This document shows positions 1 through 64,000 of a DNA stretch of 64,000 bases, piece after piece. The notes beneath the pieces were generated by a model, which made no database searches, was not told the DNA's origin, and worked only from the letters and a program-made list of their open reading frames with translations. The stretch spans positions 18,972,001 through 19,036,000 of the forward strand of contig NC_087251.1 in NCBI RefSeq assembly GCF_037042905.1, in the 5' to 3' direction. The DNA comes from Lytechinus pictus. Taxonomy: Eukaryota. Made by a program: the position numbers and the translations under genes. Numbering within the stretch: position 1 is the stretch's first letter; each line of letters begins with the position of its first letter.

Positions 1-10
1 AGAGATTTAC

Positions 11-1031
11 CAGTTTCATACAGGTTTATTTACAGAGAACTGTTTTGTGTTAGCAGAAGGGTGGTATGAGGATGAAGTCTTCCATGTCAATGGCTTTGGA
101 TTTCCTCCAGCTGAACCAGCAGATACAACAAGGTAAGTTAGAATTTCAATCTGCGGCTTTCCTTATATTTTGCCACTGAGGTAATTAATTGTGGTGTTGC
201 TGGATTTCCATGGGCAATATTGACTCAAGTAAGTTGATATTCTATGTAAAGTTAGTTCCTGATTTTTGACATAATAATAAAAGTAATAATAATGCCAACT
301 TGCTTATATAGCTGATATCACTACCAAATGCGTCCCTAAAATATCATGAACCTGGAACATTTGAATTAGAAGTCTAATTGGGCTAATTCACTCCCTGTCA
401 CTGGCCATCTTTTTGTTATCAGTGTCCATGTACCACATAATTTATGTTCATTGGTTCATTCCCAGATGGTCTACTGATCATTGCCTTTTCATTTTCATGA
501 ATATCTGTCTACTGTATGTCCTTTGCTCACAGGTCCTACTTTGGAAATCTGAATTTCTTTGGAGGACCCTCTGCAACTTGTGCCAAGTCTTCTACCAAAC
601 TCAAGCTGCGTGAGCAGGAGAACGAGGATGCCATGATGGTCTTTCTCTCTGATGTCTGGCTTGATAAGGTGGATGTCCAAGACAAGCTCCGGATCCTTCT
701 CACCGGTTACTCTGAAATGCCTCCCATGTGCTTTGTCTTCTGTGGAAACTTCACCTCAACACCTTATGGCCCCAGTCACAACAAGATCCTCAAAGGTATA
801 GAGATTTTGCGCATCATGCGTCTCATTGACATTACTGCATTGTTCTAAGTACCATGTCATGTCTGACTTTGATATTCATGCTCTAAATTATCTTAAACAT
901 CAATAGGAATAAATCAAATCTTTGGGTGGGTGTTCTCAGAGCTGCCAAGTAGTACGATTTTTCCGTATTTAGTACGTTTTTGCAACCAAAATACGGCAGT
1001 ACGTTTTTTCTTTAAAAAATATGTTTTTTTG

Positions 1032-1062
<31 letters not shown>

Positions 1063-4000
1063 TCATCTCTATATGTCTCTATTTCATGAAACGTACACAG
1101 ATATGGTTATTAGATCAATGTAATTTCAGGTAACTTGTTTTTTTTTCAATCATTTTGTAAAAACCAGGGTGAGATATACACAAGTTTCAATGTTTTTTTT
1201 TTTTTCATCTGCAAGAGCAGTGCACATTTCAGCTTGCATGCAGCTTGAGCGCCGTGATGGGCGAGTGCGCCAAGCATTTTATTATGAAATACACTTTTTT
1301 TGGGAAAAATACCAAATATTTATCTCACACGGTAAAAATACTGATTTTTTTGTCAAAATACTGATTTTGGGGGATAAGAATACTGAAAATGCAAAATATG
1401 ACTTGGCAGCTCTGTGTTCTTATTGTCATCATGCCATGCCCACTCTAATAAAGTTGGGAAGAAAGAATAGTTTGCTTTTTCCATTAACTCATACTCATTG
1501 TTTTCCTTGAATAATCGAAGCATGAATAAATTCATGGGTTTTTTTTTAAATGTAATAATGAAAATAAACTTTCATCCATAAAGCATTCGGTATAGTATTT
1601 CACATACTAAGGAAACTTCTTTTGTCCGATTCCTGTTCATTATTATAAACCTTATAACCTGACTGTGTCCACTAATACAATATTAATTATTCTTCTCTGT
1701 TTATCTTTCTTTTCAGAATCATTCCAGAACCTTGCTAACATGATCTGTGAGTTCAGTTCCTTGGTAGAGCAGAGTAGATTCATCTTTGTTCCTGGCCCAG
1801 AAGACCCAGGTCCAGGAAATGTCCTACCAAGGTATTCCTTGAATGATTTTCTACTGGAAATACCCACCTCATCAGTTTCTGCACATTGAATATTACACAG
1901 AACATGCAAATAGTAAACATTCTATGCAAAACTATTTAAAATATTCTCTTTAAAATTATGTTTGAGCTTAAGGCTGTTTACAAATTTCGAATTGAATGGT
2001 TTGGTGCTCTGATGTTCCAATTTTGCGAAAGACCTAGGGGATGTTTCACAAAGATTTAAGTATTCTGACTTAAGTTGCACTTAAATGCCGACGCGTACAT
2101 GATATTCAAAGCGCGATCTTATTGATAGATACGCAGTAGTGTGCGTCCTCATGACACGATCTGACCAATGCTGTCAAGCCTTTCATACCGTACGCAACTC
2201 GGTATTTAAGTGCAACTCTTAAGATTCACAAAGATTTAAGTATGACTTAAATCTTTGTGAAACACCCCCAGGAAAACTTTCCATAAATGTTACAAGCACT
2301 GACAGGTTGTCTTTGTCTGACACTGAGAGATACCATAGTAACAGTAAGCTACCTGTGCTTAGCCAATCAAGACCAAAAACTATCAGATCTGAGAGCTTGT
2401 CAGATGAATGTTGATGAAACGCCTAACAGTTACCGTCACGGAAATCCCAGAAAGTCTAAAGCATAAATTCAAACATGATATTTGTATAAATATATTCGCA
2501 ATATTTGAGTATGATATTCTTAGATCTCAATATTTGGTGTCATTGATTTCATGCTATTTTACAGAGGCTATTTTTTGTTATTTTCTTTTACTTTACAGAC
2601 CTCCAATTCCAGAGTGCCTCACAGAAGTAATTACAAGTAAAGTTCCTACTGCAGTTTTCACTACAAACCCTTGCAGGTATGATTATTCTTTCATTCATAA
2701 GCCTTGCTTGTCATGCTTATATTTTTATAGACATTGTCGAGTTATACAAATGCTAATAATGTATATACACATGAAGATACATAGCTGAGTATGTTATTAT
2801 TTTATTTTCCCTCAGAGTACAGTATTGTACACAAGAGATGATCATCTTCAAAGAAGACATTGTCATGAAGATGTGTAGGAACTGCATCCGTTTCCCTGAC
2901 AACAATGATGAGATTCCTGATCATGTGAGTCTCACTGGAGTTTTCCATTTAATGAATTGCTCACTGATATACAAAATATTAAAATGGGATTCAAACAGAT
3001 GTCAGCACATCCTGTCATAAAAGTTACCCAAAGCATTTGCTTGGGGACTCTGTATGCCTCCACCCACTCAAAGGTCATTAAGGCCATGGTTCATCACAAT
3101 AGATTTAATAGATGGATCAGAACTAAATTTGGATCATGAATGCATATGGGAGTGAAAATTGGATCTGATTATTAAGGTTTTTGAAAATTTCTGATATATT
3201 TCAGACCTGGCAATGGCCGAAGCATGGCCCCAAGTGCTCACAGTTGAATAATCCATTTAGTTTTTAATCTAAAAGAAATTGTGTGAAGCACACTTACGAT
3301 TTTTGTAATAAGTTTGTCTTTTTCCTTTATTCTGTTTTTGCCAAGTGTACATACTAAAAAAAAATTTATTTAGGTGCTTGTGCCATTTTCTAATTAGAAA
3401 AACAAAATCTCCCTTAAATAACAAAAGTGCCTGTTTATTGTTTTGGGTTCTGTACAAAATGAATGTGATTTGTTGTGAAAAGAATAAGGACCCCCCCCCC
3501 CCCCCCCGCAAGAAAATTAACTTTCCCTGTTTTTGGCCTTGAGCCCCCGAATGTTTGCCTTAGTCTGTGTACTTTCCTCGACATTCAATTCAGATAATTA
3601 CCCTCTCTTTTCCTCATTTCTTACAGTTTGTAAAAACCATTGTATCACAGGGTCACCTGTGCCCCCTGCCCCTCCACGTCTGTCCTGTGTACTGGGCCTA
3701 TGACAATGCCCTACGGATCTACCCCCTGCCTGATGTTATTGTCTTAGGGGACAAGTATGACCCTTTCACTATCACGAGTGTCGGGACAACATGCACAAAC
3801 ACGGTAAGAATCAACACTCTAAATTTGACATAGGAAAGTGGATATGATTTTGAATTGCTTGTCCCATGTATATCCAATATGACAGATCAACATTTTAATC
3901 TTCATACTGATTATTCAATTAAAATCTATGATATACTGTAGTATCTGGAGTATTGTAATGATATTTTCAAGTAATGTTAAACATCTCCATTGTATTGAAT

Positions 4001-5199
4001 TCGGAGAACTGACCTTGTCTCTTTCATTTTCAATCTTAAAGACAAAAAATCAACATAATGAAAGTACATTCAGAGAGGATCAGTAATTCAACATTTTTTA
4101 TTTGTTCATTTTTCTTTCTTTGTTTGTGTTTCTTTCTCCTTTTCTTCATGTTATTCTTACTTGCTATCTTATATTTTGTTTTCTTTCCATCACTCTTTCT
4201 CTCTCTTTCTCATATTTCGTTTTTTCTTTCTGTTTTTTTAAAAATTTTTTTCTGCCCCCCTTTGTTTCTTTTATCATCTCTCTCTCTCTCTCTCTCTAAA
4301 GTAATTGTGCCTGTTTACACGACCTCACTTTAATTGTTTGCTTTTTTTTTTCTTTGTTGTAGGGATCATTTTCAAAGAGTGGGTACTGTTTCAAAGTCTA
4401 CTATCCCCACTCAAAGGAAATAGAAGACAGGTATGTATTACACTCATTCGTATTAGTTTTCATTTTGGGACTTTGTGGTTAGTATAGGTTCACACCGCAG
4501 TCATATGTACATGATATGTGTTTAATTACATTTGTATATTTGTATTTGTTAATTCAGACTCGAGTGTTATCTTGCACCTAGTGATATGATGCAATTTTTT
4601 TCTCTAATCTATGTTGATATTTCAGTTAAAATTTCATCCTTAACATCACTAAACCTCAAATCCTATTTTCATATCCATCCGGTTCATGGTTCATTAAAGA
4701 TAACCCCGATAGTATGAACACAACCATTTGGAGTCAGAAAGGGCAGAGATTCTGTCTAGGTATGCCTTTCCGTGACCAGACAAGGTTACTACCTAGATCC
4801 ATTACATTCCCTTGATATGTTATCCCAGCTAATTACTAAAAGCATATGGAATTTCAAATAGGCTGTATGTATTACATTTATGCCCTCTTAACATATGAAC
4901 CTTGATACCTTGGTCAGTCTGTGACTTAGTTCAGCACAATGCAGTTTGTTTAATGTAAATTCCTCCATATTATCAACACCATATACAGGGAAGTAAATTG
5001 CTTTTAAAAAATGCCATGCCAGTTGTAGTTGTCAGATAACTGCATTTAAAAAAAAAACTATATATTGTTTCATTAAATCTATACATTTTTTTGTTGTTAA
5101 AATAGAATTAAACAGCTTTGAAAATGAAATTTTATCATACCAATTAGATATCATATTTTTCTCTTTTTATACAGCAAAATTGATGAAATGCCCGCCTGA
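11..5199 (+). CDS. POLE2: DNA polymerase epsilon subunit 2 (B subunit), 5'-partial; join(11..132,533..795,1717..1831,2599..2676,2816..2924,3627..3803,4363..4430,5175..5199)
   Basis: Spliced translation gives [33 protein letters not shown] / [10 protein letters not shown] / [11 protein letters not shown] / FVFCGNF / [25 protein letters not shown] / [18 protein letters not shown] / [40 protein letters not shown] / [15 protein letters not shown]...[10 protein letters not shown], matching POLE2/Dpb2 motifs. All 7 internal introns are GT..AG with compatible phases. The first exon starts at 11 or 14 (see findings). Confidence 0.96.
937..1414. mobile_element. MITE in POLE2 intron, TIR CAGAGCTGCCAAGT, 6-bp TSD TGTTCT
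   Basis: CAGAGCTGCCAAGT at 937 and ACTTGGCAGCTCTG ending at 1414; TGTTCT at 931-936 and 1415-1420. Confidence 0.8.
2037..2269. mobile_element. Palindromic MITE, TIR GGGG(A/G)TGTTTCACAAAGATTTAAGT
   Basis: ~24-bp inverted termini and extended internal inverted similarity; TSD not clean. Confidence 0.7.
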
Positions 5200-7546
5200 A
5201 GTCCTCTCTGAAAGATGCCCATATCTATGTATGATGGAAAGAACTATGTTTCATTGACTCATCAGAATTCCTTGGTACCCATGAACGTACCCTTTATTTA
5301 GATTTCATAAGATAATGAAGATAATTGGCCTGAATTTGTGAGAATGGATTTAATATATTTTCTTTTAAGACATGCTTTCACAGCAAAGCAAAAAAGATTT
5401 GCATAAAGATGGAAATACTTCAGAAAAAAAAATCATATTTCACATTAGTTTCACATAGATTCCTAAGTGTCCATTTGAGTTTATAAAGCATCATAAATTG
5501 TTCAGAGGAGTCAACGGAAGTTTGAATCAAGAATCCAGCTTCCTACATTAACAAATTTAAAAAATAAATTGTCAACCACATGTCTATTGGAGGAAAATAG
5601 CAACACGTAAAACAGAAAATCGTAACCAATAGCAAGTTAATGCAGACCAACAAATCTATCATAAATCTAATTCCAAATTTTTTTTTTTTAAGACCTGAGG
5701 GAGTACATTTTTGTTTTACTTATTTCATTCAAATAGCTAATTTGTGATAGATTTGAACAATATATTTAGAAAATAGTATCACATTTCACCCTTTCGTTTT
5801 CTTTCTTTTCCCCCGTTTCTTGGTGGTATAACTATTTGGGTGCCACAATGCCCCCTCCCATCTATACACCAGTGCCTTGTGCTTATTATAGAAAGAGTTA
5901 CATAAGCATAACTATTAAATACTGAACAAGACCCAATTTTCAACCAATCAGAAGCTACCATTTAAGTAATTTGTTTACTTTATGGTAAGCGGTCCTAAAG
6001 CTACGCACCACTCATCGCACATATATGCAATTTCAATGGCAAAATGTGCACACTGTGTGTGGAACTGACTGCAGAGTGACAGACGATTCCTATTGAATTT
6101 TTCTACAGAGGCTGCAATAAATCACTAAATGCAGAGAAAAATAGCAACTGTTTGTAATTTTGGAGTTATATTCACTTTCATTAATATTTTCCTTTAATAA
6201 TATGAACATATTTTAGAAATTGAGGCACAGGAAATACTATTTCTTTTCTTGATAAATAGAGTGTGTTGCTATAGGACCCCTTTCTAGATCAAAATCAAGA
6301 GGTGTTCGGAAAACACGGCGGGATTTTCGTATTAGTGAATTTTGTGATATTTTCTTCTTGGTCGAGGATCTTTAGAATATTTACCACAAATTGGGGAAAG
6401 ATAGTTTGTTCCAATATTAAACTTAGCATAATTTTTATCGCTTGTAAACAAAGTGCGTAGCGTTAGGTCCCCCATCATAAATATGTTTTTTGTAATAACT
6501 GTTTCTGCAAAGGGCCCAAAACATGTGGTTCTTCAGATAGATGTGATACTGTAGTGAAAACTGATACGTCAAGTTGAAAATTTGCAGTATATTTTTGTAA
6601 TTTATAGTAAGCAAGATCGTTATACCACTTCAGTTAAATGCTAGTCCATGCAGATTAGATTTTGGTGGCTTTGCAATAAATTTCAAATCATATTATATAT
6701 TGATTGTCTTACTTCTGAAGGTATGAATTGATTTGATTTGCCAATAGTTAAAAAAAAATGATTGATACTTGCAATTGACTGTGACTGATTATCTTGTCAC
6801 ACTCCTTAATAGTCAAAGCTATTTATAAAGTAAAGTCCCAAAAGATTTGACATATGAAAGATTTTTCACATTTGCAAACATTTCGTTTCTTATTGTATGG
6901 GTATCTTTGGGAATCAGTTGATGACTTCATCAATTACCGGTAATGCCATACTAGTGTCACTCAGCTTGCATATTGCTGATAACTCTGTGACCTATTAGTA
7001 ATACTATAAAGTCGATTTTTTTAAGTTCAACCTCCATTTTTCGACTTTTATACTATTCTTCATTAAGAGCATTGAGAGCATTACAACTTCATGTGCACTA
7101 AAAAGCAGACAAGTATTAGAAAGGTACCACTTTTTGGAGGTCAGACATAATAATTTTTTAAAATAGAAATTGCCCCTATGGTAGTCTCTAGAATGTAACA
7201 CTATTTGCATCTTTTTGTCACATTCAGATGCATATAATTAAACCTCAAGATACTTATATTTTTTAATGCAATCCAAATATCTTTAAAAAAACTTATATTC
7301 CCCCAATTATTCCTAAAATGTGGAGAGAAAAAATGAGGAAACGACCATGTGGGTTAACTTTTAATTGATGACAGTTAAATAAGATGAAAAGTTCATTCTT
7401 TTATGATTAATGATCATGTACATATAAGTATTGTGTAAATAGTGTAGATAACTTTTTATAAACTATTTGTCATAGGTGCATTAATATTAAACTAAGATGA
7501 GTATAATTACAATCTGTGCTGTTTGTTGGTATTATTTTGTGTCTAA

Positions 7547-7687
7547 TGGGCAGTCACATTCCCCTACGGCGGCCACAGCGAGTCGAAAACGGCCGTTTTA
7601 ACATTTTTTTGTATCCGCTACATACATGTATATATGTGGTTTGAATAAGAATGATTAAAATGGTGTAGGGGAAATGTGACTGCAGCA
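7547..7687. mobile_element. Short PIF/Harbinger-like MITE (TAA TSD)
   Basis: GCAGTCACATTCCCCTAC ... GTAGGGGAAATGTGACTGC inverted termini; TAA at 7544-7546 and 7688-7690. Confidence 0.65.
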
Positions 7688-7872
7688 TAATAGATCTTGG
7701 CTATTGTAATTTTATACCATATGACCAGGAACAATTAAAACCCTCATTTCTACCTATTGTGCATGCGCTTGTCTATTTTTACAAATACCATCATTATTTG
7801 TACCAAAGTGGAAACTTAGCACCAAGAGCTCATGGGACAGAACAAATACTTTATTACAGCAAGACTCTTGTT

Positions 7873-8072
7873 TATGGAGCCCCTGAAGTTGTATTACAGG
7901 TTTTTTATTTCCTAGCTTGTTCCGAGTTACTAACTCGTTCCCTCATCTTTCAACATGCTCCCTCACTTGTTCCCTCGACTTATATTTATAATGGAACAAG
8001 TTGAGGGAACAAGTTTTAAGTTGGGTGGAAAAAAGTTAGGAAAAAAAGTCACATCACCTTAGGGGCTCCATA
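7873..8072. mobile_element. MITE with TATGGAGCCCCT termini (possibly IS3EU-like)
   Basis: TATGGAGCCCCT ... AGGGGCTCCATA; flanks CTTGTT/ATTGTT (6 bp, 1 mismatch); internal GGAACAAGTT repeats. Confidence 0.6.
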
Positions 8073-9603
8073 ATTGTTAGATCAGATTTAAGAATAGAAT
8101 CAGCAAAGATCTCGGGGGAAAAAGCTGTGCTTGTTCTTTGTAATTCCATTTCCATCACTTACACACACTAGCTCGTTAACATGTCAGTAAATTGGAGGTC
8201 TGTTAATTCCGGACACCTTTCTGTCTCGATTAAATGAACATCCTTAACACCAATTGTCACAAACATCTTGTACTTCATAATATTTTCAAAAGATATATTC
8301 AAGCAATTTGTGACACATTGCTGTAACTTTTTTTTTTTCTGACATTACCCAGGAACAATACACATAGTATAAACAAGTACACAAAAATGCAATATGCTAA
8401 GATTATATTTATTGATTAAAATGGAATGAATACAGAGGAATTACCTTAAATTTCTGAAAATTATATTTAATGTAAAAAAATACCTGTATAAAAACCTTTT
8501 TTTATGGCTGTTTATTAAAAAGTGAGGAAGAAATTCCTTTCATAAAAATACACAACTTTAGAAGCACACAGTACTGGAAGAGGTGTGAAAATTCAAATAT
8601 TTAGTACAAATCTAGAAATACATATAGAGCATTAGGGCCACAAACGGAAATGCTCAGTCTAATTGTATTAGCCAACTATTTGCAAAGATATAATATTTTG
8701 TATCATGTATGGGACATTGAAAAGCACACAGCAGCTTAGCACACACATTTCTATATTGAAAGAAGTATACAATGCATTTGTCCATGTAATAAAAAAGTCT
8801 GTATTGCATTGGGAAATTCAACAGCACACAAATTTATAAAATAGAAGTATGACATAAATGTTCTCGGTAAGATGCATAATTTATATTTAGCACACAAATA
8901 ATTTTAAGAAGTTTGAAGTTCATTGTTCTGGAAGATGCAAAGTTTATGCGGCATATTATTTTATACTGAAAGTGATAATTGTACATGATCAAAGTAATAA
9001 AAAGGGAGAATGCAGTAAAATTCAATTAAAAGCACACTAAGTAGAATAAGTAGAGTAAAAAGGGGATGGTCTATATTAAAATAAACATGAAATCTACTAA
9101 ACAAACACTGATGTCCTTGTTCAATGATGTACATATGATGGCTACTCTCTGGTTTGCTACTCATAAAGCACACTAATAAAGCGATGAATGATTATAGAAG
9201 AAAAAATATGAATACCCTATTCAATATACTTTCATTTGAATGAATACTTTGGTCATCAGAATACAAGAAATACATTTACTTGGTGTAGATTATTGGATTT
9301 CCCATATTGATGATGAATTGAATGAAAGGTTATGTGAGCTTTTGGTCAGCGTTGATTTAAAATACTAGTACTTGAATTTTATTCAATTAATAGTGTACAT
9401 TTCTCTTGATTTTCATACTTTTTGAATACTTATTCACTTTGACTGGGTTGAAGATTTACTATGGAGCTATCCCCAGGTTCTATTGTGTCTAAGCACTATA
9501 ACCCTATTTAAGACACAAAAAAATCATGTATATAACAACTCTGGCAATGTATTAGAAGTCAAACAACTTTCATCAAACACCAAGATTTCCTTACATCGAC
9601 ACT

Positions 9604-12600
9604 CTAAGCACTGGACTCATCCAAGACATTAGCAGACATGGGATTTGAGAAGGCTTTCATGTCTCCATCTTCCTCCCAGTTCGGACCATTGATGGCGCCC
9701 TTCTCCTCAACTACATACCCTGACTTCTCGTCATCCCCAGACCCATTGACCTTCACCTGGGCAGGATCTGCATAGATATTCTCCTACAAGAAACAAATGA
9801 CATGCAATGGGAACATAATCAGAAACTTCAGTCTTTCTTCATAGCCAAAGAACCTGCAGCCTCTATCTTATATTTTTTAAAATCTTTCTCAGAATCAGTT
9901 CGCATCATTTCATATTTTTCATCTTTTTTCATACAAAAAAGTACAAGGCAGGCAATATTCAAGTTTCAAGAGAGAGATGCACATAAAAGAATCATGGCAC
10001 CCCCTTTATACTTGCTTTTCATGACAAATATTCCACTCCATGTAATCATAATTATAGTGGTGCATATAACTGAGGACAGTAGAATACATGTATGCTTGAA
10101 TGCTGATGAAGTATAGAATTTGTGTAAAATAAATTTCATTATCAAATATGCTTGGAAACAAAATTTCCTGAATCATTTCAACTCCCCTAACAACAAACTC
10201 TGGAGTGTAGATTGATCAGTGCATTAGGGCTTCCATCTACACAAATTTTGACAATGTATTGGATTTTTTTTTCAACTCCCAAAGGAGGTGAATCTCTTCT
10301 CTACAGGGTCTCCATTTCAATTATATACTGTAACGTGTACGACAGCAACTCTTTGTACATGCATTCAACTGGACACCATAGGTTCTTGACAAAATCTGAC
10401 AAACATTTTATTCGACTTAATGATGCCTCCTTAATTTCCAGTACACAATTGTAAAACAAAACCAAGCTAAGCCCACCAATGTTCATCAGAGGGTATATCT
10501 TCATAGAAAATATGTGATGTGAGTTCATACCTTGCCTGTAGTGGTATACATAGGATTATCAAAGCCTCTCACAGCAGCGTCAAAGGCTGGATTAGGAATC
10601 TCCTGCATGAAGCCTGGAGGTATACCTTGAGACATCTCAATATCACTATCAGCATGTAATGGTTCATCTTTCCAACTAAGTGAACTAAAGAAAAAAAAAC
10701 AAATATGGATCATGAGACTCCATGCTTGGTCACTGCAACACAGAAAATTTAAATAATTAGAACACTCCAACGTTGAGATGCTCTAGTTCCTATCTTTACT
10801 AAGCTAGGAATCCAGCTAAAAGAAAAAAGACTTTGATGGCTAAGACTGACTGTGTTCATCTACCTTCAATCAACAGAAACTAAATGATATCAGGTAAAAA
10901 TGTATACTTACTTTCTTCTCATGAGAATGAAGATCATAGTACTGATGAAGCAAATTATCACAATCACAGCAATGATAATACCTGCTATACCTCCACTTGT
11001 AACTCCTGTAGAGAGGGGGGGGGGGGGCATTAGGTTATCTTAGTATCAAATGATTAGTATCCATCAAACAATCACATTAAAGGTAGCTTACAACAAAATC
11101 ATGTTTACAGCTTTATTTTCTGACTCTTCTGATGTGTGAAGAGAAGAATTATCAAAAAATTGAATACAGTTTTGTTTTGTGAAATACATAGAAAAACTCC
11201 CTAAATTGCCATATTTAATGGTCATTCGTACTTATTGGTACATATTTTTTTCATATAAAAAGGAATAAAATAAAATGGATTATATCTAGTTATATATCAA
11301 ATTTACAGGTAAATCATTTTCAATTGAGAAAGTCAAAAAATTCATGGAATTTACATTACATGACACATGGTGCAGGGGGGGGGGGGACACAGAAGTGTCT
11401 TAATTTAATTGAACACTGAAAATTCACATTAACTGTTATTCTTTGATATGTTTCCCTTTTATCTGCTTAAAAAACAACAACTTGACATCAGGGTGGACCC
11501 CCCTTCCCCTTTAATATATCAGCCACAATTTAACAATTTTCAGTGACAATTTGAAGACAATACTAACCACCACCAGACAAACCACCAGTTCCTTTCTCTG
11601 AACTCTCCATAGTAACACTATTAACTCCATAAGAATCCAAATCTAGAGGTACACAAGAGAAGTAAATACAGTTAACATAAATAAATACAATTTGAGGGAC
11701 ACTAGAGCTCTGCAAACAAGAACAAGTCATAAATGAGCAATAATGCTAAATCTCCCACTGCAAATAAGAACAAGTCGTAAATGAGCAATCAAGTTAAATC
11801 TCCCAAGGAATCCAATTATTATTATATTTTACATACATTACTCTTTTTTTTGCAATTCAATTCCTCTTTATTTATAAAATTGATAAGAGGAAAGAAGAGG
11901 ATGGAATCTGATTCACAAATATTAAGGGAGGAATTAAACAGAGGCATGTGTTTTCGTTCGACAGGCAGATGCTCAACCGACAGAGCCTTTATAAAAACCC
12001 AATGTGAAAATTCACGGTCAACTTACTTCGAGCGATGTCGTCCTCCACATCAAGGGCAAGACCAATGGCTGCTTGTCCACTGGTACTCCCTCCATTGTTG
12101 TCTGTGAAAACCATCTGAATCTTATCCTCACTAGTCTTAGACATGTACATTGTTACATCATCCTCTGCTTGGCGTTTCTTCTGCACATTGACCGAGGAAG
12201 AGAAGGAAATTATGTTGAGTTTTCGGCCAAAGAGTATTCGTTTTGGCAACTTTGATTCAAAGTTATGCCTGGAAACAAAGAAGCCAGCTTTTCAAATAAC
12301 ACTTCTCAATTCACATATGTATTACACATACTTCATAAAAGTATGGGTGCCTATTGATAATAATAAAGAGATCCAGGGGAAGGGGGGGGGGGCTTTTGAC
12401 CCAAACTGGTACACAATATGTTCCCTGTGGTGTAAAGCACCCTCTCATTCTATTTCTCCCTCTGGTCCCCAGACTATTTAAGAGTCAGTGCCTCCTCCCC
12501 AATTCTGAATATGGGATCCTCCCCTACATTACATGCAACAATCTCAATGGCTTCCTCATGACATAATCATTACATAAATTCAGATCTGCAGACTGTCTTC

Positions 12601-15600
12601 AGAGCAGGATTCATTCAACAAATTAATCCTGCTTGATACTCATTTACCATGCTCCTGTTGAGTGTTCCATGAGTTTTTATTCAAATAAAGTTAATGTTGT
12701 TTTTCTAAGAATATCTTACTTCTGTTCTTGAGACTACACAGATTAAATGTGAGAATATCTCTTACATCATTAGCGACGGAGAACAATCAAATCATGAACT
12801 CACTCTGGCTAAATTGGAAGACGTAGCTGAAGGACCAAGGCCAAATTTGCTCTCTATGTCTGTCTTCATTGTCTCATAGTTGAATGTCTGCGGGTTGTAT
12901 TCCATTGTAACAACAGCTCCTGGGGATTGACGTGAAAAGGATGTCAAAATAAGTTTGCCTTTTATCATAAATAGGTGGCATACATAAGTTGTAACTGCCA
13001 AAGACAGTAAATACTGATATCTATTTCTGGAATCTTAATGAACTTGTTCATAGATGTTCCAGTTCTGAATTTCATGTACTATTAAACTGCAGTCATTTAG
13101 GTAAAATCGAGTATGATTTTGAAGTAATTCTGAAGATTCTTTCTTACTATTTGCAAGAAATTGAAAATCATGAAACAATTTTAGTTGTTTTTCAATTTGA
13201 ATTTAGGAACTGCATCCTAAAGATAGCAGAAGATTGTCCAAAATTAACAGTTTTGCAATAAACAATAAACTGAAATAGTTACCACTACCACACCATTGTT
13301 GTTNNNNNNNNNNNNNNNNNNNNNNNNNNNNNNNNNNNNNNNNNNNNNNNNNNNNNNNNNNNNNNNNNNNNNNNNNNNNNNNNNNNNNNNNNNNNNNNNN
13401 NNNNNNNNNNNNNNNNNNNNNNNNNNNNNNNNNNNNNNNNNNNNNNNNNNNNNNNNNNNNNNNNNNNNNNNNNNNNNNNNNNNNNNNNNNNNNNNNNNNN
13501 NNNNNNNNNNNNNNNNNNNNNNNNNNNNNNNNNNNNNNNNNNNNNNNNNNNNNNNNNNNNNNNNNNNNNNNNNNNNNNNNNNNNNNNNNNNNNNNNNNNN
13601 NNNNNNNNNNNNNNNNNNNNNNNNNNNNNNNNNNNNNNNNNNNNNNNNNNNNNNNNNNNNNNNTATCAAGAAGACCACAATACACCCCAGTTATTGCAAC
13701 AAAATATTCTTATAGTATATAACAACTTTATTGTTGAAAGTTGGATACTTAATACATAGTTTTTTCTGATAAATAGTTATTCTCATAAATGGACAAGAAA
13801 GCTGAAATAATTGCTTACCACATACTGGGCAACATCCTCCAACAGGGATAGGTGCATTCCGGCAGGTAAGGGGAGGACAGGTGCTCTTGAAGCCACAAAT
13901 CTTTGTCCTAGTCTGAAACAAGAAAATAATTTCTAATATTTACTTCTGTGCCATATGACATTGATCACATTGCATAAAGTGCAGATGTTCCACTGAGCAT
14001 CATCAAAATATATCATTAGAATAAAAAATATGTAATTTGTTTCAGAAGTCACACATTGCATAAAGAGTAATCCAGTAGTGCTTATCCAGGTTTATGCACT
14101 TTCCAGGGCAACATTATGAAAATTCAATGAATCATCATCGATCATGAGTGATGAAATACATGTATGGTTTACAAACCTGATTCGAGACTGAGTGCTATAC
14201 ATACAGAGTCAGCCTGAGCAGGAATTTGCCATACCATACACATATGCTGTTTCCTGTCTAAGTGATCTTTCTTGACATTCTAGAAGAAACTAACAAAATT
14301 CCATGATTCTTTGCTTCTTGAATAAAGAAGTTTCTATTCCATGACTTTCTAGTTATTTCCCAAGCTATTGAAACCTTTCATATTGACTTACTGGTTCAAC
14401 ATCATTCCCACAAACACAGCCAGTCAGGTCATTACACTGGGAGTTCTTCAATAGAATGGTAGGATTGTTGGACAGGGAGAACTGCTGCTGCCCAGATGGT
14501 GAACTGAGGAAGCTTGAGAATGCACTGGTAGATACAAAACTCTGAAAGAAAGAAAGAACAGAAACAGGAATAGAGATGATAAAATAGATGCACCAAGAAT
14601 TTTGTGCTACATGTATATAAAATAATACATTGTGTGTACTATTTGTGCAAATACGGCATGTAATAAAAATTAATGGTATTAATAATGATTCCAATTGATC
14701 ACAAGTGGTTTCAACCTTCAGTTGCATAATTCAACACAAGTACTCAACAAGTACCTCAGGTACACAAGAGAAACATGTGGAATGCCTCTGGCAGTCTATA
14801 GTCTCGCTCTGCTATGCAGGCGAGAAAAAAAACCCACAGACTTCTGCACAAGTCAACATCAGAAATAGCTATGAAGCTCATGAGTCATGACAACAGCTTT
14901 GTTGGAACCAAATCTCTAGAGAATACATACATAAATTCAATTATATGGAGTTAACAATAGCATGTTCCATTATCACTTTGACCTTTAAATTATGATTGTT
15001 AAGTTTTTTATCTGAATGGTCAACTTATGCAAGACCTAAAGTTTTTTTAAAGAAAAAAAAAACACTGTTAAAATATCTTCCTGAAAATTAAAATCTTGAA
15101 TATACTAACCTCCCCGGCAAGGTTGACTGTGCCTACAGTGGTACTGAGGTCTACTTCGACTGAGAATAGTTTCTCAGTCGGGAAGATGACCTGATCAAAC
15201 TGACATGGTATGCTCTCTGTATCCACTGCAACTGGACCATTAGCTCCAACCCAGTTCACTGGGTTATACCAACTCTTGGGTGTGTCAGCAATAAATGTTT
15301 GCTCTATGTAAGAAAATAAAGAGAGAATAATAGGCTATATATTATTGCACCATTCAGTGATGAGATAAAGCAAATGCATTTCCAGCCCAGCCCCCCCCCC
15401 CCCCATAAAAGGCATTACAGTACCCACATTTCTTATGAAAAGCCTTCCTTTTTTATAATAATTAGTGTTTCTTATTTGCAATAATATATACATATATATA
15501 TTTTTTTGGGGGGGGGGAGTATCAAATAATTTTGGTCCAATAAGGGGAAAAAATAGTATATACTTTCATATCTGTCAGAGATTTGAATGCATTCTCTATC

Positions 15601-18600
15601 ATAACATTCTAGATATGCCCTTGGAGAGTGATACAGAAAAAATAACCACTGAACAGATGTCTACCGGTACATATAAAGTGCAAACACTTCAAAAGCAGAT
15701 AATTAGAATCTTTGCTTTATTATTTATGATTCCAAACAGTGACAAACAAAGCTCTTTTCCTCAGGAAACAAGCAAAAAGCTTTGATACTATATTGAATTC
15801 TACACTTTTAATTGACTTTTCTTGAATTGGGTAATATTAACATGCAATGTATTTATTATAAGAGATAACAGTTACAGTATCCTCCTACCTTCCCCTGTGC
15901 AATCTGGCTGGACGCTGGAGTCGTCAGTGAAAGCAAGTTTTAAATTTTTGTCCAGGACAAGTGCTCCATTGAGTGGAAGAAGTATCTGTTTCAATGTAGA
16001 GTTGGTCTGCATATATACTATGTTGACCTGGATGTGAAAACATAACAAATAAGGTTATGTTCTACACATGAACAATAATTACAGCTCTAATTTATTCAAA
16101 CTCGGCTATTCATTTAAGCTAGCCAGTTCACAGGCTGCGCGTGGCTGCTACCCGCCGGCGCTCATCACTCAGGGTGCGATGGCATGTGCGGCGGCTGCAA
16201 GCGCTACTAATTCCAGTTTTCCACTTACCAGTTGTGAAGGTTGTGCACTAAACTAACCTTGCTGAACTAAAATCAAGCAAACCAAATATTTCTATGATCC
16301 AAATGATGGCCATCATTAATTTCAATGCAGATTCATAAACAAGCAAGATGCGATTTCACATTGACATGCTGCATGTAGTTATTAGACACTTTATGTTCAA
16401 TTTACCACAGGCTCAGTTATATAAGCTTCAGAAGATTCAGAATGCAGCTGCTCGCATCGTCACTTTGTCAATTAAACGCTCTCATATCACTCCCATCTTG
16501 AATTCACTGCACTGGCTCCCTATCAAAAATCGGATTATCTTTAAGATTTTGTTGCTTGCTTTTCATAGTATTCTTGGATCAGCACCACAATACAGTCTTT
16601 CATAATTTATCAATTATTACAGACCAAGCAGGTCTTTGCGCTCATCCACTTCTGGCTTCCTTGTTATTCCAAAAGTTTCAAAAACTTGGGGGGTAGATCA
16701 TTTGCTTTTGCATGCCCCACTTTGTGGAATAGCCTTCCAGAAGACATTAAAAAATGTACCTCTGTTGAAACTTTCAAAAATCTTCTAAAAACTGTTTATT
16801 TCACTCTTAGCTCTTTCTCTTAGCTCTTTATGTACCTTGAGCACTCTACACAATGGATTTGGCACTTTATAAGTCACATTATTATTATTATTATGATTCA
16901 GCATTAATTTTGCTTTTAACTATGCTAATTGCGCTGCGCTCAGTGGAACCTCATAAGGCATCTGCGCCGTCACTTCACTAGACTTGCCCGGTGGAGGCAG
17001 CCCGCCGTACGCTGTGCCTGAGTGATTCCATAGTTTTCAGTCAGACGAAAAATAGTGGAAAAAAAAATATTCTACTCTGATGTCACAAACTATTTTCATC
17101 TCCAATCAATTTCATTTTTCTGGTGAAATTATGATTAGTCACGTGAATGGCTTTTGACCAATTAAATACATGTAGCAACAAATTTTCAGTAAGGGATATA
17201 AAATCAACATTTCACAATTTTTAGGAAATTTATGTCTCCTATTAAAAGTACTTAAGTTTCATTTGATGAACTGTTTAAAGAATCTTATGATGCATGAAAG
17301 TGATGAAAACCACTGGCGTAAATCCCGGGGGGGGGGGGGGGATGGGGGGGATATATCCCCCCCACATTTCGAATAGGGGGGGATGGTCTGTACAAACATC
17401 CCCCCCACTTTTTACGAAAGTAATGGAAAAAAAAAATCACAAGAGATAATTGTTTTATTGGTGAAAATTCTTCCTGAAATACCGCTTAACAAATAAAACA
17501 ATATTATTGAATCATAAAATGCAAATAAAGAGCCAGTTCACCATTTCCAAACGAAATACATATGTCCTTATCATAACATTGAAGAGAAACTCCCGTTTCT
17601 TCCAATTCATCTATGTTGGGGTCTTTGGGAAGGGATTAAGATGAAATGTCAATTCTTTTTTAATGTAATCTCTAATAAAACCATTAAACCATCATGGGGT
17701 AAAAAAAATAATAATATTGGAGGTGTATTTGCCATATGGACATACAGTGGCGTAACTACGGGGGGGGGGGGGGGGGGGGGGCATGGGGGGCACGTGCCCT
17801 CCCAATCGGCTGACAAAAAAAAAACGGGGAAAAGGGGAAAAGGAGAAAAGAGGGAGAAAGGAAGAGAAGCGTGTAGTGGGAAAGAAGAAAATATTATTCA
17901 TTATAATGTTATATTATAATTATGTTATGTTACATTACATAAGAAACATTTTTATCATAACTTCATGAAACATAATTTGCCCAGGGCCTACGTCTTCATT
18001 GTTCCTGGTGCTTGTATTGTCTGTTAACGAGATATATAATCCTGTTGTACTGAAACATCCCGTTTTCAAGTCAATATAAACCAAATATATAGCACTTGAG
18101 TTATCATTGTTTTATATTATAATGTTATATTATAATTATGTTATGTTACATTACATAAGAAACATTTTTATCATAACTTCATGAAACATAATTTGCCCAG
18201 GGCCTACGTCATATGCTTCTTTTTCATGACTCAAAAAGTGATTGCCCCATGTTAAGGTCTTCTTATGAAACATTTCCTGTCCGTGATTACGTTCGCATTA
18301 GTGGATTGGTGAGATATGTCTGCTCTTCATGAATTCCTAAAATCAGTCCTTAAAATGTCCCTTCTTCTGATCTGAATATCAAAAATTTTCAACTCACGTT
18401 TTGCGCTCGCATCATTATATTGAATTACGTATGGTCCTAGTTAATTCCTACAAAGAAACCTTAGAATGCCCCACTTCAGGTCTGAATTATCTAAATTTTC
18501 AGCTCGCGCTTCGCGCTCACAATATTTGATTAGTAGTGAGATGCGTATGATAATCATGATTGCAATGACTACAAAAAGTGTTTCATGTGTTCAGATGTAA

Positions 18601-21600
18601 TTCTTATAAACCAGCAAGCGCTTGGCACTCGCATTAGATGACTATGGTGAGATATGCATACTCTTAATGGATTCCTAAAATATATTCCTCAAAATCTCGC
18701 TGTTTGGGGTCAAAATATACGAAAACTTCAGCTCGCGCTTCGCGCTCGTATTGTTTAGCGAGACAGGTACCTATCATGATTACACAAATTTGATTATAAT
18801 GTCTCTTTTTAGGTGTGAATATAAAAAAAATTCAGCTCGCGCTTCGCGCTCGTATTATTTGATCATGAGATGCATATCCGTTTAATGACATTGTCCAGAA
18901 AATGTTTCTATTATTAGGTCAGTATAACTGGCAACTGAGCGTGCTCACTCAGTGATTCAAACATTCGGGGGGGGGGGCACTTCCATTGACGAGTGGATAC
19001 CATGCGCGACCATGGGGTCTCGAAAAGCACCCTAAACACGTATTTTCCATATTCTGAAAATGCACCCCTTAACAAGTATTGGCGTGTGAAACCGTACCCT
19101 TAACAAGTATTGGAAACAAAACGATACTCTTGACAATTTTCCCTGAAAAGAACCCCTAAACAAGTAGGGCCTAAAGTGATATGTCGCAGGTCCGTCGGTC
19201 GTCGGTTTTACCTTTACACATCATTTGGTTAAGTACGGCCCCACCTTCCACACCTCGCACAAATCGGACTCTAAACACGTAGCGTTGGGGCAAAAAGGAC
19301 ATCCTTAATAAAATATTTTAATTTTGTTTTATCATCCCCGCAAATTTTACCCTAAACACGTAGCTTTCCTAGCGAAATAGATACCCTTTTTTCACTATTT
19401 TTGTGTTTTTGACACCCTTATCACGTTACGTACGTAACGTGCCCTATCTTGAAAAAGACATCCTTTTTACGTGTTTTTTTGGTCGCGCATGGTATCCACT
19501 CGTCAATGTAAGTGGCCCCCCCCCCCCCCGGGTGGTGCCCCCCCCCCCCCCCCGGGTGGTGCCCCCTCCCCAATGCCGTGACCCACGGTACGCCACTGTG
19601 GACATATCAATGATAATTCCTTGCATATCTAAAAACATGACTGCAAAAAAAAAGCCAAAATATTTCAGTCATCCCCCCGACCCATCAACACGGATTTACG
19701 CCAGTGATGAAAACACTACCAAACAAAATTTGAATTACCAAAATCTGAAATGCAGATTTACTCAAGCAGCCCATGTATAATTTATAGGCACACCCTGCAT
19801 ATACATTGTACATGTACCTTCCAGGCTTCCAATCACCTCTATCTCTCAAAAAAGTTGGAATGCAATGAAAAATATAAAAATGTAGGATTTTACTGATCAT
19901 TGTCAACTAACATCATAACAAATGATAGAAATAAAGTTACAAAGGAAATTTTAATTGATTATTGAAAGCATGTCATATGCTACAGTTGAAAAATAACTGT
20001 GACCTACCGACTCACGGAACTTGATAGAGTCCGATGCACAAGGAACTCTCCCTTTATCCCAGTTGTTTGGGTTTCCAAAATTAACATCCTGTTGCCAAGT
20101 TTTGGTATCCCCATGGCAGACCCCTAACAGAGAGGGAAAAAATGGCATGGTTCTAAGAATATATCTTAAAGTTTACTCCTGGCCTGAAATAGAATGTGAG
20201 TTTAATAAACATTTACATGTAGGGTGATATTCTGATAAACCTAGGTTTAACCCTAGTCTAAAGTCTAAACTAGAATTTCAAACCTCCTTTCTACATGTAT
20301 GGAATGCTGGCTTCAAAATATTTCTTCCATATTCGTGGCAATTAGAACTTACCAATTAATTCATTAAAATTCATATTTTTGTATTTTCTAACTCTTCCCA
20401 TTTCATGACTCAATTAACTCTTAATTTACTTTTTGCAGCACAATAGGAATGATTTTTAATTGGTGAATGAGATAACAACTGGAACTCCACAAAAGTATAG
20501 TCGAACTTAGCCCCGGTTTAATATTAAACCACTGCTGTCAGAATACCAACCATGGAATACAATTAAAGAGGCAGAGACACAGAAATTGGAGAAAACGGTC
20601 ATCATAATTCATACATGTACATAGAGTTGCAGAGTAGAGAGGGGGTCTGATATCCAAACACTTACATGTAAATGGAATTGTCTACGGCAACAAAAATTGG
20701 ATTTGAATAAAAAAGAAAAAATCAAACACGCATATTACTGAAAATTTTATCAAATCGAATGTAGGTAAGAAAGCTACATTTGAAAATTTCGCTTTTTTTC
20801 ACAAAACAGTTAATCACTTTTCTTCATATTGTGTTTTCTTCATATTTACTCTGCAGTGCTGCAAAGTATAATGAATATGACCCCGAGTTTGAATAAATGG
20901 TATCTGAGTGGTTTTGAATTTTTCCTCACATAGAAACAAAGCATTTGGCGAACTTTTGGTGTTTTAAAAAGCACATTTGCTATAATAAAAGTGCTGATAG
21001 TTTGAAAACAAGCACATGAACTCCTATTTTTTAATGTTTGCACCTCTTCGGTATACCTTCCTCTGCAACTTTGCAAAGTTTGGTGAAAGTGACATGGGTT
21101 TTATGAAGTGCAGCATTTATTGTACTTTTCAAATTGGTTATTGAAATATCACATTTTGTAGATTGGGTTTTTCTTTCACATCATTTTTAAGAACTGACAG
21201 TACTGTTAGAGCAAACAAATAGCAATATACATGTAAATACATTCTCCATCTTAATAAGGATACAATTACATGTATTAACAATATTGCAAAATTTGATGAA
21301 ATTTTAATGGATTTTGACTGAGTAATAGAGGTTTACATCCATTTGGGTGAACTTTGAAGCTCTATAGCAAAAAATCAAGCACAAGGACCCATGTTATTGT
21401 TAAGTTTTGCATATCTGGAATATTCAGGTGCTAAAGTATCTAGATGTGCAAAGTCTAGTGAAAAATGACATGGATTTCAATTTAAATGTGAAACGTCCAT
21501 AAGTTCAGATATTCAATTTAATCACTGAATAACAAGCTTTGATATTTATTTTACTTTTGTTTACATTCTTGCTTAAGTTGTCATCCATTTCCATTTGAAT

Positions 21601-23251
21601 TTCAACCTGTTAACTGTAGAAACTTCAGCATTATGCTAGTATGATGGTGGTCCACAAGTCTGCGCACCTAACAATTTGAGTTAAGATTTAACATTAATTA
21701 CTTTTTCTTTCACAAAATCTTTCAGTTTATAATGTTCCTTATAATTATCATTATGAGTAAGTGTACCAAATATCTCATAAGAATTTGAAAGAAATATACG
21801 ATTTTCTTGGAAAAAACCTCGGGCTGTCATTTTCAGATTGAAAAAAAAAATGGTACCCCATGTCTGCGCACCCATTCACTTTGCACACGATTCAGGGATT
21901 TTGATGACAAAGGCTGCATTTTTAGGCTGTCACATGAAATGCCCAAAATTCATTATTTTTCCACCATTTTGAGTCAGATTTTTTAATGAATATCTGTCTA
22001 TGTATTGCATGTGTAAAGTCTGTGTTTGTTGCGTATCTTCTTTTACTAGAATCGCGCAGATACGCATGTGTGCAGACTTGGGGGAACTTGCCATAAGTTT
22101 TTTTTATTGAAAAAAAACTAAACTTGTTACTGCATGGTGTGGTAGTCTTGGCTCTTGTCCTTTATAAAGCAGATAAAAACATCAGTTAGTTAAATCTGGG
22201 TTTTATCACCATACATTACAATTACAAATTAATTGTCTCACATTACTTTCCCCGGTACTTTCAAAGTTCAAACAATTAATGAAATAGACCTAATCATGAT
22301 TGCAAAGTTCCCCGGGGGGCCACTTACATTGACGAGTGGATACCATGCGCGACCAAAAAAACACGTAAAAAGGATGTCTTTTTCACGATAGGGCACGTTA
22401 CGTACGTAACGTGATAAGGGTGTCAAAAACACAAAAATAATGAAAAAAGGGTATCTATTTCGCTAGGACAATTACGTGTTTAGGGTCGAATTTGCGGGGA
22501 TGATAAAACAAAATTAAAACGTTTTATAAAGGATGTCCTTTTTGCCCCAAAGAAGTGTTTAGAGTCCGATTTGCGCGAGGTGTAGAATGTGGGGTCGTAT
22601 ACTAAACCAAATGATGTGTATATAAAAGGTAAAGCCGACGACCGAAGGACCCGTAACAATAAAACATTCATGTACTTGTTTAGGGGTTCATTTCAGGGAA
22701 TATTTGCCAAGAGTATCGTTGTTTCCAATACTTGTTAAGGGTAGGGTTTCACACGCCAATACTTGTTAAGGGGTGCATTTTCAGAATATGGAAATTACGT
22801 GTTTAGGGTGCTTTTCGAGACCCCATGGTCGCGCATGGTATCCACTCGTGAATGGAAGTGGCCCCCCCGGGCAAAGTTCACGAAATTTCCATTCTTGTTC
22901 AGACATAAAAATAAAAACTGGGTATGGTACATGTAGTGCCATTGTGCCAACACATTAAACCAATGAGTTGTATCATAAAACCACTGTTTAATAGGAGTTA
23001 CACGTCAATTCCACTGCACCACCTTGACTGACTTGAGTTGTCACATAATGTAATGATCTGCATTATCTTTCTCAATCTGGTCTGGTACTGTAAAATAAAA
23101 GTCGACATGGTTGAGGACTGTCAAAACTAAGAATAAACTATTATTTCAAATCTTCATTTAACATGTTTAATTAAGATTTAAGAAATTAATCTTAATAATA
23201 CTAAGAAAGTTACATACCAAATAACAAGGTGAAAAGGACTAGGATCTTCAT
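9604..23251 (-). CDS. AMN: Protein amnionless (cubilin co-receptor), complete, 499 aa; complement(join(9604..9783,10531..10684,10912..11005,11568..11642,12027..12180,12804..12919,13819..13912,14392..14541,15110..15303,15889..16027,20008..20123,23218..23251))
   Basis: Signal peptide MKILVLFTLLFGVCHG; KTWQQDVNFGNPNNWDKGRVPC; ILLPLNGALVL; WYNPVNW...IPCQFDQVIFP; Cys-rich vWC-like CNDLTGCVCGN...CPPLTCRNAPIPVGGCCPVCGA; SEA-like region; TM GIAGIIIAVIVIICFISTMIFILM; tail with NPAF, FDNPMY, FSNPM. 12 exons with GT..AG boundaries and consistent phases sum to 1500 nt. Confidence 0.93.
11709..11805. repeat. Tandem duplication, 2 x ~49 bp
   Basis: TGCAAA(C/T)AAGAACAAGTC(A/G)TAAATGAGCAAT...TAAATCTCCCA occurs twice in AMN intron 8. 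Confidence 0.8.
13304..13663. other. Assembly gap (360 N)
   Basis: Run of N inside AMN intron 6; the flanking exon phases join without needing an extra exon. Confidence 0.99.
16395..16893 (+). mobile_element. 5'-truncated L2/CR1-group LINE 3' fragment, antisense within AMN intron 2
   Basis: Translation LQKIQNAAARIVT...SHITPILNSLHWLPIKNRIIFKILLL...APQY followed by frameshifted RSLRS and PTLWNSLP...FKNLLKT, typical of the L2 ORF2 C-terminus; ends in an (ATT)n tail. Confidence 0.88.
17745..19598. mobile_element. hAT-like non-autonomous element (middle layer), TIR CAGTGGCGTA, 8-bp TSD TGGACATA, carries ~120-bp internal tandem repeats
   Basis: TGGACATA at 17737-17744 and 19599-19606; internal ~90-bp duplication (~17902 and ~18118) and GCTCGCGCTTCGCGCTCG units at ~18390-18940. 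Confidence 0.9.
18966..19532. mobile_element. MITE (inner layer), ~40-bp TIR GGGG-CACTT(C/A)CATTGACGAGTGGATACCATGCGCGACC
   Basis: Same element as 22311-22871 in the opposite orientation; no clean TSD in this copy. Confidence 0.85.
22311..22871. mobile_element. MITE in AMN intron 1, CCCGGG termini, ~40-bp TIRs, 8-bp TSD CAAAGTTC
   Basis: CAAAGTTC at 22303-22310 and 22872-22879; internal CCCTAAACA/CCCTTAACAAGTATTGG repeats. Confidence 0.9.
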
Positions 23252-23900
23252 CGTGATGCACTTTCCAATTGATTAAACATCCACAACATTCCTGGTTTCG
23301 ATGTCGTGAGTTTCAGCGTCTTACCGTAATGTTCGTCGGTGTATATTGTACTGTTACCGTACCCGTTCCATAGAGATCCCGCTTTGGTGTTGGCTGGCGA
23401 CCGGTAGCGAGGGGGAGGTTCCCTTCGCCGTGGACCAAGGATCTAAGAACCAAGTACATCGAGATTGCAGGGATCAGCAGTGGCGGTTCCCGGTTAAGGT
23501 TCCGGGCGGCGAAATTATTTTTCCCACCGAGTTCTGGACCAACATATGAATATTCATGACTTGCGTCTTCGGATTGAGAGTACGCATGCGCGTGGACTTG
23601 GCCTCGACCAGTGCCGATCGTAAGCATTCACGTTTAGTTGCTCAGAATGAATTAGCATCGTCAAATTACCGGTACCCTTACATAGTTACATAGGCCTTAT
23701 AGGCTTAGATCTATATATACATCCAATTCTTAAACACTTATCAAACTAGCTGCCATTAATGGCAAGACATGTGCTAGGGTAGGGCTAGCTTAGGCTAGCG
23801 CATTAACTTTACCTCAAATCTGGACCTGTCTAATGCCTAATACTAATAGGAATAGCCGACTAATGCCATGGGTAACTTAGAACTTGTTAATTCTGAACTT

Positions 23901-24544
23901 TAATTGATTAGATTCCTATCCTGTTCATATTCTTTATAAGGCGCTATGAATGTCCAGTTGTTAGGTTGGAAAATAAAAAACTTTCAGCTCGCGCTTCGCG
24001 CTCGCATTCATTGTTTAGATTCTTATTCCGTTCATTATTAAGTGCTAAGAATTTCCAGTTTTTAGGTTGGAAATCAAAAACTTTCAGCTCGCGCTTCACG
24101 CTCGCATTAATTGTTTAGTTTCCTATCTTGTTCATATTCTTTTTAAAGTGCTATGAATGTCCAGTATTTAGGTTGGAAAAAAGTCAGCTCGCGCTCGCAT
24201 CTATTATTTATTTAAATTCTTATCCTGTTCATGATTTGAAAAATGTGTTACGAATGTCCAGTTTTTAGGTTGGAATATCAAAAACTATCAGCTTGCGCTT
24301 CGCGCTCACATTAATTGATTAGATTCCTATACTGTTCATATTCTTTTTAAAGTGCTATGAATGTCCAGTATTTAGGCTGGAAAATCAAAAACTTTCAGCT
24401 CGCGCTCGCATCTATTATCTAGTTAAATTCCTATTCTGTTCATGATTTGAAAAAGTGTTACAAATGTACAGTTTTTAGGTACTTCCTATCCTGTTCTTAA
24501 TTTGAAAAATCGTTACGAATGTCCAGTTTTTAGGTTGGAAAATA
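23901..24544. repeat. Tandem array of ~115-120 bp units with core CAGCTCGCGCTTCGCGCTCGC
   Basis: About 5 diverged units (GAATGTCCAGT...TAGGTTGGAAA...CAGCTCGCGCT...TTCCTATCCTGTTCAT); same family at ~18390-18940 and, inverted, at ~27320-27830. Confidence 0.85.
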
Positions 24545-24683
24545 AATATTAGCTTATTTGCCATGGTTTAATAATTATGTCTAGTCCGTATACAAAACCA
24601 GTCCTAGATCTAAAAAAAAATTATCTTAGTTCTAGTCTAGTCTCTATATCTAGACTCTGATCTACGCTGTATCAGCATGGAAC

Positions 24684-25016
24684 TACTAGTGTACCAAGGG
24701 GGGGGGGGAGACTGTCCCTCTGACGAGTCACAACTGATTCAGGGGACGTGCCCCCTTTGAGAAGCCAAATTATTAATGTAATTTGTAATGTGAAAATGCA
24801 ATGAAAAAGACGTATGTCCCCTTTTTTTAACATGAAGATCTTTTTTTTTTTTTTTTTTGCTTGTCAATTTTTTTTTCAGCTAAGAAATCCATAATTTGGG
24901 GTGAAGACCCTTTTTTTTGGGGGGGGGAGGGGGGGGGGGCTTGTCACATTTTTTCGCGGACGAAATATCCTCTAAAAAATTTGCCCCCCTTTTGGAAAAT
25001 CCTAGGTACACCAGTG
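24684..25016. mobile_element. hAT-like MITE nested in the foldback element (same family as 59413-59797)
   Basis: TACTAGTGTACC ... CCTAGGTACACCAGTG termini; CATGGAAC at 24676-24683 and 25021-25028 (4-nt filler CGTG). Confidence 0.75.
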
Positions 25017-26066
25017 CGTGCATGGAACGTATTCTAACGTCAGGCACAAATTAACGTCAGTGATCTTGATCCCCGTCTTCACCCAAAAAAAAATTGACAA
25101 GAAAAAAAAAAGATCTTCACGTTCAAAAGAGGGGACATACGTCTTTTTTCGTTGCATTTTGACATTACAAATTATTAATTTGGCTTCTCAAGGGGGGGGC
25201 ACGTCCCCTGGATCAGTTGTGACTCGTCAGGGGGGCAGTCTGCCCCCCCCCCTTTGGTACACTAGTGGTTCCATGCTGATAGCGCGTAGATCAGAGTCTA
25301 AATCTAGAGACTAGACTAGAACTAAGATATTTATTTTAGATCTAGGACTGGTTCTGTATACGGACTAGACATATTAAACCATGGTAAATAAGCTAATATT
25401 GGTCCAAACCTAATCAAACGTGAAGTTCGGAATTAACAAGTTCGAAGTTAACCATGGCATTAGTCGGCTATTCCTATTAGTATTAGGCATTAGACAGGTC
25501 CAGATTTGAGGTAAAGTTAATGCGCTAGCCTAAGCTAGCCCTACCCTAGCACATGTCTTGCCATTAATGGCAGCTAGTTTGATAAGTGTTTAAGAATTGG
25601 ATGTATATATAGATCTAAGCCTATAAGGCCTATGTAACTATGTAAGGGTACCGGTAATTTGACGATGCTAATTCATTCAGAGCAACTAAACGTGAATGCT
25701 TACGATCGGCACTGGTCGAGGCCAAGTCCACGCGCATGCGTACTCTCAATCCGAAGACGCAAGTCATGAATATTCATATGTTGGTCCAGAACTCGGTGGG
25801 AAAAATAATTTCGCTTCCGGGCGGGGGGGGGGGGGGGGTCAATGGAAGTTGACTAGGCCTACTTCATGACCTTGTCAGATGAAAATGTTGATGCTGATGG
25901 CAAAATCAAGAATCTCATAACAAAACAATCTCTCACACACATTCATGCAAATATACATACACACACACACATATTATATATACGGTATATATATATAAAA
26001 TTTCAGTGGACTTCAATACATTTTGTTGGATTATAAAAGCATGAAAGTTTCAACCTTGTTTCTCTG

Positions 26067-26099
<33 letters not shown>

Positions 26100-26257
26100 T
26101 TTCATCGGCGTAATGCGAGCGCGAAACGCGAGCTGATTTTTTTTTAAATGTATATCCTCCCCTCCTCACCTAAAAAGGGTCATTGTAATCACTGTGTGTA
26201 AACTTAATGAAGAGGATTTGTATCTCCATTATCAAAACAGCACATGAGAAACGCTTA

Positions 26258-26532
26258 TGATAATAATAACGGTATATTTACCCAGGGTAGCCACTCACGG
26301 CAGTTCCGAAAACTGTTCTCCCAGCGGACCCTGCTATTATTATTACCGATTCAGGTGCACACAGCTTTTTGAGGAATTATTTCCTGCCGGTACCCATTTA
26401 CCTCACCTGGGTTGAGTGCAGCACAGTGTGGATAAATTTCTTGCTGAAGGAAAACACGCCACGGCTAGGATTCGAACCCACGACCCTCTGTTTGAAAGGC
26501 GAGAGTCAGAACCACTAAACCACGACGCGCCC
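26258..26532 (-). mobile_element. tRNA-derived SINE
   Basis: Minus strand: A box TGGTTTAGTGG, B box GGTTCGAATCC, central ACTCAACCCAGGTGAGGTAAATGGGTACC (resembles conserved SINE core domains), (TTA)n tail. Confidence 0.88.
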
Positions 26533-26599
26533 ACGGCTTTGAACTGTTTGTAAGAATTAATGAAGATCGAGTAATTTATAAAAATGCAAACCCTCAGCT

Positions 26600-26968
26600 A
26601 TATAAAGTTATAACATTTGCATTTGAAAAGGGTATCTTTTTGTAAGGAGTGTTGGAATTCTTGAAGAGAATAGGTATATCCCTAATCAAAACTTGGCACG
26701 AATATTCTTCCCTATTGGTAAAGACATGCAAGATTCATTTTCTAAATGTGTTGGAAACTGCATTACCATGGTAATAGCATGGGACTATTAATCACCTTCA
26801 GTGGTTTTCCTTTTCTGCGACTTTATTCCAGACCTTTGCTTTTTCTCTTCATTTTGTTTGTTTTCCCTTTCTTCATGTGCGCCCCCTCTCCCCTTTTTTG
26901 TGCCCCCCCCCCCTGAAAGTGGCGCCCAGGGCACGTGCGCCTGTTGTTCCCTGCTAGATACGCCACTG
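26600..26968. mobile_element. Partial hAT-like element, same family as 59864-60727 (inverted)
   Basis: TGTTGGAAACTGCATTACCATGGTAA is the reverse complement of ~60051-60076; ends in CTAGATACGCCACTG. Left boundary approximate. Confidence 0.6.
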
Positions 26969-27839
26969 CCCCCCCCTCCCGCTAGGCAATCATATAGGTG
27001 CCTTTAATGCATGTTGAATTATCTTATTTCATAATCACTTGAAAAAGGCAATCAAATACCACTTTTTAATGTGTTCATGGAAAAGAAATCCATAAATATG
27101 TTGTAATACCACTCATTGTTTTGAAAAGAATAAAACGCGACCAGAAAGCATAGAATTTTAAGCACTTTGGGTTTCAATTTAGTTTAACTTCTCATCAGAG
27201 TGGTAGGCCCTACCAAAATTATGTGTAAGGGGGCGTAATTTCTTTACCAGAGGCGGAACAAGCTTTCGCTAATGGGGGGGGGGGGGGATATTGTAAGCAT
27301 TAGTTGCAATTTAACAAATAATTTGATGCGAGTGCAAAGAGCTAGCTTAAAATTCCAACCCAAAACTGAACATTCTAAGCACATTTTTAACCATGAAAAT
27401 GATGGGTGTCAGCTATCTAAACAATTGTGCAAGCGCGCAGCGCCAGCTGAAAAATTGATATTCTGACCTAAAATTTGGACATTCTAGCACTTTTGGTAAT
27501 CATGAATAGGATGGGCACCTATATAATCAATGCAAGTGCAAAGAGCGAATTGAATTTTTTATATTCCGACCCAAAACTGGACATTCTATCTGGATGAGTA
27601 TCTCAACATTTTATGCGAGCGCGAAGCGCGAGCTGAAAATTTTGGATAATTCGACCCAAAGTTGGACATTCTAAGCACTTATCTAACCATTACATGCACA
27701 GGATCGTTACCTTACTAAACAATATTGATGCGAGCGCAAACAGGTGATTTTTTTTCCTATTCTGGCCTAAAATTTGGCCTTTCTAAGCACTTTTTGTAAT
27801 CATGAACAGAATGGGCATCTTACTAAGCGAGCAAACATG

Positions 27840-28165
27840 AGTTTGGTGCCCCCCCCCCCCATCATGCCCATGCGGCTATGAAACATGAATATGGCGCCGC
27901 CGGTCAAGCATCAAATTTGCGCCCCAAAGGTCGAATATGAATTTGGCGCACCTTCCCTAGGTTGAACATGAATTTGGCGCCCCAGGGCAATCATTAAATT
28001 GCATGGCGCCCCAAAGGTCAAATATGAATTAGGCGCCCCCATAATTATGTCACTCAATTCGGCGCCAATTTGGCGCCCCCTAGGTTGAACATCTATTCAG
28101 CGCCCTCTATGTAGAACATTAATTCGGCGCCCATGTCGAAAATCAATGCGGCACCCCCATAATAG
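27840..28165. repeat. GC-rich minisatellite, ~33-35 bp unit (GAACATGAATTTGGCGCCCC...), inside a composite element ~27248-28383
   Basis: Roughly 9 diverged units, each containing GGCGCC. Confidence 0.75.
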
Positions 28166-28669
28166 GTCGGACATCAAGCAGCGTCTTGAAGGGGAAAAGC
28201 AAAAGCAAAAAAAAAAAGAAATAAAGTAAAGATCGAACACAAAGGCAAACTTTTTCATCTAAAACAAAAAGGTTCCTTTATTTCATTATTTTTACTTTTA
28301 TTTTATATTATTTTTTTTTTGAGGGGGGAATCCTACGGGGGACGCGCGCACCCTTAGTCCCCCTCCCCCTAGATCTGCGCCTGGGCTCTAAATTCCGCTG
28401 TTTTATATAGGAGCTAGGGGGAGGGGTGGAACTTGTGCTGGAAGCAATTAAAAGGGCGTTAATTTCGTGATTTTTTTTTCATCTAGGGGGACGAGGCAAC
28501 CCTTTCGATGGGCTCCTGTATAATTCTAAAATCGAAAACCCACCACCGCCCGAATTGTCGCCAATCATTTTTGAGGGGGCAAGGGCAGCAAGCCCGAGGG
28601 CCAGCATACCCGGCAATTTGCAAGGTCATTCATACAATTATAAAGGCCAAAATTAATTAAAACTGATTT

Positions 28670-29469
28670 GGATAGTCTCATGCTCTGTAATAATTTTCTT
28701 GAAATTCATTACCATCATCTTCCTGTTGAGAGTTTTGTCGATTTTGACAGGATTTGCTTGTTTTTGTATTTTTTTCATGTTTTTCCTAAGTTCATGTATT
28801 GGTATTGTATTTGTGTTACAGGAATATCCTGCCACAAGTTTTTTTTTGCTTTTAGGGAATTACGCCTTCTTCTGGTAACAAATCTTTTACACTCTTTTAT
28901 GATGATTTTGTATGCCTTTGTCAATGAAAATGGAAGAAAATAAAAAAATTTAAGGGGACTTATTGATATCATGATTATCCTTGCACGATATCTAGACGGC
29001 CTGTCATTATGTGTTTATCACAGTGTATTTTTATGTTTCGAAATTATTTTGTAGGCAGGCCTGGTAGAAAAGCAAGAGGTGTCTAGATAATCATCCGAGG
29101 CAAAAGTTTGTTTTGTCTTCCATTTAGGCCTATTGCTGAACTTTGGAGATTTGGGGACCGTGGTAAGAGCTGTGTAGACCACTTCAAAAGAGATAGCTGC
29201 CTTTTTCCAATATTCATAACCCTTTACCACGTACTCTCTTTTACAATTCGGAAGTTTGCTTGATCTAAGCAGTATTCTTGTTACTGTTTCAATTTGTTGT
29301 TGAAATTCATTTTGATCACTTTTTGATAACAATTACAAGGGGCCATTTTTAATAAGCCATCGTTTGTGCTTTTTATGATCCCCCACTATACTAATATGTA
29401 TTGAACATTGTATTGATTTGTATATATTGTTGCTTTTTAAAGTGGAAATAAATTGAATTGAATTGAATT
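28670..29469 (+). mobile_element. Degenerate CR1/L2(Crack)-group LINE 3' fragment, probably interrupted
   Basis: Decayed translations LPVESFVDFDRICLFLYFFH, NIHN..TR and SILVT...NS; ends with AATAAA followed by (TTGAA)n at ~29447-29469. Confidence 0.5.
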
Positions 29470-30117
29470 ATGATTTTTAACGAGAATTTAATTAATTTAT
29501 CTATTTTCATTCATTTATTCATTTTGTGTGTGTGTGTGTGTGTGGGGGGGGGGGTTCTAAGGGGCTGTTATGAAAGGTTATACTAGGCTTGTGACCCCCC
29601 CCCCCCTTCCGTGATATTCATGATTGGTTTGGAAACAAAAGCGATTTCCAGGATATCTCACATACCAGTACAACCGTGCTACTGTAGGTGAAGATCAAAG
29701 ATCCTGACACAAATCAAATCATTTCATTTGGAACTTTCCGTCTAAGGTCCCTGGAAATAGGGAAGTATGACTAGTTAATTTTCCTTCCTGAAAACACACC
29801 CTTTACAGCATCTCCGTTACTTTTAATCGCATTTACATTTTTTTGTTCTGGAAATATGATGAAGAATGAGATCCTATAAACTGCATTGCTCGTACACTGA
29901 CGTTGACGTGTACGGCTACTAGTACTACGATAGGCAGGCCGCCTGCTATATCTTAGATATAGCTAGATCTATGTACGTGTATTTCGAAAAGAAAACCCGA
30001 CAGATGTTGATCTGGAAAATGACAGAAATTTAGCAGAAATGTAGCTTCTTTATCGTGAGTCATCGTGTGAAGTAGTTAAGAGAATATCTAAGCTAATTAA
30101 ACTATGTACATTTTTGT

Positions 30118-33100
30118 ATGAAATCGTCTCCCATCATGACAATGCAGCTGTCATTTTGTGTCGCGTTTGCTGCTGCTGTTGTGATCGTGTGTGTCAATCG
30201 GGTGACGGGTTACTTGCCCGTGGATGCATATGACAATGGTCATGTTGGAAAGAAAGGCAGCCCAAGATACGCAGACTATGGTCTCCTTGAAGTTGATGCC
30301 CCTCCATCAAGTTGCACAAGGGAAGCTGACTATGAAATCAGCCAAAATTATATAATAAGAACAAAAGACTCCAAACAAAATGGTGCAAACTTTGTTGCTG
30401 CCTTATCGGTGAGAACATTCGATGTGTGTTTGGAGCAGTGCTGTTTGAAAGAAAACTGTGACACAACCATTTTTGTTGGAGAAGCATACAGGAGCGAGGA
30501 AACAAACTGCTTTCTTTTTGTATGCCGACCGGATGGAAAGTATGGAGATAATCGTTGCTTGTTCACGTATCATCTGGGATATATTAGTAGTATGAAGAAA
30601 GCATTGGGAGGATTCGAAGGATATGCATCGGATCCAATTACAACAGCAATACCTGTTCAACAAATAGAGACAACAACAAAGCCAACACCACCACCTAAAC
30701 AGTTTCCACCAATTGGTAAGGGTAATTTCTTGAATATGTTTTTTTCCAATATTCCCCCTTTTAGTTTTATGCACTTATTTTAACATTCCTTTCTTTAAAT
30801 ATTCTATTTATTTTAACTTAATAAATGTTGTTAATAATGGTCCTGTTCTTAATTTATTTTTCTATTTTATGATAGATCTCTCAACACAATCGCCCCAAAT
30901 GTTAAATTAATGATGCAGCTATTTCATACAAAGGCCTAATTTCAATGCAGTTATTGATACCTGACTGATCAGAACTAGGCCTATATCTTTAAAGGTTACT
31001 TTATTTACAGGTGTAAATGTAGATTGATATACATGTGTATGCATTTGTTTAATGCATTATTTTTCTTTATAAATATTTCACATACTTTTTAGTAAATTTA
31101 GATTTCATGTCTGTCGCTATTTTTTTCTCTATTTCCAATTTTTCCATCAAACGAAATCTAAAAGTCATTCATTTTGCAGTGTTGAATAAGAATTAAAAAA
31201 AACTCTTCCCAAGTTCAAAATTATATTGATTTTTTTTTCTTGTCCTTTCCTCTGGATGATGTCAACAATAATTTGCAATTTGAGTGAAGAACACTCATGG
31301 AAATCACTGCTCTTCAATATCCCATGCAGTGTTTCTTACACTCCATTTTCATTGGGACCAGGTACATGTAACTCCAGACACAAATGTGTCCATTTTAATT
31401 ATAGTATCACATTATAAATCCTGATTCACTGGGAACCCATTATAGTACTTGGCAGGAGTTACAGCAAAAAATAAATAAATAAAAATAACAGGTAGTTTTG
31501 CAGGTGATGAATTTTATTGCCTGCAATGTAAATCATGTGCTTTGCAAGATTACCTTGTAATTAACCTGTACATGTACATTTATTTATGCAATTTAGCAGA
31601 ACCAGATTCAAACTGCCCAGAAGGTTATTTTGAGTGTGATTCTGGTCAGTGTATTAATGAACTGTACATCTGTAATTCTGTGCTGGATTGTGATGATGGT
31701 ACTGATGAATATGGCTGTAATCCACAAGAACCACCTCCAGCAGAAAAGACCAATGCTGATCAAGACATGTTTACAGAAGGTAAAAATTTGCAACAGTTTT
31801 ACGATACGTTTAATGTTTAACAGTCTGGGGCAACAGATAATGTAGACATGTTATGTTCTATGATACATGCAGTATTTTGATCATGCAACACATACAATTT
31901 ACTTTTTTTTTATAGTATGTCAGACTTCATCATTTAGGTGACAAATGAACCCTTTAATGAATTAATACCATAGAACTGGAAACTGAGGTGCAGGTACATT
32001 AAAAATAATTTGTAACACAAAGACTAATATATTTTACCCCCCTTTCATGCAGCATCACTTACATTGTATTATTACATGTAAACACTTAACATGGTGTCAC
32101 GTGCAATTTTTCATTAACTAATTTTTTCATTCATAACCTCACAGACCAGAAACTACCCCAGTCTCATCTTATCCCTCCTACTAATCCACCTAACATACCC
32201 AATAAATATTCTGCTGATGCTGAGCCTGGTCCATCTATCAAAGGAGAAGCTGATCAGACTCTGGCTGACCAGCTGAATGACCAATCACCATCAGAGAATG
32301 TTGCCAAGGGTACGAATACCATGCAAGATCCAAACCAGAGTAATCGAGAGAAGGAACTTTCTGACGTGAAGCTCAGACTGCAGGATGAAAGCAGGGGAAG
32401 ATTGCCACAAGTATTAGATAACCAAGAAGCTGATAAGGATGAGGATCAAGACCAGTTTCCCGAACTTGAGTGCCATGGTACCACATGCTTTGAAATCCAG
32501 CCAGATGGAGGAAAGACTAGGTTTGGGGGTGTTCTTGATGAAGAACAAGATGAAGAGGTAGAAAGAGAAAGGGTGGATGAAGAAGAAAATCTTAAACCCA
32601 GGCCAGAAAACCAACAAAAAAACCCTCTGGACACACACCAAAGAAATCTTGAGAGAGAAGAATACCAGACAGGGGATTTGAGAGACGACGATGAGAACTA
32701 TCAAGGTCCTCAGCGGGCAAAGTTGCTGGATTACAAGGAGGATGCTGCAAAATTCTTGTTTGACAAGAGTACAGGAGAATACAGATTGGATGAGGAAAGC
32801 AACACCAAATATGACGTCATTGGCAAAGGTGATGAAAGAGATGAGCAGAGAGATGATGAGGGAAGAGGTGGCAGATATTTAGATGACAAGCATCTGTCAG
32901 ATGTTGAAGACAGGGATGCCTCTGAGCAGAGAGTGCTGGACTATGATCCAATTGATAGGAAGATAATTAGTGATCATGATGTGGGTATGAAGCATCCAGC
33001 TGATGTCCAATCAACCAGAAATGATGCATATAGAGATGGAGACACTGACAGACAGGATAGACCTCCTCTTCGAGATGGTAACAAGAACCGGGGATTCCCA

Positions 33101-36100
33101 AATAAACCTCTCAAACCTCGTCCACCAACCCAGCCACCTGTAAGGCAAGGCGTCTCGAATTCTGAACCACATCTGGGAGCAGGATATGGCTACAATAGTG
33201 ACTACTACAGCTATTACTATCAGCCTTATGGACAAACCCAAGATCGTTCCAGGTCCCAGCAAGCACAGAATAGCAAATGGCAGGTTGACAGGAGTAGACA
33301 GGACTCGTATGGTGGTAGACACTCACAGGTTGCTTCTAACTACCAGTCAAAGAACAAACCCCACAGAGTACCTGAGACCCAATATGATGACAGAAGCCGA
33401 TATGGAACAAACACCGATGTCTACAGTAATATCAGATACCACAAAGTATCAGACATGACTTCAGATCATAGAAAAAACCAGAGACCGGTTGACGATGTGC
33501 AGACAAGGCCTCGGTACAACAGTGAGTACTCCTTGCTTGCAATACTACATGTATGCATGGATAGTGCATTTTGTGCATTCGTGTTACTCGTCAGTGATCT
33601 TTGTCAACAGTACCATCTGCAAATACTTCCCTTGTCACTGTATTGACCAGTCCTACTTTCCTCAGCAGGCATTCTTGTATCTATCACATGTGCTCAAAAT
33701 AATAAAGTTAGTATATGATTGTTCTGTGTTACATGTACTTGTAGTTAATCTTCTTTAATTCTTCCTGTCACACCATGAATGATTTAGCCAGCGCATGCTG
33801 ATGTATGTATGGTAAGCCGGTTTATCACTTATCCTGTTTCTTGTTATCAACAATTATGTTTATATCAAGAAAATGAACAATAAAACATTTTGAAGTGTTA
33901 ACAAATGTCAATTTTAATATTAAAAATTAGGATTACTGTATGTAAATGATAAAACGTATTAACATACTGTACGTATTTAAGTCAATATATGCTGGCTAAA
34001 TTATTCAGGTGTGATGTCCAGCTTTAAAAAATAAATAGACCAAAAGTTTAAGAAAAATTATTGAAATTTATATTGATTTTTAAGGGATTCATAACTCTAA
34101 AGGTAGGGTATTCATTAATTTAAGCCGTAATGTTAAACCATTCATAAGACTGCTAAGAGCAATATCTGGGCTCAAAATTCCAGCTTAATTTCCATCCAAA
34201 CTCGATGATTCCAAAAACTGACTAGGTTGGGATCAATTGATGAATAATAATGCCACATTTTTTTAGAGCGCATATGATCCACCAATCAATGAATTATCAT
34301 TCAGTCACTAAACACAAAATATGAGATCTTATGTTTAAAGGGGAAGTTCACCCTGACAAAATGTTCATTGTAAAAATAGCAGAAAAAATATATATTGGCG
34401 AAGGTTTGAGAAAAATCAATCAAAGAATATTAAATACATGTATACATGTATGTGAGCAGCTTTCCTACATATTGTATGGTAAACAATCAATGGAATGTCA
34501 TTTCCTCAGAAAATTGAAAATGGTTTTTAGTGTACCCTTAGTACATATCAAATTAGACAAATCGTTTTACACCCGTTCCTAAAAAGAAAACAAAAAAATT
34601 ATCATGAACCATTAAAAAATTGAAATTCATGCATTTATATTACGTAACATGGGGCAGCTGCTCTTCTATGACGTCACAAATCCAAAACTTAAAATTCTGA
34701 TATCTTTCTTAATCTTTAATGGATTTTCCTCAAACCTTCACCAATATTTTTTAGAATTTTTTCTGCTATTTTTACAACAAACTTTTCTCAAGGTGAACTT
34801 CCCCTTTAAATCATTTCCGATTTGCATACTGGCATATTTGAATCGCATATTCAAATTTCATTTTCATAATGATATTAGAATATATACAAAAATTTGCAAG
34901 CAGAATTCTATTTAGAATTCTACATTACAGACATTAAATTTCAATCAGAACAATATGTACATGTGTATTTTGGGACAAAGCAGGTATTGCATTGATTTTT
35001 GTAGGTATCAGTTATTAATTGTATTGCTATTTTTCACTGGTTAAAAGTGATTAAAATTGCTCATTAATGGCGATTCTAAGTTGCATTCATCATCTTAGTG
35101 ACTCAGTCCCTCAAAGTAATCATGCTCTTGGGAATGTATACATTGTCCCTCAAAGTAATCATGCTCTTGGGAATGTACATGTATACATTGTCCCTCAAAG
35201 TAATCATGCTCTTGGGAATATACTCCATTGTACATGTAAGTAGCTGATGTTGCTACACTGTACAGAAGGAGCAATTAAGTTTCTGTATCATTGCAGTATT
35301 CTTAATAGAGTTACCATTATTTTGTTTATCATTTTTTATTATTATAGGGTGGCCACTTTTAAGATAAAAGTAGGAATTATTCTACTTGTAGTTTTCAACA
35401 TATTTTAGCCACATATATGTACAATGTCATTACATATACAAATAGTGTACTATTGCAAGGACTCATGCTAGATGTTTTCTTTTTCTATCAAGTCTTTGTG
35501 CAAGTTGGTGGCCTCCATGGTTATTGCTTTGCAGTATTCTCATTGACAATGAATTGATATTAACCAAGAGTGGTTATACCCGATTACCCATATTTGTTTC
35601 TGTACATAAAAAATAAGTTATTTCTGTATGATGTGTTGCTTGCTTTCTCTGTTATTCATGCATTTGATTCACTTGTACGTATGTAAATGTAGTATTAGAA
35701 TACTTTCAGTGTATTTCTAGCAGATTGTGAAGTAGTTGTAGAACTTCACGCTACTTTTTCTAACCTAAGAAGTGGTGCTCCGTTGAAAAAGACAAATGAA
35801 GGAAGTTTCAGTTTGTACACACATGTAACACGCCAGGACTCAGGAGTACAGTACATGTGTCAATTTCTGATATTGTAGTCTTAATTGTATGATGTCTCAT
35901 AGACATGTACAATTACAACTTACTGATATTGCGTTACTTTTATAACTAAAAATTTGCATGTAATTATTCAGTTCACAAAGAGATACATATATTTACATGT
36001 ATATTTCAGTGGAGGGTGACACGTCATTTGCTCCTGTGACATTTGCTCTGGTCTTTATATCTCAGAGGGCATAGGGTGAGAGTTAAGAGTGTAATATAGT

Positions 36101-38826
36101 TTTTAGTTCAAAATAATTGTATAATAGTGATTGTAGGGTTTATTTAGTTTGGAGGTTAGATTTTATGATTGCCTTAAAGTGCATATTTTCCATCAGAGCA
36201 ATAGTCGCCCGAGCAAATGTCATGGAACCCAGTGGAGAGACCACAGTTGATTAGTGTTCAGAATTGTAAGTGAAAAATATGTACAATAATCGAGGATCTT
36301 TTACCAGTGATGGTTACATGTGTGTTCATAATTATTTAATGTATATATCATGTACCAATAATACAATGAATGTCTTCTAACTTTCTGTAATTTCCCAGTA
36401 CAATTGCCGATGAATGAATATTACGCACATCCTTTGTCACTTGCACGAATAATAATCACGGTATACCCATCTTTTCTTTGTCTTTTGTCACACCACTGTC
36501 ACTCTTCTATTGTGGTCATCGACCAATTCCACTTGTCCCTTGGTAGGCCTGTGGAATACCTGGCCTAACGACTACTCCAGCAGTGTCATTCCCGAGAATG
36601 ATCTTTCGTTGAAGAACATCGACAGGGATCGCCAGTATGAGATGTCCTCCTCGTCAAAGAGTAGAAACCATCTCAAAGGGCACAAGCTTAATGGTATAGC
36701 TGCTGATGACAATGCCCTGGCACCCCCTAAATCTAACCCCACTTCCACCACAACCCTTTCCTCTATCCATCTAGCTGTTGTAACCCAAGGTAATGGATCT
36801 TTTATTGTTTACTCGCCACATCCTAATAATTAACCAAGATTTTTTATTAGTTGCATTATGATCATTCTGTTTGCTTTTGTTTCATTCATTAGCACTCCTG
36901 AGTACATGTATTTGTACTATAGTCTCCAGACACTGATTAGTATCAGAGATCAGATAGTGGACAGGTTCAGTTGTGTGAGGATGTACATGTAATTACCACA
37001 CTGTACATATGTTTTGCTTTATTTGTTTTTGTGTAATTTTTATGTTCAGTGTAGCTTCATGTATCCCTGTTTATGCTATGTTTGTTTTATTTACTATATT
37101 ATGATTGTTCATACACTTTAGTTGACACCTTCACTTCTTATTATGCCTAATTTCCACTTTTTATTTCTTACATGTACTAGTAATTAATGTTAAAAAAAAT
37201 GTCTATAGTTTTATTTCTCTTGATTTATTTCATTCAGTTTCTTTATCATCTCTTTTGCAGGGAATGTTTTGACTTTTTATTTTGATATTGTAGGAGAAAA
37301 AATGTAGCTGATGAATTGCAGGCTAAGTCAGAGCTATGAATTAACCATTTGCTGTGTGAAATGATGTATTATGAAAGACATTGTGTACATGTAGTTGCAT
37401 AGAGTTTATACAGGTAGAGATAGAGTGTGCACAGGTACGATGTGCACATTTATTTGTACGTTCATACTAAGTGGATTTTTATACTACATGTTAGCCTCAT
37501 TGAATTTAATCTTTTATTCTGAACTAAAAAAAATAATTTGATAAAAATATTTGTCAGTTGGTAGTTAAAAAACTGTTGAGCTCTAGAAAAAAATATGTCT
37601 GCTTCTTACAAAACTTCTATTCAAATGCAATAAAATGTGATTTTTCTCCCTAAAAAGAATAGTAAGTTAATGCACTCTCTGCATAAGCAAACCTGTTACA
37701 TTTATATTGTTAATCATTTTGTTCTGTATTTTTGTAATAATGACAACAATCTGATAACAATATGTTGATTATTTTCTTCCCGCAGCCCCTGTTCCTATTG
37801 ATGAGAATGCCCCACAATCTGTAGAAGTTGTGACGGTGGTGGCTCCGCCCAATGAAGCAGTGACTGATGGGAAAGCTAAGGATGATGGGAAGGTGAATGA
37901 CACTAATGTGTTAACACAACAGGACGGTCCCAATATGCTTGAGGTTTGTTACACATTTTTTTTTTTGTCATTGTACAATCCAGGGTTTGGGAAGGACAGG
38001 TAATTTTTAGCAACTCTGGAATTGAGAAATAATTTTTTCAAATGAGAATTTGTTTATTCCTCCTGAAAGTCATATCAAATCATTTTATTTAGAACATCTT
38101 GGTAGGGTAGTTAGTTGGTGAGTATATGGATGCATAGCACTCCTTTGGGTCACTATCCAACTTTCTAAATTATCATAATTGATTCATGTATTATAAAAAT
38201 GGAAGATGCTAATGGAAGATGCTAACTGTACTTTTTGATGAGTCATGGAAATGGATACTCTGTGCTCGGGGGGTCCACAAAGAGTAAGAAGAGTGGGACT
38301 TTTACATGTACATGTAACTTCAAAGCCGTTCTCTATGCATGATTTGACATTGTAGTGCTGTATTATAGACTGCACATTCAATTTTAGTCACACTTGACTA
38401 TTTGTGATCTTGGGCTCATTGCAATTTAACAAAAATAAACAAAGATGCAATTTCGATATGATTTACAACTAATTCGATGCGTGCATTCAATATTCTGAGT
38501 TGCATTTGATTGCCACTCTTGTAGTGACATGTAGTGACAGCAGTAGGAAAGAGAACATGAATGATTACCTCTTAATCTTATTTCCATATGATTTTCACCC
38601 CATCATCCATCATCCTACACAGATGGTTCCAGAGTCCCATGGAGGAAGCGGGATGCCCCCAGCCAGTAGCGCTATCTTACCCCTGGTCATCGGCCTGGTC
38701 ATCACCGTCTGTCTTCTCTTGATGGTTGGATGTCGTCTGCGCTACATGAATCAAAGGCTGCGCTATGGACGTCTCAAGACCAGTGCACATGATGCGGACT
38801 ACCTTATCAATGGAATGTACCTCTGA
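30118..38826 (+). CDS. LRP11: LRP11-like type I membrane protein (signal peptide, MANSC/MANEC domain, one LDLa repeat, long disordered stalk, TM, short tail), ~920 aa; join(30118..30715,31597..31779,32145..33521,36547..36789,37786..37943,38623..38826)
   Basis: Exon 1 has the MANSC pattern IIRTKDSKQNGANF...CLEQCC...CDTTIF...NCFLFVC...CLFTYHLGY. Exon 2 is an LDLa repeat (CPEGYFECDSGQCI...CNSVLDCDDGTDEYGC). The last exon AILPLVIGLVITVCLLLMVGCRLR...DADYLINGMYL* matches the diagnostic LRP11 C-terminus DYLINGMYL. Splice phases are consistent; inclusion of exons 3 and 4 is inferred from open frame and splice sites. Confidence 0.9.
34339..34805. mobile_element. TTAA-targeting MITE (Kolobok/T2-like), TIR AGGGGAAGTTCACC
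   Basis: TTAA|AGGGGAAGTTCACC ... GGTGAACTTCCCCT|TTAA. Confidence 0.85.
35106..35219. repeat. Tandem repeat, 3 x ~39-45 bp
   Basis: GTCCCTCAAAGTAATCATGCTCTTGGGAAT(GTATACATT) three times. Confidence 0.9.
36015..36229. mobile_element. MITE with GG..CC termini and 8-bp TSD CAGTGGAG
   Basis: GGTGACACGTCATTTGCTC ... GAGCAAATGTCATGGAACC; CAGTGGAG at 36007-36014 and 36230-36237. Confidence 0.8.
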
Positions 38827-41800
38827 TTGCAAAATGTGGAGTAGCAGAGTAGGGGGCTTCTTGTGCCCCTTTCTGTACAGTGTACTAATGTGATATCATT
38901 GGCTTTGCCATTCTGGAGTATCCTGGGGTTAAGATGGCAAAGAGGTATTCGAAAAGTGAATATAGTCCAAGGTATCTTCTGTAGTGACAAAGGTGTCGCT
39001 TTTGCAATACCATGTACTTTGCTGGGAATGCATAGCCATGAAACCAAATTTGATTTGTTAGCAGCCATCTTAAGGGGTACAGGAATTTGAAATCAGAAAT
39101 TTACCTGGGCAGTTGCTCTTAAAAGTTTTATAGGACTACCAAATGTTCCTTACTGCAAATTGATTTTATTATTTCTTGATGCAGTACAGGTAACAAAACA
39201 CCTTTCGCTTTGAGTACTATTATCATTATGTTAATTTGTTTTTAACATAATACATTCAGGTATTCATGTATTTAACCTCAAACAACCATCATGCAATGGA
39301 TTGTTGAAAGAATTAATGTTCCTATGTTATTAAATCTGTATTTGTTGCATTGGATGAATTCAAAATTTACACTCCTAACTTCTAACCAACGTCACAGAAT
39401 TGACCTTTTTTCTCAGTAGATGACTGCAAGTTTGACAACTACAGATGTAACTACTTATGCCAACAGATCTATTGTCACATTACAAATGTTATGTGTATAG
39501 TTGAGGTTGCACTGCTTTGATCTTTTCAACTTTTAAATTGTCAAAAAAAGAGAAAAAAAATACTGATGTATGTATTTTTTTTATCAAATGAAATAAATAT
39601 GTAGAAAAAACTGGTTTTATTGAACATTGACTGTATTAGCAGATTCCCTAGATCTGTGTACATTATGCATTTAATTCTAGTGATGGTTATTTACTTCTTT
39701 TCTACTGCTGTTAATAATATTGGTGTATATTATTATTTATTGGTGTACAGTTGCCAGTGGTTTAGTAAAAATGGAGCAATTTTCATTCTAGTGTACTAGT
39801 TTACAAGTAATTGTAAAGTGTTGTGTTGCCCAGTACTTTACCACCATTTGCTTATGTTCATTTGTGTAAATTTGTCACTGAAATTTAAATCATCATCAAA
39901 ATATACACCTTTCTACTAATTTACCTACAATGAATGGGCTCAAGAAAGACATGATCCACATGGAATATACATGTGAATGAGGGCATTATATCCTATTTTC
40001 TTTTAGGAACAAATAAACTTCTTTGTCAAGGAAGAAAAAAAAAATTGTTGTGAAATGTACGAAAATTAAAAATCAATGATCTCGACATGAGAGTTGATAA
40101 AAATAAGCAAAAAAGATTTTAGAAATATATATTCTCACTGAGCTTGGTTATGACTGTTGTCTTCATTACCAGGTCCCTTGGAGAGGATCCAAACTCTGGG
40201 TTATCTAGGTAATTAAGTCACAAGCATTTGTGTTTAGTATCTGGTTTATATTATAGGAAGAAAACCTTCAAGTTCAAGCAGTGTTCATATAAAGTATGGC
40301 ATAAAGTCAATGTTGGAGTACTTATATTGTGGGTGTCATTAATACACATGTATGTTAAAGTTACTATATTACATCTGTTCTTTGAGGGCACATGTGTAGG
40401 AAGAACTCAAAATTACATGCCCTTTTAGGTGATATTCTGTACTCTGATATAAAGTCAAATCTACTATTACGTATTGTATTTACTATGACATGTTTTATAC
40501 TCGTGGTTTTAGTGTTTATGGTGTTCATTGATGTATTTTGTATTCACGTTCAATTTACCCGTATAAAAGTATTAATTTATATCTTATGCACAAAATGTGA
40601 TGTTAGTAAATCATTTATAATGAAAACCTGAATGATCTTTCCATACCATTCCAGATCCGTTTATACTTGTAAGTGGCTGATTTATTTATGATTTTTATTT
40701 GGTCAAGTCCTAAAGTTCTAAGTTATTTTTGGCTGACATTATTTGATGGGAATGTGCATTAAATGAATTCATTTTATTCAGAAATTCTTTCATTTCATAT
40801 TTTTTTAGATATCTTTCATGATTCTAGTGGTGTTTCGAGGGGGGGGGGGGGGGGAATTGTTGTGTGCACCACTAATTGGAGGGAGGGGTGTAAAAAAGAC
40901 AAAGTAAGAAAAGAAACAAATTAAATGTTTAATCTAATGAATGACCAAAGAAACCACCATTAAAAGTCAGAAGAGGATGTTACTCTTTCAAGATGTTTAA
41001 GAGGTTTTGGGGGTGATTTCTGCACTTGCCCGGATGCTGTTATACTTAGAGATGCCAATTAACTACTGACTGTAGATTGTTTTAAGCTTTACTGATCTAT
41101 TCTATTTATGAATCTACACAGAGATATAGAGATTTTATTTTGAATGATGTACAATTTTACCATTGTCAGATTCATAAAAAGCAAAACTATACTCACAGAA
41201 TCATTCTGTACTATTATTGGAATGTGATTTCTTTAATGAAAATACTTCTTTAATTAGAGGTGTGTTTGATTTAACTCTGTACAAGAAAATACTTGAAAAA
41301 TATATAAGATATGTAGTACTTTAAGTGCAACGTACTGCTTATTCTCATCAGTGTTGTAGCCATTTTAGTTTTCTGTAATCTTATAACATACATATTCTCT
41401 TGTGGCAGCCTCCATCCCAATTATTGTACTTGACCGTCCTGTCCAGCTGTTTTGTTTTATAGTCTTAATGTTTTGAAAAAGTACATATTTTGAAATCCAA
41501 ATTAAAACTTAGCTCAGTTTTAAATTGATGTTTAATTTTATTTATGTGCAAAGTACTAGTGTATATGTATGTACAGGTTTTGTGAAGAAGAGGAGATCTA
41601 CATGTACACACGTTATTGATAACTCCCTCCTCAGCTGGTGATTTGAATGTTGATTTCACCTTAATACATGTAGATGAAACCTCAATCACAGATTTTTCAC
41701 AGTACTTTTTTTTGTTCCTGAGAATGGATAAGACCTTGTGGTATTGTGTTTCATTGTAATACCTTATTTATTATTTGTTTAAATGACATTTGTTTCATGC

Positions 41801-44800
41801 AAGAAAATAGTTTGATTTTGTTGGAACTGTGCAAGTATTTTCAGTGTGTGTTTTCATTTTGTACTTTGTGATGCAAAACCTGTTAGCACCGCTTTATTTT
41901 CTTTTTGAGTTCTTATCCCTTGTGTAAATATCACTATCTTTTATTTCATTTGGAAAAAGGGATCATTGGAGATTGGAGTATAGAAAATTAAACTTGTGAG
42001 TTACATTATAGAAATAGTCTGTCAAACATATTTTTATTTCATGTATTATGAAAATATAATTTATTTGAGATTTCTTGCTCTTTTTTTATTGATGTATGCA
42101 ATATGAAAAAAAAATGAGGGTAGGGTGGTTAGCATGATACAATAAAATATTTTTAACAAACTGTATTAGTTTAAAAGTCACACATGAATGAATTGAATTG
42201 AATTGCTAAAGCAGTAAATTCCAATTTTTCTAGTACAACATTATAAGCAAGTAGATATTGAAAGCTTGTTGCTTGTGAATGAAGTAGCAGCATACTTTGT
42301 ATGATGTATACATATCCTCTAATTATGAAATATTGTATAGCACATTTTTGTAAACACATGATACAACACTTCAGGTTGAAATTGTGATGCTTGTAAATGA
42401 GGCTCACTGCCCCCTCTTTAGTACTTCTAAAATGTAGGTGTCAATGGGATGGAAAGAATGATGATTGTGTTTAGACAGTGAAGCATTATGCATTTTGACG
42501 TCCGAACAGACCAATCATATCCCTCGATCATCACCCTCGTATTGTGCATGCTGGTACTGAATACCAGTAGATATTTATGCACACAGAATATTGCACTTGG
42601 TTCATATTCATGTACTAATATGAAGTGATAAGAAGGATGTCATTTACTGGTATCTACTTTGTGATTGGATTATAATGGAATACTACTAATCGTTCATTAT
42701 GAGAAATGTAATTCTTTTTGCAAATATGCACACTCTATTTTCACAATATATAAAAATAAACTGACACTTATTTATACATAATATGTAAAGAAAAACATGT
42801 GTACTGGTATTGTTACCATGTTTGAATACTTAGATTCAAATCAATAGATTGAAGGAACTTAAATGTTGCCTAATCACTGGCTATTTCTTGGTTTTGTGAG
42901 TAATTGGTGGACTTTGTATGATAAATTCTTGTATTTTGTCATAGTTCTTGGATAAATATGTAACTAAAACAACATAATAGTATTGTCCTGTTATTTCTGT
43001 ACCGATGTGGTTTTATGTATTTATTCGAAGGGGGGCAAAGTATGATGATGAGTAGGAACAGGTTGAGAAAAAGAATGAGAGAAGGGGAAGGAGAAGAAGA
43101 AGGAAAGATGATTAAGAATAATAAAGAGATGAACAAGAGAGGGAGAAGGGGAAAAGAGAAAGGAGAAGAGGACAGAGGAGGGAGAGTTCTTGTTAGTTAC
43201 AACTGAAGTACCATTCACATTTTTATTGTAACATGAAGAAGGGGAAATAAAAGGGGAGGTACAAGGCATACAATATAGTATTGATGAGAAGCAACATGGT
43301 GAATAAGTATAATTGATAAAGGGAATGAAAGAAAGGGGAGGAAGGAGAGGGTGAGAAGGAGTTGGTTACAATATGGCGTTCCTGGGGATGAAGAGGTTAA
43401 GAAAAGTACCCGTTTGGAAAAGAACATGAGAACATTCCCAAAATTTGTGCACTACCTCTTATGCTTATATTTAGAAATTATGACTTATTCGTAAAGAAAA
43501 CGTCATGATAGGAACATGATCCTTTGAATGGGAGAGACAGATTCGAAGGGAGAAGGAACGATATAGAAGGGGAGACGAAAACTATCACCCGAGATCCTAT
43601 TTGGTAGATTCTTAATACTTGATGTGCGCCCTCTTATGTGGAGTCCAATGACGACACGCCCCTTCGTCTACAGTAGATGTGATACAATGGGAATGGAATA
43701 AACTTCTAAAACTTCATCTTCAAAAAACATTTCAAAAGGATAAGTTTCCAAGGATATTTTTTGTCTAAAGTTTCCAAAGGCATATGACACGTCTAATCGC
43801 CCTTCTTCTATACTAATTTGCCTGTATTTTTTAAAGTGCATTTCGCACTCGTGACTTTCAAGACTGTCTTGGAATAACATAATTTTATTTAAATAGTCGA
43901 TTAAATATCTGTATCGAATAAACACGATAAGAAAAGTACATTTTGATAAATTAGGCTACCTGGAACAAAAGCGTGGACTTAGATAATGGTTTCAAATAAA
44001 CCAGAGTTCAGAAAACTCCAAGTTGAGTTGGACAGCAAAGGCAAGGCTAAACTATTGGGGTATATTTACTCCCAAAAGCAAGCAAGCAAGCAAACAAACA
44101 AACAGACAATGCCATTTTTTTCAGTAAAAGTCAAAACGGCTTAAACTCAATATTGGAATGAATTTAAATGATTTATAAAGCCGCTATGTTGACAATATTT
44201 TTACCCTCAAATGGCCAACATAGTAAGGGGTAGGAAACGATGGGTGAAAGCAATACGAATGGTAGTTGAGGATGTAATCTCGCACCGTCGGGCAATTATG
44301 TTTCGTCACAGAATTATTTGTAAAATGGGACATCGATTTTCTGTTATTCACTCTGTCTCATAATGTTTCTTTTGACTTAAAAATCACTTAAAAACTTAAC
44401 CTACACAGAAAGAAGAACTTAATTCACTAATGCATATCTTGTGCATCCGATTAATCTGAAGGATAATTAAGAATTTAAGTAAATCTACAGAATACAACAG
44501 AATTGAATACTCTCCTTAACAAAGTATTAACTTTTTAGTTCGGCTCTTCACCGAAAAAAGGTTTTCTTTAACTCACGCAAAAGTACAGAATGCATGACAG
44601 CATATCTCATTTTATTGTAACCAAAAAGGAAATGTTCGTTGCATTGGGACCCGAATACAAAGTTATGCATATTGATCAACATCCATGGAGGATGTTATAA
44701 CTTTTATTGGATACTGTTATTATGTATTTTAACCTTAAGATAATCACGCGGGATTCATTACAGCTTTATCAAATATACTTTCATCATTTTTTATCGTTGA

Positions 44801-45394
44801 TTTATATTTGACATATTTTTTTCGATGCAAAACAATTCGAAGAAGATAGTTATCAAAACTTCTTGATGAAGATGTCACGAAGGGGATGTTTTGAGGGTGT
44901 CGTTTGGTGGGGGTGGAATGATACCAGCTTATATTCACTTAAGTCTTTTCGGATGTAAGACTGGTGATGTACAATGGGCGGTCAGTCGTGTCAACGCTAT
45001 TGCATTACTGTCTGAACCATTAATCTCGAACTCAAAATAGTTCATGCCTATCAGTTGGTGGATCTCTGTTCTCCATTCCTGGCATTGCTGCGCTTGCGCC
45101 AGGGCCCCCCGCAAACTGGTAGCGAGGCTAGGATTGGATGATGAGCATCAAACTCTCAGAGACTATGCATCTCTATACTGGAAGATAATGAGGATAGGAG
45201 AGAGAGGGTGAGACAGGCGGAGAGATAGGGAAGAAATTAGAGAAGAGAGGAAAAGACGGAGATGATGGGGATGTAGCATCATCGAGCACGCATCATCGTC
45301 AAAAGTAAGCCAAGTTCTCAACGAGTTAACACAAGGCAGGGCTAGTGCTGTCCAACGGCTGGTTGATTATAGAGGAAGACCACTAATCAAAACC

Positions 45395-46358
45395 ATGGCC
45401 TCCGTACTGCTTTATCCGATCGCATACGGACTGGAACTGTTTTTGGCGTCGGCACTGAGTACTCAGATCGCTGTCTCCCTCGCAGCCGTGCTCGTGTCGA
45501 CGGCCGCTGTCATCTACTGCCAGAGAACCGTCGCTTTATGGTGGTCGTTGACGTCGACAACAACCCAGACAAGAACCAACATCATTCGACCTCATGCTGT
45601 AGTAAACGTAACGGAAGAACTATACGATCCCGAAACTGACCCACCACGTGACAGGGGAGGGGGTCAATCAGCACCTAGCCAGGACCTCCCAATTAAAGAA
45701 AAAGAGAAAGAAACAATAAAAGAGGATTTGATATCGGCGGCGACCACGCCCATCTTTACTGTGGCCGCCACGAGGCGAAAACTTAGTGACGATTCGGAGG
45801 GCAGTACGGAGGGGAGTCTAAACGGGGAGGAAGGAAGTGAAACGAGAAGAAGAAGAAAATCAAGTTCTGGAAGCAACAAGGAGGGTCAACCAGAGCAAAG
45901 CTGGCTTAATAGACAGCCAGCTTATATGCACCGTTCACATTGGGTAGCTAAACCAGCACAGCCCAGGAACAACCCCCTCCTCTATAAACCATCCTTACTA
46001 CGCCGAGCCAGCGCAGACAATAATGGCCACCATCATCCTCGCGTTGTCGACTTCGCCACAACCGCGGAGATCACGCGCAGAAGAGTGGATGAAGATGATA
46101 TCCACGATGGGGGCGAAAGGGGAAGGGAGAAACCTCGGAAGCCTACCCTGGATCGAAGGTCATCGTTTCCTTCTTCTTTGCCCTCATCCTCGGCCACCTC
46201 TCTCTTGCAGTCTCCAAGGATGCAGGCCTCGTCATCACTGGTTACCACCTTGATGACGTCATCATCTACGTCATCTCCCACATCCACGCCATCTTGCTCG
46301 GTCGCTACCCGCCAATCGTCGTCTTCGTCAGACGATCACGGCTCAGACACAGCTGAAG
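45395..46358 (+). CDS. First coding exon of an unidentified gene: N-terminal hydrophobic membrane anchor followed by a Ser/Thr/Arg-rich disordered region; 3'-partial
   Basis: ATG in a strong context (AAACCATGG), 321 open codons in GC/CpG-rich DNA, hydrophobic segment LELFLASALSTQIAVSLAAVLVSTAAVIYC, and a canonical donor G|GTAAGT at 46358/46359. No convincing downstream exon was found before the window end. Confidence 0.75.
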
Positions 46359-49300
46359 GTAAGTTCTTGTCTTCTTATACTCCCTCTCAACTCATTAAAC
46401 ATTTAAATCTCATTTTGCATTTCTCAGTCCATTAGATTTACCCTGGATGATTAACGTATCATTTTGCTTATTTTGAATGGAGCTGGACATGGGCTCGTTT
46501 TGGCGCGCAATGTTTCTCCTATAGCTCACCTTGTTTCGACTCAGACGACGGGCCGAACAAACAACTTGTGACATAAGAGCGATCGGATCGTTTATCATCG
46601 CATACCATCGGTGCAAATGATAGTTACCGTTAACGTCAGTACCTGTGCAATGCTGCGATTCGATTTCTTCTTTCATCCTAATGGCTGAAGTTAGATCTAT
46701 CAAAGCTTAACATCGAAATACCTGGCATTGCAATGTATCTAGCTTTGGTGGGATCACTGGTTGAAATACCGATTCATCTTCTCTAATGGACACATCCTTG
46801 CCTCCTCGTCTTTCCTTCTCTCTACACTGACATCACATTCTATTTTTAATCAAAATGATGTAGTTCAATTAATGGGTTTCACTTATGACGTAGACATATT
46901 CAACCTTTAGACAAGGTAATTTGGACAAAAATAAATATGGCATCATAATAGAGAAAAGGGAATGGAGCAGGCAAAGATTATTTGCTAAAGTCTAGCATTT
47001 GGAGATGAAACATCAACATGGAGATTATGATTGCTTGTCATCTGGTCATGGTTGCAGAAATAGATTGCATGTTACTATTTTTAAAATTCATTACTATCCA
47101 TGTTTGAATGCAGAAGAAAATAATGCAGAGCACAGAAATTTCCCAAAGTTAGAATTTCGGAAGGTGTATATAAAAAAATATTGCATTTCGAAGAGAGATT
47201 AAAAAAAACATATTTGATCTCAATTAATTAGAAATAAATTTAATTCATTTCTTTGTTTTTCCAAGAAATTAATGGTATCATAATTTATGATACCATTAAT
47301 TTCTTGGAAAAACAAAGAAAGAGACAGAGAATTCAAGACATTTCTTGGAGAAACAAAGAAAGAGAGAGAGAGAATTATTTGGTACATACGAAATGCTTAA
47401 TTAAAGAGAGTCTGGACTTTGGATTTAGGTCTATACAAAAATGTCATCATCTTCAAAATGAAATATATAACCTATACGAGTTATTTTCAGAGAGGAAGAA
47501 TTATTGATATTGGTAATGAGAATCGATAGGTCACTCGAATTAATGTCATGATAACGACTGCATCAGTAGAAAGTGACTTGACTGGAATGTAGTAAATAGA
47601 ATTATTGGTCACGCGATGAACATTTGCTTGACGTCACAGAGATTTAAATCACATTTTATTGATGGATTTCTGATTGTGTGTGAATGGGTGCTCTCTTTCC
47701 AACACCACCACCAATAGCAACATCAGCAAAAAAAGTGAAGTGTATTTTTGATCAAAGGAGAGTATGGACGAGAAAGGAAATATATTAAAAGAGAGGGTAT
47801 ATGGGATGGGAGGGGTCGAGGTGGTGGAGAATGGGGAGGGGGTAGTGGGCGATCAGAATGTATATTTATTGCATGAGAAGATCATAATGTCATCTTATCA
47901 GTTTTCTGTGGTTTCTGATACACATTTTGTACTTTCTTGAATATCTACTGAGCAATATTAATTAGATTGAATCGAATTAATAATTCATTATTCGCATACG
48001 GGAAATTTGCCAATCAAATTCGATATTCCTTTGAAGTGCACGATCTACGAATTGTTCTTTCTATATGCCTTGTTTTCCCTAAAAAACGATTATACATACC
48101 AACATTGATAATTCTTTATGGATAGATCTATAGTTCTTACATATTTTAGTGAATAACAAAATAGACCGGGGAAGCGATACACATGATTTATGTTTCTGAA
48201 AAAAAGTCAGACAATATTCATTCCAAAATAACCACTACAGGATCAAACCGACCCGAATGGTGCATATATTATTTCAATATCCAACAGAAAATATAGGCAA
48301 AAAGGCGCCTTTTATGTGGTGCTCTCTAAAAACGAAGACATCCATAACAACGTAACAACGTAAATACATGTAATTAATTGAATGACAAAGTTTTATCGAT
48401 ATTTTTGTCACGTTTTAGCTGCACTACTTATCAAACTTTTCATGTAATAAAAGCTTATTTGACATTTTTTTCTTAAAAAGCTGGCCTTGGTCATGTTAGT
48501 GCATGGGTACGGAAGGAAACTTGCATCTAAATAAAAGCAAATTTTGAAACAATGACATTTCTTTATTGATCGCAAATTTTCAGTTAGTATGTTTAAAGTT
48601 AGTATGAATTGATTTGCTATAGTTGAACTTGATATGTCAGTTGAAAATGTGTTATTGATATTGGCAATTGATCCGAAGAATTTTTTATTTTAATAATCGT
48701 ATTTAACCTTGTATTGGACGTCATTAGGAACACAAAAATTATCGTAATAAAATAACTGGAGCCCTAAAGATTCACTAATTTTCTACATAATATTTCTTTC
48801 AAATATATTTTTTTGAATTGTTGTCTTGCGTGATCAAGGATCTTCTTGTTTCATTTCTTGGAACATTGAGAAAAGGATTGTCTTTTAAATAAAATGTGCT
48901 ATCAAAAGTGCAAGTGCAAACCTTTTCAGGATTGTAAAAGCAATCAACTTTCGGATATCGAAGGCGGATTATGGAAAGACCAAAGGGGATATAAAATTAT
49001 ACCAAAGATTGCCCCTCTTTGAAATGCTTTTATACCGGTATAGACCGTACAGTTTACCTCACTCAACGGACGAATTCCAATTTAAAGCTTGCTTAAGGAG
49101 AGAAAGAAGAAGAAAATTTGGTTTCATCTATCTCCTAGGTGATGAGGCCGGGATCATATCTCAAATGGTTTGCCATCTGACCTGGTTTCATTGATGCATG
49201 TTTGAAGAGGGAGATGGGATATAAAGTTCTTCATCTTCCAGTCGCTTTGATCAGGAGCGTCAATACAACGATTCGAATCCAAAAAGTGCGTGAACTTAAA

Positions 49301-49598
49301 AAAAAGAGGAGAAAGGCATTCCGGATTTCTTGTCCTCGTTGCTTAATTTTTCATCTTAATCATAATTTTAATTATTGGTATCGTCATCTTCTTCGTCTTC
49401 ACCGCCCCCTATCACTCTCTCCGTGTGTCTTTCATTCTTATTTATGCTGATATTGTCTTATGTTTTGTAATTTACATGTTCCTGTGATACTTTGAAGGTT
49501 GTGCAAATAATTGATTTCCGTTAGCTGAGATACATGTTAATTTTCCAAAATGATTTCCCCCTTATTTTTGTATTTTTGTCATTAGCCTTTACTTGCTG

Positions 49599-49922
49599 CA
49601 CTGTTAGAAAATTTCTACTTAAAAAAACAAAAATTCCTGCAGCAGAGTCTCGAAAACACCTGTAATCTTACTGCACTGTGTAATCTTACATGCATTTGTG
49701 TAAAATTACAGAAAAATAGATATTTGGTGTATGTAACCTTACAAATTTATTGTAATAAAACTGTTTTCCCTCTTTTTAAAACAGACCTGTTCTGTAAAAT
49801 TCTATCAAAATTGTATAAAATCTTTCCTGTTTTAACAATTTACAGAATGATTTGGTTACTTCTTTCTGTAAAATCTGTTTTTTAATTTTTCTTCTGTAAA
49901 ATCTTCTGTTTTTTCTAACAGT
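49599..49922. mobile_element. CACT-terminated (EnSpm/CACTA-like) MITE
   Basis: CACTGTTAGAAAA ... TTTTCTAACAGT; internal CTGTAA(A)AT / TTACAG subterminal repeats. Confidence 0.65.
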
Positions 49923-50961
49923 AGTGTGCGCCACAACCTATGAAGATGAATATACCTGTATTGGCGAATAGGGAGGGTGGGGTGGTCCCGGGGAGCAAAT
50001 ATTATATGATTTATATTTTTTAGTGATAACTTTTTTTTCCTTTTCCTTTTTTTAATTTTTGGTTGCTATTTTTTTCGGTGACAATGAAGTCCCTATTGGC
50101 AAGGGAGCCTTTCCCCAAAGAAGAAATTAAAAAGAAATGGACCAATTTGCTTGGCCCTTTCATGGAAACCCACAATTATGAAATCGTTCATTGGCTGTTG
50201 GATCGTGTGAAAACTAACGTGTTAAACACAACACCGGTCTGTATAGTGAGAAAACCACACCCTCAGGTGTTAAAAATAACATGGAGTTTAAATATAACAC
50301 CAAAATAGTGTTGAAATAACACCAGAATATGTGATTGGGTGTTGAACTACATGTACACTGGTGTAAAATGCTCGTTTAGGTAGTGTGTTGATTTAACACC
50401 ACTATTTTGGTGCAGTGTTGCTAGAGAGGATAAGGTGACGACGGAGAATGGGAAGGGTGCAGTGCAGCAAAATATAGCCTAGACAAAACACAGAGAGACA
50501 GAGACAAGCAGACAGATTTATATAAAAGAGATTATCATTAAGACAATAATCTATTTCATATCTCCGCGATTCGCATCATTAAAAGAACAATCCTCGTGGG
50601 TCTATGTTTGTATGCTGATGACATACAATAATAAATGGTCTTTATAATCATAAGTCATCCTTTCATAGTGGGTCTCGATTCATTTCTATGAGAGTAAGAT
50701 CAGTCATCAATCTTTATGCTTGTTAAAGAAAAAAAAGAAAGCATTTCTTAAAATAGTCTTAAACCTTAGATCCCATTCTGAGTTAGACTCAAGATTGTTT
50801 GGCCACGGAATGTGTCCGCCAAAAGTGTGTCCCATTTTCTGATATTAAAACGAACATGTTCTTCATGAACCAAACTGCTCCTCATTTTGTTTGATTGTTC
50901 TGGAATTTAATTCGAGAAAACTCAAGTGTATACAAATATTAAATCATCTGTTAAATTGTTA

Positions 50962-51000
<39 letters not shown>

Positions 51001-52295
51001 TTTATATACCCATCATATTTGTATAATAAAGAAAATGATTTAAATGTTGATGTGACTTAACTGAAATCAAAATGCATCGAGACACTGAACTTTATCATGA
51101 GAATCTTTTTTCTAATAGTATAGCTGTATTTTCTCAAATATACGTATTTGATTTATTATCAAGCAATAAATACTATCCATCGAGAGAATTAAATCTATAC
51201 TTAATGTCTCTCTTTTTCAAAGGGGTATTTTCTTTCTTTAACAAGAGGACACGGTCGGGTGTGTTATATGGCGGACGCCTTTTGGCGTGTTTGAACACTA
51301 AATCAAACGGCATACCAACAGCCAATGTCATGCTATATACGTACTCTAGGTAGAGGGGACTCCATCAGTTACAGTCAGTTTTAATTGACACGACTCTTTT
51401 TAGATACCATGATGTGACCGAGGAGAGAGACATTGTGACGTCAGCACTTTGATATGAGCAGCTGTTATCACGAGTTATCCTCTCTTCCGAGAGAACAAGA
51501 CCAACTTAAAGGGGTTAATGCATGAGTTGTGACACGGATAAAAATATATTTTTATTGAGAGAAAAAGAAACGTCTTAAAACGTATACGGACTATGGGTAT
51601 GTTCATTATGTACAGGAATATGTAAATGGGTGTAATATCTCTTGGTGTATATACTATTCGACAGTTTCAAATAAACTCGAGCGAGTTAAATACGCCTTAC
51701 AAAATGAAAGACCTCAACCAAAATCGGCACTTTATAAGAGGTGCATTTGTTGGAGAGCTGTCACCGTTTGAAAAAAAAATATACTGAAAAAATCAAAATA
51801 ACACTTTAGAAAAATGAAAATTGAAAGTTTATACTTTGCAGCATATTTTTGTCAAAGCTTCTTTTTTTTCAACGTATAGTATAATGATAACGTAAAATGA
51901 CAAATGGGTGTTGCTTCTTTGCCATTTCCAGGTCCAAACAATATTGTTAAACCATATATGAAGAACCCGTACATATTTTGGTACTATAGATTCTAATGAC
52001 ATTTACAAAAACCCAGGAAGGAAATCAAAATCATATATACTGCAGTGTTGAATATATATTTCATTATATTTACTATATATTTAATTATATTTACTTAATA
52101 ATATGCCGTGCTATATAGAGGAAAGTGCACTTTTCATTATGTTTCAAAATCTAGAAAAGCAGTTGTTCAAGGTGAGATTTTATCAAGACTTGAACAAAAG
52201 GTAGAAAAATAAACTGGGTCAACTCTTTCATTAATTATTTTATGCATCATGGTTACCATGACTTTTTTCCACACATACTTTGAGCTTTGAGTATC

Positions 52296-52879
52296 CATGG
52301 GCGGAAATCCCAGGGGGACGCGTCCCCCTTACCCAAAATAGTAGGGCGGACACAATATCAAATGTCCCCCTACTATTTTTGGTCTTTTATGATGGAAAGA
52401 AATACATCATTCAAAATCGAGCTAAAACATGTATTTTGGACGAGATGACCTTACTTTTTGGGTGATAATTTTTTTTTTGCTTGTCCAATTTATTTTGGTC
52501 GAAATGACCTGATATTTGGGGTGATAAGTGATACACTTATTCTCTTCAAGAATTCGTCCAACAAACAGTCTTTAAAATATTCCTTTTACAGAGGCAAATA
52601 TCATAACTTTTCATCTCTAGCTACAGATTTGCATTTTGATACATTACTCTTGATTAATTCATGGGCGGAAATCCCAGGGGGACAGGTACCCGAAATAGTA
52701 GGGGGGACACAATATCAAATGTCCCCCTACTATTTTTGGTCTTTTATCATTCAAAATCTAAATAAAACAAGTATTTTGGTCGAAATGACCTGACATTTGG
52801 GGTGATAACCTTTTTTTTTTGCTTGTCAAATTTTCCAGCCCCTGGTCCCCCTTCCTTTGGGGAGAGATTTCCGCCCTTG
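52296..52879. mobile_element. Chimeric hAT-like MITE, termini CATGGGCGGAAAT / ATTTCCGCCCTTG, 8-bp TSD TGAGTATC
   Basis: TGAGTATC at 52288-52295 and 52880-52887; a second internal 5' end at ~52660. Confidence 0.85.
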
Positions 52880-53859
52880 TGAGTATCAATTCTTTCTGAA
52901 TCATTGATAATGTAATTATGTCAAAGCTATCAAATTTTCACAGTCCCTGATATAGATCAACCCCCCAAAAATTGTTTTAAATAAATTGTATAACTTTGTT
53001 ATTATGAATAGTCAAACTGTATTCTATAGAAGACCATTGGAAGAAAAGTCTTGGAAGAGGAAGTATATGACAGTGTATACACCCTATTTCAATTTCACTC
53101 ATCGCGTGTGCTGCTGGAAAGTCGTGTAAATAAATAGTCATATCCGAAAAGGGAACATATTTTAGGATACACGTCTATGACAGTAAAGAGGTGTGTATGG
53201 GAATTGGTTTTGTATAATTTCCACTATAAATGTATAATTTTATTGGAACTTTCAAGCAACGAAATCTAAAAAAAAATATCACGCACACAAGTCATAAATA
53301 CACGATGACTATTTTCGTTGAATTCAATGAAAGGCACAATTCCTGGTCAGTTCTGAAGAAATAAATCATATAATATTTTCGACATCGCCCACATATTCAA
53401 TTGCCCGCTTTAAATACACCTGCGAATCTATAGTAGATAGTAACATAGTGCAGTCAATTTACACCTTCCCCGTATACTTCCATCCTTTGCTTGCTTAATT
53501 GATTTATTCTTTGACCCCCATCCCTTCCTCGGTATTTAATATTCTTCCACTTGATCACGACGCATTTTAGGTAACTCTACTTCAATAGATGGAATACAAT
53601 GGGGGAGTGTATTGCCTGGTTCACTCCTAGCAGGCACTATACCGTGTGCTTACGTCAGAATGGTAACTTAAAACCAGAGTGTCCGTCCTTTCGTTTATAC
53701 AGTACGTTGCTGACTGACTATCCAGGCACCACCAAAATAAGAGATTGGAGTGACAACCTCACCCCCTTCTATCACACTGCCCTTTCTCTCTCTCTTTATC
53801 TTTCTCGCGACCCCCACCACACCATTTCACACTTCTGTTACTCCTTCCATGTGTCTGTT

Positions 53860-53975
53860 TCTATGTATGTATGTATGTAGGTGTATGTATATGTATGTAT
53901 GTATGTATGTATATATTCGTATCTGTCTGTGATGTGGGTGTGTCTCCGTCTCTCTCTCTCTCTCTCTCTCTATCT
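53860..53975. repeat. (ATGT)n and (TC)n microsatellites
   Basis: Directly visible simple repeats. Confidence 0.85.
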
Positions 53976-54007
53976 CAGTCTAATCTTGCCAGCTACCCAA
54001 TACTCTA

Positions 54008-55040
54008 CACTCTACAAACTGGGGTGTTCAAATTGACACCAGTGTGTCCCTTGAGGACTACACCATGACAAAAATACACCCTAGAGATTGAACACCATGA
54101 TTAAGAGCATTAAAAATGTGATGTATAATGACACTCATATAGGTTTTTTTACTAACACTGAGAGTTTTACACAGGAGTAAAATGCCTGGTTTAGTTCTCT
54201 ATAACACCAATCACAATCACAATTTTGCGGTGTACCTTTCTCCTCCACCACCCATCACCGTTCACCAGTCGCCATCTCTCCTCTGTTTACCTCATCTCTC
54301 TCTCTCTCTCACTCAGTCTCCTCAACATCTCGCCTTTTCTCTACCATGGCCTTTGCTCGTCCCTCTCTACTTTGTAAAAACATAATTATTAGGTCTACAT
54401 GCACCCCAACTCATGGTGGTAACATAATTATTCTTCCACCTACACTGTAAAAAAATATTTGGTAAAATTCTGACCAGCACGAGGGTAATTATATATATAT
54501 GTGTCCAACCGATTTGGGGCAGTATTTTACCCAATGTGGGAAACATATTGTCCAGTAAGGTTAAAAATAAGCAGAAATTACCCTGGATAAATAAAAATGA
54601 CCAAAAGAAATGCCCAATGTTGGTTGAACGCATAATTACCCTCATAGAGCATTTTTACTCAATATTATTTAGAATGTATCGTGCTATATATATTTACCCC
54701 TTTCCTAACCTCTGTGTTTCTCTGTTTTACTGTCTCTGTCCGTCTGTCTTCCATGTTTCTCTTTATACCACCCCCTTCTCTGTCTCTACCCATCTCTCTC
54801 TAGCTCATTCTTTATATTTTTACACTTTAAAAACCGAGAGTAAAAAAATACCCAATATTGGGTAGAAAGGAAACATATATATTTGCTGGGTAATTTTTCC
54901 CCCGAATATTGGGCAAAATGCATGTTTGAAGGGTAAATTCCAACGAAACATTGCGTAAAATTAAAATTTTGTATCTTTTTACCAAACAAATATACATGTT
55001 CCCATTTTACCCAATATTGGGTAAACTTTTTTTTAGAGTG
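54008..55040. mobile_element. Cluster of three TA-flanked CACT..(A/G)RTG MITEs (54008-54232, 54443-54676, 54823-55040) in TC-rich DNA
   Basis: Each begins TA|CACT and ends ..TG|TA; the third has TACCCAATATTGGGTA repeats near both ends. Confidence 0.6.
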
Positions 55041-58000
55041 TATGATTTCAATTATTATTTCCCCCTATGTCTTTTCCTAGGACATTTACTCTAGTGAGGG
55101 GGTATTTGGGAAACTACATTAATTTGCTACTCGAATATTTCATCAAAGTCAAGATTAACTATAGAATTAAAACAAAATGGTGAAAGCGTTTTATATGAAT
55201 CACACGGCAAGAAACTTCATGCTAATTCTTGTGTAAAATTGAAATGTATTTAATACTGCAGCCCTGATATAAAAAGGTCTTTGCCTTTCTTGTATACTGG
55301 CCAAAATCACACCATGTAGCAAGTCTAAATTTAGATCACGAAACAAGCTTTGCACCTCAAACTGAGCTCCTTGATGAAATTGAAATTGGCGTGAGGTATG
55401 TAGGCCGTGTGAGCAATGTATTTAGAGACAGCGGGTTATAGATATGTATCTTCGAGAAATCCGATAAAGAGAATAATGTTTATATTTTAAAGAGAAATCT
55501 AAGGTGAAGTCAAGTTGATTTTTAAATGTCAAAAATGAAACGAAGGAATATAAACGATGAAGGTTTGGCAAAAGGGCCTCAACGAATAACGAATTATGGT
55601 ATTTTTCCATGAAACTTATAAATTTACGCTTTTATTATGTTTATGGATTTTATGAATGACGGAATGAGTATATATTCTTTTTTCAGAGAAGCATGAATGC
55701 AATATTCGTAAGGTCATTATTTCATTTCTTATTTTCAAAGACTTTTTTTTTTCATACATGACATTCTTCATGCTATGAACATGATGAAAGAAAATATCGC
55801 ATAATGAGGATACAACAGAATTTGGAAAAATATTTGTTTGAAATTAATGTCTCTAACATTTCTTTGGTGGATTTTTGTCAAACTATCATTAGTCTGTTAA
55901 AAAAAACCAACATTTTTATCTGCTATTATCAAAACAAAACGGATGTCATGGTGAACTCCCCTCTTAAAAGTAATGCAGTTTCGGGGTTATTACCTATGAT
56001 ATCTTCTACATAATATATCGCAATTCAGCCTAGATGATTTATTTATTTAGTTTTTTTTTTTTTGGGGGGGGGGATTTCAGACTTTAGAAAAATAAGAAAA
56101 ATATAACAGCTGACATTCTTTACTTGACTATTAGGACGGCAACATCAATATTACATTAATTTTATTTGTAATGTTTGTACATGCATGCTTTGATAAAATT
56201 GATATAGAATTTATATTATTTTTCTGTCTAATAAAAAATGCAGTGCTTATAAAGATAATACAAACAGGTTAAGAAACCAAACAAAAACGAAAGAGACGCA
56301 TCCCTTTCAAAAAGTAAATAAATAAATTGACCGGACCAGATCTCAAAATATGCTTTGCATTTAAGGATGTCGCTCTTGATTTTTTAAAATATTGTCTATC
56401 AATTGCTAGGGTAAATCCGGTACACACTATAGGCCTAAACACCATGTTCATGCATCCTCTGAATTATTTTTCATATCAGCAGTAAAATCATTCATGATTA
56501 TGAAATAAAGATGTTAACATAACATCGGTTTGCATGCACACGAAATACAAATGGAAGTGCATCCGTTCTAAGTATATGTTATCATAAGCGTCATATAATA
56601 TCAAGTTTACAAATATCTCGAGTATTTCCGATCAGATTACAACCTTTCGATTTCCGACTCTGTAAGATACGAGCACGGAGGAAATCAAAACAACAGACTG
56701 TCAAAGTTTCGAAAATTATTTTTTGTGTACAAGACCAGGTACCGGAATAAGAATTATTTTTAGTTAACTAAAAATAACCCCATCGTCTATGATATGCCCT
56801 ATCTCGTGTCTTGTCGAGGACACGGACAGACGGTCATGATTAAGAAGACAGCTCGGTTAAAATGGCGGGCTAAATAAGGAGAAGGTGCGCTATCCCTTGG
56901 GAGAGATGTTTTTGCGGGGATTACACGGAGTACTTACTTCTGGACGAAAGCGTGCGGAATGCAAGACGTTAAGTTCTAGTGCGTTATTGCATCTCTCCAT
57001 TTCTAACTCCATATCTTTTACTACTTGGTGTTTATGTGTGTCATGCATGAAGTGGTGTGCGTGTAATTCTTGCTTCCCCCACTCTCTCTCTCCCTCATCA
57101 TTCTCGTCCCTTCTCTCACATGTATCTTTAGGTTTTACTCTCTATCCTATACGACCTTAGTTTTAATAATAATCTCTGTGTAAGCATTTTCTTATAAAAT
57201 AACTTCGCACCGCCCCCTAAAAATGGCCCATCAAAATAATCATGCAAACATACAACAGACCAAAAGAAATCACCAAAATGCATTAAGATAATAATTACAA
57301 ATTAAGAAATACTCTTAAGTCTTATGATGACTTTTGGAGAGTGACAATGTTTGCCTTTAAAGCATGATTATTCTTGTATGACTCGGAGAATAGAATCGAT
57401 TTTTGCGCAGACTGAAGTCAGTTTTACATGTTATAGGAACACCCCTACTGCCTTATTTTGCTCCACAGTGTTAAAAAGTAATGTCATGTTAGGGGGGCTT
57501 ATAAGGGGAACTTGTTAAATGATTTTGATAAGGTAATGAAGCAACTTGCGGTTGCATCTTTAAAACAAATAGAATACTAAAACGGTATATTTCCACAATT
57601 CTTTTCATGTAAATAATTCTAGAACCTGCATGTTATTCAGGTATGTCAAATAATTTACAAAATTATATTTTTATCAAATGATAACTTGACTAAATTTGTC
57701 TTTTTTAATCGTAATCGAAAAAAATCAACAATCCTGTTTTAACTTGGGTTCTAAAAGCATTTTTTCCATCGATTTTCTTAAGAAATCTTATATTATTCCT
57801 CTGTAATTTCCTGTATCACAATAAAAAAGATGAAAAAGTGGGATAGATATACTTTAAAAAACGCTTATTAATGTACATTGAATTAGGGCGTTTAGAATGA
57901 TGCCAACTTTGTTGTTCGTGTATTTAATTTTTGACGTTCAACAGAAATGTTGGCTGTGATTTGAAAGAAAAAGGAATTTATGATGACATATTGCTTAACA

Positions 58001-58744
58001 ATCTCTTCAATATAAGACTTCAAATCGATTGTTCAAATCGTTGATGCAGTCACACGTTGTATATACAGAAGTGTTTCTTCAAAACTCTTAATAAATGATT
58101 ATCAGTTATTTGTCATATTCTTTTCTTTCTATGATCACTGAATTTATAAACCTTGATGATTTGTCTTTGAAGGATTTCAAATATATTGCTGGATAGCTTT
58201 CAACGATGTGAACATGAAAGCTGTAAAGTGGTGTGTTTGACATGAACTTAGAATCTGTGCATATAAGCCCTCTGTTCATGTATAGGTTGAATGATCGGGG
58301 TAAACACGAACATTCCCCAAGGCATCCCTTGCCATGCCCTTGCCCGACACCGATATTAATTTAGCAGCAGACAGAAAATAATCAGTCCGCCTGTGCTGTG
58401 TATACGGTATACACAGTGGTAGAGTTGTTTCCTTAAATGCAATATCTGACTGTATGGAGGTGGGTGGGAGGATAGAAAGGGAACATGATGGCCATGAGAG
58501 AGAAAGAACGCGGGAGGGTGGGAGGGGGTAGAGGGATGAGGGAGGGAGAAAGGGGGAGGGTGGGGGGAGAGGGGTAGAAATGAGAAGTGGAAGGGGGAGC
58601 AGGGTCCGGCTAAACAAAAATCGTGAGGTCTATGATTTTAGATAAAAACAATCGAACCATTATGATACAGAGTGGATGGGTCATTATCAATATTTCAATC
58701 TAATTTTTAATGGCTCTTTACTATTCTTTCATCATGTCCAGCTA

Positions 58745-59010
58745 CACTCTAAATTATAGGGATTTGTAAAAAAAAAAATAATAAACCCATTAGAGCTGAA
58801 TAGTGACTAGTCGATGTTAGGATTGAAAATTAATCCTTAAAGAGTTTAGGATTAAAAATTAATCCTTAAAGATGTTGATAAATTTGGATTAAGAATCAAT
58901 CTTTAAGAATTTCATTTAAATCTTTAAGGATTAATACTAAATCCTAATATCGACTGATCACTATTCACAGCCGTAATGGGTTTATTTTAAATCCCTGTCA
59001 TTTTAGAGTG
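58745..59010. mobile_element. Palindromic CACT MITE, TA TSD
   Basis: TA|CACTCTAAATTATAGGGATTT ... AAATCCCTGTCATTTTAGAGTG|TA; inverted similarity extends through most of the element. Confidence 0.8.
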
Positions 59011-59412
59011 TACATACAGCTACCATTCTCCCTTGCATGCCTCCGCCAAGCATCGGTCTCTCATTATTATTATTTTTTATATTGATCAATGCCCTGTGGA
59101 CATGTAATCCAATATCTTCACATATTTTTTTTTTGTACAATGACTGTGCCTATTCATGTTCAAAGTGACGAGTCACTTTCTCTAGTCTATATGTTGTGGA
59201 TCAACCGGAAAGAGTGTTCGAATTCAGGACAAATCTGAAATAAAATAACCAAAGGCATTGGCCAAGAAAATTATTAAATTACAAAAGAGGATGTGACGCA
59301 AATTAGAAAAGGGAAAGTACCCGAACAGTTCTTTTCGTTCGTCATACCAGCGTGTAATTACTAGTTTTATCGTCCGGCCCGTTCTCCTAAGATTTATAAA
59401 CTAATATACAAG

Positions 59413-59797
59413 CACTAGCGTACCTACGGGGGGGGGGGGGGCAGAGGGGGCAGTCTGCCCCCCCCTGACGAGCCACAACCCATGCAAAGGACGTATCTCT
59501 GCCCCCCCTGACGAGCTTGAAAGACCTTTTTTGCCCCCCTGACGAGCTTGAAGACCTTCATTTGAGATTGAAGACCTTTTTTCTTTCTTTTTTCTTTTTT
59601 TGCTTGTCAATTTTTTTTCTGGTACGAAATCCTTCATTTGAGATTGAAGACCTTTTTTTTTTTTTGCTTGTCAAATTTTTTTCTGGTACGAAAGAAATCC
59701 TTCATTTGTGATTGAAGACCTTTTTTTTTGCTTGTCAAATTTTTTGGCGGACGGTTTTGCCCCCCCCCCCCTGTGGAAAATCCTAGGTACGCCACTG
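59413..59797. mobile_element. hAT-like MITE, 8-bp TSD TATACAAG
   Basis: CACTAGCGTACCTA ... TAGGTACGCCACTG; TATACAAG at 59405-59412 and 59798-59805; internal GATTGAAGACCTTTT...GCTTGTCAA tandem units. Confidence 0.9.
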
Positions 59798-59863
59798 TAT
59801 ACAAGATACATAAATAAACGAAGAGTTGGAAGCGGTATGCGGTATACTTTTTCTTAACAACAT

Positions 59864-60727
59864 CACTTGGCGTAACTAGGAGGGGAGGGGGCAAGGGGGC
59901 ACCTGCCCCGGCGTCACTTTCAGGGGGCGCAAAAAAGGGAAAGGGTGCGCAAGTAAAGAATATGAAGGTAAAACATGAAGAGAAAAGGCAAAGGAATAAA
60001 GACGCAGAATATGAATACAACTGAAGGTAATTAATACCCCGTCCTATGTTTTACCATGGTAATGCAGTTTCCAACACATTAAGAAAATGAATCTTGCGTG
60101 TTGTTACCCAGGGATGAATAATCGTGTCAGCTTTTGATCAGTGATACACAAGAATTCGTCCAACAAACAGTCCTTAAAATGTTCCTTTTACAAAGGCAAA
60201 TATCATTACTTTACATCTCTAGCTACATATTTGTATTTTGATACATTATTCTTCATTAATTCTTTTCATTAATTCATGGGCGGAAATCCCAGCGGGGGAC
60301 AGGTACCCAAAATAGTAGGGGGGACACAATATCAAATGTCCCCCTACTATTTTTGGTCTTTTATGATGGAAAGAAATACATCATTCAAAATCTAAATAAA
60401 ACAAGCATTTTGGACGAGATTACCTTACTTTTGGGGTGATAACTTTTTTTCTTTTTTTTTGTTTTGCTTGTCAAATTTTCCAGCCCCTGGTCCTTTTGGG
60501 AGAAATTTCCGCCCTTGCATTAATTAGTTCTGAAATAAATATTTTTTCTGGTTTAATTGTCAAAGCTTTTCATCATGCGCTGATTTGATAAGGATTTTTG
60601 ATATCTTTTTATATAAACAATCATTAAAATGTCACGTTTTTGGTGAGGATGTACATGTATATATACAATGAATGCGGTGCAATTTTAGCACTTGCCCCGG
60701 GCGCCGTTTGTCCTAGATACGCCACTG
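59864..60727. mobile_element. hAT-like element hosting a nested MITE (60275-60517, TSD CATTAATT)
   Basis: CACTTGGCGTAACTAGG ... CCTAGATACGCCACTG, flanks AACAACAT/ATCAACAT; inner CATGGGCGGAAAT...ATTTCCGCCCTTG with CATTAATT at 60267-60274 and 60518-60525. Confidence 0.85.
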
Positions 60728-62912
60728 ATCAACATTATGCAGAAATCCAGGTGTATGGTCATAACAGAATGCAGAATGATGTCCCTTCGAAAGGTAAAAG
60801 AAATCCTATTATTTTAGAGGTACCAACAGTGATGTCATTCACTTAATAAAGTCAAATTAGCTAGATTTATTGAAACAAAATTCGATGAAAAAAATATCAA
60901 TTAACAGCAACTGTTAAAAAAAACACCTTTGGGGAATTTTCTTGGTGACCACCAGCCCCCAACATCCCTTCTAATTCGCTCGTGGGCATGGAGTATCCGA
61001 ATTAAAAAAATATGAAATTGAATAAAAGGATATCTTTAAATTATGCAAGAATATTTCTTTTTTGTCCCTTCTAACCGAGGGTAATGATAGAAGTGAGTTC
61101 GGAAAAAAATGGAGGGGGAATAGAAAGAAAAAATAAAGAAAAATAGAGATTATATATAAAGAAAGAAAGAAAGAAAGAAAGAGCGATAGAGGAGTGGGGT
61201 TGGGATGTTTCTCTTCATAATGTTGGTCTGAGCACTAATCATAAGAATACCAGCTATCCAACAGATAAGGTCGATCGTAGATCTATAATTGGTCGACTCA
61301 TATACCACGGCTGGTCAAGTCCATTGGGTCAATGGCAGGTCAAAGTTATTGATTAATACTGCTTTGGAATCTTTACTTAGAAAATAACATTACCCTTAAA
61401 AGTATTTCTGCCCATTTTAAGAACAGGCACGAATATAGGGTATACTTTTCAGATGCTGAAAATTAAAAATGATGAGTTTAAATGCTGTTATTCCGTCTTT
61501 GTACCAATAGGTCGAGATAAAAATATAAATCAATGAAGTGTAATTCTTTGTGGTAAAAGGAACTTTCTCATAAGCATAATTACATGTTTTCAAAAACTTT
61601 ACTCGAGCCCCTGCGACTTCCACTCATCTTAAAATGTCATCATAATCAAGTGTAACTAAATACAGCGCGTAAGTACGAATTTGACATGTCCTTCGTAACG
61701 TTAATAACTTGCTTATAAGCCCTATGTTACCTCAAAGCTTAATGAACCCAACCATTCATCGAGGTGAATATGAAGAGAGAATAGGCAGTGATATTAATTA
61801 GCAATCTGTAATTAGATACCACACTATTCATCATCTTTGATTAAGATACAATGGTGCACGGCCGCCCCTTTCTTTTCCCCGTCGTGTTACCCCTAATATC
61901 TCATCGAAGTAAAAAAAAACATGACACGCCTAGTTACCAGTATCTGTATTATCTTGTATTTTCTGAGAAAGAGGTGAAAGAACGACAGAGAAAGAGATGG
62001 GGGAGGGAGGAGAGAGAGGCAGAGGCAGGGAGAGGTACAAGGGTCAAACGAAGGGAGAAGGGGAAATCATAGAGTATGATGAGGGGGGTATTGTTTATAC
62101 GGGGTCCATGCGAGGACTTTTTATGACGTCTATCAAGCCTGCAATGCCGTCAATAGCTGCTTCAATGGTATGACAGGAATGCCGGTTCGCCCGCCATCCT
62201 AGGGTGTGTTCACATCTTGGTATGATAGCGTGTCGACTTAACCCATATAAACTGGTAAAGGTACGTCCAAGTGTGAACATAACACCAGCTGTTGCCTTAC
62301 TGTTTGGCACTTTCACTTTCGGCCTAACCATTATTTTGTTCACTATATATACTTTAGCAGCTCCCAACAACATTTTGAGATAATAATCTTGGGCTTGGGA
62401 TGCTCGAGGAATTCAGCTCTCGGAGGGGGGGGGGGGGCAATAGATGTCATTATTGTAATTATCTATAGAGTCATTAATCGATGTAATAACTCTGATCACT
62501 GTATATTGCACATTCTTTTCTCATCTGCAAATGCAAGATGTCAGTGCAGAATTCACAAATCTATTTCAAAAGGGCACTGCTCCTTTGCTATGATTATATC
62601 ACGTTGAAATCGAGTAAACGAATTTTCATGTTAGGAATATTATTTAACCAAAGTAAATTATTTGAATTACCGGACTTGGTAGATTTACAAGGGAGCTCGA
62701 TGCAATGTTTATATGACGTATGTATGGACAAATGGATTATTATGGTATATTTTATTGTAAAATAGAGATCTTCACTATGACACCAAACTTTCAGGACATA
62801 TTGCAAAGTTAATTTCAGTTTAGCTTTTTGGAGCTGCAAGAGGAATTATCTCATCAAGTATCAAGTATACGTTAAGATTATCACCAATGTCATTCTCGGG
62901 TATCTTTTCTTC

Positions 62913-63263
62913 NNNNNNNNNNNNNNNNNNNNNNNNNNNNNNNNNNNNNNNNNNNNNNNNNNNNNNNNNNNNNNNNNNNNNNNNNNNNNNNNNNNNNNNN
63001 NNNNNNNNNNNNNNNNNNNNNNNNNNNNNNNNNNNNNNNNNNNNNNNNNNNNNNNNNNNNNNNNNNNNNNNNNNNNNNNNNNNNNNNNNNNNNNNNNNNN
63101 NNNNNNNNNNNNNNNNNNNNNNNNNNNNNNNNNNNNNNNNNNNNNNNNNNNNNNNNNNNNNNNNNNNNNNNNNNNNNNNNNNNNNNNNNNNNNNNNNNNN
63201 NNNNNNNNNNNNNNNNNNNNNNNNNNNNNNNNNNNNNNNNNNNNNNNNNNNNNNNNNNNNNNN
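62913..63263. other. Assembly gap (351 N)
   Basis: Run of N. Confidence 0.99.
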
Positions 63264-64000
63264 CCTGTTATTGACACTGTTATGTTTATGATGATACTAT
63301 TATTACTTAGAGATAGAAAGACAAATCGAAATATTGTCATGATCGTGGCAGAAAAAGTTGAACAGCGATGTTTTAAATATCAGTATAAAATATTACATTC
63401 ATTTATGAAGATATAGTCTATCAAAGGTTAATAAAAATAAATACTAACTTTTTATGAGTGGGCATTATATTGGTGTGATTCAACAACGTACAACTGTAAC
63501 ATATTCTAGCATATAGTTACCACTACCACTACCACTACTTCTATTCAATAAATGGCAAGGACTTTGTAGTTGAAGATTATAAAAGAGAGTCAATTAAAGG
63601 TTAATACTATAGACGACCGTATTGGAATGGGGTCGATTGTTAAACCTCACAGCAGGATTTCATGATGTGATGACCAACAAAGAAAATAAAAGTAATATTT
63701 AAACCCTTTGGTGACCGAATGGCTTGTCAAAAGACTTTATAATCAAACCATTTCAGATTAAACGATGCGTCTTAATCTAATTATAATAAAAAGTTTATGC
63801 TATCCTGATTTGCTCATACAAGACATGGATTAAAATGTACCATTGCATGGCGCCTCATCGTCATGAGATGATGATAACGTGGGTTTATGCGATGTTAATT
63901 TATAAAATGTCGTCAAAACATTATTTCGAATCGGAGATATTGTTGAGAAAGTGGTGTGTTTGTTGGACTCAAACTACAGTGGGTTCTATGGTTCGAATCT

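What the first reader, a model, noticed from the sequence alone, without database searches (positions are those of the whole stretch)
23500..25823. 2.3 kb foldback/Mutator-like element with ~700-bp composite inverted arms in the amnionless promoter
Seen: exact 9-bp TSD TTCCGGGCG. The outer ~360 bp of the two arms differ by only about one mismatch by eye, while the inner arms (~24545-24875 vs ~25085-25400) are visibly more diverged; the spacer is ~200 bp and there is no ORF. The left end is 257 bp upstream of the AMN ATG (23251). Known: 9-bp TSDs with long G..C-ended TIRs characterise MULE/Foldback elements. Inference: a recent, possibly polymorphic insertion of a probably uncatalogued family that could form a cruciform or long dsRNA hairpin and separates the AMN core promoter from upstream DNA shared with the divergent LRP11 gene.
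Basis: partly seen in the sequence, partly recalled or inferred. Interest (0 to 1): 0.72.

Follow-up and report, generated by a model that had tools for sequence, protein, structure and literature searches.

The report
Young foldback transposon upstream of amnionless
This is a real, very recent insertion of a non-coding hairpin-shaped jumping gene, one of at least 320 copies in this sea-urchin genome, sitting just upstream of the amnionless gene; it is an ordinary kind of element, notable mainly for choosing a short GC-rich palindrome (CCSGG) as its landing site.

Summary
The element spans 23509-25814 (2306 bp) and is flanked by an exact 9-bp duplication, TTCCGGGCG. Its outer arms match at 389 of 394 positions, with one mismatch in the first 363. 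The inner arms are about 87-95% alike, the loop is 209 bp, and nothing in it codes.

It is not an assembly artefact. The 32-nt terminus occurs 639 times in the genome (control 0). Nineteen measured copies sit in unrelated flanks; 8 have perfect 9-bp duplications and 5 have 8/9.

The basic family form is a 1.7-kb foldback with continuous arms of about 740 bp. The window copy belongs to a 7-member variant in which a 107-bp minisatellite splits the left arm. Its closest sibling, on another chromosome-scale contig, differs by 8 substitutions in 2301 bp, so the insertion is very young.

Insertion sites follow a strong palindromic consensus, G-Y-C-C-S-G-G-R-C, set in a local GC-rich patch.

The long arms and 9-bp duplication fit Mutator/Foldback-type elements. 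The Merlin hallmark (5'-GG ends) is not met. No transposase-bearing parent was found, so the superfamily is inferred. This is a new member of a known kind, of modest interest.

The parts
23500..23508 (.). left copy of the 9-bp target-site duplication TTCCGGGCG
   Evidence: Exact match to 25815-25823. It fits the family target core CCSGG.
23509..23914 (+). left outer arm (terminal inverted repeat), terminus GCGAAATTATTTTTCCCACC
   Evidence: 389/394 identical to the reverse complement of the right arm. The 32-nt terminus occurs 639 times in the genome, control 0.
23900..24540 (+). 107-bp minisatellite (5.6 units, then two 55-bp units) that splits the left arm
   Evidence: Tandem Repeats Finder. 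It is absent from the 1.7-kb and 4.5-kb forms. The TIR-to-array junction is found at only 7 loci in the genome.
24545..24875 (+). left inner arm
   Evidence: Inverted repeats I2-I5 and I10-I12, 86-97% complementary. It always lies next to the outer arm in the other copies examined.
24876..25084 (.). loop / spacer of the foldback (209 bp)
   Evidence: Lies between the inner arms. No coding signal.
25085..25400 (-). right inner arm
   Evidence: Partner of 24545-24875. In the predicted fold, 302 of the left inner-arm positions pair with it.
25407..25814 (-). right outer arm (terminal inverted repeat)
   Evidence: It runs on continuously into the inner arm, as in the 1.7-kb form.
25815..25823 (.). 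right copy of the 9-bp target-site duplication
23218..23251 (-). context: putative coding part of amnionless exon 1 (ATG 23251, donor G|GTATGT)
   Evidence: The reading MKILVLFTLLF-G joins in phase to an acceptor ttag|GG at about 20123, which precedes the exon that matches Amnionless profile positions 1-37. Inference only; no RNA evidence.
30118..30780 (+). context: first coding exon of the divergent LRP11-like gene (MANEC domain; the LDLa exon follows at 31542-31817)
   Evidence: Pfam PF07502 at 7.5e-16 and PF00057 at 6.1e-9.

Best explanation
A non-autonomous cut-and-paste DNA transposon of foldback shape inserted very recently into a GC-rich patch 257 bp upstream of the putative amnionless start codon. 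Shown: the element has long inverted arms and no gene. It belongs to a young family of at least about 320 copies. Copies lie in unrelated DNA and carry 9-bp duplications. Structural variants (a 1.7-kb basic foldback, a 2.3-kb form with a minisatellite, and a 4.5-kb form carrying a nested 2.85-kb insert) have each moved as whole units. Insertion sites share the palindromic consensus GYCCSGGRC. Inferred: a transposase supplied in trans binds the conserved termini, cuts the element out, and joins it to target DNA with cuts staggered by 9 bp. The two-fold symmetric target suggests a symmetric (dimeric) complex that reads CCSGG. Long arms (>100 bp) together with a 9-bp duplication point to the Mutator/Foldback group as the source of that enzyme. 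The preference for GC-rich sites would steer copies towards CpG-rich promoter-proximal DNA, as here.
For: Exact 9-bp TSD and arms matching at 389/394. The terminus occurs 322 times forward and 317 times reverse, control 0; first-look candidates numbered 1319-4831. Of 19 paired copies, 8 have perfect and 5 have 8/9 nine-bp TSDs, and the flanks are unrelated. Among 44 independent termini, C occupies -6 in 40 and G occupies -4 in 43; 23 match NNCCSGGNN exactly, against a background of 0.00043 per position. Flank GC is 0.82 in the TSD and 0.52 at 10-30 bp, and falls to near the window baseline of 0.36 (0.39) beyond about 100 bp. The sibling at C1:7445226 differs by 8 substitutions in 2301 bp. Three of the four left/right arm differences are shared with it, so they were inherited, leaving one private change. 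Only 7 loci carry the window-type junction. The 4.5-kb copies share identical internal junctions, so they were mobilised as units. No coding capacity was found. Literature: MULEs typically have TIRs >100 bp and 8-10 bp TSDs (PMC5499845). FB-like elements with 9-bp TSDs can carry a Phantom-type Mutator transposase (PMC3169594). Foldback elements have been reported in sea urchin (PMC4079207, citing Liebermann 1983).
Against: No copy with a transposase was found. None of the hits to PF10551 (17), PF20700 (114) or PF12762 (53) lies inside any terminus pair on contigs C1-C3, or near the other mapped copies. A strong sequence-specific target is not a textbook Mutator trait. Foldback shape evolves independently in several superfamilies (PMC3169594).
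Confidence: 0.62

Rival explanations
1. The family is mobilised by a transposase of a superfamily other than Mutator or Merlin, possibly one not yet linked to 9-bp duplications, and only resembles Mutator/Foldback elements in shape.
For: No Mutator-domain hit is associated with the termini. The strict CCSGG palindromic target is unusual. Foldback shape is known to be convergent; Galileo, for example, is a P-superfamily element (PMC3169594, and the list).
Against: By my own knowledge of TSD lengths, only Mutator (8-10 bp) and Merlin (8-9 bp) among described eukaryotic superfamilies regularly give 9 bp (PMC5499845, PMC8101967). The search for a parent covered only about a quarter of the genome by coordinates.
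Confidence: 0.22
2. It is a non-autonomous Merlin-superfamily element.
For: Merlin elements make 8-9 bp TSDs and can have TIRs up to 462 bp (PMC8101967). The genome holds 53 IS1595-type DDE hits, many with open frames.
Against: Merlin ends carry a conserved terminal 5'-GG (PMC8101967); this family ends in 5'-GC in every copy examined. No Merlin hit lies within or near a mapped copy.
Confidence: 0.07
3. The inner arms are a separate small foldback element that nested inside an older two-arm element, so the 'composite arm' is two families stacked.
For: The inner arms are clearly more diverged (about 87%) than the outer arms (98.7%). Nesting does occur in this family, as the 2.85-kb insert with CAGTGTT...AACACTG ends shows.
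Against: In the 1.7-kb form the inverted symmetry runs across the outer/inner boundary with no break and no duplication flanking the inner module. Wherever the neighbourhood of an inner-module hit could be checked, it lay beside an outer arm.
Confidence: 0.08
4. The structure is an assembly fold-back artefact or a local inverted duplication, not a mobile element.
For: None beyond the shape itself.
Against: The same 2.3-kb structure stands at 7 loci on different contigs with different flanks and TSDs. The terminus occurs 639 times against a control of 0.
Confidence: 0.01

Closest known systems
Foldback-type elements with modular arms (Drosophila FB; Tetris of D. virilis; TU elements of the sea urchin Strongylocentrotus purpuratus)
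   Same: Long inverted arms built of an outer domain, a tandem-repeat domain and an inner domain around a non-coding middle. TSDs are 8-9 bp. Most copies lack any gene (PMC4079207).
   Different: Here the tandem array sits in only one arm, and only in a 7-copy variant. The outer arm is unique sequence, not short repeats. Detailed TU features could not be read (papers not held); what I recall of them is from memory only.
Mutator-like elements (MULEs), including Tm1 of root-knot nematodes and Muta1 of Aedes
   Same: TIRs over 100 bp and 8-10 bp (mostly 9-bp) TSDs. Abundant non-autonomous derivatives carry unrelated internal DNA (PMC5499845, PMC3169594).
   Different: No Mutator transposase has been tied to these ends. 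Tm1 showed no target consensus (PMC3169594), whereas this family strongly prefers GYCCSGGRC.
Merlin superfamily
   Same: 8-9 bp TSDs; TIRs can reach 462 bp (PMC8101967).
   Different: The conserved terminal 5'-GG is absent here; the ends are 5'-GC.

Membership tests
Class II cut-and-paste (TIR) DNA transposon, non-autonomous | Terminal inverted repeats flanked by a target-site duplication of fixed length, at many unrelated loci | tested here: met
Class II cut-and-paste (TIR) DNA transposon, non-autonomous | No intact transposase gene inside the element | tested here: met
   No frame over 102 aa lies wholly inside the element; no Pfam hit reaches its cut-off.
Foldback-type element (structural class) | Long, internally modular inverted arms that make up most of the element, around a short non-coding middle | tested here: met
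   In the 1.7-kb form the arms are about 740 bp and the loop about 215 bp. In the window copy the arms, minisatellite and 209-bp loop account for the whole element.
Mutator superfamily (MULE) | TSD of 8-10 bp, typically 9 | tested here: met
   Thirteen of 19 pairs have perfect or 8/9 nine-bp TSDs. Criterion from PMC5499845.
Mutator superfamily (MULE) | Long TIRs (>100 bp) | tested here: met
   394-405 bp.
Mutator superfamily (MULE) | An autonomous relative with the same ends that encodes a MULE/Mutator DDE transposase | tested here: inconclusive
   PF10551 and PF20700 domains exist in the genome, but none lies within the terminus pairs of C1-C3. Other contigs and the long pairs could not be read.
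Merlin superfamily | Conserved terminal 5'-GG | tested here: not met
   Termini are 5'-GCGAAATT in all copies examined. Criterion from PMC8101967.
Merlin superfamily | An autonomous relative encoding a DDE_Tnp_IS1595 transposase | tested here: inconclusive
   Fifty-three hits in the genome, none inside or near a mapped copy.

The most novel reading that the evidence does not exclude
The family is driven by a transposase that reads a specific palindrome (CCSGG within GYCCSGGRC), which directs insertions into CpG-rich promoter-proximal islands. That enzyme may be either the Mutator-type gene found in intact 4.3-4.5-kb tandem arrays in this genome or an undescribed lineage. Either way it would be a sequence-targeted Mutator/Foldback system in a deuterostome.
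Probability: 0.12. Interest if true: 0.5.

Novelty: new member of a known kind. Interest (0 to 1): 0.27.

Why it matters
For the locus: a 2.3-kb hairpin-forming insert now lies between the likely amnionless core promoter and the DNA it shares with the divergent LRP11-like gene. If the insert is polymorphic, it is a natural test of whether such an insertion alters either gene. For the genome: the family is young, abundant (at least about 320 copies) and still structurally inventive, with minisatellite gain, nested insertion and tandem arrays. Its sharply defined GC-rich palindromic target would bias new insertions towards gene starts. None of this changes what is known about this kind of element.

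Tried and rejected
1. Search for an autonomous parent. Pfam MULE (PF10551), Mutator (PF20700) and Merlin (PF12762) scans of the genome were compared by coordinate with all terminus pairs on C1-C3 and with the copies listed. Nothing coincided.

2. Reading the long pairs.

3. Relaxed terminus search. A search that kept the first 14 nt and excluded family bases further in came out at chance level overall (52 hits against 48 control). It did reveal a sister family ending GCGAAATTATTTTTCCCACCGCAGTTCT, with 79 termini and control 0. That family is also not next to any transposase hit.

5. Second haplotype. Both flanks are single-copy apart from unrelated repeats, so no haplotig with an empty site exists in the assembly.

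6. RNA families. An Rfam scan of 22400-26800 gave only a sub-threshold chance hit.

7. Classic literature. The sea-urchin TU-element papers are not held.

8. Nested-MITE reading of the inner arms. Judged unlikely on the evidence.

Full report
**Observation.** The element occupies 23509-25814 (2306 bp). It is flanked by TTCCGGGCG at 23500-23508 and again at 25815-25823, an exact 9-bp direct repeat.
- The outer arms (23509-23902 against 25814-25421) agree at 389 of 394 positions. Only one mismatch falls in the first 363 positions.
- The inner arms (24545-24875 against 25085-25400) are 86-97% complementary in segments and about 87% overall.
- The loop is 209 bp.
It lies between the left outer and left inner arm and has no counterpart on the right.
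- No open frame wholly inside the element exceeds 102 aa, and none reaches a Pfam cut-off.

**A real mobile family, not an artefact.** The window is G000:C7:18972001-19036000 in an 812-Mb assembly. Earlier notes from this scan name the species as the sea urchin Lytechinus pictus; I did not check that.
- The 392-bp arm finds many copies at 96-100% identity, with 1319 first-look candidates.
- The 32-nt terminus, allowing up to 2 mismatches, occurs 322 times forward and 317 times reverse. The reversed control gives 0. That implies at least about 320 elements.
- I measured 19 paired copies. Eight have perfect 9-bp duplications, 5 have 8/9, and the flanks are unrelated to one another.
- The 41 terminus pairs listed on contigs C1-C3 span 1.4-12.5 kb, most of them 1.6-4.9 kb.

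**Family architecture.**
- Basic form, 1.7 kb (for example L032): a nearly complete palindrome. The inverted symmetry runs from the outer arm into the inner arm without a break or a flanking duplication. This gives arms of about 740 bp around a loop of about 215 bp.
- Window form, 2.3 kb: the basic foldback plus the minisatellite. Its arm-to-array junction exists at only 7 loci in the genome. Five of the seven were examined and have different flanks and TSDs, so this variant has itself transposed.
- Commonest long form, 4.0-4.7 kb: the same foldback with a non-coding insert of about 2.85 kb, ending CAGTGTT...AACACTG, sitting at position 340 of one outer arm. Many copies share identical junctions, so the composite has been mobilised as a unit through its outer ends.

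**Age.** The closest sibling (C1:7445226-7447542) differs from the window copy by 8 substitutions in 2301 aligned positions, plus small indels. The two also share a private base at the array junction. Three of the four differences between the window copy's left and right arms are present in the sibling too, so they were inherited. Only one arose after the copies separated. The insertion is therefore very recent. The assembly holds no second haplotype of the flanks.

**Target choice.** Forty-four independent termini give the consensus G-Y-C-C-S-G-G-R-C for the duplicated 9 bp.
- C occupies -6 in 40 of 44 and G occupies -4 in 43 of 44.
- Twenty-three match NNCCSGGNN exactly and 37 match with one core deviation. 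The background frequency of CCSGG is 0.00043 per position.
- Reading both ends of an element outward makes the matrix symmetric by construction. However, individual duplications each carry the CCSGG core, so the palindrome is real.
- Flank GC is 0.82 in the TSD and 0.52 at 10-30 bp, and falls to near the window baseline of 0.36 (0.39) beyond about 100 bp.
- At this locus the site lies in a patch of 0.49-0.60 GC with CpG observed/expected of 0.96-1.52 at 23301-23508.

**Context.**
- Amnionless lies on the minus strand. Exons at about 20000-20100, 15071-15259, 14368-14727 and 13694-13921 match successive parts of Pfam PF14828. I searched exon by exon and did not search a joined protein.
- The proposed first exon (ATG 23251, reading MKILVLFTLLF-G, donor G|GTATGT) joins in phase to an acceptor ttag|GG at about 20123. 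That yields a plausible 16-residue signal peptide ahead of the first Amnionless profile position. This is inference; there is no RNA evidence.
- The divergent gene on the plus strand starts at 30118 and has MANEC and LDLa domains, consistent with LRP11.
- The element thus takes up 2.3 kb of a 6.9-kb intergenic region, 257 bp from the putative AMN start codon.

**Mechanism.** Shown: long conserved ends, a fixed 9-bp duplication, movement of whole structural variants, and no gene. Inferred: a transposase supplied in trans binds the ends, excises the element, and joins it to target DNA cut with a 9-bp stagger. The two-fold symmetric target suggests a symmetric complex. As single-stranded RNA the element is predicted to fold at -1438 kcal/mol, against -570 for shuffles. 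In that fold 391 of 394 outer-arm positions pair across the element. The hairpin or cruciform potential is therefore real on paper but untested in vivo.

**Superfamily.**
- The literature gives TIRs over 100 bp and 8-10 bp TSDs as typical of MULEs (PMC5499845).
- FB-like elements with 9-bp TSDs can carry a Phantom-type Mutator transposase (PMC3169594). The same paper warns that foldback shape is convergent.
- Merlin also makes 8-9 bp TSDs but has a conserved terminal 5'-GG (PMC8101967). This family ends in 5'-GC, so that feature is not met.
- I could not tie any transposase to the ends. No hit to PF10551 (17 hits), PF20700 (114) or PF12762 (53) falls within a terminus pair on C1-C3 or near the other mapped copies.
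- I therefore rate Mutator/Foldback as the most likely source at about 0.6, another or unknown superfamily at about 0.2, and Merlin below 0.1.

**Comparison and novelty.** The closest described things are modular foldback elements (FB, Tetris, and the sea-urchin TU elements cited in PMC4079207) and non-autonomous MULEs. This is a new member of a known kind. The one feature a specialist might find unexpected is the sharp CCSGG target. Tm1, a comparable FB-like MULE family, showed no target consensus (PMC3169594).

**Limits.**
- The N run in the window (711 N, around 13.2-13.7 kb) was left untouched.
- No Dfam or Repbase, and no other echinoderm genome, was available.
- Copy numbers are lower bounds.

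Noticed in passing
G000:C8:21259431-21298083; C5:35936409-35968001; small contigs C109, C157, C174, C200, C214, C219, C273, C361 (outside the window): More than 100 hits to Pfam PF20700 (Mutator). Most are intact 696-aa or 723-aa open frames arranged in head-to-tail arrays with periods of about 4461 bp and about 4347 bp. Whole small contigs consist of such arrays. Whether the units carry transposon ends, and whether this enzyme mobilises the family studied here, could not be checked.
   Followed up: no
L042 (G000:C8:28092723-28102700); also C8:28093723, 28098381, 28103041: The 4.5-kb non-coding form of this family stands in a head-to-tail array of at least three units. The period is about 4660 bp and a 90-bp spacer separates units. 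The flanking 9-mers do not match, so the array arose by duplication, not transposition.
   Followed up: partly
L035:2314-5166 and equivalent positions in L039, L041, L036, L040: A non-coding insert of about 2.85 kb with inverted ends CAGTGTT...AACACTG is nested at position 340 of one outer arm. The junctions are identical in many copies. It is probably a different transposon that was then carried along with its host element.
   Followed up: partly
own genome, e.g. C1:43654583-43659263, C2:1996007-1999956, C6:9381127-9381285: A sister family whose ends read GCGAAATTATTTTTCCCACCGCAGTTCT, the same first 20 nt as the family studied here. It has 79 termini (control 0), and pairs lie 0.16-6.4 kb apart.
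   Followed up: partly
window 22650-22872: A separate young dispersed repeat of about 225 bp sits in the putative first AMN intron (98-99% identical copies, 1285 first-look candidates). It ends in ...GGCCCCCCCGGGC. At C3:18515302/18515305 a copy of the foldback family sits within 2 bp of the end of this repeat, so the repeat's end may itself serve as a landing site.
   Followed up: partly
window 26257-26535: Another dispersed repeat of about 280 bp (85-91% identical copies, 4066 first-look candidates) lies to the right of the element.
   Followed up: no
window 25824-25838, and flanks of L004, L036, L041, L039: Runs of 6-15 G or C lie next to the insertion site in 7 of 44 termini, including a 15-G run right after the TSD in the window. 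The element's inner arms also hold G runs of 10-11.
   Followed up: partly
window 26111-26149; L035:3263-3343; L047:131-662: Pieces resembling the 107-bp minisatellite unit (...CAGCTCGCGCTTCGCGCTCGCATT...) occur outside the array, in the right flank and in other loci. The unit probably derives from a dispersed repeat.
   Followed up: no
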